Made by a program: the position numbers and the translations under genes | Virus record (IMG/VR): IMGVR_UViG_3300036823_000120 | Location: 30,583 to 94,582 of that record | Direction: 5' to 3' (one strand) | DNA from: a virus | DNA length: 64,000 bases | In this document: in pieces, positions 1 to 64,000 of the stretch | Layout of the letters: every line of letters begins with the position of its first letter | How positions within the stretch are numbered: position 1 is the first letter of the stretch | The notes under the pieces: generated by a model | Databases searched by the model: none | Told to the model about the DNA's origin: nothing | Seen by the model: the letters and a program-made list of their open reading frames with translations, nothing else

Positions 1-44
1 CAATTTCAAATGTTACTTTCATTTTGATTCCTAAAAGGATGAAG

Positions 45-147
45 TGGACACGTCGGGATCGAACCCGCACACGCGATTTAGTGCCATCTTACTTGCCAAT
101 GGTACTTACTTATTAGATTTCTCATTGGATTAATCGCAATCGTGCCC
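45..147 (-). ncRNA. tRNA-like RNA with Ala-type acceptor stem (G3:U70, A73) and T-loop, lacking a normal D arm and anticodon arm
   Basis: Minus strand GGGCACG...CGTGTCC-A forms a 7-bp acceptor stem. GGGTTCGATCCC T-arm is imperfect. Internal helix GCGATT/AATCGC encloses ~55 nt. Confidence 0.55.
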
Positions 148-286
148 AAAAGAAGGAACCGGACATTATAAGCCACTGTCCGATTCCTCGCAAACTTTTA
201 ATTTTACATAACTATTACTCCTCTCATATTAATAGACATAGTGTTTTATTTTAGTATAACGATACTAACCTAGTTCTAGGTTACAG

Positions 287-359
287 TACGGCAAGTGGGA
301 ATCGAACCCAACTTACATCGGCTTATAAGACCGAGCCACTTCCAAAGTGGTATTGCCGT
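287..359 (-). tRNA. trnI: tRNA-Ile(UAU)
   Basis: Acceptor ACGGCAA/TTGCCGT, D stem CCAC/GTGG, anticodon arm TCGGT-CT TAT AA-GCCGA, T-loop GTTCGATT, discriminator A. No encoded CCA. Confidence 0.85.
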
Positions 360-440
360 AACAAGCGATTCTAGTTTTTAGTGGTTCTTCTCAGTTTGCT
401 ACGCTGAGACACTCACTGTCTCCTATAATTGAGCAACAAT

Positions 441-815
441 TTAACCCTTTCGGATCAAAACAGCAATATATTTTTCTAAGGCTTTAACTTCCTCTTCATC
501 ATCAAGCGTACCAAACTCCGTTTCATAATCAAATCTAATGTCGCCCAAATACTGTAAAGCATCTTGCTTATCTTCACATTCGGAGATGGTTACATGAACT
601 TGCTTTATAAGGAAGTTATTTTGCCTTTCAGTCAAAACAATAATTCTTCCTTCTTGGTAAGTTCGTATTGCCTCTGCCAATTCAGGCAGAGACATAGAGT
701 AGATTGTTTTCGGGCCAGCAAAGTTTGCTGCAACCTTATCAGCAGCTTCTTCGCTTGGATAAAGCTCAAGTCTCCAATCTTCAGTACCAAGTTTCATCAG
801 TAAAACGTGATTCAA
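441..815 (-). CDS. hypothetical protein
   Basis: 124-aa ORF abutting its neighbour in the minus-strand operon. Confidence 0.7.
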   Translation of the reverse strand: MNHVLLMKLGTEDWRLELYPSEEAADKVAANFAGPKTIYSMSLPELAEAIRTYQEGRIIVLTERQNNFLIKQVHVTISECEDKQDALQYLGDIRFDYETEFGTLDDEEEVKALEKYIAVLIRKG

Positions 816-1276
816 AGCTTTCTCGCTTTCATGTAACTTGTGTTTTCATATGGAGCAAAGGCACCACAATCATCAGGAAAGTCATCGAAGACTTTTTCAT
901 AATGTGTTGGTGGCGGTGGAGCAGTGTCAACCGCCAAGAAGTAGCTATAAGCATCATGAAAATCTTTATCAAGATGAGTGAACATTCGTCCACTTCTTCG
1001 ATAAGTGTTTGGCATGATTCTGGCTTTAAAGCCAATCTTTTCAAGGATCTTAAGAACTTGTTTTGAGGCGTAGTAAGGAGTCATGTTAGGTGTTATGATA
1101 ACAACGATTTCAACTGGATCGTCATCATCGTAACAAATAAAATAATTTGGTCCTCTCCATACAGGCTCCCTGTACCACTTCTTGTCTTTGCAAAAAACTG
1201 TCGTGTGCGTTAAGCTCATTTGTTTCACCGAACAAAGATGTGCATGTAGCGTTTGCCATCTCCACCCATCGCCCAT
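812..1276 (-). CDS. hypothetical protein (start may be the internal MSLTHT)
   Basis: ORF fills the gap between neighbours. Its stop overlaps the next start. Confidence 0.6.
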   Translation of the reverse strand: MGDGWRWQTLHAHLCSVKQMSLTHTTVFCKDKKWYREPVWRGPNYFICYDDDDPVEIVVIITPNMTPYYASKQVLKILEKIGFKARIMPNTYRRSGRMFTHLDKDFHDAYSYFLAVDTAPPPPTHYEKVFDDFPDDCGAFAPYENTSYMKARKL

Positions 1277-1752
1277 GCAGCACCAGCGTAGGTGTAGTTA
1301 TCGTATACGTCGCAACTCATCCAACCATAAGAAGCAGGATAAGCAGCACAACCAGCAGAGGAGGCATAACTACCAGAAGGAAGAAATTGAAAATCATTGC
1401 CCGTATGCCCAAACATTTGCCTTGAGGCACGAAAGCTTGCACAGGATTGGGCGGCTTGAGTAAGACCGGCGTCGAATATGTACGGTCGCAACCCATGCAT
1501 CGCCCTCTTCGCATTGACTTCTGATAGAGCTTCATTCCCTCCCTCCGTAGGCTGTGAGTTGAAACTCACGGGTTGTGAGTTGAAACTCACGGGTTGTGAG
1601 TTGAAACTCACGGGTTGATAAGCCGGCTGTTGAAAATTACTTTGGCCTTGAACCGGATAATACTGAACCCGATTCCTACGAAGCAGTGGACCACTGTAAG
1701 CATCCACACTGGCCAAAAGCACAACCAAGCTACTCAGGATCAAACGCATCAT
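1225..1752 (-). CDS. secreted CAP/SCP-like domain protein
   Basis: RBS GGGAG before ATG at 1752. Signal peptide MMRLILSSLVVLLASVDA. CAP-like ALSEVNAKRAMHGLRP...LTQAAQ...FGH and YAGAAWAMGGDGKRY. Three QPVSFNS repeats. Confidence 0.75.
   Translation of the reverse strand: MMRLILSSLVVLLASVDAYSGPLLRRNRVQYYPVQGQSNFQQPAYQPVSFNSQPVSFNSQPVSFNSQPTEGGNEALSEVNAKRAMHGLRPYIFDAGLTQAAQSCASFRASRQMFGHTGNDFQFLPSGSYASSAGCAAYPASYGWMSCDVYDNYTYAGAAWAMGGDGKRYMHIFVR
1551..1617. repeat. 21-bp tandem repeat x3, coding QPVSFNS
   Basis: gggttgtgagttgaaactcac is repeated directly. Confidence 0.9.
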
Positions 1753-2071
1753 CCATCTCCCTTGACAAGTGAACACTTGACTGCACATTGCATCTAGCAC
1801 AGAACAACACCAAGTTATCCTGACTATTTGTGCCACCTTTACAAAGAGGTGTCACATGCTCTATTGTGGCTCTAGCCACTTTTTCAGTACGATCAGGTGA
1901 TAAAAGGTAATAGTTACTGTAACCACCAATCACCCAACCTAATAAGAGCTTATCACGATCTAGTGCAATTTTCACTTGACAAAGATGACAACACTCATTT
2001 TGTTTGGCCATAAGCATACGTTGTATTTGATACTTACGTCTGCTATGTATCTTCTTTCTCTCTTTACTCAT
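1730..2071 (-). CDS. HNH endonuclease
   Basis: CHLC ... ATIEHVTPLCKGGTNSQDNLVLFCARCN. Confidence 0.9.
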   Translation of the reverse strand: MSKERKKIHSRRKYQIQRMLMAKQNECCHLCQVKIALDRDKLLLGWVIGGYSNYYLLSPDRTEKVARATIEHVTPLCKGGTNSQDNLVLFCARCNVQSSVHLSREMDDAFDPE

Positions 2072-2201
2072 TAATCTACTTTCAGTAAGTAACCAATAAT
2101 AAATCCTATTGGCAAAAGTATAAGTAAGAAGATATACATTGGCAGATTATATTTTGAATATTCAATCAACCAATAATACAACTTGTCGATATTATTTATG
2201 A

Positions 2202-3209
2202 TCATGTTCGATATGTGGCTCCTATCGGGCCTGTTAAAAGATGCTTATTGACAATGCATCGTGGAATACGAATTCTTTTCTTCAAAGAATTTCCAACTCC
2301 ATAACGTTGCATACGATAGTATCCTCGTCTTGCATGTGCAGGAAGCTTACGTCCAGTATGCGTGCCAAGTTCACTTACATACTGATCTTCAGTGATAACT
2401 CGAACAAGTGGAGTTTCACGTTGAAGATCATATATAATTGGTTGGGCCAAAAGTTCTATCTTATTATTCTTAGTATGCTTGGTCTTTTTCTGGCACCATT
2501 TCACAAGCTTTGCATACTGGTTTGGTGCTTCCGGACCACACTTCTTGATTCCAACTTCATCAAGAAGTAAACAGTAATTCAATACTGCTCGTCGAACTTG
2601 TGCTTCACAAAGATACTCTTGTTCTGTCGTTGGTAATCTATCAAATTTATCATCAATAGAATAATCAGACTGACACCACTCTTCAAGTTCATCTTTCTCG
2701 TTGCCAGCCCACCAGCTTTTAAGTGAGTGAAACGGTTCTTTGTCAAAGACAATACTATGGATGAAGAAATTTTGCTTCTTATCGTGATGAAGCCACGCAA
2801 AAGCAGGCTTTGCATCACCACAAATTTTCTTTGCAGAATACTCTGCTGGTATTTCAATTACAATAGTCTCAAAAGGCATATTATAATCTTCACAAGCTAG
2901 AGTAAGCTGCATTTCTTCCAACATCTCTAACTGATAGCTTGTTGGTCGAAAGACTTTCGGTCCATTTCCAAAGATTTCGGCTGTAAGAAAGCCTTCAATC
3001 TTCATCAAAAAATCCATATTTGCCATAGTCAATAAGATTCGACCAGCATCATCACTAACCTTAGTTAGTGCTTCATCATTAAGCAGTACAGAAGTTTTCT
3101 TTCCTTCAACTTTCAGGTTCAATACCTTATGTTGACCAATTTCAACATAAGGTTTGATGTCAATTTTCATTTTCTGAAGTAATTCGTTGAGCGTCATTGT
3201 TAAGCTCAC
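2202..3209 (-). CDS. hypothetical protein with C-terminal HxRRGxxR motif
   Basis: 335-aa ORF ending in PAHARRGYYRMQRYG, a motif type common in uncharacterised phage proteins. Confidence 0.75.
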   Translation of the reverse strand: MSLTMTLNELLQKMKIDIKPYVEIGQHKVLNLKVEGKKTSVLLNDEALTKVSDDAGRILLTMANMDFLMKIEGFLTAEIFGNGPKVFRPTSYQLEMLEEMQLTLACEDYNMPFETIVIEIPAEYSAKKICGDAKPAFAWLHHDKKQNFFIHSIVFDKEPFHSLKSWWAGNEKDELEEWCQSDYSIDDKFDRLPTTEQEYLCEAQVRRAVLNYCLLLDEVGIKKCGPEAPNQYAKLVKWCQKKTKHTKNNKIELLAQPIIYDLQRETPLVRVITEDQYVSELGTHTGRKLPAHARRGYYRMQRYGVGNSLKKRIRIPRCIVNKHLLTGPIGATYRT

Positions 3210-3245
3210 TAGTTAAAGCGTTTCATGTTTTAGCTTTTGCCACAA

Positions 3246-3386
3246 TACCTCCGGTCGGACTCGAACCGACAGTTTCTCACAAGACCCTCACAACAAGTGA
3301 GTAGCTTTACAGGTGCCATGCGTCCAACGCTCGTGAGAGACACTTGGGTCTCGACCAAGCTGCTATACCCTTTTGCATACGGAGGT
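3246..3386 (-). tRNA. tRNA-Leu(GAG)-like RNA with a 72-nt variable region
   Basis: Acceptor ACCTCCG/CGGAGGT-A, D stem TGC/GCA, anticodon arm CTTGG-TC GAG AC-CCAAG, T arm GTCGG-TTCGAGT-CCGAC. Variable region is 3271-3342. Confidence 0.75.
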
Positions 3387-3394
3387 GTAGGTTC

Positions 3395-3613
3395 TTAACG
3401 TGGAAGATCATTTTCGCTAATATGAGTACTCCATTTTGCTTTTACTATTTCAAGTGTTTTAATTCTTTTTTGAAGTATTCTCACTGAAAAATTCTCATCC
3501 GCTTGTACTCTACAAGCTTCTAGCGTTGCTATAAAAGCGTCTAAGATATCTTCCTCTCCGTAGCCTTCGTCGAACATTGATTTAAATTTATCCACTAATG
3601 TAATAAGTGCCAT
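3395..3613 (-). CDS. hypothetical protein (MALITLVDKF...)
   Basis: 3' part of track ORF 3395..3865. The upstream part overlaps a tRNA, so the start is moved to ATG 3613. Confidence 0.6.
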   Translation of the reverse strand: MALITLVDKFKSMFDEGYGEEDILDAFIATLEACRVQADENFSVRILQKRIKTLEIVKAKWSTHISENDLPR

Positions 3614-3634
3614 TTTAATGCCCTTATGTTGGAA

Positions 3635-3709
3635 TGTCCCTGGTGGGATTTGAACCCACACTAAACAGATTTTAAGTCTGTTGCCTGCTACCAATTGGGC
3701 TACAGGGAC
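3635..3709 (-). tRNA. trnL: tRNA-Leu(UAA) with short variable loop
   Basis: Acceptor GTCCCTG/CAGGGAC-A, anticodon arm ACAGA-CT TAA AA-TCTGT, T arm GTGGG-TTCAAAT-CCCAC. Confidence 0.9.
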
Positions 3710-3880
3710 GAATGACAGACTACCACCGTTATTTCTTCGGTCTGTCAGCGAATTTTCGAGCGTCATTCCCTTGTTATCGGGATGCAATAGTTCTACCATT
3801 AAGTATTGCACTGAACTATTTAGCGACAGAGACAGTGGCTTTACTCTTGCGAAGCGGTGCTTCAAACAATTCTTCCCAGG

Positions 3881-4558
3881 TCATGCAACATACCTCTTAG
3901 TTCCAATTTGGACTGTGCAACCTTTGGCAAGCTTTTTACTACTTAACAATGTCGAGCTAACTTTAAAATTTGTATCACGAATGCCGCGAAAGGCAATGCT
4001 TTTCAGCGAAAACATTGGCTTCATCATTTTAATCACATCTACTATGTTTGATTCTTGACGGAACCAAGCATAATATTGTACATCAAGATGCCAAAGCTTT
4101 TGAAGCCGCCAGTTTGAAAAAACATCAAACAATTGTGCTCGTTCGGCTCGACTTGCTCGTAAGATCATATGTCGAATCGGTTGAGCAGATAGAATATTTG
4201 GACGTTGACTAAGATATTCAGGTGTTATATCTATCGTGGTATAAGCATCACCTAAGCGGCCATTAAAATAACACAAGTTTCGCTTTTCTTCAAGCTGATT
4301 TGGAGATTCTTGAGCATAATTTTTGTTCCAATTATGAATAATCATATCCAATGCTGAAACAATATTTGGTAAAAGCTCACCAGTAGAGAACGTTCTAATG
4401 ATCGTTTTAGTATTGATCCACTGCCGCAAAATAGACGATAGTTCGTGGTCGCGTGACTCGTCTGATTCGTCCAGACAATCACAGTAGATGAGGATGCCCG
4501 TGTCATCTCCATCGTTAATCGAGACTTTCCAATCAGGCAACAATGTCGGCATGTCCAT
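3881..4558 (-). CDS. TIGR02996 repeat-companion-like domain protein
   Basis: GGAG RBS before ATG 4558. DGDDTGILIYCDCLDE resembles the PDDxxRLVYADWLEE consensus. It is followed by ILSAQPIRHMIL and LRR-like segments. Confidence 0.55.
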   Translation of the reverse strand: MDMPTLLPDWKVSINDGDDTGILIYCDCLDESDESRDHELSSILRQWINTKTIIRTFSTGELLPNIVSALDMIIHNWNKNYAQESPNQLEEKRNLCYFNGRLGDAYTTIDITPEYLSQRPNILSAQPIRHMILRASRAERAQLFDVFSNWRLQKLWHLDVQYYAWFRQESNIVDVIKMMKPMFSLKSIAFRGIRDTNFKVSSTLLSSKKLAKGCTVQIGTKRYVA

Positions 4559-4647
4559 AGCTCCGGTGTGTACTGAATCATAGCACACATACAGACAGAT
4601 GGTAGCCCAGTTCACTCGATTTTTATTAAAGTACAAACGTTAGAATG

Positions 4648-5610
4648 TCACTCACATAGTGAGTCAAAAAGCTTATCTTCATCTGTAACAGGGCCATATC
4701 GCATTTCCATTTGAGCATCTAAAGCTTCACAACGTGCCATACTAGTTTCCTTAGACATTTCATCAAAAATGTATTCACTTTGTATTCCATACCAAGCAGC
4801 ATGTGCCCGTTTAAATAGATCATATTGAAAATCTACATTAACTAAAGCTCTGTGTTGAGCAATACGAATATCTCTACTCCCCATCCAATCTTTTGTGCAA
4901 CATATTTCATCAATTGCAACTACAAATTTACTACCAACTTCATTGCCAAGAAGCCAGGCATAGATACTCAACTGAGTTGCCCACTTCTTTTCAACAGAAT
5001 CAAGAGTTTCTTTTACATTAATTCGATAGCCTTCATGGTCCATCGGAAAAGCGTCTTTATGTGCATTACGATCTGGAAGACAGCGAATATAGCCTCTTTT
5101 TGGACTATAATTTGTCTTGGCATAAAAGCCTGTTACTTTCCAATCAAAAATGATACGTACACCATTAATTGTTAAAAAGTAAATATCAGGCTTTCCAAGC
5201 ATTGGTACTGCACCGATACCCTTTGATACGCATTCAACATAACCTTCAATTGATGTCTCAAACTTAGGCTTACCAAGACAGCCTTCTAAGTCTTTGAGAA
5301 CGTCAAGTAATCCTCCATGCTTTTGGTACAAGTCCCATACAATCTTACCATCAATCAAAGCTTGATCACGGTTATGGGGTTCAACTTGAGCTTCAAACAA
5401 AGTTGTGAACTCAAACTTTGGATCACGACCGACAGTTTTCTCATGGAGGTAACTCTTTGCATAAGCATCAAAAGCAGAGCCAACTGACATTGGACCAGTT
5501 TGTGGATCACGTTTCTTACGTTTTTCACATAAGTATTCCAAATAAAAAGTTTCTCGATTACTTTCCCAAAGAGCAAGACTAGTAGGACTTAAATAATTAA
5601 GCTTACGCAT
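4648..5610 (-). CDS. PD-(D/E)XK exonuclease (RecB/Cas4-like)
   Basis: YLSPTSL, GSAFD, GKPDIYF...IFDWKVT and QLSIYAW motifs. Confidence 0.8.
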   Translation of the reverse strand: MRKLNYLSPTSLALWESNRETFYLEYLCEKRKKRDPQTGPMSVGSAFDAYAKSYLHEKTVGRDPKFEFTTLFEAQVEPHNRDQALIDGKIVWDLYQKHGGLLDVLKDLEGCLGKPKFETSIEGYVECVSKGIGAVPMLGKPDIYFLTINGVRIIFDWKVTGFYAKTNYSPKRGYIRCLPDRNAHKDAFPMDHEGYRINVKETLDSVEKKWATQLSIYAWLLGNEVGSKFVVAIDEICCTKDWMGSRDIRIAQHRALVNVDFQYDLFKRAHAAWYGIQSEYIFDEMSKETSMARCEALDAQMEMRYGPVTDEDKLFDSLCE

Positions 5611-5809
5611 ATCGATTTCTCTTATCGGTTTTTTCTTTGTAAGTTTTATGATTTTTGTTTCTGTGAATATAAGAGACAAAGATCAATTCGCCATCACCTT
5701 GCTCATATACAGCTTCAATATCATCTGCAAAGCCATCAGGACATAAGAATCTAATATTTAGATTCTCATCTAAAGTTTCCAGCAAAGCTTTCATTGATTT
5801 AATAGTCAT
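5603..5809 (-). CDS. hypothetical protein
   Basis: 68-aa ORF translationally coupled to both neighbours. Confidence 0.6.
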   Translation of the reverse strand: MTIKSMKALLETLDENLNIRFLCPDGFADDIEAVYEQGDGELIFVSYIHRNKNHKTYKEKTDKRNRYA

Positions 5810-6168
5810 TATTTTTCCTTTTTAACTCCTTCACACGCAAGCTTCAACTCTTCAATCTCATCGCTAGTTAATGGAGTTACTTTTTTAATATCTCCTGTTA
5901 AAATCTGATCTGCTCTTGCAACTGAAATACGTTTTACAACTCTTAATAAAAGTTTGCGAATTGGTGCTGTTTTAGGTAAAACTGTTTCAAGCTCTTCAAA
6001 CAATTTTCCAACTGCAATATGTGGTGGTAAAACTGTTGGATCAATTCCAGATAGTTGTGATTCAGCTTTTGCAAACCATTTATCAAATAACTTCTTTATC
6101 AATCCAATAAGCCAGGGACCAATTATTTGCATAATTAATCCAAATATTACAGCCCATGTCATTAACAA
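5809..6168 (-). CDS. membrane-anchored hypothetical protein
   Basis: AAGGAG RBS. Hydrophobic N-terminus WAVIFGLIMQIIGPWLIGLI. Confidence 0.7.
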   Translation of the reverse strand: MLMTWAVIFGLIMQIIGPWLIGLIKKLFDKWFAKAESQLSGIDPTVLPPHIAVGKLFEELETVLPKTAPIRKLLLRVVKRISVARADQILTGDIKKVTPLTSDEIEELKLACEGVKKEK

Positions 6169-6174
6169 ATCTCC

Positions 6175-6639
6175 TTATTCTTGTGGAGTATTAAGTTCTG
6201 GTGAATCAATATGTTGTTGCATTGCTTCTTGTGAATCGTCACTATTTTTCTTTACAACACTTGCACGAAATTCTTCAAATGTTGCTGTAGCTGCATCTGG
6301 AAAACTATCAATCTTATTTAATTTTATATCTCCGCCAAGTCCAAGCTTAGCTCGAATCTTGCGTTTTGCATCTTCCTCAGTTGCTGAAGATGCACCAATT
6401 TTCTTAAGACCGTCTGCCGTTTCAACGGTAAAAAGATAAAACATTGTTCTATTTCCTGTTTTCGGAGTGTAGAGAACCCAACCACGATTCACATCAATGA
6501 GACGTGTATCAATTTCATTTCCTGTCAAAGCATTTCTACAAACAAAACGACGTTCATCTTTTGTAAAAAAGCAAACGCCAAGTTTTACATGCTTTACCAA
6601 AATATTTTCTGGTACTGGAAAAGACAACTCAAATGGCAT
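6175..6639 (-). CDS. hypothetical protein
   Basis: GAGGAG RBS and 154-aa ORF. Confidence 0.75.
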   Translation of the reverse strand: MPFELSFPVPENILVKHVKLGVCFFTKDERRFVCRNALTGNEIDTRLIDVNRGWVLYTPKTGNRTMFYLFTVETADGLKKIGASSATEEDAKRKIRAKLGLGGDIKLNKIDSFPDAATATFEEFRASVVKKNSDDSQEAMQQHIDSPELNTPQE

Positions 6640-6676
6640 ACTTTCTCCTCATGTTGAATTAGGAACCTCTTCCTAT

Positions 6677-6958
6677 TTATGATCCAGTAAGAGTAAAGCC
6701 ACAATCTTCTGGTATGTGACATTTTAAATGAAATATATATTTACTTCCTGCATTATAATATATTGCAATAAAATAATCTTGATTTTGACTTTTAACAGTG
6801 AATTTTGTACAAAGTTCAGTCAAAAGTTTCAAGAGAGTTGGATTTTCATCAAAATCAATTCTTGAAACCATAGTATTTGGTAATGGTGGATTATCACCAT
6901 AAAATACTTCAACATCCATGTATGAACCATTTGTAATTACAAGTGTCCATACTTTCAT
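6677..6958 (-). CDS. hypothetical protein
   Basis: AAAGG RBS and 93-aa ORF. Confidence 0.65.
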   Translation of the reverse strand: MKVWTLVITNGSYMDVEVFYGDNPPLPNTMVSRIDFDENPTLLKLLTELCTKFTVKSQNQDYFIAIYYNAGSKYIFHLKCHIPEDCGFTLTGS

Positions 6959-6998
6959 TATATACCTTTCATTATATTTAGTAATCTCTTATAGAATT

Positions 6999-7028
6999 TG
7001 CAGAATGGTATTTTAATACCATTCTGCA
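6999..7028. terminator. near-perfect 30-bp palindrome (terminator-like hairpin or operator)
   Basis: tgcagaatggtatt-tt-aataccattctgca, intergenic. Confidence 0.5.
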
Positions 7029-7053
7029 TCTGCTTCATCAGCAATTGAAAAGC

Positions 7054-7515
7054 TTAAATGGATTCATATTTTTGCCAATCATAATTATGTGCAGGCCAAA
7101 AGTAAGGTAAATTTGGACCTTCTGTCCAGCCAAATTTAGAGTAATAGTCTGGCACTTTACGTAGTAAGTTACTTCGATGTGAAGCGTGTAACTTAGGACT
7201 TCCAAGCCAAGGTGGTAATATTAAGTCTTCTTGCTTATCATGGTATGGTCCTTTAAGCCAACTCATGAATATAAGCCATGTAGAGTCGTTCTTATCGCGA
7301 TCTCTCCATACATCACAGCAAGTCATACCATAATGTAGTAAAGCGTCTACATATGGAACCCACATTTGGGCCACTGGATGATGAAACCATCCTGACTGAG
7401 TTACAATAGAGGTATATAAACATTTTACCTCTCTACGTTGATTGCCTAATCTACTATTATCAAGTGCTTGAGCACTTTCTCTAAAATTTGGACTAATCAG
7501 AAACGTCTGCATCAT
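7054..7515 (-). CDS. pyrimidine-dimer DNA glycosylase / endonuclease V-like (MSMEG_6728-type)
   Basis: MQTFL...LDNSRLGNQRRE...HHPVAQMW...PPWLG...HASHRSNLLRK...LPYFWP. Confidence 0.85.
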   Translation of the reverse strand: MMQTFLISPNFRESAQALDNSRLGNQRREVKCLYTSIVTQSGWFHHPVAQMWVPYVDALLHYGMTCCDVWRDRDKNDSTWLIFMSWLKGPYHDKQEDLILPPWLGSPKLHASHRSNLLRKVPDYYSKFGWTEGPNLPYFWPAHNYDWQKYESI

Positions 7516-8110
7516 TACACCTTTCTAAGTCCTTTAATCTTTTTCTTATGCGAGCTAAAACTTTTTGTACTTTTTTAGTACGTATTTGTAAAGCTATACC
7601 AATTTCTTTTGGCGTTTCATTTAGCAAATGATGTTCATACACTCGCCAATCAAGTTCTGTTCTAAGAGCACTTTGTAGACATTCAAAACATTCTATATCT
7701 ACATTTGTTGTTTGTACATCCTCCTCTTTAAATTCTACTGTTTCAGGTAACTGTTCACCTTTCTTTTTAATATACGACATAGTTGATGTGGCATATGGTG
7801 CCCAATATTCTTTGAGCTTATAGCCAATCTTCATGCGTATGTATGCAAGAGTGTTTTCTTTTTCAAAAAGTTCTTGTTTGAACTCTACGAATAAGATTAC
7901 TAGCCAGAAATTTGCTTCAGCTATACATTCATCTACAAATTGCAAATCTCTACTCTTGAAATTTTTTCTGGCAAAGTTAATTGCCGTTAGTCTTACTCTA
8001 CTCATAAGAAAAGCAACATTACTTTCGTCCAATTTAACATCTGTAAGCTCCGTAAAAAGTTTCAATTTCGAAGCATCCGGCGATAGAATACTTCGTACCA
8101 TTAGGGTCAT
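7493..8110 (-). CDS. sigma-70 family ECF/SigH-like sigma factor
   Basis: Region-2-like DECIAEA...LAYIRMKI..LKEY and region-4 HTH ETPKEIGIALQIRTKKVQKVLARIRKRL. Start is uncertain. Confidence 0.6.
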   Translation of the reverse strand: MTLMVRSILSPDASKLKLFTELTDVKLDESNVAFLMSRVRLTAINFARKNFKSRDLQFVDECIAEANFWLVILFVEFKQELFEKENTLAYIRMKIGYKLKEYWAPYATSTMSYIKKKGEQLPETVEFKEEDVQTTNVDIECFECLQSALRTELDWRVYEHHLLNETPKEIGIALQIRTKKVQKVLARIRKRLKDLERCNDADVSD

Positions 8111-16114: not shown

Positions 16115-18477
16115 TTCTTTCCCCAGCTATTTTGCTCCGACCAATCTATTTCTATTAATGGGATTCTAGCTCGAAAGCTTTCGACTACTTCATGCACAAC
16201 TGCTGCTATCTTTGGAATCAATTCAGGCTTACTTGGAGTAAGCACCTGATCATGGGCATTTAATGGTTGAGTAAGCCATTCATGACAACCATGTGGTTGT
16301 AAATCCCATATACGACGTTGCATTCGCTTTGTAATTTCTGCACCACTAGATTGTATTTGGTGGTTTGCTGCTGCTCTACAATTACCAGCTTGAACTTGAA
16401 AAGCTGCTGCAAACAATGCTGATTGCAATGCTCCAACAGCAGTTTGTTCACGATCACGTCGTACAACTTTAATTTTTAATTCTTTCCAAGCTTTTGGGGG
16501 TTTCTCTGCCAATTCAAAAAGAGCTTTTACAATTCTATTTTCAAGATTAAAATATCGTCGGAATCCGAACAAAGATTCCACATATTCAGCAGGATCATTC
16601 CATATAATGCGACTACCAATCCCACCTGTTTGTCGCATTGAGCAAAATGAATCAATGACTTTATTTCTTGCTTTACCAACTCCCTTATATTGTTCCGCAA
16701 ATCGTTGGTAGGCTGCATCTGCAATTTCTCTTTCTACACCTAAGCGTGTTTGAAGAGTGTAACCTTCTCCACCATAAAGCATAGCAAAAACTGCTGATTT
16801 ACACTTTGTGTACTTGTCATCAACTCCACCTGGACTACCATCAGTAGCTACAATATCATCATAAGTCATATGTGGATAGACATGTACGCCAAACAAAGCA
16901 TGAATTTTCATCGTCTTACTGCCACCACATTTTGGACACTTCTTCTTTCCTTCATTATAAATCACTTCCACGTTGCGACACTTAGAACAAGTAAGAAGGT
17001 CACGACGTAAAAGAGGATCATTATAGGTAGCATCAGCAAGAACAACTTCGAAGCCCGAGAAGTCGCCTCCCACCAACTTAAGTCCACCGAATGCCAACGG
17101 GAATTTGGACCTAACCTCGTCAGTCTTCTTAATCCCCTGGGCGTTAAGACCGCCAGTCCCAGACATACGACCAGACAAAGCGCCGATAACATTAAAGTTG
17201 GCATGAAAGCGTCCTGCCAAAATAAGCTTATCATAAAGCTCAATCTCCTTTTTGGCGAATCGTGTTTCAAGAACGCCTTTTGCTCTCTCACATGCAGGAT
17301 GTGAAAGCTTACCTGTGTTGTTACACAAGTCGCATGGTCCAAATTGGCAAGGAATATTGTCCCATTCTGCAATTTTTTGTAGTATAATCTTTCCAGTTTT
17401 ATTTCCATTCATTGATTCATTTGAAAGTCGTTCTTCTGGACTTAATGCTTCATCAATGAATTTCTTCACTTTTCTTGGTGCGGTTGGATATTTACCTAAT
17501 TTTTTAATAGCCTCGGCTTTAAGTGCCTCTATACCTGGCAAATCAATAGCATAACCTCTCCAACGAACACAGCCTACCATACAGGCAAGTTCAGAATCAT
17601 CGTCGCCAGGAGTTGGATCATTGAAATAATGATACAAACGACGAGTATATTCTACATCTTTTCGGGCATATTCTCTTGCACTATCATTATGTCTCCAATG
17701 AGAAATATGCTTTTCAATTACTTCTGGCCAGGCTTTCTTCCACCTACCAGGCCGTCCAACTGCTAATGCATATGGAGCGTATCCATATTCTTCAGGATAA
17801 AAAGCTTTTTCTACTTCAACGTCACTAAAGAATATTACTTCTTCGAGAGGAATTTGTAGAACATGAATAGCTAGATTTTTTAATGCACTTGAAGCTTTGA
17901 ACTTTAAAACAATATCTTTGAATTCTGTTTCTATTTGACCATTTTGTTTTGTAATAGGATGTACTTTGAATCTTGGAGCAAGCTTATCTTTTGCTCTTGC
18001 AAATAAAATACTTTCAAAGAAAATACGCTTTTCAAGTTCTTTTGCAAGTGAATATGCCAATTTCGTTGGAACACGTCGAATACGAATATCCGAACGTTCC
18101 ATTGTCATTTGAAATTCAGTCTTACGAGCATGAAGCATAATATCAAAAGCTGCTTTTGGCTTGAAGCAAGGACCATCTCTTGCCCTTTCTTCAAGTAAAG
18201 CAACTTGATCAATATGCTCATCAAGATATTCCCACTCACCAAAGGTATCACGAGCAAGCAAAAGAATTGTATACATCTTATTTATCATGAACCAATCAAA
18301 TGCTAAATTGTAGCCAATAACTTCACATTGAGCTAATTTGTCCAACAAGTCAATACTATCTTGTATTGGACTCGTCCAAAATTCATGAATCTCAATTGGT
18401 CCATCATCAAAAGCATATTGAATCGTAACTGGCATACCATGAAAGCCACAAGACTCAACATCAATGTAACATTTCAT
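16111..18477 (-). CDS. family A DNA polymerase with 3'-5' exonuclease
   Basis: DVES, GYNLAFD, YARKD, GRMSG, motif A DFSGFE, motif B KSAVFAMLYG, motif C AHDQV. Confidence 0.93.
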   Translation of the reverse strand: MKCYIDVESCGFHGMPVTIQYAFDDGPIEIHEFWTSPIQDSIDLLDKLAQCEVIGYNLAFDWFMINKMYTILLLARDTFGEWEYLDEHIDQVALLEERARDGPCFKPKAAFDIMLHARKTEFQMTMERSDIRIRRVPTKLAYSLAKELEKRIFFESILFARAKDKLAPRFKVHPITKQNGQIETEFKDIVLKFKASSALKNLAIHVLQIPLEEVIFFSDVEVEKAFYPEEYGYAPYALAVGRPGRWKKAWPEVIEKHISHWRHNDSAREYARKDVEYTRRLYHYFNDPTPGDDDSELACMVGCVRWRGYAIDLPGIEALKAEAIKKLGKYPTAPRKVKKFIDEALSPEERLSNESMNGNKTGKIILQKIAEWDNIPCQFGPCDLCNNTGKLSHPACERAKGVLETRFAKKEIELYDKLILAGRFHANFNVIGALSGRMSGTGGLNAQGIKKTDEVRSKFPLAFGGLKLVGGDFSGFEVVLADATYNDPLLRRDLLTCSKCRNVEVIYNEGKKKCPKCGGSKTMKIHALFGVHVYPHMTYDDIVATDGSPGGVDDKYTKCKSAVFAMLYGGEGYTLQTRLGVEREIADAAYQRFAEQYKGVGKARNKVIDSFCSMRQTGGIGSRIIWNDPAEYVESLFGFRRYFNLENRIVKALFELAEKPPKAWKELKIKVVRRDREQTAVGALQSALFAAAFQVQAGNCRAAANHQIQSSGAEITKRMQRRIWDLQPHGCHEWLTQPLNAHDQVLTPSKPELIPKIAAVVHEVVESFRARIPLIEIDWSEQNSWGKK

Positions 18478-18634
18478 AGCTCATCCTTCGTGAACAAGTG
18501 AACAAAATATGCAAAACACGCGAGATTCTCGCAGTTTTGATGCCACCAATCATCTTCATTAAGGACAAACCAATCTACTTCATAGATCATACACCATTCA
18601 ATAAGCCTATTAATTTCAACAGGCTCAGTTAAGA

Positions 18635-19561
18635 TTATTCACTTTTATCACCAACTAATGCCTTACTTACCCAAGAAGGCATAATAAAATCTTTACCTTC
18701 TTTCCTAGCTGCTGCTTGAACTTCATTAAGCAATTCAATTGTACTAATCTTTGCGGTACACCATGCTGCAAATCGAGTTGCTAAACACGCACCAAGAGTA
18801 TCATAAATGAGACCACCCATTTCAACTATCTCTGGTCCCTTTCGCTCACGAGTTTTCATTGCGTCGCTACTTCGTTGAATAGAAGGAACAACGCTGAGAG
18901 ATTCTCCTTTTTCGCGCTTTTCTTTGACTTTCTTCACAAATTCAATTTGTTGTTCAACTTTTCGAAGACTCGCACAGTGTTTGATTTGTGCTTGAGTAAG
19001 CAAACCAGCAGCGGCAACTGCTTGAATTTCCTTCGGCAAACTCAAAAGAGCTTTACGAATTTGCACCCATCCACGAGAAGTACCAGTGAGATCGGCAACT
19101 TCAACTTCATTGAAGTGAATATCAAAGTAATATTTAATTGCATAAGCTTCTTGAAGAATATTTAATTGCTTACGATGCAAATTCTCTCTTAGGTTCTGTG
19201 TTCGTGCGGCTGTTTCATCAAGACCTTCTTCAATGAAACATGGAATCTTTGAATGCTTCTCAGCAACGACAGGATCAGCATCTAAGGCGTTAATTTCAAA
19301 TGCCGTAAAACGTCTATGTCCTGCCACAATACGGTATTTCTTACCTGATATAGCATCGTGTGGTTGTACAGTAATTGGAGTATCAAGCTTTCGGTCCTTG
19401 ATATCTCGTGCAAGATCAAGAACATCGATTGGGCTTATGTTTCCACGACAATTGAAGTTTTCATCAAGAAAAATATCTTCAATAGGAATTAAAAATACTT
19501 TGTAGCCAGTTATAGGATCAATATCAACTGTTTCTTGATTATTTGCAATTGCTATAGACAT
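18635..19561 (-). CDS. parB: ParB/RepB/Spo0J family protein
   Basis: FNCRG...PITV...IVAGHRRFTA...ENLHRKQLNILQEA plus HTH EVADLTGTSRGWV. Confidence 0.88.
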   Translation of the reverse strand: MSIAIANNQETVDIDPITGYKVFLIPIEDIFLDENFNCRGNISPIDVLDLARDIKDRKLDTPITVQPHDAISGKKYRIVAGHRRFTAFEINALDADPVVAEKHSKIPCFIEEGLDETAARTQNLRENLHRKQLNILQEAYAIKYYFDIHFNEVEVADLTGTSRGWVQIRKALLSLPKEIQAVAAAGLLTQAQIKHCASLRKVEQQIEFVKKVKEKREKGESLSVVPSIQRSSDAMKTRERKGPEIVEMGGLIYDTLGACLATRFAAWCTAKISTIELLNEVQAAARKEGKDFIMPSWVSKALVGDKSE

Positions 19562-19707
19562 TATTTTGGTCCTTGCTTATTCAGAGCTAAAAGCTCCTTG
19601 TATATTAACTCATGTTCTACGATTAACTCATAAGGTTTCACTATACCTTGGGAGTTTCTTTGACTTTTTAGTAATATAAATTTTTCAATCTCATTTATTT
19701 GATTCAT
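19561..19707 (-). CDS. small hypothetical protein (48 aa, not in ORF track)
   Basis: AGGAG RBS, MNQINEIEKF..., and TAATG coupling to parB. Confidence 0.45.
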   Translation of the reverse strand: MNQINEIEKFILLKSQRNSQGIVKPYELIVEHELIYKELLALNKQGPK

Positions 19708-19715
19708 TAAGACTC

Positions 19716-22349
19716 CTAGTTTCTAGAATCACTTGTTACTCCCATTTCATGGGCTTTTGCAGCTTCTTGTTGAGCTTGTTTCATTTCTTCTAGTACCAAA
19801 CCCATACTCAAACTTTGCAAATCACGTTTGCGTTTGAGATTTTTTAATACATAAGCATCAGTTGGAAGATGGAGCAAATCAATTATAGTAGCTCCTCTTT
19901 CTACTGACATACCTGCCCTATGTATGCGATCTTCTGATTGCAATCTAGACTCACCATTGAAATCATTGCTGAAATAAATGATGGCTTTTGATGCCGTCAG
20001 TGTCAGGCCCATTCCCGCTGATCCAGCGTGCCCAACAAAAGCTATCTTTTGATCGTATTGCTTAGGATTCTGAAAGACTTTCAAGAATTCTACGTTATCT
20101 TTTGGCAAGAAGTTACCATATGGCACCCATCCACGTCCGTCCACACGCATCACTTGCCAACCAAGCTTAGTCACATGGTCACTAACTCGATCAATTGTTC
20201 CTGTGAAAGCTCCATAGATAACAATTCTATTCTCATCTTCAAAATCATCTGAGAGAAGTTCTGTAAGAGTATCAAATTTTGGACTATCGACTGTTTTTAC
20301 TTCTCTCTTAATAACATTAGTTGTTCCGCGGCCTTCGCAAGCAGGACACTTAATTTTTTCATTAAGATCGTTATCGAAAAGCTCTCTATTGCCTTTACAA
20401 GTTGTACAAGTTGCAGTAGATTCGACAGTTTCAATATATTGAAAGCCATCTGATAACTCACGAAGCTTTGTAAGAGCTTCAATTGCATTGCGACAACCAA
20501 CTTGTATCAAACTAGCCGCACGAATCATCGGCAGACTTGGCTTTATATTAATTTCTCGATATACCTTATCAGGTAGATCAAGACAATCTTTCTTGTGTTG
20601 AACTAATACAAGTCCACTCATTCGCCGATAAAGTTGACTAATTTCATCTTTCAAAGCTATATATTCATGGAAGTTTTCTTTGTCTTCTTTGGCATAATGA
20701 TTAGCATGAGAACTAAGCTTACCACATTTATTACAGATTGCTTGACCACCATCTCGCCATGCAATGAATTTCGGGAACCGACCACCAGTGATATCACCAA
20801 CGTATTCAGTAACAGCTAATCGTTCCTTGAACTTGTTGACATCACCTTCAATCAAGAAGCCTGGACAAGCAGTTTCACATTGCCAATACCAATCTACAGG
20901 GGACTTGGGAGCGGGAGAACCACTCATAAGTACAATGTATGCATCGTGTCCATAGTTATTACGCATACTTTCAGCAACATGAAAAGCTGATTGTGAGCGT
21001 TGAGCAGTTGGTGTCTTTAATTTTGAAGATTCATCGAATATAATTCCACGAGGTGGCATTTTCCGTGGAATCCAATTTTCAACTGTTTTCTTCAATTCAT
21101 CATAAGTCATAAATATTGGACGTATGAAAGATTTCCAATTCCAAAACTCAAGACGAACACTTGCAATTGATGATTTTGTTCCAATGTACCACCAATCTGC
21201 GATACCACTTCGTTCCATTGCCTCTATTGAGGCAAGAGTCTTTCCACAATTATGTACTACAATACCATTTGCGACAAAATTTCTATAAGGATCATCACAA
21301 ATAACATCATAGACAAATAATTCTCCATTATTTTCAATACTTATAATTTTATCTTTATGTGGTATAAATTGACATTTCTCAGTATGTAGATTTACATAAT
21401 TTGTTTGGCCATGTAATTTTGCATGCTTACTACTTGAACTTAATAGTTCCAAGTTTTCAATTTTATTATCATTTTTAATTTCATTTTTATGATGAACTAT
21501 CTCATTTTCTTTAATATATCGTCCAAGATGTTCTTCCATAATTAAAATGTGTTCATATACTCCACCTGTAGACCATCTTGGATGCTTGTTTTTTAAGCCT
21601 CCAACTCTAATATAGCCATCTTTATCTTTCCATTTACCATTAACTAAAATTTCATCACCAATATTTAGCTTTTCTGCTGAAATATAAGTATTATTATTTA
21701 CAGCAATTTCGTGATCTAAAGTTACACAAATTTCATAACCTAATTTTGTTTTTATTTTTAAAGTAGACTTTTTACCTTTGCTTAAGACATTTTTAATTTT
21801 ATTTAACTTTAATATCCCAGCACAATTACTTCGAATATAAGTTTCTATTCCTAAATCCCAGCATCTGCCTTTTAAATTATGAAATTTCTCAAAAAGATTT
21901 TTTAGTTTTATCTCAAATCCTTTTCCAGCTCTATTTACATGCACGAGTGCTTCACCATCAACGCATCCCATTTCCGCAGCTAGTATACATTGCTTACGTA
22001 GCAAAATATGACCAATCTCATATTTTTGATGCGTATATACAGGTCGTTGAAAAGTTAGCTTATCAACAAATGATTCAAGTGAAGCGTCGTATCGAGAAAA
22101 AGGATTCTTACCTTCTAAGTGTTCAATACGAAATTCATTTCGTCGTGACTTATTAACGCGCCAAACTTTCATTGGATTATCTTCGTCTCTACCAAGCCAT
22201 TTTGAACCTTGCATCACTTTCAATTTATCTTTGAATTCGAAAGCTGAACTAATATAATAATACTTTGAATCTTCATAAATAGTAGCTGGATGACGAAACT
22301 GCTTTCCTTCAAACTTAGTTTGTCTTTCAGCTATAAAATTAATTGCCAT
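19716..22349 (-). CDS. SNF2-like SF2 helicase containing an intein
   Basis: AEMG/CGKT Walker A, FDES, MSGSP, GMGLTL, QSEDRIHRAG. Confidence 0.92.
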   Translation of the reverse strand: MAINFIAERQTKFEGKQFRHPATIYEDSKYYYISSAFEFKDKLKVMQGSKWLGRDEDNPMKVWRVNKSRRNEFRIEHLEGKNPFSRYDASLESFVDKLTFQRPVYTHQKYEIGHILLRKQCILAAEMGCVDGEALVHVNRAGKGFEIKLKNLFEKFHNLKGRCWDLGIETYIRSNCAGILKLNKIKNVLSKGKKSTLKIKTKLGYEICVTLDHEIAVNNNTYISAEKLNIGDEILVNGKWKDKDGYIRVGGLKNKHPRWSTGGVYEHILIMEEHLGRYIKENEIVHHKNEIKNDNKIENLELLSSSSKHAKLHGQTNYVNLHTEKCQFIPHKDKIISIENNGELFVYDVICDDPYRNFVANGIVVHNCGKTLASIEAMERSGIADWWYIGTKSSIASVRLEFWNWKSFIRPIFMTYDELKKTVENWIPRKMPPRGIIFDESSKLKTPTAQRSQSAFHVAESMRNNYGHDAYIVLMSGSPAPKSPVDWYWQCETACPGFLIEGDVNKFKERLAVTEYVGDITGGRFPKFIAWRDGGQAICNKCGKLSSHANHYAKEDKENFHEYIALKDEISQLYRRMSGLVLVQHKKDCLDLPDKVYREINIKPSLPMIRAASLIQVGCRNAIEALTKLRELSDGFQYIETVESTATCTTCKGNRELFDNDLNEKIKCPACEGRGTTNVIKREVKTVDSPKFDTLTELLSDDFEDENRIVIYGAFTGTIDRVSDHVTKLGWQVMRVDGRGWVPYGNFLPKDNVEFLKVFQNPKQYDQKIAFVGHAGSAGMGLTLTASKAIIYFSNDFNGESRLQSEDRIHRAGMSVERGATIIDLLHLPTDAYVLKNLKRKRDLQSLSMGLVLEEMKQAQQEAAKAHEMGVTSDSRN
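21249..21965 (-). mobile_element. intein (239 aa) with HNH endonuclease
   Basis: Starts CVDGEAL, block B VTLDH, ends VYD...NFVANGIVVHN|C. Internal YEHILIME...VHHKNEIKNDNKIENL. Confidence 0.92.
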
Positions 22350-22356
22350 AACTTCC

Positions 22357-22803
22357 TCAAGCTAATACAAACGTTTTATCTTGTAAATGCTTAATCGTTA
22401 CATTTAGAAAAATACCATATACATTATTAAAATGAGTATACAGTAAATTTGCTAATACTCTTAATTCTCTTGGTGTATCTTCAGTAAGATATTTTGTTAC
22501 AAATGTTAAATATTCTTCAATTGATCCTGTAATAAAGCCTTTTGAGTCTCTATCACAATAGGCTGTTGTAATTTTTAAGTAACCAGTGTTTATAAGTAAG
22601 TCAACAACATCTTGAGGCAATTCAAAATAAAAAGTTACAAATATCCACTGATAAGATGGATTTAAGTTAAATAGGCTCCTAGCCAACATAGACAATTTGT
22701 CAAGTGGCTTGGAGCTTTTCTTATCAATCTCAGTAAGTTCAATACACTTTGAAAGTATATTAAAATCAATTTGTGATTGAATCACAGATTGTAATTTATA
22801 CAT
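22357..22803 (-). CDS. hypothetical protein, possibly degenerate ThyX-like
   Basis: FVTFYFE...FITGSIEEY..F...ELRVLA loosely matches the ThyX scaffold, but there is no RHR motif. Confidence 0.5.
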   Translation of the reverse strand: MYKLQSVIQSQIDFNILSKCIELTEIDKKSSKPLDKLSMLARSLFNLNPSYQWIFVTFYFELPQDVVDLLINTGYLKITTAYCDRDSKGFITGSIEEYLTFVTKYLTEDTPRELRVLANLLYTHFNNVYGIFLNVTIKHLQDKTFVLA

Positions 22804-22817
22804 TATTTACCTCCAAA

Positions 22818-22887
22818 CACCCCGATAGAGAGTCGAACTCTATTAACCAAACTTTGTAAAAGATGGTTAAATACCATTATTCGGAGC
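22818..22887 (-). ncRNA. degenerate tRNA-like RNA
   Basis: Acceptor GCTCCGA/TCGGGGT, T arm TAGAG-TTCGACT-CTCTA, D-loop remnant AATGGTA, long helix TAACCA/TGGTTA. Confidence 0.5.
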
Positions 22888-22890
22888 GGA

Positions 22891-22922
22891 TGAGGAACTG
22901 TCGCTTCACTTACAGTTCCTCA
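22891..22922. terminator. intergenic hairpin
   Basis: tgaggaactgt...acagttcctca 11-bp stem. Confidence 0.5.
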
Positions 22923-22930
22923 CCTTGTTT

Positions 22931-23296
22931 TTAATGCCTCAGATATTCTATGCCATTGATTGTAAGCTTTGCAGGAAGTTCTGGCATTGGACCACCAACA
23001 GTGAGTGGCAAGCTCGAAGGCTTTCCAGTAAGCACAGCCGGCCCTGTTTGCAGAATCGTAGTCACTTGTGGAACTGCACGGACAACTGGAGCAGCCATAT
23101 TATACGAAGAAGTAGACGAAAAGCTGCTTTGAGTCGTCGAAGACGAACAATTACCATTCGAACAATTACCATTCGAACAATTACCACTCGCAGTGGCCTG
23201 ATGGCGACCCTTACCAAAGATACCAAACGGACCGGCAAACGTAGTGGATGCAACAGCCAGAACCAGAAGCATTGCAAGCATAAATTGCTTACGCAT
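22931..23296 (-). CDS. small secreted protein with CSNGN repeats
   Basis: AGGAG RBS, signal peptide MRKQFMLAMLLVLAVASTTFA, and GNCSNGNCSNGNCS. Confidence 0.8.
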   Translation of the reverse strand: MRKQFMLAMLLVLAVASTTFAGPFGIFGKGRHQATASGNCSNGNCSNGNCSSSTTQSSFSSTSSYNMAAPVVRAVPQVTTILQTGPAVLTGKPSSLPLTVGGPMPELPAKLTINGIEYLRH

Positions 23297-23389
23297 TACT
23301 TTCTCCTAAAAGTTAAAAGTGCCTGTACCGTATTACACGGTATTCACATGTGGAGGTTACAGGCTTATACCTCTACCCAACAAGGGATA

Positions 23390-24085
23390 TTATTCTCGTG
23401 ATACAGCACCTTCAGGCTTTTTATCCACGAGTTCAACTTTGGTCTCAGGAGGATTCTTAAATTCCTTTAAGACATTATGATATTCTTCAATATTTGGTGT
23501 ATCAAATTGTTGCGATGCTGATACAATTTGTGGACCATACCAATTATATTTCTTTGTTTCTATGAACTTACTAGAAATGATTGCACACTTGTCAATCAAA
23601 GCTTTAAAGTTCGCGGCTTCATTCTTTGCAGTCTTTGACGCCATCAGATACGTTGCAAATCCATGACCTGGGATGAAAATCAAAAATTGTGGACCACACA
23701 TTGCACCATCACCAAAAATACCACGATCTGCAATTTCACGAACTTTCTTGAAGCCTTCACTATTAGGATCATAGAAAGAAATTGGCTTATCGCCAGAAGT
23801 AGACAATGCAATGGGTCTCCATGCACAAACCCAACATTGGACATTTTGTCCAAGGTCAATAATTGCTTTTCCCTTGAAAATTGCATGGTTACCAACTCTT
23901 ACATCGCCACGCTGAACAGGCACACTCGTAGCACTCATAAGCTGAACATATGGAAGATAATTTCCAATTGTTGCTAAATCGTCGAATGCTGCTTCAGTAT
24001 ACCTGTCAGGCACCAATTCCGAAGACTTAGGCATTGCAGCAATTGCATTACTTGCTGAATTCGGATTTACAATCTCAGTGTTCAT
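23390..24085 (-). CDS. putative ssDNA-binding protein
   Basis: 231 aa with a good RBS in the replication arm. Aromatic beta-rich pattern YLPYVQL...KYNWYGP. Function is inferred only. Confidence 0.5.
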   Translation of the reverse strand: MNTEIVNPNSASNAIAAMPKSSELVPDRYTEAAFDDLATIGNYLPYVQLMSATSVPVQRGDVRVGNHAIFKGKAIIDLGQNVQCWVCAWRPIALSTSGDKPISFYDPNSEGFKKVREIADRGIFGDGAMCGPQFLIFIPGHGFATYLMASKTAKNEAANFKALIDKCAIISSKFIETKKYNWYGPQIVSASQQFDTPNIEEYHNVLKEFKNPPETKVELVDKKPEGAVSRE

Positions 24086-24120
24086 TCATCACCTTTCAAA
24101 GTCAAGATCATTGGATGTTA

Positions 24121-24147
24121 TAAGCTACCACGAAATGTGGTAGCTTA
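24121..24147. terminator. intergenic hairpin after parB
   Basis: taagctaccac-gaaat-gtggtagctta. Confidence 0.55.
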
Positions 24148-24156
24148 CGTTAAAAC

Positions 24157-25248
24157 TTACTGGCCATTCTGAGGCACAAAGGACGGGTCAATTGGTTGAT
24201 TCAGATTGACAGGTACAACAGGGTGACCATTAACGCCAACACCGGCAGTAGTTGTAACTGCTTTTGCGGCCTGATCTTTCTTTTGTTGGCGTTCTGCTTC
24301 ACGCTTCTTCTTATCCTCATCACGTTCCTTCTTACGTTGCTCATACCGATGACGATCAAATTCGACAGATTCAGGATCGAGATGCATTGAATACTTGAGA
24401 GCAATTTCAGCAGAAGCTAGGCACATAAGCTTTACTTCATCAGGTTGATTCTGAACCTGTTGAAGAACAAGGGTTCCAACCTTAGACGAAGTGAATTCTT
24501 TCTTCGCAAAAGCGGCAAGTTCTTCCTTGAGAGTCACAGGACGTTGAAGTCGAGGAACAGGAACAAACCCTTCCTCAGCCGGAGCACGTCCTTCAGAGCG
24601 AGCATCACGAATCGCCTTATAAGCAGAAGTTGCGATTGGGATGAATTCATTCGGGGACAACGAAATTGCCTGATTCGCAAGTTCATCTTGCTTTTCAGGA
24701 GGCAACTTGGCGAGTGCATAAGCATTCGCCAACCCGATGTCACCACTATCAACCAACTTTTGGATAGGCTCATTAAGCTTCACGAGTTGCAAGCGATCAC
24801 GTAGCCAAGAGTTCGACTTACTAAGACGTGAGGCCAACTCAGTCATAGTTAAAAGCGGATTTGCACTCATGATCTTGATGAGTGCCTTTGTGTATTGTAC
24901 CGCCTTAGTTTCAATCCTATGTACATTGGCAAGAATCTGAGCTTCAATCAAATCCGCGTCTTTCAGCGAACCAATTTGTGCAGGGATTTCATTAAGACCT
25001 GCATCCATTGCAGCATTGAAACGGTGTAAGCCATCAATAAGACCGTAAAGGATTTCACCACTTGCAGGGTCTTTAATTTCTCGCACCAAAATGGGATTCA
25101 TAATCCCACGCTTTTTCACACTGTCTACAAGTTGGATATAATCTTCATCTTGCTTATCGACAGCGGTGCGAAGTGCTTCACTGTTCTCACGAATCTTCTT
25201 AAGAGGAATCTTTGCTTGTGTCGTATTCTTGAAGTTAAAATCGTCCAT
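24157..25248 (-). CDS. parB: ParB/RepB/Spo0J family protein
   Basis: LVDSVKKRGIMNPILVR...LIDGLHRFNAA...ANVHR plus HTH ELASRLSKSNSW. Start taken at MDDFNF. Confidence 0.9.
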   Translation of the reverse strand: MDDFNFKNTTQAKIPLKKIRENSEALRTAVDKQDEDYIQLVDSVKKRGIMNPILVREIKDPASGEILYGLIDGLHRFNAAMDAGLNEIPAQIGSLKDADLIEAQILANVHRIETKAVQYTKALIKIMSANPLLTMTELASRLSKSNSWLRDRLQLVKLNEPIQKLVDSGDIGLANAYALAKLPPEKQDELANQAISLSPNEFIPIATSAYKAIRDARSEGRAPAEEGFVPVPRLQRPVTLKEELAAFAKKEFTSSKVGTLVLQQVQNQPDEVKLMCLASAEIALKYSMHLDPESVEFDRHRYEQRKKERDEDKKKREAERQQKKDQAAKAVTTTAGVGVNGHPVVPVNLNQPIDPSFVPQNGQ

Positions 25249-25249
25249 T

Positions 25250-25504
25250 TTATAATTCTGGCTTCTTGGGTGGTGGTACAGTTGCAATCTGGATGGGTAA
25301 CTGCGTTATCCCTAATTCCAGTGCAGCTTGATACCGATAATAGCCATCTATAATGGTATATAAGCCATTCGTCTTATGCTGTACAAGAAGTGGCTCAAGA
25401 ATACCATCAAGGCGGATATCTTCTCGTAACTCGACGAAAAGCTGTCCGCTAGGCTGTGAAGGTTTGGGTGGTTGCCTGATTTCCATGATGTTAACTATTA
25501 ACAT
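25250..25504 (-). CDS. stand-alone ParB N-terminal (ParBc) domain protein
   Basis: LREDIRLDGILEPLLV...IIDGYYRYQAALELG. AGGAG RBS. Confidence 0.8.
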   Translation of the reverse strand: MLIVNIMEIRQPPKPSQPSGQLFVELREDIRLDGILEPLLVQHKTNGLYTIIDGYYRYQAALELGITQLPIQIATVPPPKKPEL

Positions 25505-25608
25505 GTTATAAGCTCCTACCTGATAAGCATATTTTCATTTCTAATGTCTAGTCTGCTTTTCTCCTTATTCTTATATTCGTTTTAATATTTCCTAGATGCC
25601 GCAATGGG

Positions 25609-25659
25609 CCTCTACTCATATAACCGCAGTTACAGTCAAAAATCCCAAAATAATTCTGG
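25609..25659 (-). promoter_or_regulatory. conserved arm-head element, copy 1 (leftward)
   Basis: TATTTTGGGATTTTTGACTGTAACTGCGGTTATA on the minus strand. Confidence 0.7.
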
Positions 25660-25803
25660 CGGCTCGCTCCACCGACCAGCATCGCCCTGGCGAGCCGTTT
25701 GGCGGCTCTCACGTCGCCCAAACGGGGCGAACGCGATCGAGTCTGAAGATCGGGCCGGGCGAGACGATCGACGGGCAGACGCGAGCTAATGAGCCGGTCT
25801 CTC
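25657..25803. other. GC-rich non-coding island between the divergent elements
   Basis: 83 of 120 bases at 25661-25780 are G/C. Contains inverted repeats CGGCTCGC/GCGAGCCG and TCGCCC/GGGCGA. Confidence 0.7.
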
Positions 25804-25912
25804 GATTGTTGTTCATGTTGCGATTTAGACTACTACTATATGAAGGAATTAAAATGAAATTTGAATGGGTCATAGAGTAGTATATAGGAAGTAAATGAAG
25901 AACAACACGATT

Positions 25913-25962
25913 CCGGACTATTTTGGGATTTTTGGCCGTAACTGCGGTCATATAGGTAGAGG
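25913..25962 (+). promoter_or_regulatory. conserved arm-head element, copy 2 (rightward)
   Basis: TATTTTGGGATTTTTGGCCGTAACTGCGGTCATA, inverted relative to copy 1. Confidence 0.7.
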
Positions 25963-26020
25963 AACCACAACATCACTAATCGTGAAAATACCAAACAATT
26001 GTTAGAATGACAATAAAAAC

Positions 26021-26212
26021 AGCTTATGAGCCTTATTTTAGCTTATCAGGTATGCTTATGAGCCTTATTTTAGCTTATCAGGTATGCTTATGAGCCTTAT
26101 TTTAGCTTATCAGGTATGCTTATCAGATATGCTTATCAGGTATGCTTATGAGCTTTATTTTAGCTTATCAGGTATGCTTATGAGCCTTATTTTAGCTTAT
26201 GAGACTTATTTT
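26021..26212. repeat. 32-bp tandem array (iteron-like) upstream of the primase-helicase
   Basis: Unit gcttatgagccttattttagcttatcaggtat, about 5-6 full or partial copies. Confidence 0.9.
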
Positions 26213-26235
26213 TACAAACTGAATAAGGTGAACTA

Positions 26236-28983
26236 ATGAATCCTATGCGTTGTGAAGCAATTGCACGCTTATTGATTGCAAAAACACATCCAGACCTTGC
26301 TAAGCTTTACACGCCTGAGATGGAAGTACAAGTTCTTGCTGCTAAAGATGATGGTGAGATGATTAAAGAACCAGGCTTTCAAGGTAAGGAATGGAGAGCT
26401 TTTACAGATGGCTTTAACACATGGAAATCAATAAGAATTCCATATAAAGCTAACACAGAACCTGAATATGAAGATAAGCCAATAAGCTTTTCACTTGAAC
26501 ATCATGCTGAAGGTATTGGCATGACTGGTTGGAATTGGAAGAAAAGAACATCTCAATGGGTAGCTTATGACTTCGATGCAATTGTCGGACACTCTGATAA
26601 GCACTCTAAAAAGCTTACAGATAAGGAACTTGAAGAAGTCACAGAGCAACTTAAGAGGATTCCATTTTCCACTTTACGCTTATCAACGTCTGGAAAGGGC
26701 TTACATCTCTATGTATTTCTTGATTCCATTCCTACTGCTAATCACACTGAACATGCTGCTCTTGCTCGTAGTGTCTTAAGTATGCTTAGCGGTATGGTTG
26801 GAGCAGATTTCACCACAAGAGTAGATATTTGTGGTGGAAATATGTGGGTATGGCATCGTAAAATGTATACATCATATGTATTACATAAAGATAACATAAG
26901 CTTTGGTGATAAGAATCAAGGTCTTAAGCTTATTAAGCAAGGTGAAGTGTTAAAAGAAGTTCCAGCTAATTGGCGTGATCATGTTCCCGTTATATCTCGC
27001 ACATGTAAAACAACTATACCTTCATTTGTATATGATTTAAATACAACTGATCCCGATAAGCTTTTCACAGAGTTGTCTAGTCAACGTCCTAAAACTCCAC
27101 TTGATCTAGAGCATAAAAAGCTTATAGAATGGTTATCGCACAATAATTGTCGCTGGTGGTGGGATAATGATAACTGGATGCTTGTAACTCACACATATCA
27201 CTTAAAAGAAGCCCATCTTGCTTTAAAAATGAGAGGTAAATACGAAACTTTAGCGACTGGAAGTGAAAGAGGAGGAGATCACAATGCATTTTGTTTTCCT
27301 GTGCGTGGCGGAGCTTGGGCTATACGCCGTTATTCTCTAGGAGTTAAAGAAGCTGATACATGGGAACAAGATGGTTCCAGATGGACGAGATGCTACATCA
27401 ACAGGGATATTGACCTGTCTTTAGCTGCTAGAATGTATGATGGAGTAGAACATGAAAAAGGTGGTTTCATCTTTAGAGATGCTGAATCAGCCGTAAAAGC
27501 TTTGTCAGAAGTTGGAGTTAATTTTGACCCACTACCAGCTTGGATTACTGGCAGAAAAACAATTTTAAAGCCAGTTAGAGGCGATAATAAGCTTTTGGTG
27601 ACAATTGAAGCAGAAGAAGGCAAGGACGATGCAACAAAGATGTCAGGATGGTATATTGAAAAGAAGTTTTGGCGAAGAATTTTTAGAGTAGATCTTCCTA
27701 CAGTACCAAGTGGAGATAACAAAGAAGATTATAATGATTTAATTCGCCATGTAAGTAACGAAGAAGGTGCAGATGCTGGGTGGATGCTTAGGCGAGAAGG
27801 ACATTGGTGTGATGAACCAATCGAACACATTAAAATTGTACTTAGAAGTATGGACCAAGATCAGCGATCTATTGATCAAATCCTAGGCGGATCAATTATT
27901 AATGCTTGGAAGCTAGTAAATCATCCTTTTCAGCCAGAATATCCAGGAAATCGTGAATGGAATCGTGATGCTGCACGCTTTATAGTTGCTCCAACAGCCG
28001 ATGCTGAGCAACTTAGCTATCCAACATGGCAAAAAGTCCTTGAAAATTGCGGTAAAGGTCTTGATTACGATATAAAAGATCATGTATGGTGTAAAGAAAA
28101 TAGTATAAGCAATGGTGCCGATTACTTAAAGCTTTGGTTAGCATGTATGTTCAAGTTCCCTGATCGTCCTACACCATATTTGGCCTTTTGGGGCGATCAG
28201 GATAGCGGAAAAAGCACATTTCACGAAATGTTAAATTTGCTTTTTGAAGGCGGTACAATGGGTGCTGATACTGCACTCACATCAAAGGAAGGCTTTAATG
28301 GTGAATTACTATCTGCAATTCTATGTATAGTTGAAGAAACTAGCATGAAAGGTAGCACATTAGCTAATAGAAGAATCAAAGATTGGGTAACAAGCCCTTA
28401 CATCACGATTCACGCAAAGAACTGTACTCCATATCGTGCAAAAAATTACACGCATTGGATACAAACAGCTAATGAACAAGAAGATTGTCCAGTATTTCCT
28501 GGAGATACAAGAATTACGTTAATTCATGTATCTGAATTACAAAAAGATAAAATGATCCCAAAAGACGAATTACGAACATTGCTCCAAAAAGAGGCTCCTG
28601 ATTTCTTAGCAAGTGTCCTTGCTATTGAAATTCCTAAGTCAAATAGTCGTCTAGCGCTCCCAATTATTGAAACTTCTGATAAAAAGAGACTTGAACAGAA
28701 AAATATGTCTCTTATTGAGCAATTTATCTTAGAAGAAGTTGCTTGTGTAGATGGTTATTTAATTGCTGCAACTGAATTTCACGAGAAATTTAGTTGTTGG
28801 GTTGATGACAAGGAACGTGGAAATTGGTCAAAGACCAAAATTGGTCGAGAGTTACCTAATAAGTTTCCTCGGGGTCGTATTGGTAATTCCAACGAAACTG
28901 GTTATGGGAATATGACGTTCGATAAAGAAGCCAAACCCGCCAGAAAACTTATTTTAAAAGGTATGTACTTACGCCCGGAGTAA
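26236..28983 (+). CDS. primase-helicase (AEP-like N-terminus plus SF3/D5-like P-loop)
   Basis: YDFD and STSGKGLHLY, then Walker A GDQDSGKST, IVEE, TAN, GDTR. Confidence 0.88.
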   Translation: MNPMRCEAIARLLIAKTHPDLAKLYTPEMEVQVLAAKDDGEMIKEPGFQGKEWRAFTDGFNTWKSIRIPYKANTEPEYEDKPISFSLEHHAEGIGMTGWNWKKRTSQWVAYDFDAIVGHSDKHSKKLTDKELEEVTEQLKRIPFSTLRLSTSGKGLHLYVFLDSIPTANHTEHAALARSVLSMLSGMVGADFTTRVDICGGNMWVWHRKMYTSYVLHKDNISFGDKNQGLKLIKQGEVLKEVPANWRDHVPVISRTCKTTIPSFVYDLNTTDPDKLFTELSSQRPKTPLDLEHKKLIEWLSHNNCRWWWDNDNWMLVTHTYHLKEAHLALKMRGKYETLATGSERGGDHNAFCFPVRGGAWAIRRYSLGVKEADTWEQDGSRWTRCYINRDIDLSLAARMYDGVEHEKGGFIFRDAESAVKALSEVGVNFDPLPAWITGRKTILKPVRGDNKLLVTIEAEEGKDDATKMSGWYIEKKFWRRIFRVDLPTVPSGDNKEDYNDLIRHVSNEEGADAGWMLRREGHWCDEPIEHIKIVLRSMDQDQRSIDQILGGSIINAWKLVNHPFQPEYPGNREWNRDAARFIVAPTADAEQLSYPTWQKVLENCGKGLDYDIKDHVWCKENSISNGADYLKLWLACMFKFPDRPTPYLAFWGDQDSGKSTFHEMLNLLFEGGTMGADTALTSKEGFNGELLSAILCIVEETSMKGSTLANRRIKDWVTSPYITIHAKNCTPYRAKNYTHWIQTANEQEDCPVFPGDTRITLIHVSELQKDKMIPKDELRTLLQKEAPDFLASVLAIEIPKSNSRLALPIIETSDKKRLEQKNMSLIEQFILEEVACVDGYLIAATEFHEKFSCWVDDKERGNWSKTKIGRELPNKFPRGRIGNSNETGYGNMTFDKEAKPARKLILKGMYLRPE

Positions 28984-29243
28984 TGATGACGCCTTACAAT
29001 CAGTTTATAGATATGCTTAACAAGGCAGGATATATACTTGTTAAAGGAACGACTTATATCAATATCAAAGACAAAGAATATGTGATTGATCGAGGGATGC
29101 CCGGCATCATTTTTGTCAGCCTTGGAAAAGGACTAATGGGAACAGAAAATGCTTATACAAATTTAGATTTTGACGCAAACACAGGAGAATTCCTTGACCA
29201 TTCAAGTCGATTCGACGAGGGAATTGTTTCAAATGAATTATAG
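28983..29243 (+). CDS. hypothetical protein
   Basis: TAATG coupling to the primase gene. Confidence 0.65.
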   Translation: MMTPYNQFIDMLNKAGYILVKGTTYINIKDKEYVIDRGMPGIIFVSLGKGLMGTENAYTNLDFDANTGEFLDHSSRFDEGIVSNEL

Positions 29244-29279
29244 TCAACTTTAGGAACCTATTAATCTTAAGGATAACAA

Positions 29280-29849
29280 ATGCGTAAAGTCATTGGGATA
29301 GGACATCAAAAGGGAGTTGGCAAAGATCATTTTGTTAATTATTGTTTTGATGTCTTACGTACAGAGACTCGTAAGCTTAAGATTGTACGACGTGGATTTG
29401 CTGATAAGCTTTATCAGTTTCTTCATAGTACATATGCTTGGGCAGGTTTTCGAGAGAAAACTTATTATGACGAAAAGCCTGAACGAAAGAACGAAGTCCT
29501 AAAGAATGGTAAAACTCCTCGTCAAATGCTTATTGATGTAGGAACACCTGTTATGCGTGCCTATGATAATGATATTTGGATTAATGCTTGTCTAAAAGAT
29601 GAAGATTATGACATTTTATTTGTAACTGATCTTCGTTTTCCAAATGAATTTATAGCTATAGAAGAAATGGGAGGTTATTTGATACGTATTATACGTCCTG
29701 GATTACCTATTCCAACTGATGTAGCTGATACTGCTCTAAACGGATGGGAAGAACGATGGAAGTTCACATTCCAAAATAACGAAGATAAAAAGAAGCTTTA
29801 CACTTTAGCTGAAGCTTTTACATTGACTCATATTTTGGAAAGAAAATAA
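29280..29849 (+). CDS. deoxynucleoside monophosphate kinase
   Basis: GHQKGVGKD, FADKL, TPRQML..VGT, TDLRFPNE. Confidence 0.88.
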   Translation: MRKVIGIGHQKGVGKDHFVNYCFDVLRTETRKLKIVRRGFADKLYQFLHSTYAWAGFREKTYYDEKPERKNEVLKNGKTPRQMLIDVGTPVMRAYDNDIWINACLKDEDYDILFVTDLRFPNEFIAIEEMGGYLIRIIRPGLPIPTDVADTALNGWEERWKFTFQNNEDKKKLYTLAEAFTLTHILERK

Positions 29850-30751
29850 TGTCAGATGATATCCTTGGAATGCTTATGGGCATGAATGATGAAAAGGAAG
29901 TTCGAGAAACTTATCTTAGACTTCCTTTTGGTTATCCAGGTTCAAAAGCTAATGAATTGCACAATATTTTGCCTCACTTACCTTATACAGACAAGTATGC
30001 AGAACCATTTGGTGGCTCTGGAATTGTTCTACTGAATCGAAAACCATCAAAGTTAGAGGTTTTCAATGATAGGTATGCCGGAGTTACTTGCTTCTTCCGG
30101 GTTATCCGAGATCCAATTCTCAGGGAACAGCTTATTGAGCGACTTGCCATTACTCTTCACTCACGAGAAGAGTTCTGTTGGTGTAAGTCAACATGGAAAG
30201 ACCATGCTGATCCTGTTGAGAGAGCGGCAAGATGGTTCTACACAATTAGATATGCGGTCAATAGTAAGCCAACATCAACATTCGGTCGCTCACTCACTGC
30301 CAAGGCGAGTTTTGCACACAAGCTCCCAATTTCACTTGAGCTTTTTCTCCCGGTTTCTGTTCGACTTGAAAGAGTGCAGATCGAGAATTTGGATTGGAGA
30401 TTATGTCTAAGGGACTACGATCAAGAAGGAATGGTTTGGTACTTAGATCCAAGTTATCTTGGTACTCAAGGTAATTATGAATTCGAACTTACTAGAGCCG
30501 ATCATATTGAACTTTGTGATCGTGTACATAATCTTAAAGGTTATGTTGCTTTAAGTGGTTTCGATAATGACTTAACAAATGAGATATATGGACGTTACAA
30601 ATGGAAAGAAGTTTTTGCTTGGAAACGCCAAACTAGAGCTTTGACACAAAGTTTTAGTGACACGAATAATCTTGAAGGTTATGAGGGTGACACGGAACGT
30701 GGTGTGAAATCACATGTCAAAGAGGCTTTATGGTTAAAGGACTTCAAATGA
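29849..30751 (+). CDS. Dam-like (D12 class) DNA adenine methyltransferase
   Basis: YPGSK, EPFGGSG, VFND, YLDPSY. Confidence 0.88.
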   Translation: MSDDILGMLMGMNDEKEVRETYLRLPFGYPGSKANELHNILPHLPYTDKYAEPFGGSGIVLLNRKPSKLEVFNDRYAGVTCFFRVIRDPILREQLIERLAITLHSREEFCWCKSTWKDHADPVERAARWFYTIRYAVNSKPTSTFGRSLTAKASFAHKLPISLELFLPVSVRLERVQIENLDWRLCLRDYDQEGMVWYLDPSYLGTQGNYEFELTRADHIELCDRVHNLKGYVALSGFDNDLTNEIYGRYKWKEVFAWKRQTRALTQSFSDTNNLEGYEGDTERGVKSHVKEALWLKDFK

Positions 30752-30975
30752 ATGGTTTTAAGTGCGTAGAGTGTCAATCACTGTTTCCTGAAGCTGTAAT
30801 TTTGGAACATGCTGTAAGGTTGAGATTAGATGTCAACCATTTAAAGTGCCCAGTTTGTGGCTGTCAATTCACAGATGAAAAACTTGGTCAAGAGTTTCAT
30901 GGCCAAAGTAACTCGCCCTCAATTCGTGAATGTAGTTGGACTAATCCAAGTACCGCTTCACCTGACGACCGATAG
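30730..30975 (+). CDS. small zinc-finger protein
   Basis: CVEC...CPVC. Confidence 0.5.
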   Translation: MVKGLQMNGFKCVECQSLFPEAVILEHAVRLRLDVNHLKCPVCGCQFTDEKLGQEFHGQSNSPSIRECSWTNPSTASPDDR

Positions 30976-30982
30976 GAGCAAT

Positions 30983-31558
30983 ATGTCTGGTGGTAAAAAC
31001 ATTGACGAACTTGGACCATACACACGACCACGCTCATTGACAAAAGTTCACTTCATGAGCTTTTATCCAAACGAAATCAAGATTGATGATATTAGTTATC
31101 ACTTGGCACGGGCAGGTCGATTTGGCAATGCTATCGAACCTTGGTATAGTGTTGCAGAACATTCTGTAATGATGGCAAATATATTCATTGAACGGGATGA
31201 TGACTTAGTTCTTGCTCGTCAAGCTTTGATGCACGATGCTGCGGAATATTTATTTACAGATCTTCCAGCACCAATCAAGAAATTCTGCAAAGACTATGAA
31301 AACTTAATAGATAACTTTGAAGCCAAGCTTATGGACCACTTTGGTGTTCAGTTTCCGTATGATCCAAAGATAAAGAATCTTGATAAGATCATGTGTTCGA
31401 CTGAACAGTTAATATTACGTGGACATGAGCCAGATACATATGACGATATTAAGCCAGATGAAAATATGTTCTTTCATTTGTGGCCGTGGCAAAAAGCTCA
31501 AAATGAATTTCAAATAATGTTTCAATATCTCTTTCCTGATTATAAGGATACTGAATAA
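30983..31558 (+). CDS. HD-domain 5'-deoxynucleotidase (YfbR-like)
   Basis: AGGAG RBS at ATG 30983. RFG...YSVAEHS...ALMHDAAE..TDLPAPIK. Confidence 0.88.
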   Translation: MSGGKNIDELGPYTRPRSLTKVHFMSFYPNEIKIDDISYHLARAGRFGNAIEPWYSVAEHSVMMANIFIERDDDLVLARQALMHDAAEYLFTDLPAPIKKFCKDYENLIDNFEAKLMDHFGVQFPYDPKIKNLDKIMCSTEQLILRGHEPDTYDDIKPDENMFFHLWPWQKAQNEFQIMFQYLFPDYKDTE

Positions 31559-32226
31559 TGAGCGAAGAAGAATTCAGAAAACCTAGTAAAATAACTTCTG
31601 CAAATAAAACTTTTTGGGGAATGAACCATCTTAATGGCAACTTGCTTTGTGCAGTTGATGTTGAAACAACTGGTACTGACCCCAATATTCATGGAATTGT
31701 TGAAATTGCCATATTGCCTTTGAATGGTAATCTTGAACCACATGAACATTTTCCTCTCTTTCACATGCGAATGAAGCCTGAAGAAGGAGAAGAAATTGAT
31801 GAAGAAGCTTTTAAAATCAATCAAACTGATTTAGCAGATTTAATTCTTACAGGATTTCCAAGAGAGACTGTAGCTGATTTTTTAATGAATTGGTTTGAAA
31901 CTCTTGGACTTATTAAATACAAGAAAATTATGGCTCTTGGTTGTAATTGGCCATTCGATAGAGCTATGCTTGAAAGATGGGTTGGAAAAGAAAGCTTTGA
32001 GCATGTTTTTGATGTACGATATAGAGATGTGCAAGTAGCAGCTAATTTTCTAAATGATTGTGCCGATGTAAGATGTGAACAAGTACCATTTTCAAAGGTT
32101 AATTTAAAGTATCTTTGTAGTACACTTAAAGTTGAAAATCCACGGGCACATAGTGCGATTGGCGATTGTCTCGCAACCGCACAGATATATAGAAAATTGC
32201 TTAATATGCGGCCAGGATTACTGTGA
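31558..32226 (+). CDS. DEDDh 3'-5' exonuclease (DnaQ-like)
   Basis: VDVETTG, CNWPFD, AHSAIGD. Confidence 0.9.
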   Translation: MSEEEFRKPSKITSANKTFWGMNHLNGNLLCAVDVETTGTDPNIHGIVEIAILPLNGNLEPHEHFPLFHMRMKPEEGEEIDEEAFKINQTDLADLILTGFPRETVADFLMNWFETLGLIKYKKIMALGCNWPFDRAMLERWVGKESFEHVFDVRYRDVQVAANFLNDCADVRCEQVPFSKVNLKYLCSTLKVENPRAHSAIGDCLATAQIYRKLLNMRPGLL

Positions 32227-32754
32227 TGCATAGAAAGAATTGATTAGATCAGTAAAATCAGAGGCAGTGACTTCACTTGAAATCCTGCCTCTCCAGTTCC
32301 AACCATAGTTTTGCATTGTACTACAATCAGTTTCCATATTATTAAAAACAGTGTTCAAAAGTATTTGAAATTTTGAGCCACCATCTGGGTCAGCATCGGC
32401 AGCTTTTTGTCCAAGTAAAGCATCTCCAAAGAAATTCAACTCAAACTTCGACCATTGCCAAAACAAATCCCTTAAAGTTTGCATTGAATCAGCATATCCA
32501 GGAGGAGGCCAACTGATTGATTGATGGCCCTGATCACCAGTAACTCCATAGGCTTTACTGACAATAAAAATAATACAAACTTTAGGTCCAAAGAATTGTG
32601 CATGGAATGGTGTAATGCCAGCTAAAGGATTTGTTAATGTTTGTGGAATAAAGCAATAATATTGACTTGGTCTATTACTATTTCTTTCATGATAATAATT
32701 TTCAAGTCCTACTGCAACTTGACTCCACATTTGAGATGTTGAAACTATTGCCAT
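32218..32754 (-). CDS. hypothetical protein, last gene of the tail arm
   Basis: GAGG RBS and 178-aa ORF. Confidence 0.7.
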   Translation of the reverse strand: MAIVSTSQMWSQVAVGLENYYHERNSNRPSQYYCFIPQTLTNPLAGITPFHAQFFGPKVCIIFIVSKAYGVTGDQGHQSISWPPPGYADSMQTLRDLFWQWSKFELNFFGDALLGQKAADADPDGGSKFQILLNTVFNNMETDCSTMQNYGWNWRGRISSEVTASDFTDLINSFYASQ

Positions 32755-32761
32755 TTTATCC

Positions 32762-33367
32762 TCAACATTGATTCACATCATCACAAACCCAATATACTCC
32801 TTGTGTATTTGGATTTGGTGCATGTCCTGGACTTCCTCCACAAATCATACTTGTATCATAAAAGCCTGATGCTGCATTAATTGAAAGTTGAGTATAGTTA
32901 CATTCCGGAGAGCAATCACAACTATTTGGACTACCACCTTTAGTACCACAAAAGACAGAAACATGTGATTGACCACTTCCAGATATACAAGTCCAATTAA
33001 CATAAAAATAAGCGCAATCCAAAAAGCCACCCATAGGCTGTGAATCAAGCATCTCACATCTTAAAGATGGTCTTGGGCCCGGCGGTGGAGGTGGCGGAGG
33101 TACACCACCACCCCAATCTGTTGTGTTAATTACTGCATCATCAAAATAAAAACGTACCATCTTTGGAATTGACATCAAAGGATAATTACTCCACTCTGTT
33201 ACAGGTGGAGCAGAATACGTTTGAGTTGTATCAGCATTAGGAGACCAGTAAATCGGGATCTTCCCGTTTGCGAAGTTGTGGTAACACACCAACAAATCCG
33301 GTGGGGAGGACGAGGGAGATTTGGGTTGTCCGAGATTGTGGTTCGTCGGGAGCATCACAATTCTCAC
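32762..33367 (-). CDS. Cys/Pro-rich hypothetical protein
   Basis: Poly-Pro linker and Cys-rich C-terminal domain. Start is uncertain. Confidence 0.65.
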   Translation of the reverse strand: MRIVMLPTNHNLGQPKSPSSSPPDLLVCYHNFANGKIPIYWSPNADTTQTYSAPPVTEWSNYPLMSIPKMVRFYFDDAVINTTDWGGGVPPPPPPPGPRPSLRCEMLDSQPMGGFLDCAYFYVNWTCISGSGQSHVSVFCGTKGGSPNSCDCSPECNYTQLSINAASGFYDTSMICGGSPGHAPNPNTQGVYWVCDDVNQC

Positions 33368-33587
33368 AATCTTTTATACTTGTTGTCCGGTAAAACTTTA
33401 AGCACCACCAAAGAAAGCCTTGTACCTTACTACAAGGCTTTACTTTACCAATAAATTTTCTTGATAAGCATACTTGAGGAAATTTTGGAACAAATTTACC
33501 TGGTTCATCACCAGGTCTATAGTTTTTAAGAACCGGGATAATTTCTCCCGGCTCAAAGTAAATGTTACCATCTACATCAACTCTCAT
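33237..33587 (-). CDS. hypothetical protein, possible metal-binding tail-tip protein
   Basis: Coupled to the hub stop codon. Carries five Cys including CENC. Confidence 0.6.
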   Translation of the reverse strand: MRVDVDGNIYFEPGEIIPVLKNYRPGDEPGKFVPKFPQVCLSRKFIGKVKPCSKVQGFLWWCLKFYRTTSIKDCENCDAPDEPQSRTTQISLVLPTGFVGVLPQLRKREDPDLLVS

Positions 33588-36478
33588 TAGAAGTCACCTC
33601 CACCGCCAAAGTCGCCAGAATCCAAGTCACCACCGCCACCACCAAAATTACCCGCACCTTCATCAGTAATATCAGTATCATCCCCACTTCCTGTATCCTC
33701 TTCACCATCTGTACCAAAATCACCAGTATCAATATCGCCACCACCGCCAAAGTTTCCACCATCTTCATCAGCAATAGCACTAACCCAAATTGGAACTTGC
33801 ATCCATAAAGTTGTATCCATAAGCCCATCAACGGTTCTACGCCAGACTAATCTATGTACAGTAGCAGGTGTACCAACCTTAATAGTATCTTGTGAATTAA
33901 TAAGTAATTGAGTAACTTTTACTGTCTGCTGAGGATTTGCAAATCCACTGAACCAAACTGCAACATTATAAATCTGTGCCTCTTGATCAATGACATTTTG
34001 TACAATTCCTGGAAAACTTGCATTTACTGGATCAGTTATTATCGTTGATGTAATAGGATTAACTTTATATTTTAAATAATTATTAGTATTTTGAATGTCG
34101 CCAATTCTTGCAGGATTACCTGGTAAGCCTGCAACTGTCTCAGTATCTTGAAGTGGAGCAAGTCCATTAGCTGGCAAATAACGACCAGCAGAGTTTCTTA
34201 CAATACCCAAATAGTGTGTAACTGGAGTGTGTTGTTCAATAACAAATTGTTCTTGAGGAAATATCCCAGCAAGTTCAAACGGATTATCGCTATGAATATT
34301 TGGGTCATTAATTATTGGATAAACTGTACTTTCATCAAAAGGTTCAGCAAATTTATAAACAATCATTTCTCCAAAGCGAACTGGTAACCAAACTTCAATA
34401 TCAATTGTATTATCACTTGTATTGTAAGTAGCTTTTAATACAGTCCCAACAATTGGTCCATCTGCTATCAGTCCAGGCTCAAGATCAATGGTAATTGCAT
34501 CAAAAGTCTCAATACTAATCTTATGCAAAGCTGTTTTAAATTTCAATATTTTAAAAGTATTTGCATTTCTGATAAGCCAAAACTCAGCACTCTTTTGAAC
34601 GAGAGGTTCTTGAGTATAAGCATAAAAATTGTACGAACCTTCCTTAAAACCATATTGAGGAATATTATACTTATAAATTACCTTGAAATCTTCAGTTTGA
34701 AAAAGATTAGGTTTCCAAATTGCTGTATAGCTTGTGATCAGATTTTCTGTATCATTGCAAGTTATACTCAAACTATTTACTATAATATCATCATCTGTAA
34801 TTGTATCAGTTGGTGTTGGTTTCTTAGGTAGGTATCTAATAAAGAAAGTATCGTCATTAAGCCAAACACTACAGCACGCTTGATAAGCTATTTCGTGCAT
34901 AAATGCAACGACATTTTTCTTATCAAGCAAGGCAAAATTCATTGGATAAGGATCAAGTAACGTTTTTACTGCACTAAAACTAACAGGATCAAGTTTGAAG
35001 ACAGTAAAAAGCGTAATAACCCATGTCAAAATATCAATTGTATTTGGTCCAACTAAAGATGAAGCATCAACTTCAATTTGATCATTATCCCAACCTTCTG
35101 GAATAGTATTAACACCGTTAAATATAGTCTTAGCTGTAAGTGGAGAGTCTAAAGTGACCAATGTACAAGTTGTATTTCCAAACTGTTGATAACTAACTGT
35201 GTAATAGTTAGTAGGTAGAGGAACACGAACTTTACGCTTATAAGCAAAGACTCCAAGAACTTGAACAACAGTAACTGAAACAACAAATGTTAATGGAAAA
35301 TTCTCAACATGAATTTCAGTACCAGCGTCTACCCAAAGAAATTTTTGGCCAAATTCTACTGGTTGAGGACCGTTTCCATAAATATCAGAAGTCCTAATAC
35401 CATTTGCTGTTTCACCATGATCAATAGTATTTACATAAGTTTTATGGTTAAAATCTTCTGGAAACTTTCTATCTGTAACATGAAAATAACCATTATCATA
35501 AATACCATAATAAGTTGCAGAACCAAGCTTAAATTGTAAAAGAGTATTGCTTGGCATATTAACTGTATCAACTCTAAATACACCTTTATCATATGATTTT
35601 TGTTCTGCTCGTAATTGATCCTTTAAATTAATTTGCAAACTTATGTTATTTGCATCATCAGCATATGCTGACGATTGTGCAAAATAATTACTGGCCGCTA
35701 TATCATGCGATACAGCAGCCTGTGGATCGTCAGAAATAGTCCAAGTTGATGTAAAGCCACCAGATTGTTCGCCCTTGTAACGAGCAGCAGTTAAAGCTTC
35801 ACCTACGCCGTTGAGATAAGCATTTCTAGAATTAGTAATTGCTTGCTCACGTTGCGTGTCTAAATCATCAAGCTCCTTTTGCCAAACAGTATCATCTACT
35901 ACAGCAATTCCTTCACCAGTAATACCAGAAGGAGCTTCAATAATTGACAATGCAGGTACACCTTCAACAAAACCAAAAACAATTGGCCATGCTTTACCGA
36001 TAAGCTTTGGTGGAAAGATTTTGAACTTTCCATCTTCAACAGAGAAGCCGACTTCCACGTCTTCGATCTGTGTGACAGCATCAAAGCTTAATGTACGATC
36101 TCCTTCTTTCCATTCTATTGGACTTGATATTTGTCCTGTAAAAATTGGAAAGGCTTCACTTGGCGGTAAATCAGGGCACCATTGAAAAATTTTTACTTTT
36201 GTTTTGTGAATATCGGTAGTATTAAAAATTGTTTTTATTGTTCCATCTGTATCGTCTAAAACAATAGAAACTTGAGTTGTGCTACTTGAATTATCAATAC
36301 TAACAACGTCATCTAATGTGCCAATACTGATAAGCTTACCTTCATAACCAAAGTCTTCAAACTTTCTATCACTGTATATTATACCAGTGCCATTGCGCCA
36401 AAAGATTTTAACAAGTAAAACTGGTTCAATACCTGATTCAGAAAATTTAGCTAAAGCTACGGCAGAAAGTTCCCTCAT
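33587..36478 (-). CDS. tail tip / baseplate hub protein
   Basis: 963 aa downstream of the tape measure. IFTGQI, IGKAWPIVFG and FMHEIAYQA are typical hub motifs. Confidence 0.75.
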   Translation of the reverse strand: MRELSAVALAKFSESGIEPVLLVKIFWRNGTGIIYSDRKFEDFGYEGKLISIGTLDDVVSIDNSSSTTQVSIVLDDTDGTIKTIFNTTDIHKTKVKIFQWCPDLPPSEAFPIFTGQISSPIEWKEGDRTLSFDAVTQIEDVEVGFSVEDGKFKIFPPKLIGKAWPIVFGFVEGVPALSIIEAPSGITGEGIAVVDDTVWQKELDDLDTQREQAITNSRNAYLNGVGEALTAARYKGEQSGGFTSTWTISDDPQAAVSHDIAASNYFAQSSAYADDANNISLQINLKDQLRAEQKSYDKGVFRVDTVNMPSNTLLQFKLGSATYYGIYDNGYFHVTDRKFPEDFNHKTYVNTIDHGETANGIRTSDIYGNGPQPVEFGQKFLWVDAGTEIHVENFPLTFVVSVTVVQVLGVFAYKRKVRVPLPTNYYTVSYQQFGNTTCTLVTLDSPLTAKTIFNGVNTIPEGWDNDQIEVDASSLVGPNTIDILTWVITLFTVFKLDPVSFSAVKTLLDPYPMNFALLDKKNVVAFMHEIAYQACCSVWLNDDTFFIRYLPKKPTPTDTITDDDIIVNSLSITCNDTENLITSYTAIWKPNLFQTEDFKVIYKYNIPQYGFKEGSYNFYAYTQEPLVQKSAEFWLIRNANTFKILKFKTALHKISIETFDAITIDLEPGLIADGPIVGTVLKATYNTSDNTIDIEVWLPVRFGEMIVYKFAEPFDESTVYPIINDPNIHSDNPFELAGIFPQEQFVIEQHTPVTHYLGIVRNSAGRYLPANGLAPLQDTETVAGLPGNPARIGDIQNTNNYLKYKVNPITSTIITDPVNASFPGIVQNVIDQEAQIYNVAVWFSGFANPQQTVKVTQLLINSQDTIKVGTPATVHRLVWRRTVDGLMDTTLWMQVPIWVSAIADEDGGNFGGGGDIDTGDFGTDGEEDTGSGDDTDITDEGAGNFGGGGGDLDSGDFGGGGDF

Positions 36479-36843
36479 AGTCGTTCTGCCTCCAACTCAA
36501 GAGATATTAAAAATGTACTATCACTTTTTTGTTGTATAGAAGCATTTGGATTAGTAATAAGTGCAGACCATTCTATATCATCTTGATCGATATAATTGAA
36601 TTCTTTACCAAGAGTTTTCTTAATAAAATTTTTCATTTTATCTACGTCATCCTTATCTTTGCATCTTAAAAGTTGAAAATTTAAAATAAGCTTTTCAATC
36701 TTTGGCCATTCTTCATCGCGGAATATAATAACATCTCCACCTGACGTACTTCTGGAAATTCTCATATAATCTAATGAATTTTGATTACCCATTTCAGGAT
36801 CACGAAGTTCTAGAACAATATCTTCAAAAGTAAGAGTAACCAT
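36475..36843 (-). CDS. distal-tail (Dit)-like protein
   Basis: Position before the hub. RSTSGG...LILNF...MKNFI...Y.D pattern. Confidence 0.6.
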   Translation of the reverse strand: MVTLTFEDIVLELRDPEMGNQNSLDYMRISRSTSGGDVIIFRDEEWPKIEKLILNFQLLRCKDKDDVDKMKNFIKKTLGKEFNYIDQDDIEWSALITNPNASIQQKSDSTFLISLELEAERL

Positions 36844-36846
36844 ATT

Positions 36847-37344
36847 TTAACCTGAAATAAAGTATTTACTTGGTTTGTACACGGAGGCTCCTTGTGCGAA
36901 AACCAACGTATGTTCAATATCTTGAGTATTGTCAATTTGTAAAGCTACTTCTTGAGCAAATATAATACTATTTATTGAATTATACTTTACAAGTTCAACG
37001 GTTACAGATTGTGCTAAAGTGAAAATATCTTTTGAAGCTTTTGCTGATTCAACTTCTACCTCTTGAACTAATATCATTGGAGTATAAGCAACTTCAATGA
37101 AATCTCTTGGTGATACAATTTGTGTAAAAGGCAACACGTTGCTTACTGACAGTTGGTATACAGACCTACTGACAATAGCAACGTGTTGTAGCCATAAGCG
37201 ACTAGCAACTTGCAGAACACTAGGACTTTCATGTATAGTAGACGAGAGCCTTAATGTATGGCGAATATGCTTCCACTTGATATTAGTATCAGTCACTTGA
37301 CTAAAACTTAAAATATTAAGTGCTGTAAGTTGATAAACTGCCAT
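36847..37344 (-). CDS. LxFxQ-repeat virion protein
   Basis: About 20-24-aa periodic LSFSQ/LPFTQ/LVFAQ repeats. Confidence 0.7.
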   Translation of the reverse strand: MAVYQLTALNILSFSQVTDTNIKWKHIRHTLRLSSTIHESPSVLQVASRLWLQHVAIVSRSVYQLSVSNVLPFTQIVSPRDFIEVAYTPMILVQEVEVESAKASKDIFTLAQSVTVELVKYNSINSIIFAQEVALQIDNTQDIEHTLVFAQGASVYKPSKYFISG

Positions 37345-37347
37345 TGA

Positions 37348-37823
37348 TTACTCCGTAGAAGCAAAAGAACCAAAGTGCTTATTGGCTGCTTTGCTATAAG
37401 CCTCTTTTGCCTCTTCGACTGTATCGAAGTAACCTAGATGGTGCCTGATTGTATTTACTCTAATATAAGCTTGGTATTTTTGAACATCTTCTCGCCAGAT
37501 GACGCCTTTAACACCAAGCTTATTATTTGAGTAATTTGGTTGATTAGCACGATTCTGTGTTCGTGTTGCTTCTCTTAAATTTTCTCTTTGGCAATTAAGT
37601 TTGTTTTGATCTTTATGATCTATTTCAAAAGTCAAACTTAATCCCATTTTTCTTGCAACTATTATGTGAAGTCTTTGTTGTTTTTGTTAATATCAAAGAA
37701 ACAAGTGGCTTCTTGAATATAGCCATTCTTTTCAAGATACCAAGAACAAAAACAAAAAGCCATATAATCATCATCAGAAACTTGAATTTCTGAATCTGAA
37801 TTTGTTAAAATCAAGATTTTCAT
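37348..37823 (-). pseudogene. HNH-AP2 endonuclease interrupted by a frameshift
   Basis: N-terminal half MKILILT...SWYL joins in the -1 frame near 37683 to RLHIIVARKMG...IDHKD...AP2. Confidence 0.8.
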
Positions 37824-37866
37824 GCATTTCCTTAGTATGATCTTAAGCTTATGCTTCAATAAATAA

Positions 37867-38439
37867 TTAAGCTGAAATTGTATAGGTCACTTTTAATTGA
37901 TCGCCTGACGTAACTGGCACGTCACCAGTAAAGAGTGCCGTAGCCCAAAGAGTTCCAGTTGTACCACCCTTTGTGGACTGAGAAGTAACAAAAATACCTT
38001 TCACAGTACCAGTCGCATTAATACTGAAAGTAACTGGAGAGGCATTTGTAATTGCTTGTGAAGCAGGATCGCCCGGTCCCCACGCTGGACGAGTGGACTC
38101 AGAGTAACCAGTAAATTCAGTCCAACCACCGTGGCTAGCCATCGTATCGCCAGCAGCCAAAGCTGAATAGCCTGAAAGACTAATCAAACTTAAGACCCAT
38201 GCACTTCCAGCAATTTGAGTAGCGTCTGAAAAGTATACATCAAAAATACTATTTTTTCCAGCATTTGTAATATCATTATTAAATGCATAAATATCCTTTA
38301 AATTGCCATCTTTATCGACATGCTCAACACGAAAACGACCCTTCATCTTCTTCTTATGTTCAATTTCACGACCACGAATTACTTTACAGCCCAAATCATG
38401 ATCAAGATTAAATTGACTGGCTTCGAGTTGCATTATCAA
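37867..38439 (-). CDS. virion structural protein
   Basis: NDITNAGK...WTEFTGY...GTLWA...GDQLKVTY, a common tail or fibre-associated protein type. Confidence 0.7.
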   Translation of the reverse strand: MIMQLEASQFNLDHDLGCKVIRGREIEHKKKMKGRFRVEHVDKDGNLKDIYAFNNDITNAGKNSIFDVYFSDATQIAGSAWVLSLISLSGYSALAAGDTMASHGGWTEFTGYSESTRPAWGPGDPASQAITNASPVTFSINATGTVKGIFVTSQSTKGGTTGTLWATALFTGDVPVTSGDQLKVTYTISA

Positions 38440-41400
38440 GTCCCTTGAGTGATGTTACCACGACGCATTTCACGTCGTATTTTATTCCAAACTTGACGCC
38501 CTGTATCTGCACCGTCCTTAGCTTCATTCACAATGATCGTGATATCACCAACGGTACTGGTAGAAGTGTTGCCTCCAAGAACACTTGCATTAGTACCTCT
38601 ACGATCCTTATTTATTTGAGTTAATAGATCAGCATTTAAAGATGCTGACTCAGCATTAACCATGAACTCACCATCACCAGCATTGACTTTATACTTGTCG
38701 GCACCAATCATTGATGATTGACTACCAATCCAACCACCAAAAGCATTATTTCCAGGCTTATCTATACCTGGAGCAATTGTAGAACCAGTTGTTGGCTCTG
38801 GCGGAGCAACACTATAAGGTTTGCCAATACCAGTCGAATTTCGTGGTTCAAAGTTTGTCAAACGTTCTTTTAAAGTTTTTATTGCTTCTGCTAAAGATAC
38901 CATTGCATCAGCAGTTTGAAGAGTAACATCAGCAGCGCGTGTATTTGCTCTTCTTAATTCTGCCATTCCTGGAAGAGATTCAAATTGACTAAGTATTGGA
39001 TTTAACTTTGTATCATATTCTTGTGTTATCCTTTTCCTATCTTCATCAGTGTGTAAAAGACTAAGAGCATTATTTTTCAATTCTGTTGGTAACTTTTTAA
39101 GTTCGTCAATTAACTCACCATATGTTACACCTTCATTTCCTTCGACAGCTTTACTGCGCCAGTTTGGACCATTAATCTCTTCGAGAGCTTTACTTACTGT
39201 AGCTGTAAAAGCACTTGATGTTGTATCAAAGTTCTTTATATTTTCTATTTTAAATCTAGGCTCTTGTCCAGGTATTTGTTCTTTATCTGTGTCTAATTTC
39301 TTTAATGCTTGTAAATATTTTTCTTGTTGAAGCTTTGCCGCATTAACAACTGGTGTCATAATTGTTTTTGGATCAGCAATTGGTCCAAAAATAGTTTGCA
39401 AAGCTGAACGACCAAAAGTAGCTTCTGGATCTGTTAATCTTGGAATAGTAGATTTTTCAGTTGATGCTGCTAAGATTGATATATCTTTTTGTTGCTTTAT
39501 AAGAGTATCGGTTTGTTTTTTATTAGCTTCTAATTCCATTTTTAATTGTTTTTCAGTAGCTTGTACTTTTTGTTGAGCTTCCTTAACATTTTCAGTATTT
39601 CTATATGCCACAAGTTCTTGTTCTTTTTGCATTCGTATTTTTGCTACTAATAATTCAACTTGAATTAATTCTTCTTTTGTTCCGCTTTTGCGAACTGCTG
39701 CCAATAATTCATCTGAAACTTTATCAAAACCTGATATACCTGCACTAACATCAAGTTTTTGACTTAATTTGTCTTGATACTCTTTCTTAACGCCACCACC
39801 TGCATTAGTTACAGAAAAAGTATTATATGCTTTAAATTTATCTTGAACAGTTTTTAAATTTTCTTCTTCTTGTTTCTTTTGTTCTTGTAAAGCTATATTT
39901 TCTTTTTCTTTTTCTGCTTTTAGCTGCTTATATAAGCCTAATCTTAAAAAGTAAAGATTATTTAGTCTTGCTTCAGCAGCTTCAATTAATGGTCTTGTTT
40001 CATTCTTATACTCTTGATCTGTCATCTTATGTTCATAAGGATTTTGAGCTTCATATTGCTGCTGAGCTTGTTTTCTAGCTGCTGCTGTAGCTTTAATACC
40101 TTCAATTTCAGCAGCTAAAACTTCACTATATAATTTATCAGCTTCTTTAATATTTTCAATATCGAAAGGCTTTTTAGCTGCCTCTCTAAGAGCTTTAGCC
40201 TGAGCTATATTTTTATCATAATCAAATGAATATACACTTGTTTGCTCAAGTCTTTCAGCTTCAGTAACTGCTGCTGGATTACCAGTAGCAAATTTCAAAG
40301 AAGCTCTAGAAAGTAAAGCTTGTTTTCTATCTTCAATGAATTTAACTTTATTTTCTGGATCAAGATTAGCTAAGGTTTCAGCGTCCAATGCTTTGTTTGC
40401 ATTAATTTGAAAATTACCTAATTCTTTTTCAGCTTCTTTAACAGCAGCTTTATTATCTGTAATAGCTTTTGTCGTTTTTCCAATATTATCTTTCAATGTG
40501 CTTGTGAAAGTTTCAAAACTTCTTTCAAATTCTTTTGTAGATGCTTTTCCTTTTTCAACAAGTGCATCAAGAACTTGACTAGTTTGAATAGAAAATTGTG
40601 CAAGTCCCTGTAAAACAAATTGAAAGCTTTTTTCACTTCTTTTTTCAAAATCATCGCCACCAATTGGCTGTAATTTTAGTGCATTTGTTTTAACTATTTC
40701 TTCTCTTACTTTTTTAATACGATCATTAAATTCTTCGAAATTATTAGAGTGGCCAATAACATTATCACCAAATACTGCACTTGTAACTGCTACTGCTGCA
40801 ATTGCAGCAATAATACCTAATATTGATGCAGACATTGCTATATTTGCTGCTCGAACAGCGGCAGCAGTTCTAACTGCACCTATACCGGCAGCATTAATAG
40901 CTACATTGAATGCAATAACAACGGCAGTAGTGGCTGCACTTGCAGTTCTGAAAGCAATAAATGCAATTAGTAAATCTCTTGTAGCAACAATTGCTAAATT
41001 CAAACCAGCAGATAGACTTCCATCACCTGTAAAAATTTTACTTACTTCACTAAAACCTTGTAATAATTGCTTAGCTAAATTAATAAGCTTTTGACCAATA
41101 TCCACAGTAAAAGTATTACTTAATTCATTAAATTCTTTATTTAACTGTGCTGCTGGTGATTCATTAACAATATCCTTTGCATTACGAAAATTTGTAAGTA
41201 ATTGTTTTGTGTCCTTAGCTTTATCAATGATTCTTTCAAAATTCTTAAAATCATCAATTGCACCTTGAATTGGAATATTAGCTCTAATTTCAGGGAATAA
41301 TTTAGCTATATCAAGATTTCCACCAGCAATTTCAGCTTTTAATTTTTGAAGGACACCTATCCAACCATAAGTTTCAAAAGCTGCTTTACCAGATTCAACA

Positions 41401-42344
41401 CCAATACTTTTAAAGAATGCTTGTAATTGAACTGAAGGCTTTTCAAACTGAATAAAAATATTCTTTAAAAATGTAAAAGAGTCTTCTGTAGTAACACCTT
41501 TTTGTGTTAAAAATGCAATTGATCCTGCTAGTTCTTTAGTTGAAATACCTAGACCATTTGCAATAATTCCAACACGACCAAAAGTATTGGCCATATCTGA
41601 CATTTTTACTCGGCCTTCATCAATCGTATAAAAGAATAATGCATTTAATTCTTCTGTACTACCTATTGCAGAACCATAAGTATTCATTGCAGATGCCATC
41701 AAATTTCCAGCATCAGCTACAGTTCCACCAGTAGTTTTTGCTAAATCAGCAGCATCTTTCAAAAATGGAAAGACGGCATTACCTTTAGCAACTTGATTAG
41801 AGACAGCATCATAAGCAGCTTTTGAGACATCAGCTATAGCTAAGCCACTTTCATTTGAAACCTTTTTAATACCATCAGCCCAAGCATTAAAACTTAATTG
41901 AGAATCTTGAGAAATAGTTCGAATCAAAGAAATTTGAACTTGAAAATCTCTAGCATTATTAAATCCATCTTTTAAAGCATCATTCATTGCATTGAGGGCT
42001 TTAAAACCCACAAAGCGTTGAAACATGCCAAAAACTTCATTAATAGCTTTCCCGACGTCATTAAAAGTATTTTTTGTTGTATTTGCAGAGGCATTTAATT
42101 CATCAAACTTAACTTTAGTAGTAGTTAATTTACCTTTTATACTTTCAAGAGTAGCTGTAAAAGCTTTACCACTAGAGTCAATACCACGCATAGTTCCTTC
42201 GATAAGCTTACCATTCTTATCGTAAGAAGCCGATTCAAGAGCAGCCTCTCGAATTGTTGCAGTAGTTTTGGCAATAGCATTAGCCATTGCAGTAGCAGCG
42301 TTTACTACGCTGCTAGTATCCATAGTAACGCCAACTGTTGCCAT
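38436..42344 (-). CDS. tape measure protein
   Basis: 1302 aa, Ala-rich and helical, TP901-like core, hydrophobic segments, C-terminal GEFMVNA motif. Confidence 0.92.
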   Translation of the reverse strand: MATVGVTMDTSSVVNAATAMANAIAKTTATIREAALESASYDKNGKLIEGTMRGIDSSGKAFTATLESIKGKLTTTKVKFDELNASANTTKNTFNDVGKAINEVFGMFQRFVGFKALNAMNDALKDGFNNARDFQVQISLIRTISQDSQLSFNAWADGIKKVSNESGLAIADVSKAAYDAVSNQVAKGNAVFPFLKDAADLAKTTGGTVADAGNLMASAMNTYGSAIGSTEELNALFFYTIDEGRVKMSDMANTFGRVGIIANGLGISTKELAGSIAFLTQKGVTTEDSFTFLKNIFIQFEKPSVQLQAFFKSIGVESGKAAFETYGWIGVLQKLKAEIAGGNLDIAKLFPEIRANIPIQGAIDDFKNFERIIDKAKDTKQLLTNFRNAKDIVNESPAAQLNKEFNELSNTFTVDIGQKLINLAKQLLQGFSEVSKIFTGDGSLSAGLNLAIVATRDLLIAFIAFRTASAATTAVVIAFNVAINAAGIGAVRTAAAVRAANIAMSASILGIIAAIAAVAVTSAVFGDNVIGHSNNFEEFNDRIKKVREEIVKTNALKLQPIGGDDFEKRSEKSFQFVLQGLAQFSIQTSQVLDALVEKGKASTKEFERSFETFTSTLKDNIGKTTKAITDNKAAVKEAEKELGNFQINANKALDAETLANLDPENKVKFIEDRKQALLSRASLKFATGNPAAVTEAERLEQTSVYSFDYDKNIAQAKALREAAKKPFDIENIKEADKLYSEVLAAEIEGIKATAAARKQAQQQYEAQNPYEHKMTDQEYKNETRPLIEAAEARLNNLYFLRLGLYKQLKAEKEKENIALQEQKKQEEENLKTVQDKFKAYNTFSVTNAGGGVKKEYQDKLSQKLDVSAGISGFDKVSDELLAAVRKSGTKEELIQVELLVAKIRMQKEQELVAYRNTENVKEAQQKVQATEKQLKMELEANKKQTDTLIKQQKDISILAASTEKSTIPRLTDPEATFGRSALQTIFGPIADPKTIMTPVVNAAKLQQEKYLQALKKLDTDKEQIPGQEPRFKIENIKNFDTTSSAFTATVSKALEEINGPNWRSKAVEGNEGVTYGELIDELKKLPTELKNNALSLLHTDEDRKRITQEYDTKLNPILSQFESLPGMAELRRANTRAADVTLQTADAMVSLAEAIKTLKERLTNFEPRNSTGIGKPYSVAPPEPTTGSTIAPGIDKPGNNAFGGWIGSQSSMIGADKYKVNAGDGEFMVNAESASLNADLLTQINKDRRGTNASVLGGNTSTSTVGDITIIVNEAKDGADTGRQVWNKIRREMRRGNITQGT

Positions 42345-42351
42345 AATACCC

Positions 42352-42909
42352 TCAAGTTATTTTTCTCAGTAAGAATTTTCCTACTTGAGGGAATTCTTTG
42401 TTAATATTATTTCTAAGATAAGCTTCCATTGCATCAGTGCCGGCTTTGAATGCACCCCATACGGATCTATCAAGAAGATCAACGTAAGTAATATTTACTT
42501 CAAATTTAAAGTAAAAAGCAGTGCGTCCAGTAGCTAATGATGCACCAGTCAAATTCATAATTTGATTTGAGGGAGTAGCAAAATCTCTACCACTTTGTGT
42601 TGTTTTAAGAACTCTACCACCGCTGCCAGTATAATATTCATTTGACCGTCTTAAATCACGTCCACCGCCACGAGTACCACGAATTCGAAAACCACCACTT
42701 TGAGAATCAACATTGACTTTGCCCGCAATATCTTCTAAATTACGAAAAGCACTACGAGCAAAGCCAGTGCGAACTGGAATTCTTGGAACAGCAGCTAATA
42801 GAAAAGCACGCATACCTTTAATTAAGACACTTCTTAAATGTATTTGAACTTGTGCAAGAAAAGCAATTTTATCAAATTCACCTAACGAAGATGTCCATTG
42901 AGTTTTCAT
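42352..42909 (-). CDS. HK97 gp10-like neck/tail completion protein
   Basis: RIPVRTGFARSA motif. Confidence 0.6.
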   Translation of the reverse strand: MKTQWTSSLGEFDKIAFLAQVQIHLRSVLIKGMRAFLLAAVPRIPVRTGFARSAFRNLEDIAGKVNVDSQSGGFRIRGTRGGGRDLRRSNEYYTGSGGRVLKTTQSGRDFATPSNQIMNLTGASLATGRTAFYFKFEVNITYVDLLDRSVWGAFKAGTDAMEAYLRNNINKEFPQVGKFLLRKIT

Positions 42910-43573
42910 ATTTGTGCCCTTGCCATCATTGCTGCTATTTGAAATTCTTCATGTTCACGAATTTCCATGTAAGCAACAAGCTTTGCTTGTGCCCACGGAC
43001 TTAAGTCTTCCCAGCGGCCTCTGATACCCTCTGGTCTAATACTGAAACGCTCGCAGGCTCGCCAGATACAGAATTCGAAGGAACGACCATCCGGGATAAC
43101 AAGTCGTCTGCCTTGGCTTTTTCCGAAGACAAAAAACGGGCACGAGCTTCCTCAATAAGACTTGTACTCAAACTATTTGCCTTAACAAAGTGTGACCAGA
43201 TTGCATTCAATTCACCAATTGAAAACCCAGCCTCTTCCATCTCTACACGCCAAAGATGCCAAGTTCCTGGATCATTGAGAATAACTCGACTCCACTCTAA
43301 TCCTTCAGTAGCATTAATTGAAGTCAAAAATTGCCAGTGAGTTTGTCGAGCCGCCCATTCATTTAAAGATCGCTTAAAATCTTTATCTTCAAAATTAAAT
43401 GTTACTTCTCCGCCAGTCCTTTTAACTTTTGGCGGAGAAGGTTCAGGACACATTTTCTCAAAAGCTTTTGAATCAACAACTGCTCTAAATTTAAAAACTA
43501 AATCTCCAGAATCTCTTGGTAGAACCAAAAGCACTTCATTTGGTTGATCGACAACTTTTCCATTAACTTTCAT
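42906..43573 (-). CDS. tail assembly chaperone, -1 frameshift product (gpGT-like)
   Basis: Slippery T TTT TTG at 43136-43130. The -1 frame is open to TGA 42906, which overlaps the next ATG. Confidence 0.75.
43001..43573 (-). CDS. tail assembly chaperone (gpG-like)
   Basis: Lies between the tail tube and tape measure genes. Confidence 0.8.
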   Translation of the reverse strand: MKVNGKVVDQPNEVLLVLPRDSGDLVFKFRAVVDSKAFEKMCPEPSPPKVKRTGGEVTFNFEDKDFKRSLNEWAARQTHWQFLTSINATEGLEWSRVILNDPGTWHLWRVEMEEAGFSIGELNAIWSHFVKANSLSTSLIEEARARFLSSEKAKADDLLSRMVVPSNSVSGEPASVSVLDQRVSEAAGKT

Positions 43574-43584
43574 TTAATTATCCT

Positions 43585-44316
43585 TTACTCTTGGTCTAGA
43601 CGTATAACAGTTGCTTCGGTTGCATTGCACTTACCAGAGCAACTAATCATCCCACCCTTTGGATCATGGTCAAGCTTTTCATATCGGAAGTATGGCAGAA
43701 TGACCTTTTCTATCTTCAAATCCACGCAAGGTGGAGTATGAATTACTTCGATATTTACTGAAAATGGACGACAAGATGCTTCTGAATCAAGATTATCACT
43801 TGAGTCCCAGTTTGCTGCTCCTCCACGTTGCTTTAAAACATCTTCAGGAGTCGGCGGATCGGCATCAGGATCACTTGAAGTAAGTTCAATATACATAATT
43901 TGGAATGTGACATCCATCGGAGTATCGTCGCCATTCCTAACCTCACTAATTTTACCTCGATCAAGTTTGTATTCACGAGTCTTAGTTTCAGTCCATTTAA
44001 TATCACCTTCCCCAACTTTCATCTTTAAAAAGCGAGTACCAGCAGTTAAAGCTTGATTATCAACTAAAGCTTCTTTCAATCCTGGTGAAATAACAACAGT
44101 TGTTGTATTCATAGTTGTTTCAATCGTGCTTACAACACGATAAACAAAATCATCACCAGCAAACATTATACGTGAACCGGCTGGAATCTGACCAGTCACA
44201 TCGGCAACAACGATAGACGTTGCACCAATCGTATAACCAGCCATCAGATTCACAGTCCCAGTCATTACATTACCGTCAACAAGAAAAACTTCACAGTTTT
44301 TCAAATCAATCAACAT
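43585..44316 (-). CDS. major tail (tube) protein
   Basis: Position, GGAG RBS before MLIDLKN, and KVGEGDIKWTE..REY..DRG. Confidence 0.7.
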   Translation of the reverse strand: MLIDLKNCEVFLVDGNVMTGTVNLMAGYTIGATSIVVADVTGQIPAGSRIMFAGDDFVYRVVSTIETTMNTTTVVISPGLKEALVDNQALTAGTRFLKMKVGEGDIKWTETKTREYKLDRGKISEVRNGDDTPMDVTFQIMYIELTSSDPDADPPTPEDVLKQRGGAANWDSSDNLDSEASCRPFSVNIEVIHTPPCVDLKIEKVILPYFRYEKLDHDPKGGMISCSGKCNATEATVIRLDQE

Positions 44317-44323
44317 GTTATAG

Positions 44324-44812
44324 TTACTCCGGTGTGTCTGTATAGAGTTCGTAATGGGCTTCAGCGACAGCTTGATACACTTCTGTCGTTTCGTTGATTC
44401 TACCGAAGTCACTAACTTTGATTTGATCTGACGGTATAAGCTGTAAAGCTCCTAAAAAACTTCCGTCATCGAGCGAATCTTTATCTGTGTTTCCAATGCG
44501 ATAAACGCATATATCTCTATTTAGCATTTGAGCAGCTATACCTTGTAAATTATGCCGCTCATAAAAATCATCTTCTGATCTAGTAGAATTAACAAGAATG
44601 TTAATTTCAATGTAGTGACGGTAGCAACCTTTTGTTAAAGGTTTTGTGTATGGCCCGTCAATACGAAGTTCAAAGTGTTTATCCTTTTGACTTGTATCTG
44701 GGTCCATACCCTCAACGTATACGTGTATTCCTTCATTATACTCTTTAAAAAGCTTAATGATGGAAGCTGTCACCCATCGTTTTATATTTCTAATCGTATC
44801 AGTTGAGTTCAA
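44324..44812 (-). CDS. tail terminator-like protein
   Basis: Position immediately upstream of the tube gene and size. Confidence 0.55.
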   Translation of the reverse strand: MNSTDTIRNIKRWVTASIIKLFKEYNEGIHVYVEGMDPDTSQKDKHFELRIDGPYTKPLTKGCYRHYIEINILVNSTRSEDDFYERHNLQGIAAQMLNRDICVYRIGNTDKDSLDDGSFLGALQLIPSDQIKVSDFGRINETTEVYQAVAEAHYELYTDTPE

Positions 44813-45284
44813 AGCTTACTCCATGTTGGAGTTGCAAACCACTTGAAACTTTTGGTCTTATTATATCGTATGGTTTGCCACCTTCTACTCCTTTAGCTGA
44901 AAGCATGAAAGCAACTTCATGCTCAATAAGATCAAACTCTGTTTTTTCATAACGTTTGTCGTTGTACACCAAATAACCGTCAAGACTAATATTCAATCCT
45001 TTTGGAAAGTCATCAATGTCAATCAAAAACTTTATTTCATTATAGTCGTTGAACGCACCATAAGTAAAGTTTTTATTAGCCGCCAAGTATCCAATATCTT
45101 GAATAAATTTACGACTAATTCGACGAGGAAGTACGACAACATCAATTAAAAAATCTTGTTTTATAAAATCTCTTTTACCTGTCTCAACATCAAGATCAGA
45201 TTGGACAATCACTATATACCTAATTTTAGCACCATAATCTTTTTTAAATTGATAAAGCAAATCTTTTATGAACTTATTATTCAT
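44799..45284 (-). CDS. head-closure-like protein
   Basis: Position and DVETG motif. Confidence 0.55.
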   Translation of the reverse strand: MNNKFIKDLLYQFKKDYGAKIRYIVIVQSDLDVETGKRDFIKQDFLIDVVVLPRRISRKFIQDIGYLAANKNFTYGAFNDYNEIKFLIDIDDFPKGLNISLDGYLVYNDKRYEKTEFDLIEHEVAFMLSAKGVEGGKPYDIIRPKVSSGLQLQHGVSFELN

Positions 45285-45601
45285 GGTCGTCTTTCTTGCT
45301 CTTGTTCAAGTCTCTGATTCATAAGTCTTAACGCCGTAGTTTGTTCAGTCGACGCTTTTGACAATTCATCGAGAACTTTTTCTAATTTCTCGACACGAGT
45401 ATCAGAATTCTTGATAATCAAGTTCAAGTTTGTTGCATAATTTGTATAAGCTTCTGCTTGAATATCTTTCATAATGGCAGCAATTTCTTTCTTACCCTCG
45501 TTCATTATTTGAAAAATCTGAGGAAGCCTGTATACTAATAAAGCTAATACACCAATAGCTCCTATATTGGTGAGTAAGCTTTTCAGGTCACCATCAGGCA
45601 T
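45281..45601 (-). CDS. single-TM coiled-coil protein (holin-like)
   Basis: IGAIGVLALLVY hydrophobic segment then coiled coil. Start moved to MPDGDL. Confidence 0.55.
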   Translation of the reverse strand: MPDGDLKSLLTNIGAIGVLALLVYRLPQIFQIMNEGKKEIAAIMKDIQAEAYTNYATNLNLIIKNSDTRVEKLEKVLDELSKASTEQTTALRLMNQRLEQEQERRP

Positions 45602-45621
45602 GGCAGTTACCTTCGGTAAAG

Positions 45622-45651
45622 AAGGATCAGTTAAAGTATCAACTGATCCTT
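45622..45651 (-). terminator. hairpin terminator after the capsid gene
   Basis: aaggatcagtt/aactgatcctt 11-bp stem. Confidence 0.65.
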
Positions 45652-45674
45652 TTTCCTGTGGAAAAGCTTGACAA

Positions 45675-47063
45675 TCAACCAAGGAGGATAGCACCAAGAT
45701 TATCGTTGATAACGCTAATACCCGCGAGGAAGTCAAAATTCCAAACATGTTGTTGCTTATAGATATCATATCCGATTACCACACGCATCGGAATACTCTT
45801 ATAGTTCAATGTGGCACTTTTTGCTCCAGTTCCATCGATAACTGGGGCGAGAGGACGAACAGCTAATGTCATTGCATTTTTATTGAATGCAAAATTATAG
45901 GCACCATTTGGCCCAACATTTACAGCGTCATTGTCAGCAATATCAGCTTCCAAACCACGATCTAGAGTTATACCAACAGTACCATTAACACGAATAATAG
46001 TATATGGAGTTGCTGTATTTGCAAACGTAACAAACTGACCAACCTTTGGAGCAACAGAGAAACCGTCAACTGTAATTTCTTTATCATAATCAGCAGCGTA
46101 ACCTGCCGTCAAATTAACTGCACCTGGCGTATAAACAAGAATCGGAGCATTATCAAGAACAGCACGCTTTAGACCACCAGCAATAACAATAGCAGTAGTT
46201 GGAGTAGTACCTGTACGAGCTGTAACATGATACGGAATACCATCTAAATCAATCCAAGTACCTGCAGTAATTTCACCAGTACCAGTGTCAACAGTTAAAG
46301 CTGTTGCACCAATGCCGTAACCAGCAGCATTATTTACTTGGAATGTTCGATAGCTAGTAAAGTTCAGAACGTTACTCATATTTAACGACTTAAAAAAGTC
46401 GAAACCGAGCTTACGGCCAATGCTAGCCTCTCGCAAAGCTGTGCCATTATCACCAACTTTTTCAGCAGATGTGAACCATTCAGGACGAAGACAATCACCT
46501 TCAGTCTTTGGAGTCAAAACGAGTTGACGACCAACTTCTGGAACTTTGTTTTCGTCCATCACTTGACGTAAGTCAATAATGGCGTCCTTGATATTGTCCT
46601 TAGTAAGACCACCAATCTTACCAGCAATATTAGCAAGGAATCGAGGATATTGACCAAATACGATTCGATCAAGAGCACGAGCCAAAGCTAAAGCAGCAGG
46701 CTTTGCATAGACATTTTGTAATGTCCACATACTCATAGAACGTTCAACATCCTTGATACTAAAAGCAACATGGATATGTTGATCTAACTTAACTTGCATA
46801 TTTCCAGAATTCAAATCTTGAATCGTAATCTCGTCGTTCTTCGACTTTCGATAAGCATCAAAGTCACCAACAGTTGGAATATTTACAACATCACCAAACT
46901 GTTGAAACTTATCTTCAAAGCTACGATCAATCATAGAGGGAGCAATTAAATTCTCATTCAAATTATAGAGAACTTCATTAGCCCACCATTCAGGAATGAA
47001 TGGATCAATTTGATTATCAAAATAAAGCTTCGTCTTTACCGTCAGTCGAATTTGCAATTGCAT
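45675..47063 (-). CDS. major capsid protein (P22 coat-like) with inserted domains
   Basis: FIPEWWA..., GDVVNIP, PAALALARALD, VPEVGRQLV, GRKLGFD, AFNKNAMTLAVRPL, FDFLAG. Confidence 0.9.
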   Translation of the reverse strand: MQLQIRLTVKTKLYFDNQIDPFIPEWWANEVLYNLNENLIAPSMIDRSFEDKFQQFGDVVNIPTVGDFDAYRKSKNDEITIQDLNSGNMQVKLDQHIHVAFSIKDVERSMSMWTLQNVYAKPAALALARALDRIVFGQYPRFLANIAGKIGGLTKDNIKDAIIDLRQVMDENKVPEVGRQLVLTPKTEGDCLRPEWFTSAEKVGDNGTALREASIGRKLGFDFFKSLNMSNVLNFTSYRTFQVNNAAGYGIGATALTVDTGTGEITAGTWIDLDGIPYHVTARTGTTPTTAIVIAGGLKRAVLDNAPILVYTPGAVNLTAGYAADYDKEITVDGFSVAPKVGQFVTFANTATPYTIIRVNGTVGITLDRGLEADIADNDAVNVGPNGAYNFAFNKNAMTLAVRPLAPVIDGTGAKSATLNYKSIPMRVVIGYDIYKQQHVWNFDFLAGISVINDNLGAILLG

Positions 47064-47064
47064 T

Positions 47065-47895
47065 TTATTTTCCTTGTGTTGCACGCCATTTCATAAATTC
47101 TTCAGTGGACATTTTTGTTGGGTCGGCCCCATTGCCATTATTTCCACCAGAATTACCATTGTAATTATTTCCACCCAAACCACCACGCCCATCAGTTTCA
47201 AAAAGATTAGCAAAATCAGAATTTTCACGTAACTTACCAATTGCTTCAGAAATTGGAAGTTCGAGTTTGACTTTTTGCTTAGTTTTAGGGTCAGTTACAT
47301 CAACTGTCATCTTAGCAATCCAATTACCGCTAGGCTTACCTTGATCATCAATCTCTTCAACAACTTTTCCTTGACTTGAGAACATCATTTGTAATTGTGT
47401 TGCACTAAGAGCCTTATGTTGAATAGCTCCTGTACTTATAGCATTCTGAATCATTGTATTTTCGAACCGATTCTTCCAAACATTTTCTTTTTCAATAAGT
47501 TGTTTTGTTTCAGTTTCATATTTCTTCTTTAACTTATTATATTCTTCTTGAGTTTGCTGCTCTTTTGTAAGATGTTGTTGTGAAAGCGTATTAATTCGAG
47601 CTTCTAGTTCATCACGTTGCTGTTGAGTCAAACTTTGATTGTTTCGTAAAGCTTCAAGTTGTTCGATAAGTTCCTTATTTTGATTTTGCAAACCTTTCCT
47701 ATGTTCAGCCATAAGCTTATCTACTTCTTCCTGAGTAAAAATTTTACCAGGAGGAGGTGGAGGCACAGTTGGCGGAACAACTGGAGGTGGAGGCACAGTT
47801 GGCGGAACAACTGGAGGAACAGCCGGAGGATCGTTATAATACAAACGATTCACCGATTTGAGAAGAACACAAGCCTTAATGTCCTGAAGAGTCAT
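47065..47895 (-). CDS. capsid scaffolding protein
   Basis: Pro-rich linker, KIFTQEEVDK, coiled coil, NLF...GG, KMSTEEFMKWR. Confidence 0.85.
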   Translation of the reverse strand: MTLQDIKACVLLKSVNRLYYNDPPAVPPVVPPTVPPPPVVPPTVPPPPPGKIFTQEEVDKLMAEHRKGLQNQNKELIEQLEALRNNQSLTQQQRDELEARINTLSQQHLTKEQQTQEEYNKLKKKYETETKQLIEKENVWKNRFENTMIQNAISTGAIQHKALSATQLQMMFSSQGKVVEEIDDQGKPSGNWIAKMTVDVTDPKTKQKVKLELPISEAIGKLRENSDFANLFETDGRGGLGGNNYNGNSGGNNGNGADPTKMSTEEFMKWRATQGK

Positions 47896-47897
47896 AG

Positions 47898-48419
47898 TTA
47901 ATCTACCCTACATAATTGTAATCCCAATCTTGGTTGCAGATAAGCATACAAGAGGTTCCAAGCTGTTGGGCTAGGAATACCATGTACAATGTACAGTGGG
48001 ACTGACCCGGACTTGTAGTCTGTCCGTACTGGGCCATACACCTGAGTTTGCTTATAAAGATTATCCCGCTCAGTATCGGGATTAATCCCTTTGAGGAGAA
48101 CCAATGCTAACTCATACGTGGCTTCCTCAATAGCTACCGGGATTTCTGTGTCCCGTCCACGCGGAAATTGCAAAGGCTGAGATTCATAGGCTTTATAACC
48201 CGTAAAATTCAGTAAATCAATTCGTTTTGTAGCTGAAACTAATGCTTGCAGCTTTCTTGTTCTATCAGTATCTGACCATCTCATGCCATGAAGTAACATT
48301 GAGAAATAGTTATCAGCTTTTTCAATAGAACCATAGATTGGAAGTGTAGTTAGGTTATTTACACTAGCTGATTGACCAATCCAAAAGTTAGTTATTACCT
48401 CCCTTATTATAGTTGCCAT
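47898..48419 (-). CDS. head-tail adaptor (DnaT-like family)
   Basis: ADNYF...ALVSATKRID...QPLQFPR...IPVAIEEATYELA. Confidence 0.75.
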   Translation of the reverse strand: MATIIREVITNFWIGQSASVNNLTTLPIYGSIEKADNYFSMLLHGMRWSDTDRTRKLQALVSATKRIDLLNFTGYKAYESQPLQFPRGRDTEIPVAIEEATYELALVLLKGINPDTERDNLYKQTQVYGPVRTDYKSGSVPLYIVHGIPSPTAWNLLYAYLQPRLGLQLCRVD

Positions 48420-48433
48420 TAGTCATGCCCCTA

Positions 48434-50410
48434 TTAGTTAATTCTAACGCCCTCAAAGCTAAGTGTAACTTTGAATTTATTTTTACCAGCTATTTCACTA
48501 GCTTCCCAATAACTATCTTCACTAAAAGTGAATGGATTAGAGTTAAAAAGTACAAACCAAATTTCACCTTTCCAATTTTCTAAATAGAAAGGTGTAGCAT
48601 TGTATTCTCTAATAAAAGCTTTTAATTCATCAACTTTCAAGCTTTGAATTATAAAAGTATAATCTAAAACTCTTCGTTCTGTATCTTTTTTATAGACCTT
48701 TTTGTCACCAGTTTTAAATCTTACAATATTAATTGAACCTGTAAAAGCATCTGTATCGTCGAACTCAGGCATTGGTAATGTAATTGCTTTAGTAGTTCCT
48801 CTCAAAACTACTAATTTTTTCACAACAATACCTTGTGCAATTGGTACTGTAACTGTCCCAATTCCACCGCCGCCAGGACCACTACCAATAAATCCAATAT
48901 ATTTTTGAAAACTGTTTTTGAAAACTAATTGATTTCCAACATTAAAATGTAAAACTTTATTTACATTTGCAATTTGTTGAAAACTAAGTGCTTGAGTATT
49001 TGGACGTTCAACGGTCCTCTCTTGATCGACATTATGACTAAAATCAATTTCACTAGTTAATGTTTCAAAATATCGAGACTTAACAAGCTCATCAGATAAA
49101 TTGAAAATATTAGACGCTTCTGCTGTTCGTATACGTTGCTTTGTTAGAGTTTGAGCGAAACTTAATATACTTTGAGCAGTCAGAGCCTTAATTCTATTGA
49201 CACTAATCTGTTGCACAAAGAAAGCTGTACTTTTTGCATTTCTATTAAAAACTGCATTATAACTTGCAATTCCAATAGGATCAAAGAAATCTTCGGCACC
49301 ATTAACTTTATCAACAGTTACTATTTGAATGAAAGTTAATGTATTTTGTGTTCCACGAACTACATTTTCTATAATACTTTGTGAGAGTGTTAATACACTT
49401 GTCAAATCACGTCGAAACGTATTTGGACCAAGATGTACAGTTTGGAATGGTTGAAATAAGCTATGTAAGCTTTTTCCAAGAACTGTATTTCTTTCTACAG
49501 TTTGAGTTATAACGAATGTATTTTTAGCTAATTTACTAACAAAAACATCTGCTATTTGACTAAAAACAAGATTATTATTTGCATATTTTGAATTAGTATA
49601 AGTAGTTGTTTCGTAAAAAGTCAATGTACTATTAACTGACTTAATAGAAATCTTATTTTTTAAAGCTTGACTTGTAAAGACTAAAGTCGAAATAATACTT
49701 GTAACAATATCTTTTTCAACTTCAGTATCTTGGTCGAAAAGCAAATTATTTGACGCAATAACAGGGTGAAATTTATTTTCAGAATCGTTCTGACTGAAAG
49801 GTAATTCATTATTAGTTTCTAAATCGAAAGTACGATTCAATCTGTGATCAAGATCAAAAGTATCTTGAATATCAAAATTCAAAATTAATTGAACTTGAAC
49901 AGTTTGACTTAAATTTAAAGTATTTGAAGGACTTTTAAATATACTGCCATGAATCTCATATTCAGCTAATTGAGAAAAGCTTATAGTGCTTAATACTGAC
50001 TGATTATGAACTAAAATAACATCAACATTTTGACTTAATTCAAAATCGCTACTAGTTGTATCAGTAGTAACTTCACCTTCAACTGCTTCACCAATAAAGG
50101 TGATTGTATTACTTCCTGATCTTGGATATATTCCATTAACTAAAGGCGTCTGCGTAAATGTTAAAGTATTACTAGCATCTACATTATTTACAATTGATGT
50201 TGGATTAGTAATAACTTCAACGTACTGTTGAAATAATCTTGATGCTACATTAGAAACAGTTAAAACTTCAGCATATTGCTGAAATAAGCGCCCTGAGCCA
50301 GTTCCTTGAGATAAAGCTTCAACGTACTGCTGAAACAAACGACCACTAGCAGTACCTGTAGTTACAACTTCAACGTACTGTTGGTATAGTCGTGCATTGC
50401 CAGCAGCCAT
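48434..50410 (-). CDS. LxFxQ-repeat virion protein with Dit-like C-terminus
   Basis: Four RL(F/Y)QQY repeats, many LxFxQ repeats, C-terminus similar to 36475..36843. Confidence 0.75.
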   Translation of the reverse strand: MAAGNARLYQQYVEVVTTGTASGRLFQQYVEALSQGTGSGRLFQQYAEVLTVSNVASRLFQQYVEVITNPTSIVNNVDASNTLTFTQTPLVNGIYPRSGSNTITFIGEAVEGEVTTDTTSSDFELSQNVDVILVHNQSVLSTISFSQLAEYEIHGSIFKSPSNTLNLSQTVQVQLILNFDIQDTFDLDHRLNRTFDLETNNELPFSQNDSENKFHPVIASNNLLFDQDTEVEKDIVTSIISTLVFTSQALKNKISIKSVNSTLTFYETTTYTNSKYANNNLVFSQIADVFVSKLAKNTFVITQTVERNTVLGKSLHSLFQPFQTVHLGPNTFRRDLTSVLTLSQSIIENVVRGTQNTLTFIQIVTVDKVNGAEDFFDPIGIASYNAVFNRNAKSTAFFVQQISVNRIKALTAQSILSFAQTLTKQRIRTAEASNIFNLSDELVKSRYFETLTSEIDFSHNVDQERTVERPNTQALSFQQIANVNKVLHFNVGNQLVFKNSFQKYIGFIGSGPGGGGIGTVTVPIAQGIVVKKLVVLRGTTKAITLPMPEFDDTDAFTGSINIVRFKTGDKKVYKKDTERRVLDYTFIIQSLKVDELKAFIREYNATPFYLENWKGEIWFVLFNSNPFTFSEDSYWEASEIAGKNKFKVTLSFEGVRIN

Positions 50411-50411
50411 A

Positions 50412-51497
50412 TTATGTACTCACCTTCAATCCAAACTCTGCGGCATCTACATCAGATTTTGTCCATCCTGATGAGGTTCCGGGATTGGTTTCATACACTT
50501 GTTGATTATTAACAGTAGATGCAGAAAGCAAAAGTTCTGTACCATCATAATCTGTACCACTATGACGCACAACAGGCTTAACACCTCTTGGATCAGTATC
50601 AGTTTTAGTGACAACTGAATTAATAGTCAAGCCCTTAATCGTTGTTGTCGCTGCTACAGTATCAGTATAACCATAAGTGTCTTTATTACCAGATGTAGTT
50701 CCATCATTATAATCAGCAGTATTTAATGGAATATCATCAACTTGTTGAAAATTATTAACAGTATTACCGTCAGACCCAGTAAATTGACTAGTATTGCCAT
50801 TAGCACTCGGCGAAAGCGTTTGAATTCGTACTGGTCCAAGTGGAGCATTATTTACTGATCCAGTAAGATCAATAAGATAATGGTCATCAAAGAAACTAAT
50901 AGCATTAGTACCAGTTGTAGTTGTTGGTGTATCGCCACCAAACGCATAGTGAGTAGCATAAGCATTTGCAGTATTTTTAGTATCAGTTGTTGCTGCTAAA
51001 TTAAGTACATCTGTACCATCAATGTATACAATAACGTCATTTGCAGATATACTATCTGAAATTTTCCACTTTAACTCGATATAGTACCAAGTATTTGGTA
51101 ATAGAGCAAAAGTAGAAGTGCCAAGAATATTTGAATGCGATGTTCTGTATACTGAAAGAGTACCATCAGCATTTGCTTTTAGTCCCATTTGTACATTTGA
51201 TGTTGTATCAAATAATACAATAAGATTTCTATTATATGTAGTTAAATGAGTTGCAGTTTTAAATGCAACACCAATAACTCCAGATGCAAGATTAGAACCA
51301 ATTGCACGACGAATATAATTATTGAAAATTGAGCTAGTATTTTGTGTCCAATAATTACCTGAACCTGTCCCAAAACGTAAGTCACCACTAACTGCTGCAA
51401 CTGATCCATTGCTAGAATCAAACCATTTACCAAAAGCAACATAGTTACTTGCAAGATTAGTAGACCAATCAAAGCCCTCAGTAAAGAGGAGTGCCAT
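50412..51497 (-). CDS. beta-sandwich (LamG-like) virion protein
   Basis: Thr/Ser/Gly-rich, with NTWYYIELK and FFDDHY motifs. Confidence 0.65.
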   Translation of the reverse strand: MALLFTEGFDWSTNLASNYVAFGKWFDSSNGSVAAVSGDLRFGTGSGNYWTQNTSSIFNNYIRRAIGSNLASGVIGVAFKTATHLTTYNRNLIVLFDTTSNVQMGLKANADGTLSVYRTSHSNILGTSTFALLPNTWYYIELKWKISDSISANDVIVYIDGTDVLNLAATTDTKNTANAYATHYAFGGDTPTTTTGTNAISFFDDHYLIDLTGSVNNAPLGPVRIQTLSPSANGNTSQFTGSDGNTVNNFQQVDDIPLNTADYNDGTTSGNKDTYGYTDTVAATTTIKGLTINSVVTKTDTDPRGVKPVVRHSGTDYDGTELLLSASTVNNQQVYETNPGTSSGWTKSDVDAAEFGLKVST

Positions 51498-51524
51498 ATT
51501 ATTCTCCTTAAAGAGAGCTTTTAG

Positions 51525-51722
51525 TTATGCTGCTTCAAGAACACCAATACGAGTTTCAAGATCTTTAATATAAGCTTGCATTGCAATTACTTCAGAAACA
51601 ATTCGTGCCCAGTCTTGCCAATCAGGAGAAGACTTTGTACCACGATCATCCCTACTAGGACTTTCTCCATCCCAAATATCAGTTGGAAAACTTGCAGTAG
51701 GAATTGCTGGTCCGACAGACAT
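51525..51722 (-). CDS. small coiled-coil virion protein
   Basis: 65 aa ending EVIAMQAYIKDLETRIGVLE. Confidence 0.65.
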   Translation of the reverse strand: MSVGPAIPTASFPTDIWDGESPSRDDRGTKSSPDWQDWARIVSEVIAMQAYIKDLETRIGVLEAA

Positions 51723-51736
51723 TTGATTTCTTTCAA

Positions 51737-53560
51737 TTACGCAGCAGGCCCACGAGTCTGTGAACCGCCACTAGTTGGATTAGTGTCTGGATTTTGTGAA
51801 TTCTGCTTTTCAATTTTTGATTGAGTAGGATCACCGCCAACGCCTCTAGCAGCACCTACACCAGAACTTTGAGCAGCAGCAATTTGAGCCATACGTTCAG
51901 TGTATTCTTCTTCAGCAATTGGCACAACTGTTTTACCATCATAGCCACGAGCATAAGAAGCTGTTGTTTTATCAACGATGCCTGCTTCAACGTCCATTTG
52001 AATTTCTTTTGCATCACTTGTTATATAACCTGCATCATCTATTTCTTTATCAATTTTAATTAAAACTTCAGCTCGAACCTTACCTGAAAGCATAGTATGA
52101 GCAATCTGTTTACCAATTTCTTTTGCAAAAGTTAAAGATGGTGCTGCCCCTTTAAGGTCTTTAAGAGATTTCGCTTCATTTTGCCTATCCGAGTCACTTT
52201 TAACATCATATTTACGCGGATAATTGACCTCTGCAACTTCTTTTGAATTTTCATACATTGCCCATAATTTAGCGATACGACGTTCGCCATATTCAAGTTC
52301 AAGGCCAATTCCGCTTAGACCATTTTCTAGACCTGACTTATCTTCTTTCTTTGAATCGGCACTTGCATGTTGTGGAGCAACATTCGACATTGCTAAATTA
52401 ATAATTTGACGAAGTTCATCTTTCATTTGAGCTTGCTTTTCCATGCTCGCCATCATTGGAGCACTTGGAGGAGCAATAAAATCAGGAGCATTTAGACCTT
52501 TACCGTATCTTCTACCAGTAATACCACCAGTTTCGACTTCAGAACCACTTGCAGATGTCCCAGCTAAGCTTTGAGTACCTCTTTGAGCAGCATCAAGCTT
52601 TGAGCGGTCAATAAGTGGATTATTTATATCAATTTTAGGTGTTATAGGCACGCGACTGAATGTTTGTTCAGTTAATTGGTCATATTGCTCAACATAAAAT
52701 ACAAAATTAGCTGTTAAAGCATAATTTAAATCAGCAGAAGCTAAATTTAGCAAGCCAATTTGATAATTACCAATATCTTCCATCAAACTTCCACCAATAT
52801 CCATCATAACAAATGGAATTTCAGTGAGATTCAAGTCATATTGATTAATAGACTTAACTTTTTTCTGATCAATTGGATCTTGTTCATTTTCGTCAATATA
52901 TTCGATCCAATCTTCAACTGAAACATAGCCATCTTCATTAATCCAAAAGTGACGATATACTTCATTATAAGCAATTGGAAGATTAGATTCTGGGTCAACT
53001 TCTAAAAGATTAGTGCGAAGAAGTAGATTCGTGAATATTTCATCATTTTCAGCATATCTTGAGTCCCAACTCAAGATATTTTCTCTAGTATAATAATATA
53101 AATAAGGTCTTTTGTTCTTATTTAAATCCAACCGAGGATCATCAATACGACTTTTATCAACAATTACACCAACTTTACCCATAATCATAAGTTCAGTCAA
53201 AACATCTTGACCAATATAAGCATTCATTGAAGAACCATGAAGATCAACACCAGCCGTAAAGCCTGTAATTGCTTCTTGGTAATTGTCAGGACCACCTAAT
53301 CGATTAATTTCGCTCATTCGTTGGTAGATACTGTTTCTTATCTCATTAATAGCTGCACGAGCAAATGATGGCGAATATGCCATTGCTAAGCGTCGTTGAT
53401 AATTTGGATCACTTTCACGAATAGAAAAACGTTGTAAATAACGATGAATGAAAGCATCACCAGAGTTATAGCAAAGTCGCCACTTGTAAAAATCATCAAA
53501 CTCCAGACAATAATCCGGATGTCTTATCTCTGTTATAAGTCTTTTCTTTTTCTTTGCCAT
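51737..53560 (-). CDS. portal protein
   Basis: RHPDY...YLQRFS.RE...YQRRL, VDLHGSS, RPYL..Y, EIPFV. Follows the terminase. Confidence 0.88.
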   Translation of the reverse strand: MAKKKKRLITEIRHPDYCLEFDDFYKWRLCYNSGDAFIHRYLQRFSIRESDPNYQRRLAMAYSPSFARAAINEIRNSIYQRMSEINRLGGPDNYQEAITGFTAGVDLHGSSMNAYIGQDVLTELMIMGKVGVIVDKSRIDDPRLDLNKNKRPYLYYYTRENILSWDSRYAENDEIFTNLLLRTNLLEVDPESNLPIAYNEVYRHFWINEDGYVSVEDWIEYIDENEQDPIDQKKVKSINQYDLNLTEIPFVMMDIGGSLMEDIGNYQIGLLNLASADLNYALTANFVFYVEQYDQLTEQTFSRVPITPKIDINNPLIDRSKLDAAQRGTQSLAGTSASGSEVETGGITGRRYGKGLNAPDFIAPPSAPMMASMEKQAQMKDELRQIINLAMSNVAPQHASADSKKEDKSGLENGLSGIGLELEYGERRIAKLWAMYENSKEVAEVNYPRKYDVKSDSDRQNEAKSLKDLKGAAPSLTFAKEIGKQIAHTMLSGKVRAEVLIKIDKEIDDAGYITSDAKEIQMDVEAGIVDKTTASYARGYDGKTVVPIAEEEYTERMAQIAAAQSSGVGAARGVGGDPTQSKIEKQNSQNPDTNPTSGGSQTRGPAA

Positions 53561-54045
53561 TAGTGTACCTCATTGAGGCAAGCAAACGCCCCGTGATACT
53601 TAATTGCTGCCTCATTGTACGCTAAAGCTGCTTGCTTTTCATCTTCAAAGTTTCCAATGAAGATTTCTTTACGATTTAAGACAATTTTAGCACGAAATTT
53701 GTCTTTAATCCTATCGAAGTAGACTCCTTTGTATTGGCTACTACCAATTACAAGCTTTCTACTATTCATAGAGTTTTGACTGTTAGTCGCAACTCTAAGG
53801 TTTGCTCGTTGACTATCAAGCTTATCGCCATCAATATGATCCACTTTTAAATTTTGATCAAAATTGAGTCTCTTTGCAATAATAAGATGCAATGTTTCTC
53901 TATGTTTTGTAAGAGAATAGATTCTACTACTCTCATATACATAACTATCTTTTGGATTCAAATACCAAGTAGCAAAAAGTAAGAGATCAGAATCTTCATC
54001 ACTTATGAAGAATTCATATCTATTTGTTGTCTTACCAATTTTCAT
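53560..54045 (-). CDS. HNH-AP2 homing endonuclease
   Basis: VDHIDGDKLDSQRANLR plus AP2 domain. Confidence 0.9.
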   Translation of the reverse strand: MKIGKTTNRYEFFISDEDSDLLLFATWYLNPKDSYVYESSRIYSLTKHRETLHLIIAKRLNFDQNLKVDHIDGDKLDSQRANLRVATNSQNSMNSRKLVIGSSQYKGVYFDRIKDKFRAKIVLNRKEIFIGNFEDEKQAALAYNEAAIKYHGAFACLNEVH

Positions 54046-54064
54046 AATCTTATCCTTAATTTAA

Positions 54065-55729
54065 CTAACCAGCAATATCTGTGTTGAGACCTATACCTAA
54101 GCTTAGTGGAAGTGCGATCTCCGCATAGTTGTTTGCATGACTGTAATGATCGGCTAGACTCCCATTAAGATAACGAACGATTGGATTATCATTCTTGTCT
54201 TTCAAAGGAACTCTCATGGAAGCCTTAATTTGAAGCTTGAAATCTTCACGAGTATCTATTGGTAAAGATATAGTTCCACGCTTAAAGCGACCCAAACTTA
54301 AGTCAAGCCAAGAAGTTCTATCAACCTTAATCATTAGATCATTATCATTTGGAGTTAAAGCGCGACTACTTAATCCTGTAACATATTTGCAAAGTCTAAC
54401 ATGACCATAATGTCTGTTTGCAAATTGTAAAGCTTCACGTCCATCAGGTTCAGAATCTACCACACAATATTTAACAAAAAAATCATGCATTAAAGCATCT
54501 AAATCATTAAATCCAGATACTTCACCATGATACAAGTTTCTTGCTTTTGCGTAACTATTTACGTCGTTACCTGCTCGACCATATAGATGCCACTCGTTAA
54601 TAACAACATGTAGAACTTTACCAACATCTACACCCATTGTAATTAAGCCGGTATTTGCGTAATCTATCATACGATGAGAACCAATACATGATTGTATCAT
54701 CTCATCAGTAACTCTTGCACCTTTAGGTGTATGAGTTAATCCCATATTTGAGTTGTAGAATTCTTGTTCTGCAAACTCATTCTTTAAGCTACGAAAATAT
54801 GCAATTGCTTGCACCACTGGATGCAAATGCATTGCATATAACTGATTAATATAAAAGCCACGAACATTATTTCCTGGATGATGACTACGCCACTTTCCAT
54901 CTTTAAGGAAACCTAATTTACTTTCATGTGGAAGTTTTGCTTTGCATTCATAACAAATTAAGTGTGTTTCTTCTTTACGTGGATCATTCTCATTGTCACC
55001 ACAAATGACTAGACTTTCGGGATATTTTAACTCAATCCATTTACTACAAAATGGACACTTAAATTCAAAATGATCTTGTGTTGATTTACTATAATAATCA
55101 TTAATACCGTGGCCAGGAATAGTAGGTGTGCTTATCATCCAATCATATCGTTCAATTTGACCGGATAGACGTTGCAGAGCCAAAGGCACATTATCTTGAT
55201 TCATCTCATCAAGCTCATCAAGTACGATAAGCCCAACTGGAATAGATTTTAATTGTGCTCTACTATTTGAACCACGAATATACATATTAGCATAGCCGGC
55301 ACGCTTATGGCCAACATTTTTTACATCTGAAAATAAGTCCTGGAGATGTGGACTTAAATCCAGAGCTTTATCAAATCGAGCCGCACTAAAGTCAGTCGCA
55401 TCAGGTCGGATGTTAGGGAGAACATATAATACGTCCATTTTCCTAACATCAATAAAATAAAAACAGATATTCATCATAGCTTCGGTATAGCCCATTTGAG
55501 CAGCTTTTTGACCGACATTACTAGAATATCTCGTATCATGCATATCCTTTAGCCAGGGATGATGGTCAAAGTTCCACCGGCCCGGATACGGATGGCTCAT
55601 CATACGGTATTTGCACGCCCATCGGCTTGCGTCCGTCACTGACTTGCGACTGATTCCTAATCTGATTCTCTCCGCTAGCGATTCCGACAATGACTGCATA
55701 TAGCTCTTCTCCGGCTGCCAGCAAGTCAT
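54065..55729 (-). CDS. terL: terminase large subunit (lambda GpA-like)
   Basis: KAAQMGYTE, VLDELD, ISTPT, CPFC/CYEC, MGVDVG, DHYSHA. The start is probably the second Met (MQSL). Confidence 0.92.
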   Translation of the reverse strand: MTCWQPEKSYMQSLSESLAERIRLGISRKSVTDASRWACKYRMMSHPYPGRWNFDHHPWLKDMHDTRYSSNVGQKAAQMGYTEAMMNICFYFIDVRKMDVLYVLPNIRPDATDFSAARFDKALDLSPHLQDLFSDVKNVGHKRAGYANMYIRGSNSRAQLKSIPVGLIVLDELDEMNQDNVPLALQRLSGQIERYDWMISTPTIPGHGINDYYSKSTQDHFEFKCPFCSKWIELKYPESLVICGDNENDPRKEETHLICYECKAKLPHESKLGFLKDGKWRSHHPGNNVRGFYINQLYAMHLHPVVQAIAYFRSLKNEFAEQEFYNSNMGLTHTPKGARVTDEMIQSCIGSHRMIDYANTGLITMGVDVGKVLHVVINEWHLYGRAGNDVNSYAKARNLYHGEVSGFNDLDALMHDFFVKYCVVDSEPDGREALQFANRHYGHVRLCKYVTGLSSRALTPNDNDLMIKVDRTSWLDLSLGRFKRGTISLPIDTREDFKLQIKASMRVPLKDKNDNPIVRYLNGSLADHYSHANNYAEIALPLSLGIGLNTDIAG

Positions 55730-56201
55730 CTGGATCTTTGATGTAGTTGCTTATAACATTAACAACTGCATCAGCGATGTTGAAAACTTCTGTTTTACTT
55801 AAAAGCTCTTTATTACGTTCCTCAATTTTTTGACAAGTTTCAACTAGACCTTTTAAGTCTCTTGCAACACTTTGAATCTTGTCTGCAAAAATTGGAAATT
55901 GTATTGGTGTTTTAATTTGATTAATAACACTTTCCATAACCATACGAAGAATACCAATCTCACCACGCAAACTCTTAATATGTGAAGAACCTGCCAATTC
56001 ATCAACTCTATTTTGCCAATCTACTAATTGAAGTCTGTAATCATGTATAGATTTCTTACGGTGAGCTTGTTGTGCATTATTTCCACCGTGCATTTGACAA
56101 TATTCCGAATGTTCAACACGCTTATAAGGGCATTGACCATGTGCGAAAATAGACTGACACTGAAGAGGATCACCTTCTTCAACACGTTCCATCTTAGCCA
56201 T
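55566..56201 (-). CDS. putative terminase small subunit
   Basis: Directly upstream of terL. N-terminal C..C..CQMHGG motif. Confidence 0.65.
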   Translation of the reverse strand: MAKMERVEEGDPLQCQSIFAHGQCPYKRVEHSEYCQMHGGNNAQQAHRKKSIHDYRLQLVDWQNRVDELAGSSHIKSLRGEIGILRMVMESVINQIKTPIQFPIFADKIQSVARDLKGLVETCQKIEERNKELLSKTEVFNIADAVVNVISNYIKDPDDLLAAGEELYAVIVGIASGENQIRNQSQVSDGRKPMGVQIPYDEPSVSGPVEL

Positions 56202-56235
56202 GATTTTTATCCTTATAAGCGTATTAAGTTAAAAT

Positions 56236-57021
56236 TTACTTTTTCTCAGGAGCAGGAACAGACCCGCCTGGAATGACTGGTTGTGGACTAGGCTTCGGAA
56301 CTTGTGGTGGCACTGTAGTACCAGGAGTTCCACTCACGCCAGGAGCATTAGTTACAGGAGAGCCTGATTGACTGGACGGAGAGCCAGCTATTGGAATCTT
56401 ATTTTCACTATCAGCAGTGTTTGCTTGTAACTGCGGACTCTTACTAGACTGAGGAACACTTGTATGCTTTTCAGGTACATGTCCAGTTGGTTGTTGCATT
56501 TTATCAGATGGTTGACTTTGGGCACCACTTGCCTGACTTTCTGATAACGTTCGACTTGTAGTAAAAGCTCCCGTTCCAGATGGAATGCCAATCTTCCTTT
56601 CTGGAAAAGCACCACCAGTTTCACGAGGTAATGAACGCTTCAGATTTAATCCGAATAATTTCGGATTCTCTTGTTGACTGAGACGTTCAAATAGCTTTTC
56701 CAATACAACTTGTGCAAGTTGTTGTAAAAATGGAACGAGCCAAACTGGAAGTTCACCCTTTAATAGTTCAGGATTAGAGTTTGAAAAATCCAAGAACTTT
56801 TGAACTTCAGGCGGAGCTTGAGCCATTGCATTTGCTATGTGACCTGGAGTATCAGATTGCATAGTATAATGCACATCACCATAAATTTGGAAAAGACCAA
56901 ATCCAACAATGTCATAAGCGCCAAGAGCAGCTTCACCTGTGATACCAGTTCCACCAAAAAGCATCTTTGTTAAAGCAGAAATTCCTTGTTGAGGAAATTC
57001 TGTTGGGAAAGAACCTGCCAT
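56236..57021 (-). CDS. hypothetical protein with Pro/Ser-rich disordered C-terminus
   Basis: GGAG RBS before MAGSFP. Confidence 0.7.
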   Translation of the reverse strand: MAGSFPTEFPQQGISALTKMLFGGTGITGEAALGAYDIVGFGLFQIYGDVHYTMQSDTPGHIANAMAQAPPEVQKFLDFSNSNPELLKGELPVWLVPFLQQLAQVVLEKLFERLSQQENPKLFGLNLKRSLPRETGGAFPERKIGIPSGTGAFTTSRTLSESQASGAQSQPSDKMQQPTGHVPEKHTSVPQSSKSPQLQANTADSENKIPIAGSPSSQSGSPVTNAPGVSGTPGTTVPPQVPKPSPQPVIPGGSVPAPEKK

Positions 57022-57034
57022 TTCTGTTCTCCAT

Positions 57035-57649
57035 TTAGTGAATAGATGTGGCGGGTTTTGGACCTTGATACTGGTATCGCCACTCACCAGCATTACAGTT
57101 AGGGCATGTGTGACTACCACCTGGATAGTGTGCCCAAACTTCTCCACAAACACCACACTCATGTTTGTGCATACCAGGCAAAATTGCTATAGCTTGCTTA
57201 TTTTGCTTAGGAACTAATTCTCTTGTTGGATAAATTACTTCTGGTTCTTTTATTATCTGTTTAATGCCAAGTAACTCTTCTTCGATACTTAATCGAGTAA
57301 GACCTTTGCCATACTTTGTAAGAATACGATCTTTCACTTTCTCGTCATTAAGCATTGAAGCATCAAAAACTTCTTGAAGAATTTTACCTTTACCAATTAA
57401 TAAGCCTGCTTTAACTCCAGGAAGTTCTTTAACATAAGTATTACGTTGATTTTTAAGTTTTTCAAAAAGTTCAATATCACTATAACCAACCCAAACGAAA
57501 AGTAATTCATCATCTTTTGTCGTAGCCAAATCCTTACTATAGTTAGCAGTAACACGTAACGTGTGCCACTGAACTATAGTCTCTGGACTTTGAGCATGTA
57601 TCACGTTTGTAAAAACAAATGTCATTATAAGTGATATTAAGCTTTTCAT
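57035..57649 (-). CDS. secreted protein with C-terminal zinc ribbon
   Basis: Signal peptide ending IHA. HKHECGVC..WAH...HTCPNC. Confidence 0.7.
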   Translation of the reverse strand: MKSLISLIMTFVFTNVIHAQSPETIVQWHTLRVTANYSKDLATTKDDELLFVWVGYSDIELFEKLKNQRNTYVKELPGVKAGLLIGKGKILQEVFDASMLNDEKVKDRILTKYGKGLTRLSIEEELLGIKQIIKEPEVIYPTRELVPKQNKQAIAILPGMHKHECGVCGEVWAHYPGGSHTCPNCNAGEWRYQYQGPKPATSIH

Positions 57650-57673
57650 ATAGTAACTCCATCGGGGACATTT

Positions 57674-60133
57674 TTATATAACAATTCCAAGTGCAATTGC
57701 TTCAGTAATAGTCCTATTTGATGTAGTCAAACCATCATTATAATTCATTAATAATATTTGATTAAGACCACCATTAAATGTACAATTAGAAAGTAGAATT
57801 GTATCTGTATTTGATGCACCAGTTATAAGCGAAATTAATGAGCCAGTTCCTGTTATAGTACAATTTGTCATCGTAAAATTAAATGTTCCATTTTTAGACC
57901 AAACTGCACCACCTGAAAATCCAAAATTACTGATATCTATTGAGCCACCGACTATATTCAATTCTGCTTGAAGTAATCCAGGACTACCTGTACCATAACC
58001 AGAGTTATATGTCACAGTACAATTAGTAAGTGTTAGATCACCTAAATAAGATGTACTCCAAGGTGTTAGAAACGTACATCCAGTTGCTTTTGAACCATTA
58101 GATGCACCTATTATATATTGACAAATCGAATCGTCGAATGAAAATTCTTCGTCATTGTTAAGCTGTTCATTTACCACTCCACATAAATCACAATTAGTAA
58201 ATATTGTACAGAATGCCGGGAGCGTGCGGCCGGCGAGACTATGCTGATACCACGATTGGATTCCAATGAAAGACGATGCCTCTTGACCAGATGATTGAGC
58301 CGAATGATTAATTACATTGTCGAATACACTGAAAATTCGACATTGCGTATCTGTTATTGCTGTATATGCAACTAATGTAATAGCACCACCACCCGTCCAC
58401 ATTCGTTCATGTGTTGTGTCAAACTCAAACTGAGCACCTGCTATATCGTTACCAACAAGACCACTGCTGTGATAGCATCCTTGCAAATGAATAACGTTAT
58501 CTGCTACAGATAAATTATTAAGTGCAATAGAGCGAACGTATTGTGGTGGAGTTGAGGAGCCGTCTGTATAAATACAGATTGGCCCTGCTTCAATAGTGAG
58601 ATTTTTAACTAGTGTAGTTCCAGCAGCAACTACGCCTGAACCAGTACCATTTGGTCCTTCCAATACAGTTGATACACGACGTATCATACCATCTGAGTTT
58701 GGATCGCTACCACTAAATGTTGAGAAATAGAATCCACTTCCATCCGCATAGCATGCCCCTGGTATTGTATTAAGAGCTGAAATAACCGCGGCTAGATTCG
58801 CTCCAAATTGCGGATTCATTAATCGTGTATTTTCATACCCAATTACGCCGCAATTTGGAATAGCTTCACCTACAAGACCTCCATAAGTCGATCCTAAAAT
58901 CTGCCAGACATTTGGATAACTTCCTGCGTTAGGTTGTGTAAAACTATTACCAATATCTCTCATAATGGTAAGCGACCCGCCGGAAGCACCTCGCAATGTA
59001 ATTCCATAAGCTTGTTCCAACATGATGCGTGAACCACAATATAGATTTGGCTCACGTATCTCGATCACATTTCCAGTTGTATTCCTATTTCCAGCGCGAT
59101 AAGCATCTCGCCATATTATAGCATCATCTCTTGTAGACAATGTAGATAGATCGGCTGATGCTCCCGCGCTATCAACCCAGCCTCTATAGTCGCCCAGGAC
59201 GATTCCACGGCTGAGACCTGTCACAAGATCATCGGCCGTTGGAAAATGTTGCCCTGTTCCAACTCCCCAAATATAGTTATCATTTGCAGGTAAAATAATG
59301 TCATTTGGATATAGACTCGCTGTTTCAATATCCGGACATGAATACAGACTCAAACCTCCAACTGTACCATACCAAGGATCAATTGAAACTATGTCTCCAT
59401 AGACAGCTTGTAAATTCAAATGAACTGGTCGTAAGTCAAAAGCTACAGATAATTGCGTGCCAAGTTGTGTTAGTCCAGTATCATTTAGTAACTTATAATA
59501 TACACGTTCCAAGAAGTTACCACCAATATATTGCCAAGCGAGTTGGAAATATATCCATTGATTTATATTTCCTGCTACAGTTTCACCACTAATACCGACG
59601 CCACTGTCCCATTTAGCTAAAGTAAGACCAGGTAATCCAAATGTTGTTTGCTTTACTGCGAATCCAAATAAAGGAGCAGTTGGATTTATTGAAAATCCAA
59701 TCATTCTTGCTACATTACTATATGCTCCTGCTGTTGTCCCAGCAATTTTAATTGTCCCACACGCCATGCCACATGCTCCGAGAGCAGACGTAGGGACAAT
59801 GTCCTTTGCACCTAAAAATACAGTCCCGCTACCAGGAGTAGGATTTCTAGGTACTCGCATAGACCAGCCTGGTGATTGAAAAGCTGGATCATTTATGTCA
59901 GTTCCAAATCGCGGACCGATCTTGTCGCTATACCCTGCACCTGTAACTGAACTAAAGTTAGATGGCGAATCACTATTGATAGTAGCTGTTGATGCAAATC
60001 CAGCTCGCCAAACTAAAGTTTGACCAGCAGTAGGAGAAGGTACAGATATTGTCTTACCGCTAAGAGATAAGCCCACATTATAAGCAGATTTGTAACCATT
60101 ATTAGCTTTATAAGACATTACATGATACCCCAA
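57674..60133 (-). CDS. putative receptor-binding / tail-spike protein (beta-helix-like C-terminus)
   Basis: 819 aa, Gly/Ser/Thr-rich, with repeated FTNC, LTNCT, MTNCT, LSNCT turns. Confidence 0.6.
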   Translation of the reverse strand: MGYHVMSYKANNGYKSAYNVGLSLSGKTISVPSPTAGQTLVWRAGFASTATINSDSPSNFSSVTGAGYSDKIGPRFGTDINDPAFQSPGWSMRVPRNPTPGSGTVFLGAKDIVPTSALGACGMACGTIKIAGTTAGAYSNVARMIGFSINPTAPLFGFAVKQTTFGLPGLTLAKWDSGVGISGETVAGNINQWIYFQLAWQYIGGNFLERVYYKLLNDTGLTQLGTQLSVAFDLRPVHLNLQAVYGDIVSIDPWYGTVGGLSLYSCPDIETASLYPNDIILPANDNYIWGVGTGQHFPTADDLVTGLSRGIVLGDYRGWVDSAGASADLSTLSTRDDAIIWRDAYRAGNRNTTGNVIEIREPNLYCGSRIMLEQAYGITLRGASGGSLTIMRDIGNSFTQPNAGSYPNVWQILGSTYGGLVGEAIPNCGVIGYENTRLMNPQFGANLAAVISALNTIPGACYADGSGFYFSTFSGSDPNSDGMIRRVSTVLEGPNGTGSGVVAAGTTLVKNLTIEAGPICIYTDGSSTPPQYVRSIALNNLSVADNVIHLQGCYHSSGLVGNDIAGAQFEFDTTHERMWTGGGAITLVAYTAITDTQCRIFSVFDNVINHSAQSSGQEASSFIGIQSWYQHSLAGRTLPAFCTIFTNCDLCGVVNEQLNNDEEFSFDDSICQYIIGASNGSKATGCTFLTPWSTSYLGDLTLTNCTVTYNSGYGTGSPGLLQAELNIVGGSIDISNFGFSGGAVWSKNGTFNFTMTNCTITGTGSLISLITGASNTDTILLSNCTFNGGLNQILLMNYNDGLTTSNRTITEAIALGIVI

Positions 60134-60390
60134 TAAATTATTGGATTATCGGAAATATCAAGAATACTTATATCAGAAGCAAATTCAATTGCTTCACCGC
60201 GAAATTCAATTGACTCACCTGCATTTAAGTAACCATCAGCTTTTCCAGAAGCAACTAAATCCTTCTTTTCAAGTCTAAAAAGCACTTTTGCAGTATCTGC
60301 TGCATCATTAATACGAATTACAAGCTTTGAAAAGCCAAGTTTTATTGCAGGTAATCGTGTTGCAACACCACCACATTGAAATTGTGGCAT
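60118..60390 (-). CDS. small virion-associated hypothetical protein
   Basis: AGGAG RBS, 90 aa. Confidence 0.65.
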   Translation of the reverse strand: MPQFQCGGVATRLPAIKLGFSKLVIRINDAADTAKVLFRLEKKDLVASGKADGYLNAGESIEFRGEAIEFASDISILDISDNPIIYWGIM

Positions 60391-60522
60391 GTCAACTCCT
60401 AAATTTGTGGACCACTATTCCACCAAGGTGGGCATGGTACTACTTTAAAAGCAACAAGAATAATATAAATTAAAATTCCACCAAGAATTACCTAAATAAT
60501 CTGAGCAAAACGACCACATTGC

Positions 60523-60768
60523 TTACTCCTCAAGGTGATCGGCTATTGTTGACATAATTGAGTCTTTAATTGGGTAGTAACCGTCACCATTTTGTTCTTT
60601 ACGTACCCAATCGCCCACTTCAAGATATACTCGTTGATAATGGGCAGTTGTCACAAAAGCTTTTCCATCTGAGTCAATCTCAACGCCTTCTGGAGCAGTT
60701 AAGTTTGACATAAATTGAAAAGCTTCAAACTTTTCGGGTTTCTTCATGAACCATGCCATTTGTTTCAA
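60523..60768 (-). CDS. hypothetical protein (YopX/DUF-like phage protein)
   Basis: KKPEKFEAFQ...VGDWV...YYPIK. Confidence 0.65.
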   Translation of the reverse strand: MKQMAWFMKKPEKFEAFQFMSNLTAPEGVEIDSDGKAFVTTAHYQRVYLEVGDWVRKEQNGDGYYPIKDSIMSTIADHLEE

Positions 60769-60955
60769 CTTTCCTATAACCGAGTGAGTGGGCTATTTTT
60801 AAAATATCTCTACAAGTTGGTGACTTAGCACCACTATGTATAAATTTGCCCATTGCAAGAATAAAAGCTAATTCCTCGTCCGTATAATTTTGGTAAGTAT
60901 GGTCCATACGTAAATTCCAAAGGCCAGAATTTCCTTTTGTATTACGTTTTGGCAT
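60725..60955 (-). CDS. small conserved hypothetical protein
   Basis: YTDEELAFILAM...PTCRDILKIAHSLGYRK. Confidence 0.65.
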   Translation of the reverse strand: MPKRNTKGNSGLWNLRMDHTYQNYTDEELAFILAMGKFIHSGAKSPTCRDILKIAHSLGYRKVETNGMVHEETRKV

Positions 60956-61142
60956 AATTATCTTGTGTTGGTTTCTTTTTACTACCATTACATGTTGGAC
61001 AGACAATAATCTTGTCGTCTAAGCCAATGAATCCATTGCCATTGCAAGTTGGACATTCATCTTTAGGGGGTTGATCGTGTTCACTACTAAGTAATTTCAT
61101 AACAGATGTTTTAACATTATCAATTGACATTAGTGTGCCCAA
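60942..61142 (-). CDS. DnaJ-type zinc-finger mini-protein
   Basis: CPTCNGNG...CPTCNGS. Confidence 0.65.
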   Translation of the reverse strand: MGTLMSIDNVKTSVMKLLSSEHDQPPKDECPTCNGNGFIGLDDKIIVCPTCNGSKKKPTQDNYAKT

Positions 61143-62122
61143 GTAAGCAAGTTCTGGGCGGGATACCCATTAAAAGCTGACGGACAAAAAGAATCACCTT
61201 GACCAAGCATAGAGTCAACGACTTTTGCGTCAACCCAAAAAGTATTTGATGGTTGTTCTTTATACACTGGACCAGTAGGTGTATTCAATCCCCAATTTTG
61301 ATGACAAAGCAATCCTGGTCGGTCCCAACGAATTGAACTGAACATCATACAGTGATTCCACGTACCACTTGCAGAACAGAAACCCTGATTGTCCCGAGTC
61401 ATGGTGAAACCACGATTACTACAAACTGGAATCACGTATCCACTTTGACAAAGCTTTGCAGCATCAGCAAATGTTGTAACTTTACTAACATTTTTAATAG
61501 TGTGTTGACGAGCAAAGTCTTCAAGATTAGTTGGTAAGCCATTGGCTCCCCAACTCTTGGCACGCTTCGAATCATAAGTTCCACCGAGACCGCGATTGGC
61601 TAGTTCTTGCCACGATATTGTACCAAAGTCTGTAACTGCTTTTGCGGCCCACGCTCCAACCGATCCATCTGACGTACTACCACGTTGACCACCAACTTCT
61701 ACTCGTGATAAGCCATAAATAGCTTCACAACTTGCTTCTTCGAATTCTTCAAGAAGTGTTGACTTACGTTCTTGAACGTCCTTGTTGTCCATTTGCATAG
61801 TCGGACCGAATTCACTCTTTAACTGCATATATATCTGAACTACAGCAGTATAATCAACTCCACGTTTCCAGCCATGTCCGACACAATCACCGATAAGTTG
61901 TGGGCCTGGATATTCATTGCGTCCAGTTACTTGCTTAAAGTAAGTATATGTCAATACTTCTGTCTGTTCATCGCCTTCTGGCACACCTGCATCACCTATC
62001 ATTGGCTTTGGCAATTGTGCGACGATTTTTTCAACTTCATGTGGAGCATCAATCCACCCAAAGTTTTTTGGATCACTTGGATTCTGCTCAAGATACGTTT
62101 TCGGATGCATATTTTGAATCAT
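61130..62122 (-). CDS. papain-like (C1-like) cysteine peptidase
   Basis: QLIGDCVGHG (Gln/Cys), WNHCM (His), QNWG (Asn). Confidence 0.85.
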   Translation of the reverse strand: MIQNMHPKTYLEQNPSDPKNFGWIDAPHEVEKIVAQLPKPMIGDAGVPEGDEQTEVLTYTYFKQVTGRNEYPGPQLIGDCVGHGWKRGVDYTAVVQIYMQLKSEFGPTMQMDNKDVQERKSTLLEEFEEASCEAIYGLSRVEVGGQRGSTSDGSVGAWAAKAVTDFGTISWQELANRGLGGTYDSKRAKSWGANGLPTNLEDFARQHTIKNVSKVTTFADAAKLCQSGYVIPVCSNRGFTMTRDNQGFCSASGTWNHCMMFSSIRWDRPGLLCHQNWGLNTPTGPVYKEQPSNTFWVDAKVVDSMLGQGDSFCPSAFNGYPAQNLLTWAH

Positions 62123-62442
62123 TTTAAGCTCTTAAGTTTGTTAATGACATCCATTAAAGATATTTGTTTGACTTCACTGCCTATTGCCACTTGAATAATT
62201 GGTCCATCTCTTTTAGAGAATAAAATTGCCAAATCACATATCATATTGGCATCTCTATAGAAACCTAAATACCAATCGCCTTTTTGTGGACCACCCACTT
62301 TATCTTTAATTAGACAGATGGTTGGCTTTGTATGATCATCTGTTTTGACTTCTAACCAAATACCTTTGTCACAACCAAATTGATTTGCATCAACAGATGT
62401 TACTTCTGCAATAAGCTTACCATTCTTGTCAACAAGTTCCAT
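62119..62442 (-). CDS. hypothetical protein
   Basis: GAGG RBS, 107 aa. Confidence 0.7.
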   Translation of the reverse strand: MELVDKNGKLIAEVTSVDANQFGCDKGIWLEVKTDDHTKPTICLIKDKVGGPQKGDWYLGFYRDANMICDLAILFSKRDGPIIQVAIGSEVKQISLMDVINKLKSLK

Positions 62443-62451
62443 AGGAACCTC

Positions 62452-63225
62452 TTATTGTCTATTTTTCTGAATATATTTCAAAGAAGCAATAATATCTTTC
62501 AAACCACTACTCAAAATTGCCTTATCATATTTTGTAAAGTTTTGTCCAGTTCTTTCGACAAGAATCTTAGCAATTTCATCACGAAGTGGACGTAATATTG
62601 TTGAATCTGACTTATCATTTGTTTTCAATGTATCAGCAGTTGAACTTACAAGTACGTCCCATGCCTGCTTATAAGTAGTATAACTACCTGCGTCATTTGC
62701 TTTATCAATTGTCTCAAATACAGAAATATACTTTGGCAAATTTACAGAACTTGGTTGAACCATATAAATTGGATCTAAACGGTCAACAAGAGCAGGCTTT
62801 TGTTCTGGTGTTGGTGTTGGTGTTGGTGTTGGTGTTGGTGTTGGTGTTGGTGTTGGCACTTTAGTTCCATGAATCAAAATTCCATGTGTCGCCGTATAAG
62901 TTTTGTCACCATTATTAATTGCAGCGAAAAAGTAATAAGTTACATCTTGTTCAGTTTTCTTAGGACTGAACAGTATAAGCACCTGATCACTTACATTCTT
63001 AACGGCTTCCCAATTTGTGTTCTCTGGAACACAAAGAACTTTCAAATCTTTACCGTCCGATTGAGTGATTTTTATCCTAAGAAAATCACCTGAATTTCCC
63101 TGTGAATCACCATCGAGCTTCACCTGTGCATCTGCTCCATAGCAGATGAAAAGCATAATAATCAAACTGAGAACACATTTTTTGAAAAGCATTACAAACT
63201 CACTTTTTGTACAACAGTTGTTCAA
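62452..63225 (-). CDS. secreted protein with (PT)n linker
   Basis: Signal peptide ending GADA. (PT)9 linker joins a beta domain to a helical domain. Confidence 0.8.
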   Translation of the reverse strand: MNNCCTKSEFVMLFKKCVLSLIIMLFICYGADAQVKLDGDSQGNSGDFLRIKITQSDGKDLKVLCVPENTNWEAVKNVSDQVLILFSPKKTEQDVTYYFFAAINNGDKTYTATHGILIHGTKVPTPTPTPTPTPTPTPTPEQKPALVDRLDPIYMVQPSSVNLPKYISVFETIDKANDAGSYTTYKQAWDVLVSSTADTLKTNDKSDSTILRPLRDEIAKILVERTGQNFTKYDKAILSSGLKDIIASLKYIQKNRQ

Positions 63226-63252
63226 AAGTCAGCACGCACCACTCCCTATAGG

Positions 63253-63287
63253 TATAACCGCAGTTACGGCCAAAAATCCCAAAATAA
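63253..63287 (-). promoter_or_regulatory. conserved arm-head element, copy 3 (leftward)
   Basis: TATTTTGGGATTTTTGGCCGTAACTGCGGTTATA on the minus strand. Confidence 0.7.
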
Positions 63288-63359
63288 ATTTTGTTGTACA
63301 AAACTTGTGTTTGTTTTACTTTTCAAAATGAAAATATCAAAATAACCCTCCACCTTAGT

Positions 63360-63783
63360 TTTAATATATGTTATTTATCATTTGCTTTTAATATATGTTA
63401 TTTATCATTTGCTTTTAATATATGTTATTTATCATTTGCTTTTATGATTTGCTTTTAATACATGTTACGTGCCACTTGTTATACGTACAGTGTTACTTGC
63501 ATTTGTTATTTGCTTTTATTTCACGATACGTGTCACTTGCTTTTATGACGTGTCACTTGCTTTTATAACATGTTACGTGTCACTTGCATTTATTATTTGC
63601 TTTTATAACGTATTACGTGTCACTTGCATTTATTATTTGCTTTTATAACGTGTCACTTGTTATTTGCTTTTATAACGTGTCACTTGCTTTTATTATTTGC
63701 TTTTATAACATGTCACTTGTTATTTGCTTTTATAACGTGTTACGTGTCACTTGTTATTTGCTTTTATAACGTGTCACTTGCAT
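63360..63783. repeat. degenerate ~27-bp tandem array
   Basis: atatatgttatttatcatttgctttta x3, then repeated acgtgtcacttg and atttgcttttata modules. Confidence 0.9.
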
Positions 63784-64000
63784 TAGTCCATATAAAATTT
63801 ACGAGAATCTCACACAACTGAGCGTTCGACGCTCATACGAGCAGGTTACCCTATTATTTGTACGAATTAACCCTACCAGGGGTATCAGAATATTAGAGCA
63901 TAGTTATTGTTAGACTAACAGATATGATTGTATAACTATTTGATTAGGTAGATGTAAAACTAACATAGATCATAGTAGCATACATCTATATGATGTATGC

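Follow-up and report, generated by a model that had tools for sequence, protein, structure and literature searches.

Genes for tmRNA are found in about 2% of phage genomes (PMC9004378). Forms that lack the coding sequence (CDS-less tmRNAs) are described in plastids, in mitochondria and in the Mycobacterium phage DS6A (PMC11915505). The DS6A RNA consists of the tRNA-like domain (TLD) and is termed a “TLD only” (CDS-less) tmRNA; it is attributed to Mao et al. 2009 in the passages of PMC4131195 and PMC11915505 that cite it. Inhibition of tmRNA by DS6A-like TLD RNA is independent of whether this RNA can be charged (PMC4131195, PMC11915505). The idea of a phage tmRNA that consists of the TLD is not new, one such RNA having been published. 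The DS6A gene was located at positions 28478–28557 of JN698994 and serves below as the main reference for a small tmRNA-like element found in an uncultured phage.

The source phage is an IMG/VR virus record of 94,582 bp that is rated complete and has a G+C content of about 36%. Its genes include a family A DNA polymerase, an intein-bearing helicase, a gpA-type terminase and a primase. It is far from all cultured phages, the terminase being about 25% identical to its best matches. The window, i.e. the whole stretch of 64,000 nt that was analyzed, comprises bases 30583–94582 of the 94,582-bp record. The element sits at the window start on the gene (minus) strand, inside a 430-nt non-coding gap of the tRNA region. 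A canonical tRNA-Ile(UAU) is present in the same gap, with a spacing of 139 nt from this tRNA to the element. None of the tRNAs of the phage, the two canonical ones included, has an encoded CCA, and in this they resemble the element. No tmRNA was found elsewhere in the 94.6-kb genome by ARAGORN or by a genome-wide search with the tmRNA model, and neither SmpB nor a CCA-adding enzyme was found among the phage-encoded proteins. A free-standing HNH endonuclease open reading frame (window 1730–2071, minus strand; PHROG HNH families, E-value = 1e-10) is present within the tRNA region, 1.6 kb upstream of the element.

The element is 103 bases in length and occupies the minus strand from window position 147 to 45, with RNA position 1 at window position 147. 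A first-pass annotation, based on the nucleotide sequence alone, had described an Ala-type acceptor and a T arm together with a long-range helix, and no D arm or anticodon arm. The architecture is as described. The acceptor GGGCACG/CGTGTCC is paired at seven of seven positions (G1-C72, G2-C71, G3:U70 and four more Watson-Crick pairs) and is followed by discriminator A. The 3-nt spacer (A8 U9 U10) and the GCGATT/AATCGC helix after it (termed P2, RNA positions 11–16/70–75) were also confirmed, with an interior of 53 nt as against the ~55 nt claimed. P2 has 6 bp, or 7 bp if U10:G76 is added, and UGU(G) lies between it and the T arm. The interior around the internal hairpin is A/U-rich and has a 7-nt direct repeat, AAGUAAG. 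Both of the competing interior pairings that had been proposed do exist, but the thermodynamic ensemble gives a probability of ~0 for CCAAUG/CAUUGG and favors the hairpin 46–50/60–64. Table 1 lists the features of the locus.

Table 1. Features of the element, its surroundings and the related loci. Positions are those of the window unless a genome or locus is named.
Feature	Position	Strand	Basis or remark
Acceptor 5′ strand GGGCACG, RNA 1–7, with G3 of G3:U70	141..147	-	pairing probability 0.85–1.0
Acceptor 3′ strand CGUGUCC, RNA 96–102, with U70	46..52	-	pairing with RNA 1–7
Discriminator A, trailer CUUC, no encoded CCA	45..45	-	sequence
Linker A8 U9 U10	138..140	-	A8 tmRNA-like; first 10 nt the same as in phage tmRNA L065
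Long-range helix P2, 5′ strand, RNA 11–16	132..137	-	probability ~0.68
P2 3′ strand, RNA 70–76	72..78	-	thermodynamic ensemble
Internal hairpin, RNA 42–67, 9-nt loop with UUGGCAA	81..106	-	probability ~0.63 (pairs 46–50/60–64)
T arm: G:A mismatch, 4-bp stem CGGG/CCCG, 6-nt loop UUCGAU	53..68	-	probability ~0.77
Sigma-70-like promoter site TTGCGA-17-TATAAT	165..193	-	10/12 matches, top site in 5.2 kb
11-bp hairpin with 11-nt loop, then UUCUUUU, ending directly at G1	148..187	-	stem in miRNA-model alignments; ensemble
Shine-Dalgarno AGGA (32–29), AUG (22–20), 17-codon open reading frame	1..33	-	13–23 nt after discriminator
Canonical tRNA-Ile(UAU)	359–286	-	same 430-nt gap as element (ARAGORN, covariance model)
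tRNA-like gene, anticodon-arm region of 24 nt instead of 15, 41.8 bits	genome 28087–28166 (L002 2088–2167)	-	hairpin and U-rich tract directly before
tRNA with ~70-nt variable region, 37.2 bits in targeted search	3246–3386	-	missed by whole-window gathering run
Two tRNA-like genes in L001/L002	genome 29862–29942, 29651–29724	-	perfect acceptors, U8-A9, normal D arms
Full tmRNA of phage G006, 298 nt, tag AKPQLALAA, 107 bits	G006:C1:14474–14773 (L061)	-	tmRNA model

The GGTTCGA motif of the T arm is present as had been claimed, but the loop is not canonical: the best pairing has 4 bp and a 6-nt loop, which is one base short, with a G:A mismatch at 49:65 and only four Watson-Crick stem pairs. One added C restores a canonical T arm, the form seen in loci L021/L030. 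As the missing loop base falls in a run of C residues, an assembly error is conceivable. Since the phage's own tRNA-Ile is likewise mismatched at 49:65, the length of the T loop is the sole oddity of the T arm. The folding energy of the whole element is ordinary (z = −1.46). In the minimum free energy fold from the putative transcript start to the open reading frame the tRNA-like fold is lost; this carries little weight, as minimum free energy folds are unreliable at long range and this one had no tRNA control.

No paralogue of the interior was found elsewhere in the genome that would point to a repeat or MITE origin. The palindrome GATTAATC in P2, considered as a protein site, is not enriched (3 found and 1.8 expected). 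The 10-mer ATTAATCCAA, which covers part of P2 and its loop side, was counted 24 times with one mismatch or less, compared to 11.4 expected, and none of 100 shuffles reaches 24. Its sites are spread over the window, e.g. at 125–134, 6134–6143, 9892–9901, 29576–29585 and 52937–52946, and the excess may be codon-related.

The genome was scanned with a strict pattern: G53 followed by TTCRA, a T stem of four Watson-Crick pairs of which three or more are G-C, and, within 260 nt, an acceptor of 7 bp with no more than one G-U. In the 94,582-bp genome this gave four loci: the two canonical tRNAs, a tRNA with a giant variable arm, and the element. The expectation from 300 genomes shuffled by mononucleotide within blocks of 2 kb is 0.02 such loci per genome. 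The element is therefore genuine and tRNA-derived, beyond chance. A looser definition was uninformative, with ~16 matches per shuffle.

Standard programs do not call the element. ARAGORN at default settings and Rfam at gathering scores, two of the tools named in the first-pass annotation, both miss it; only at an 85% threshold does ARAGORN report a spurious intron-containing His tRNA there. ARAGORN in the -m mode shows no tmRNA and no tag at the element, and no permuted or two-piece tmRNA was found by this program. The tmRNA covariance model (RF00023) gives 10.2 bits (E-value = 0.045) in a 450-nt search and does not reach its cut-off of 47 bits. This score is unstable, with no match in a 121-nt search of the element and none at E ≤ 10 genome-wide. 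The tRNA model (RF00005, cut-off 29 bits) has no match at E ≤ 10 for the element stretch, and position 8 is A. The interior has stop codons in all frames, and its only open reading frames are 7 and 15 codons in length, neither with an Ala-Ala end.

The element and the DS6A RNA are alike in several respects. Both are phage-encoded, unannotated and intergenic. Their acceptors are of 7 bp with G3:U70 and are followed by discriminator A; CCA and a tag frame are not encoded in either, and in both a helix (P2 in the element) closes a short body just before the T arm. Unlike the element, the DS6A RNA has a D-loop analogue of 14 nt that includes GG and UCGAC, its T arm combines a stem of 5 bp with a loop of 7 nt, and it scores 43.2 bits on the tmRNA model. 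In the element the linker is 3 nt and the T loop 6 nt in length, the A/U-rich interior spans 53 nt, and the unstable score of ~10 bits is ~33 bits below that of DS6A; the other small tmRNA-like RNAs score 22–31 bits. The D-loop analogue (12–14 nt with GG and UCGA(C)) is kept in DS6A and in L048, L065 and G006, and is absent from the element. In a gapless comparison with L065 there are 7 identities in 13 positions, with GG changed to GA and UCGAC to UAAUC. Full-length tmRNAs (L065, G006) differ further in having pseudoknots, a resume codon, a tag frame and a score at or above the Rfam cut-off, none of which is found in the element.

Other reduced or tRNA-shaped RNAs are more remote. The CDS-less tmRNAs of jakobid mitochondria and of plastids are also naturally shrunken to near the TLD and without a tag frame, but they co-occur with SmpB and retain the TLD core, whereas that of the element is eroded (PMC11915505). 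The t-elements of plant mitochondria (PMC1920247) are similar in having an acceptor and T-arm mimic beside mRNA ends that is usable by RNase P and RNase Z; they differ in that the analogy is functional only, and the Ala identity set is not known to be a t-element feature. The Bacillus cereus pseudo-tRNA “tRNA-Other” is also tRNA-shaped and non-decoding, but it is chromosomal, retains the cloverleaf and is not of the Ala/tmRNA type (PMC3399842).

The sequence features of the element point to descent from the TLD of a tmRNA, rather than from a tRNA-Ala. G3:U70 and A73 are characters of tmRNA type. Position 8 of the element is an A followed by UU, as in tmRNAs, where tRNAs have a near-invariant U. 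The T arm of the element matches the tmRNA consensus sequence, and a single helix that encloses the entire interior and ends a few bases ahead of the T arm is the topology of tmRNA, unlike a cloverleaf. Homologues were sought in public genomes, metagenomes and viral contigs with a pattern of the T arm and 3′ acceptor strand that allowed a 7-nt loop. The pattern is a 25-nt consensus (24 nt in the element) derived from the element itself. The matches thus share the 3′ end by construction, and it is their make-up that constitutes evidence. Among the 39 loci from genomes and metagenomes, tmRNAs and sub-threshold tmRNA-like RNAs make up the majority, and only one locus is a tRNA-Ala. The main classes are called tmRNAs (L029/L044, L047), sub-threshold tmRNA matches (L039, L057, L048) and two families of ~70 nt and ~217 nt. 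Among viral contigs the sole match is L065, an IMG/VR phage tmRNA of 342 nt with the tag VENQVFALAA. L065 has an acceptor stem and first 10 nt identical to those of the element and a near-identical T arm, although its phage is unrelated to the source phage.

A related phage also has a tmRNA. G006 is a 110-kb IMG/VR phage that was reached via a 42%-identical exonuclease and has ~10 other genes in common with the source phage. The 5′ connector of its full tmRNA (Table 1) is identical to the equivalent place of the element in 10 of 11 bases, which is weak (shuffle p ~0.04). No synteny was found between the G006 tmRNA locus and the element locus. The weakness of this homology and the non-syntenic positions count against reading the element as a reduced tmRNA derivative. 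The likeness to the tmRNA tRNA-like domain that the first-pass annotation noted holds with respect to descent, which is tmRNA-like, but the D-loop analogue, a full T loop and a stable tmRNA score are missing.

Two loci found in the search are tag-less themselves. L048 (4635–4752, plus strand; the same as L049) is a 118-nt tag-less tmRNA-like gene directly after a tRNA on a short metagenome contig; it retains a GAUUGG..UUCG connector and a long P2 hairpin and scores 26.8 bits. L041 (about 4126–4272, plus strand) is a ~147-nt tag-less tmRNA-like gene, also directly after a tRNA on a short metagenome contig. It is part of an array of at least 10 tRNA genes and has the CUUC trailer in common with the element.

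Members of the ~70-nt family (L019, L024, L025, L030–L032, L035, L036, L042, L043, L046, L050, L052–L054) come from CPR bacteria (Saccharibacteria, Parcubacteria), Verrucomicrobiia and other MAGs. They fold into an Ala-type acceptor (G3:U70), a 4-bp hairpin with a UGGN loop, a 6-bp hairpin and a T arm. The 6-bp hairpin has a 9-nt loop with YUUACCA, and ten pairs show compensatory changes across the family. These RNAs score 25–31 bits on the tmRNA model, are uncalled by ARAGORN or by Rfam at cut-off, and lie among housekeeping genes, not adjoining smpB. The ~217-nt family (L020, L022, L023, L026, L027, L034, L045, L055), from Pseudomonadota and Rhodothermales MAGs, has the same Ala acceptor, an encoded CCA and a conserved GUCUAAGA. 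L020, the only member scored on the tmRNA model, gives 14.7 bits. It closes a 12-tRNA array adjoining a GOLLD RNA (114 bits, cut at the contig end), and because of this array and the adjoining GOLLD RNA the L020 contig is probably of phage origin. In L029 (3097–3503, minus strand; the same as L044) a tmRNA gene is followed 24 nt on by a second T arm and 3′ acceptor strand, a duplication that is the signature of an island integrated into ssrA.

Relatives of the locus itself were not recovered. The cultured-phage database has no near or distant match to the element, apart from tRNA-Ile look-alikes. No relatives were found in IMG/VR with the flanking proteins, nor was an exact 24-mer of the element; an alignment of neighbor proteins to JGI metagenomes gave none. 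TerL relatives of 45%–48% identity are fragments without the locus, and one neighbor protein, the product of the gene 0.7 kb upstream of the element, is 75% identical to a protein on a Logan contig. The locus is not present in any relative retrieved. A 20-mer from the anticodon arm of the tRNA-Ile gave a single match, which is inside a coding region and was dismissed as chance.

The element is not the only unusual gene of its array. Four further aberrant tRNA-like genes are on the same strand, at 28.0–34.3 kb of the genome (Table 1). The tRNA with the ~70-nt variable region has perfect acceptor, anticodon and T stems and a loop UCGAGAC that reads Leu(GAG) with C33; ARAGORN labels it as Val with a 57-nt intron. 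In the pair from L001/L002, hairpins without a T loop replace the T arm. The anticodon loop reads UUAAAAU in one of the pair, and in the other a 3-nt “anticodon” loop on a 7-bp stem rules out decoding. All five aberrant elements, including the tmRNA-like one, keep perfect 7-bp acceptors, and three of the five directly follow a hairpin. This upkeep of acceptors argues against simple neglect of the array and hints at selection, be it for processing or for another role. It keeps alive both a decoy function and a role in RNA processing. The tRNA cluster of G006 (20108–21014, minus strand; L012) also has an 86-nt D-arm-poor tRNA-like gene with the anticodon loop CUGUAAA, which matches tRNA-Sec best (23.7 bits).

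Upstream of the element there is a plausible sigma-70-like promoter site, from which transcription would start ~10–12 nt before G1. The number of promoter-like sites in the region is not above chance. The hairpin and U-rich tract that end at G1 look like a terminator of the tRNA-Ile unit and overlap the promoter-like site. On the other side, the 17-codon open reading frame is followed by the gene of a TIGR02996-like small protein, which runs past the window start. Two small downstream proteins (L001 911–1480 and 3–266, both on the minus strand) have the motif RLVFADWLDE(N/Q)G, which is presumably typical of the TIGR02996 repeat-companion domain. The gene at L001 911–1480 is preceded by a 17-codon upstream open reading frame with a good Shine-Dalgarno site.

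Acceptor and T stem make up the 12-layer stack that is measured by RNase P and RNase Z. From the established biochemistry of tRNAs and minihelices, it is inferred that the element may be processed, CCA-added and alanylated. It could be a working tag-less mini-tmRNA or an Ala-minihelix decoy, although this is unlikely. Such an RNA, matured, CCA-added and alanylated via G3:U70/A73, would titrate SmpB, AlaRS or EF-Tu and dampen host trans-translation, as proposed for DS6A. The Ala identity set and minihelix geometry are intact, there is a promoter-like site of its own, full tmRNAs are present in phages (the related G006 and the unrelated L065), and inhibition of tmRNA by DS6A-like TLD RNA is a published precedent (PMC4131195, PMC11915505). 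Set against these are the short T loop, the tmRNA score so far under that of DS6A, and the absence of the GG/UCGAC D-loop analogue, which is kept in the other small RNAs and full tmRNAs examined. The suggestion of the first-pass annotation that anticodon nucleases might be the target of a decoy is baseless, as the element has no anticodon loop. A role as processing signal, similar to plant mitochondrial t-elements, has likewise a rather low probability. The stack would be kept for cuts by RNase P and RNase Z, so that the upstream transcript ends in a protective hairpin and the 5′ end of the downstream mRNA is set, and the released RNA would have no task. The perfect acceptors of the five aberrant elements on the gene strand, whose other arms vary, are in accordance with this, as are the hairpin and U-rich tract directly before three of the five (the tmRNA-like element included), the Shine-Dalgarno site and open reading frame start 13–23 nt past the discriminator, and the t-element precedent (PMC1920247). 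However, such a role leaves the upkeep of P2 and of the G3:U70/A73 set unexplained, and with a promoter just upstream a 5′ processing step would be of little use.

The element might also be an active member of a phage set of at least five remodelled, non-decoding tRNA-like RNAs with perfect acceptors, but this is doubtful. It would then be matured and alanylated. Because the loop that binds SmpB is lacking, the target would be something other than trans-translation; e.g. an acceptor-end-directed host defence enzyme would be soaked up, or Ala would be fed to a non-ribosomal reaction. It is very unlikely that the element is a decayed ordinary tRNA-Ala which lost its D and anticodon arms by internal rearrangement. 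G3:U70 and A73 are present, the inner loop UUGGCAA resembles an Ala(GGC) anticodon loop (~0.05 such patterns are expected by chance, by our own estimate), and pseudo-tRNAs are common in phage tRNA arrays, one being annotated in Aeromonas phage Akh-2. But A8 replaces U8, the tRNA model gives no match, one helix encloses everything as in tmRNA, and the loci that share the 3′ end are overwhelmingly of tmRNA type. Highly improbable is a remnant of an integration site (attP or imprecise excision), in which the 3′ end would come from a tmRNA or tRNA gene of the host and the matching 5′ strand would be a chance product. Duplicated tmRNA 3′ ends are indeed found with islands, as in L029/L044, and ssrA fragments in prophages are reported (PMC9004378). 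The element however has a perfect 7-bp 5′ strand and a tmRNA-like AUU in the expected geometry, and it lies on the gene strand within a tRNA array. An attP remnant was rejected on the presence of this 5′ acceptor strand and on the genome being without a tyrosine integrase (no PF00589 match) or a serine recombinase (no PF00239 match).

The best explanation, which is put forward tentatively and falls a little short of an even chance, is that the element descends from a phage tmRNA gene, has been strongly reduced with loss of the tag, and is probably in decay or diverted in function. The Ala-type acceptor stem, the T arm and the body-closing helix would remain from the ancestral tmRNA; the D-loop analogue, pseudoknots and tag frame would have been lost and the T loop shortened. 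Transcription may start at the promoter-like site ~12 nt upstream or reach the element by read-through of the tRNA-Ile unit. RNase P may still recognize the stack and cut before G147, and RNase Z and a CCA-adding enzyme may act after A45. Processing would then free an RNA of ~103 nt, together with the 5′ end of the mRNA downstream. With the SmpB-contacting D-loop analogue missing, a function of the element as tmRNA or SmpB decoy has most likely been lost. Signs of degeneracy are the 6-nt T loop, the lack of GG/UCGAC, and 10.2 bits that do not reproduce, compared to 43.2 bits for DS6A. An acceptor and a 6–7-bp P2 that are perfectly paired and G+C-rich in a genome of 36% G+C are, on the other hand, unexpected for an old pseudogene.

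The element represents a known kind of RNA, in a worn or diverted copy, rather than a new kind, and alone, as a singleton, it opens no new question. Tag-less mini-tmRNAs have hardly been studied as a phage tool; for the one published case (DS6A) a block of host ribosome rescue is proposed. The element illustrates the degree of erosion or re-purposing that such a gene can undergo with its alanine acceptor and processing geometry still in place. Together with the neighboring remodelled tRNA-like genes, it makes this phage a good test bed for distinguishing decoys, processing signals and debris.

Follow-up and report, generated by a model that had tools for sequence, protein, structure and literature searches.

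The variable arm of class II tRNAs, among them the leucine tRNAs of bacteria and phages, is usually 10-24 nt long, and to our knowledge there is no decoding tRNA with an arm above about 24 nt. Leucylation in E. coli relies on A73, the A15-U48 pair, G18G19 and A20a, and the leucyl-tRNA synthetase (LeuRS) of this species needs neither the anticodon nor the long arm: charging is not correlated with the sequence or the fold of the arm, and charging persists in a tRNA-Leu that has been deprived of the long arm as well as of the anticodon stem-loop (PMC9976931). Oversized tRNAs have been reported in Lak megaphages, where the inserts, termed "enigmatic introns", are predicted as introns under eukaryote settings and are identical across cohorts (Devoto et al. 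2019, PMC6784885). In bacteriophage T4 an RNA of 139 nt, species 1 RNA (rnaC; NC_000866 70908-71046), is encoded in or beside the tRNA genes and has a T arm near its 3' end. Y RNAs of the YrlA type (RF02553), which are bound by Ro60/Rsr, join a tRNA-like module to an extra helix. Allo-tRNAs are defined by their acceptor-T branch, which is 8/4 or 9/3, together with a D arm resembling that of tRNA-Sec (Mukai et al. 2017, PMC5389517).

The element considered here is a whole tRNA-Leu(GAG)-type gene of 141 nt, placed at 3246..3386 on the minus strand of the window, i.e. of the whole 64,000-nt stretch of DNA that was analysed. The source record comprises 94,582 bp with 37% G+C and is rated complete by CheckV. 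The gene lies in a 185-nt gap between the ORFs 3395-3614(-) and 2202-3200(-), and no signal of an own promoter or terminator beyond chance was found. Two ordinary phage tRNAs, Ile(TAT) at 286-359 and Leu(TAA) at 3635-3709, are encoded on the same strand and likewise without CCA, the latter at a distance of 249 nt from the element. All parts of the element are given below on the minus strand. The 5' strand of the acceptor stem (ACCUCCG, 3380..3386) is 100% complementary to the 3' strand, CGGAGGU, which together with the discriminator A73 (at 3246) occupies 3246..3253; the pairing probability is 0.89-1.0, and CCA is not encoded. The bases U8 and A9 follow the acceptor and lead to the D arm, UGC-AAAAGGGUAUA-GCA (3361..3377), with a 3-bp stem and an 11-nt loop of leucine type, containing A14, A15, G18G19 and A20a. 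Separated from it by G26 is the anticodon arm, CUUGG-UCGAGAC-CCAAG (3343..3359), with a stem probability of 0.58, the anticodon GAG at 3350-3352 and C33 at 3353. The T arm, GUCGG-UUCGAGU-CCGAC, is located at 3254..3270 (pairing probability 0.73), and between it and the anticodon arm a variable region of 72 nt is accommodated (3271..3342). In the acceptor, D, anticodon and T arms 20/20 stem pairs are of Watson-Crick type. The original prediction had described a tRNA-Leu(GAG) with perfect 7-bp acceptor, 5-bp anticodon and 5-bp T stems, C at position 33 and a variable region of 72 nt at 3271-3342, and each of these statements agrees with the anatomy found on the minus strand.

The body of the element resembles the class II leucine tRNAs of bacteria and phages very closely. 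The 7-bp acceptor, the 5-bp T stem and the T loop UUCGAGU, which fits UUCRANY, are those of a class II Leu tRNA (RF00005), forming together the 7/5 acceptor-T branch, and U8, A14 and the G18G19 of the D arm are in place as in other tRNAs. The 3-bp D stem with a large loop, A73, A15-U48, G18G19 and A20a are shared as well, the arm begins 1 base past the anticodon stem and ends 1 base before the T stem, and GAG is a leucine anticodon. Unlike these tRNAs, the element has an arm of 72 nt instead of 10-24 and C33 instead of U33, and is reported neither by the Rfam tRNA model nor by default ARAGORN. In the anticodon loop, for which 7 nt, U33 and a purine at 37 are expected, UCGAGAC was found, deviating by C33; A37 is acceptable, although position 37 of E. 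coli tRNA-Leu(GAG) is G. The variable region, expected to reach up to about 24 nt, exceeds this limit and is about three times the usual maximum. Apart from arm length, U33 and database score, the element is, judged by its sequence, a putative leucine tRNA in all tested respects.

The likeness to the other described RNAs is partial. As in Lak megaphages, a phage tRNA gene has been enlarged by an insert of obscure nature and is missed under bacterial tRNA settings; unlike the Lak inserts, the one studied here occupies the variable region, and the collections searched contained no further copy of it. Species 1 RNA of T4 is similar to the element in its size of about 140 nt, its place in or beside tRNA genes and its T arm near the 3' end, but its predicted fold contains no cloverleaf body and no anticodon arm, and no sequence similarity between the two was found. 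The combination of a tRNA-like module with an extra helix recalls the Y RNAs; however, the element ends in an acceptor stem and a Y RNA in a Ro-binding stem, and the reading as a Y RNA was rejected since the phage has neither an RF02553 match nor a TROVE gene. With allo-tRNAs and phage tRNAs of the 8/4 type the element shares a non-canonical character and a long variable arm, and some of them are phage-encoded too. An identity as allo-tRNA was dismissed because the branch of the element is 7/5 and not 8/4 or 9/3; the arms of allo-tRNAs are also far shorter than that of the element.

Standard programs do not recognise the gene. Neither default ARAGORN nor Rfam tRNA (RF00005) reported the full-length element, even at E<=10. 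When the arm was trimmed to 5-24 nt, all versions were called tRNA-Leu(gag) by ARAGORN, and it can be concluded that the arm only is responsible for the failure of ARAGORN and Rfam. A covariance model built on the element scored highest, with 39 bits, where other phages encode a tRNA-Leu. In a strict frame scan of the genome (T arm, 7-bp acceptor and U8) the element and Leu(TAA), the ordinary tRNA with these features, were the only ones recovered, and nothing was recovered in 30 shuffles; tRNA-Ile was left out owing to a T-stem mismatch.

The 72-nt arm is closed by a helix of two 12-nt strands, GUCUCUCACGAG on the 5' side (3330..3341) and CUUGUGAGAAAC on the 3' side (3272..3283). The helix had been named in the original prediction and is present, but 11/12 positions are paired and not 12, with one G.U among the pairs and one C.A mismatch. 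Among 200,000 shuffled inserts only 0.046% had ends pairing at >=11/12 positions. Two hairpins had been predicted inside the arm. CUCAC-UUGUU-GUGAG (3287..3301) is indeed formed with P 0.97, whereas GCGU-UGG-ACGC (3320..3330) can fold but is weak (P 0.38-0.47), and its G is the base of the last pair of the closing helix. Fold z-scores against shuffles were -1.5 for the whole 72-nt insert and -0.2 for the inner 48 nt. With the interior at chance level, the sub-hairpins provide no evidence of a designed domain. The tRNA frame and the closing helix exceed chance and the branched interior does not, so that the closing helix is the sole non-random part of the arm.

The arm is also self-repetitive. 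The word CUCAC/GUGAG occurs 4 times in 72 nt (p ~0.015), and a direct repeat of 7 nt, UUGUGAG, is present in copies 11 nt apart. Because of these repeated words the inner hairpin is regarded as a second copy of the closing-helix word, nested within the arm, and the pattern suggests, as the simplest origin of the arm, that the hairpin of a usual class II arm was duplicated within itself; the duplication step itself we infer. In the predicted ensemble the acceptor pairs with a probability of ~1, the T stem of 0.73, the anticodon stem of 0.58 and the arm helix of 0.55-0.59. A competing helix is predicted with P 0.40, in which GAGAC (the anticodon and positions 37-38; 3348-3352) pairs with GUCUC, the first five bases of the closing helix at the start of the arm (3337-3341). 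Such an alternative helix would hide the anticodon. Other identities of the arm were considered and rejected. A multi-copy mobile element (MITE-like) with terminal inverted repeats is contradicted by the absence of a second arm copy in the genome or the fetched loci. A tRNA nested in the arm was considered for its length of 72 nt and its cloverleaf-like minimum-energy fold with a CUGUAAA loop, but the T-like loop UUGUUGU is non-consensus, the "anticodon" stem has 2/5 pairs and RF00005 gives nothing. No known RNA family was matched in the arm in Rfam at E<=10.

The element behaves as a singleton in the collections searched. When 3100-3800 was compared with GenBank phages by blastn, the sole match was to the adjacent tRNA-Leu(TAA). 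Three patterns were scanned in IMG/VR, exact or gapped (T arm with acceptor; anticodon arm with T loop; acceptor frame with a 95-125 nt gap), and no copy of the element was obtained; the single match sharing the acceptor stem is a tRNA-Ile of an unrelated phage (L161). BLAST and the covariance model of the element, the latter proposed in the original prediction as a check, were applied to 44-50 related IMG/VR records (50 for the covariance model) and returned matches at the level of the T arm or ordinary tRNAs only. For the downstream flanking protein 40 homologues were obtained, headed by one at 64% identity and two at 47-49%, and the loci of its more distant homologues (IMG/VR, JGI metagenomes, GTDB genomes) contained no counterpart of the element. 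Relatives based on the terminase comprise 45 IMG/VR contigs at 41-61% identity, in which the element was located neither by BLAST nor by the covariance model. In G001, G012, G015 and G033 no counterpart of tRNA-Leu(GAG) was found. The insert sequence itself had no second copy in GenBank phages, in the IMG/VR pattern scans or in the 50 related records.

Other oversized or remodelled genes with a tRNA shape occur in the same genome and in its relatives. At 45-147 (-) of the window, 140 nt downstream of tRNA-Ile, there is an element of 103 nt with the acceptor GGGCACG/CGUGUCC (G3.U70), discriminator A, a 6-bp helix around ~55 nt and a defective T arm (CGGG-UUCGAU-CCCG). An element of 70 nt at 22818-22887 (-), directly after a strong hairpin, has a 7-bp acceptor-like stem, the T arm UAGAG-UUCGACU-CUCUA and a 7-bp central hairpin, and is devoid of a D arm. 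In the same genome, 2.4 kb beyond the window (G000:C1:28087-28166 (-)), ARAGORN missed a tRNA-like gene of 80 nt whose acceptor, D and T arms are good and whose discriminator is A73; about 30 nt, with a possible stem GUCCA/UGGAC and an 11-nt loop, replace its anticodon arm and variable loop. The syntenic relative G001 (92.7 kb) carries an intergenic tRNA-framed element of 142 nt (L002:8066-8207 (+) = G001:C1:71468-71609 (-)) with a 7-bp acceptor, U8, T arm and A73. It was rejected as an orthologue, since it agrees in size and frame but has an unrelated interior and lies elsewhere. In G015 tRNA-framed genes of 130, 121 and 95 nt are found among normal tRNAs (L094:658-787, 858-978 and 1537-1631 (+)); the 130-nt gene reads as tRNA-Leu(AAG) with 57 nt at 31/32, beside the anticodon loop, and the 121-nt gene has a UAA anticodon-like loop and ~45 nt inserted 3' of the D arm. 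No similarity was detected among the inserts of the oversized elements, or between them and the arm studied here. Most tRNA-like elements of this lineage retain the acceptor, D and T arms and differ on the anticodon side; the exceptions are the 70-nt element, whose D arm is not typical or is missing, and that of 103 nt with its defective T arm. Found in this genome, in G001 and in G015, oversized or remodelled tRNA-shaped genes are a recurring and fast-changing trait of the lineage.

With regard to charging, the E. coli set of leucine identity elements is complete in the element (A73, A15-U48, G18G19 and A20a; sequence compared with PMC9976931). By analogy with the E. coli enzyme, the overgrown arm would sit at the one site where LeuRS is indifferent. 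Among the leucine codons of the phage ORFs CTT is the commonest (32%), followed by TTA with 27%, and CTC accounts for 7%; ATA makes up 22% of the isoleucine codons. The ordinary phage tRNAs serve TTA (Leu(TAA)) and ATA (Ile(TAT)), and the GAG anticodon of the element matches CTT. The leucine-type body, the identity elements and this codon match suggest that the element began as a useful decoder. Uridine at position 33 is almost invariant in tRNAs, and its replacement by C could be explained by evasion of host anticodon nucleases, in analogy to the proposal made for altered anticodon loops of other phage tRNAs (PMC10264068).

The reading preferred here, to which a probability of roughly 0.45 is given, is a class II tRNA-Leu(GAG) whose arm was overgrown by self-duplication and which would still be matured and leucylated, the arm being a passenger and the RNA a poor decoder. 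It is based on the pristine body, the Leu(gag) calls on the trimmed versions, the covariance scores on tRNA-Leu genes, the full leucine identity set, the match to the CTT codon and the common strand with the other tRNAs. The passenger character of the arm is suggested by the single family of words of which it is built and by an interior without fold signal. The arm would have grown to 72 nt, most likely via nested duplication of its own hairpin, and would have acquired no functional module. For expression, maturation, charging and decoding we infer the following course. The element would be transcribed together with its same-strand neighbours, its 5' end cut by RNase P and its 3' end trimmed. 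No match to the CCA-adding enzyme family was found in the phage, and CCA would be added by the host, whose leucyl-tRNA synthetase would charge the RNA. When charged, it could serve CUU/CUC, probably with low efficiency given C33 and so bulky an arm. Against the reading as an overgrown tRNA stand C33 in place of an almost invariant U33, A37 and the fact that no homologue was found. A branched 12-bp helix may also collide with the adjacent tRNAs in the ribosome, and in about 40% of the predicted ensemble the anticodon (GAGAC) is paired with the start of the arm.

Somewhat less probable, but a close rival to the overgrown tRNA, is a pseudogene, in which a recent insertion or duplication in the arm and the change of U33 to C ended decoding and left an RNA without a role, due to be lost. 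Such an origin agrees with a singleton among GenBank phages, IMG/VR patterns and 50 related records, with the lack of a tRNA-Leu(GAG) counterpart in the four relatives named above and with C33; the shuffle-like interior fits as well, a self-repetitive arm is expected of a slippage or template-switch product, and degenerate tRNA-like remnants exist elsewhere in the genome, for example that with a defective T arm at 45-147. Nevertheless, the four body stems are perfect and the tertiary and identity bases intact, so any inactivation must have been very recent. The insert is moreover placed exactly so that the cloverleaf survives, with the closing helix in register, phage genomes are compact, and in the relatives tRNA-framed genes of excessive size, their acceptor, D and T arms intact, are met repeatedly, which does not look like uniform decay. 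The same recurrence (80 nt in this genome, 142 nt in G001, 130, 121 and 95 nt in G015) may be cited for the idea put forward in the original prediction, in which the tRNA body is a scaffold displaying a 72-nt functional RNA domain (a protein handle, a decoy, for instance of a defence that attacks tRNAs, or a ribosome modulator) and thus represents a new phage ncRNA. The intact body combined with a C33 that argues against normal decoding would suit a scaffold, T4 rnaC is likewise a stable tRNA-cluster RNA of 139 nt with a T arm, and the alternative pairing of the anticodon with the arm (P 0.40) could be a switch. This idea found no positive support and is considered unlikely. In the collections searched the arm has no homologue; it appears self-duplicated, its interior has no fold signal and behaves like a shuffled sequence, and the other oversized elements have inserts with no detectable resemblance in sequence to the arm or to each other. 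As for partner genes, no TROVE/Ro60 (PF05731) match was found in the phage and no YrlA (RF02553) match in the whole phage at E<=10, and the ORFs neighbouring the element gave no match to a protein family linked with RNA. The claim of a strong candidate for an undescribed class of phage ncRNA loses ground also because oversized tRNAs of Lak phages are in print (PMC6784885) and T4 possesses its T-arm-bearing RNA of 139 nt, so that the class cannot be called entirely undescribed.

An RNA that is made, matured and leucylated, and whose arm works as a handle gripped by a protein of the phage or the host, or as a switch hiding the anticodon, would form, together with the other oversized tRNA-framed genes of the lineage, a fast-evolving class of chargeable tRNA mimics; this too is improbable. 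Far less credible is the removal of the insert, either by intron-like excision or through cleavage of the 12-bp helix by RNase III, with a normal or two-piece tRNA-Leu as the product. The Lak megaphage tRNAs with inserts termed enigmatic introns (PMC6784885) offer a precedent, and the 130-nt gene of a relative reads as a tRNA-Leu(AAG) with 57 nt just by the anticodon loop. On the other hand, an insert of 72 nt is below the size of group I/II introns and, as had been correctly predicted, too short for self-splicing, and no Rfam intron or ribozyme family was matched on the element at E<=10. The phage has no match to RtcB, RNA ligase or tRNA-intron endonuclease families. The intron model of ARAGORN (-i), a poor Val(cac) fit with a 57-nt intron and a weak stem, was rejected for this reason together with the lack of an Rfam match and of splicing genes. 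We also know of no splicing at the variable loop in bacteria.

If the RNA of the overgrown tRNA-Leu is charged and used, a leucine tRNA is able to carry an arm ~3x the known maximum; this would set a new limit of tolerance for LeuRS, EF-Tu and the ribosome and reveal a natural site at which engineered tRNAs could receive insertions. Should the RNA go unused, the gene is a snapshot of decay or remodelling of a phage tRNA gene. The element joins scattered tRNA-shaped phage genes of excessive size, such as T4 species 1 RNA and the Lak inserts, which are missed by standard tRNA finders. The weight of the finding is modest, since on present evidence it is one unconserved example.

Some further tRNA genes and tRNA-like sequences were encountered near the locus and among the phages examined. 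The neighbouring tRNA-Leu(TAA), window 3635-3709 (-), has just 75 nt, a 5-nt variable loop and a class I shape, with the leucine-type D arm and A73 kept; short tRNA-Leu(TAG) genes of similar build were found in distant phages (L159:1501-1574). In a locus with a homologue of the downstream gene, an 83-nt tRNA-like element (L014:2086-2168 (+)) lies ~480 nt upstream of this homologue; its fold z is -3.0, its similarity to tRNA-Sec is weak (29 bits, under the cut-off), and it has a 6-bp D stem and no normal anticodon arm. Typical lengths are exceeded also in L161, a fragment of an unrelated jumbo phage, by tRNA-Thr(TGT) of 85 nt and tRNA-Ile(TAT) of 92 nt (2410-2494 and 3313-3404 (+)). Their acquired arms have ~17 and ~25 nt, the anticodon loops are normal and CCA is encoded. 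Thr and Ile tRNAs are normally of class I and this pair has class II shapes; as both still score as tRNAs with 59-61 bits, growth of the arm does occur in phage tRNAs. Finally, the tRNA-bearing region around the element contains a free-standing ORF of an HNH endonuclease (113 aa, window 1730-2071 (-)), 1.2 kb downstream of the element; in T4, too, homing endonucleases are found among the tRNA genes (segB).
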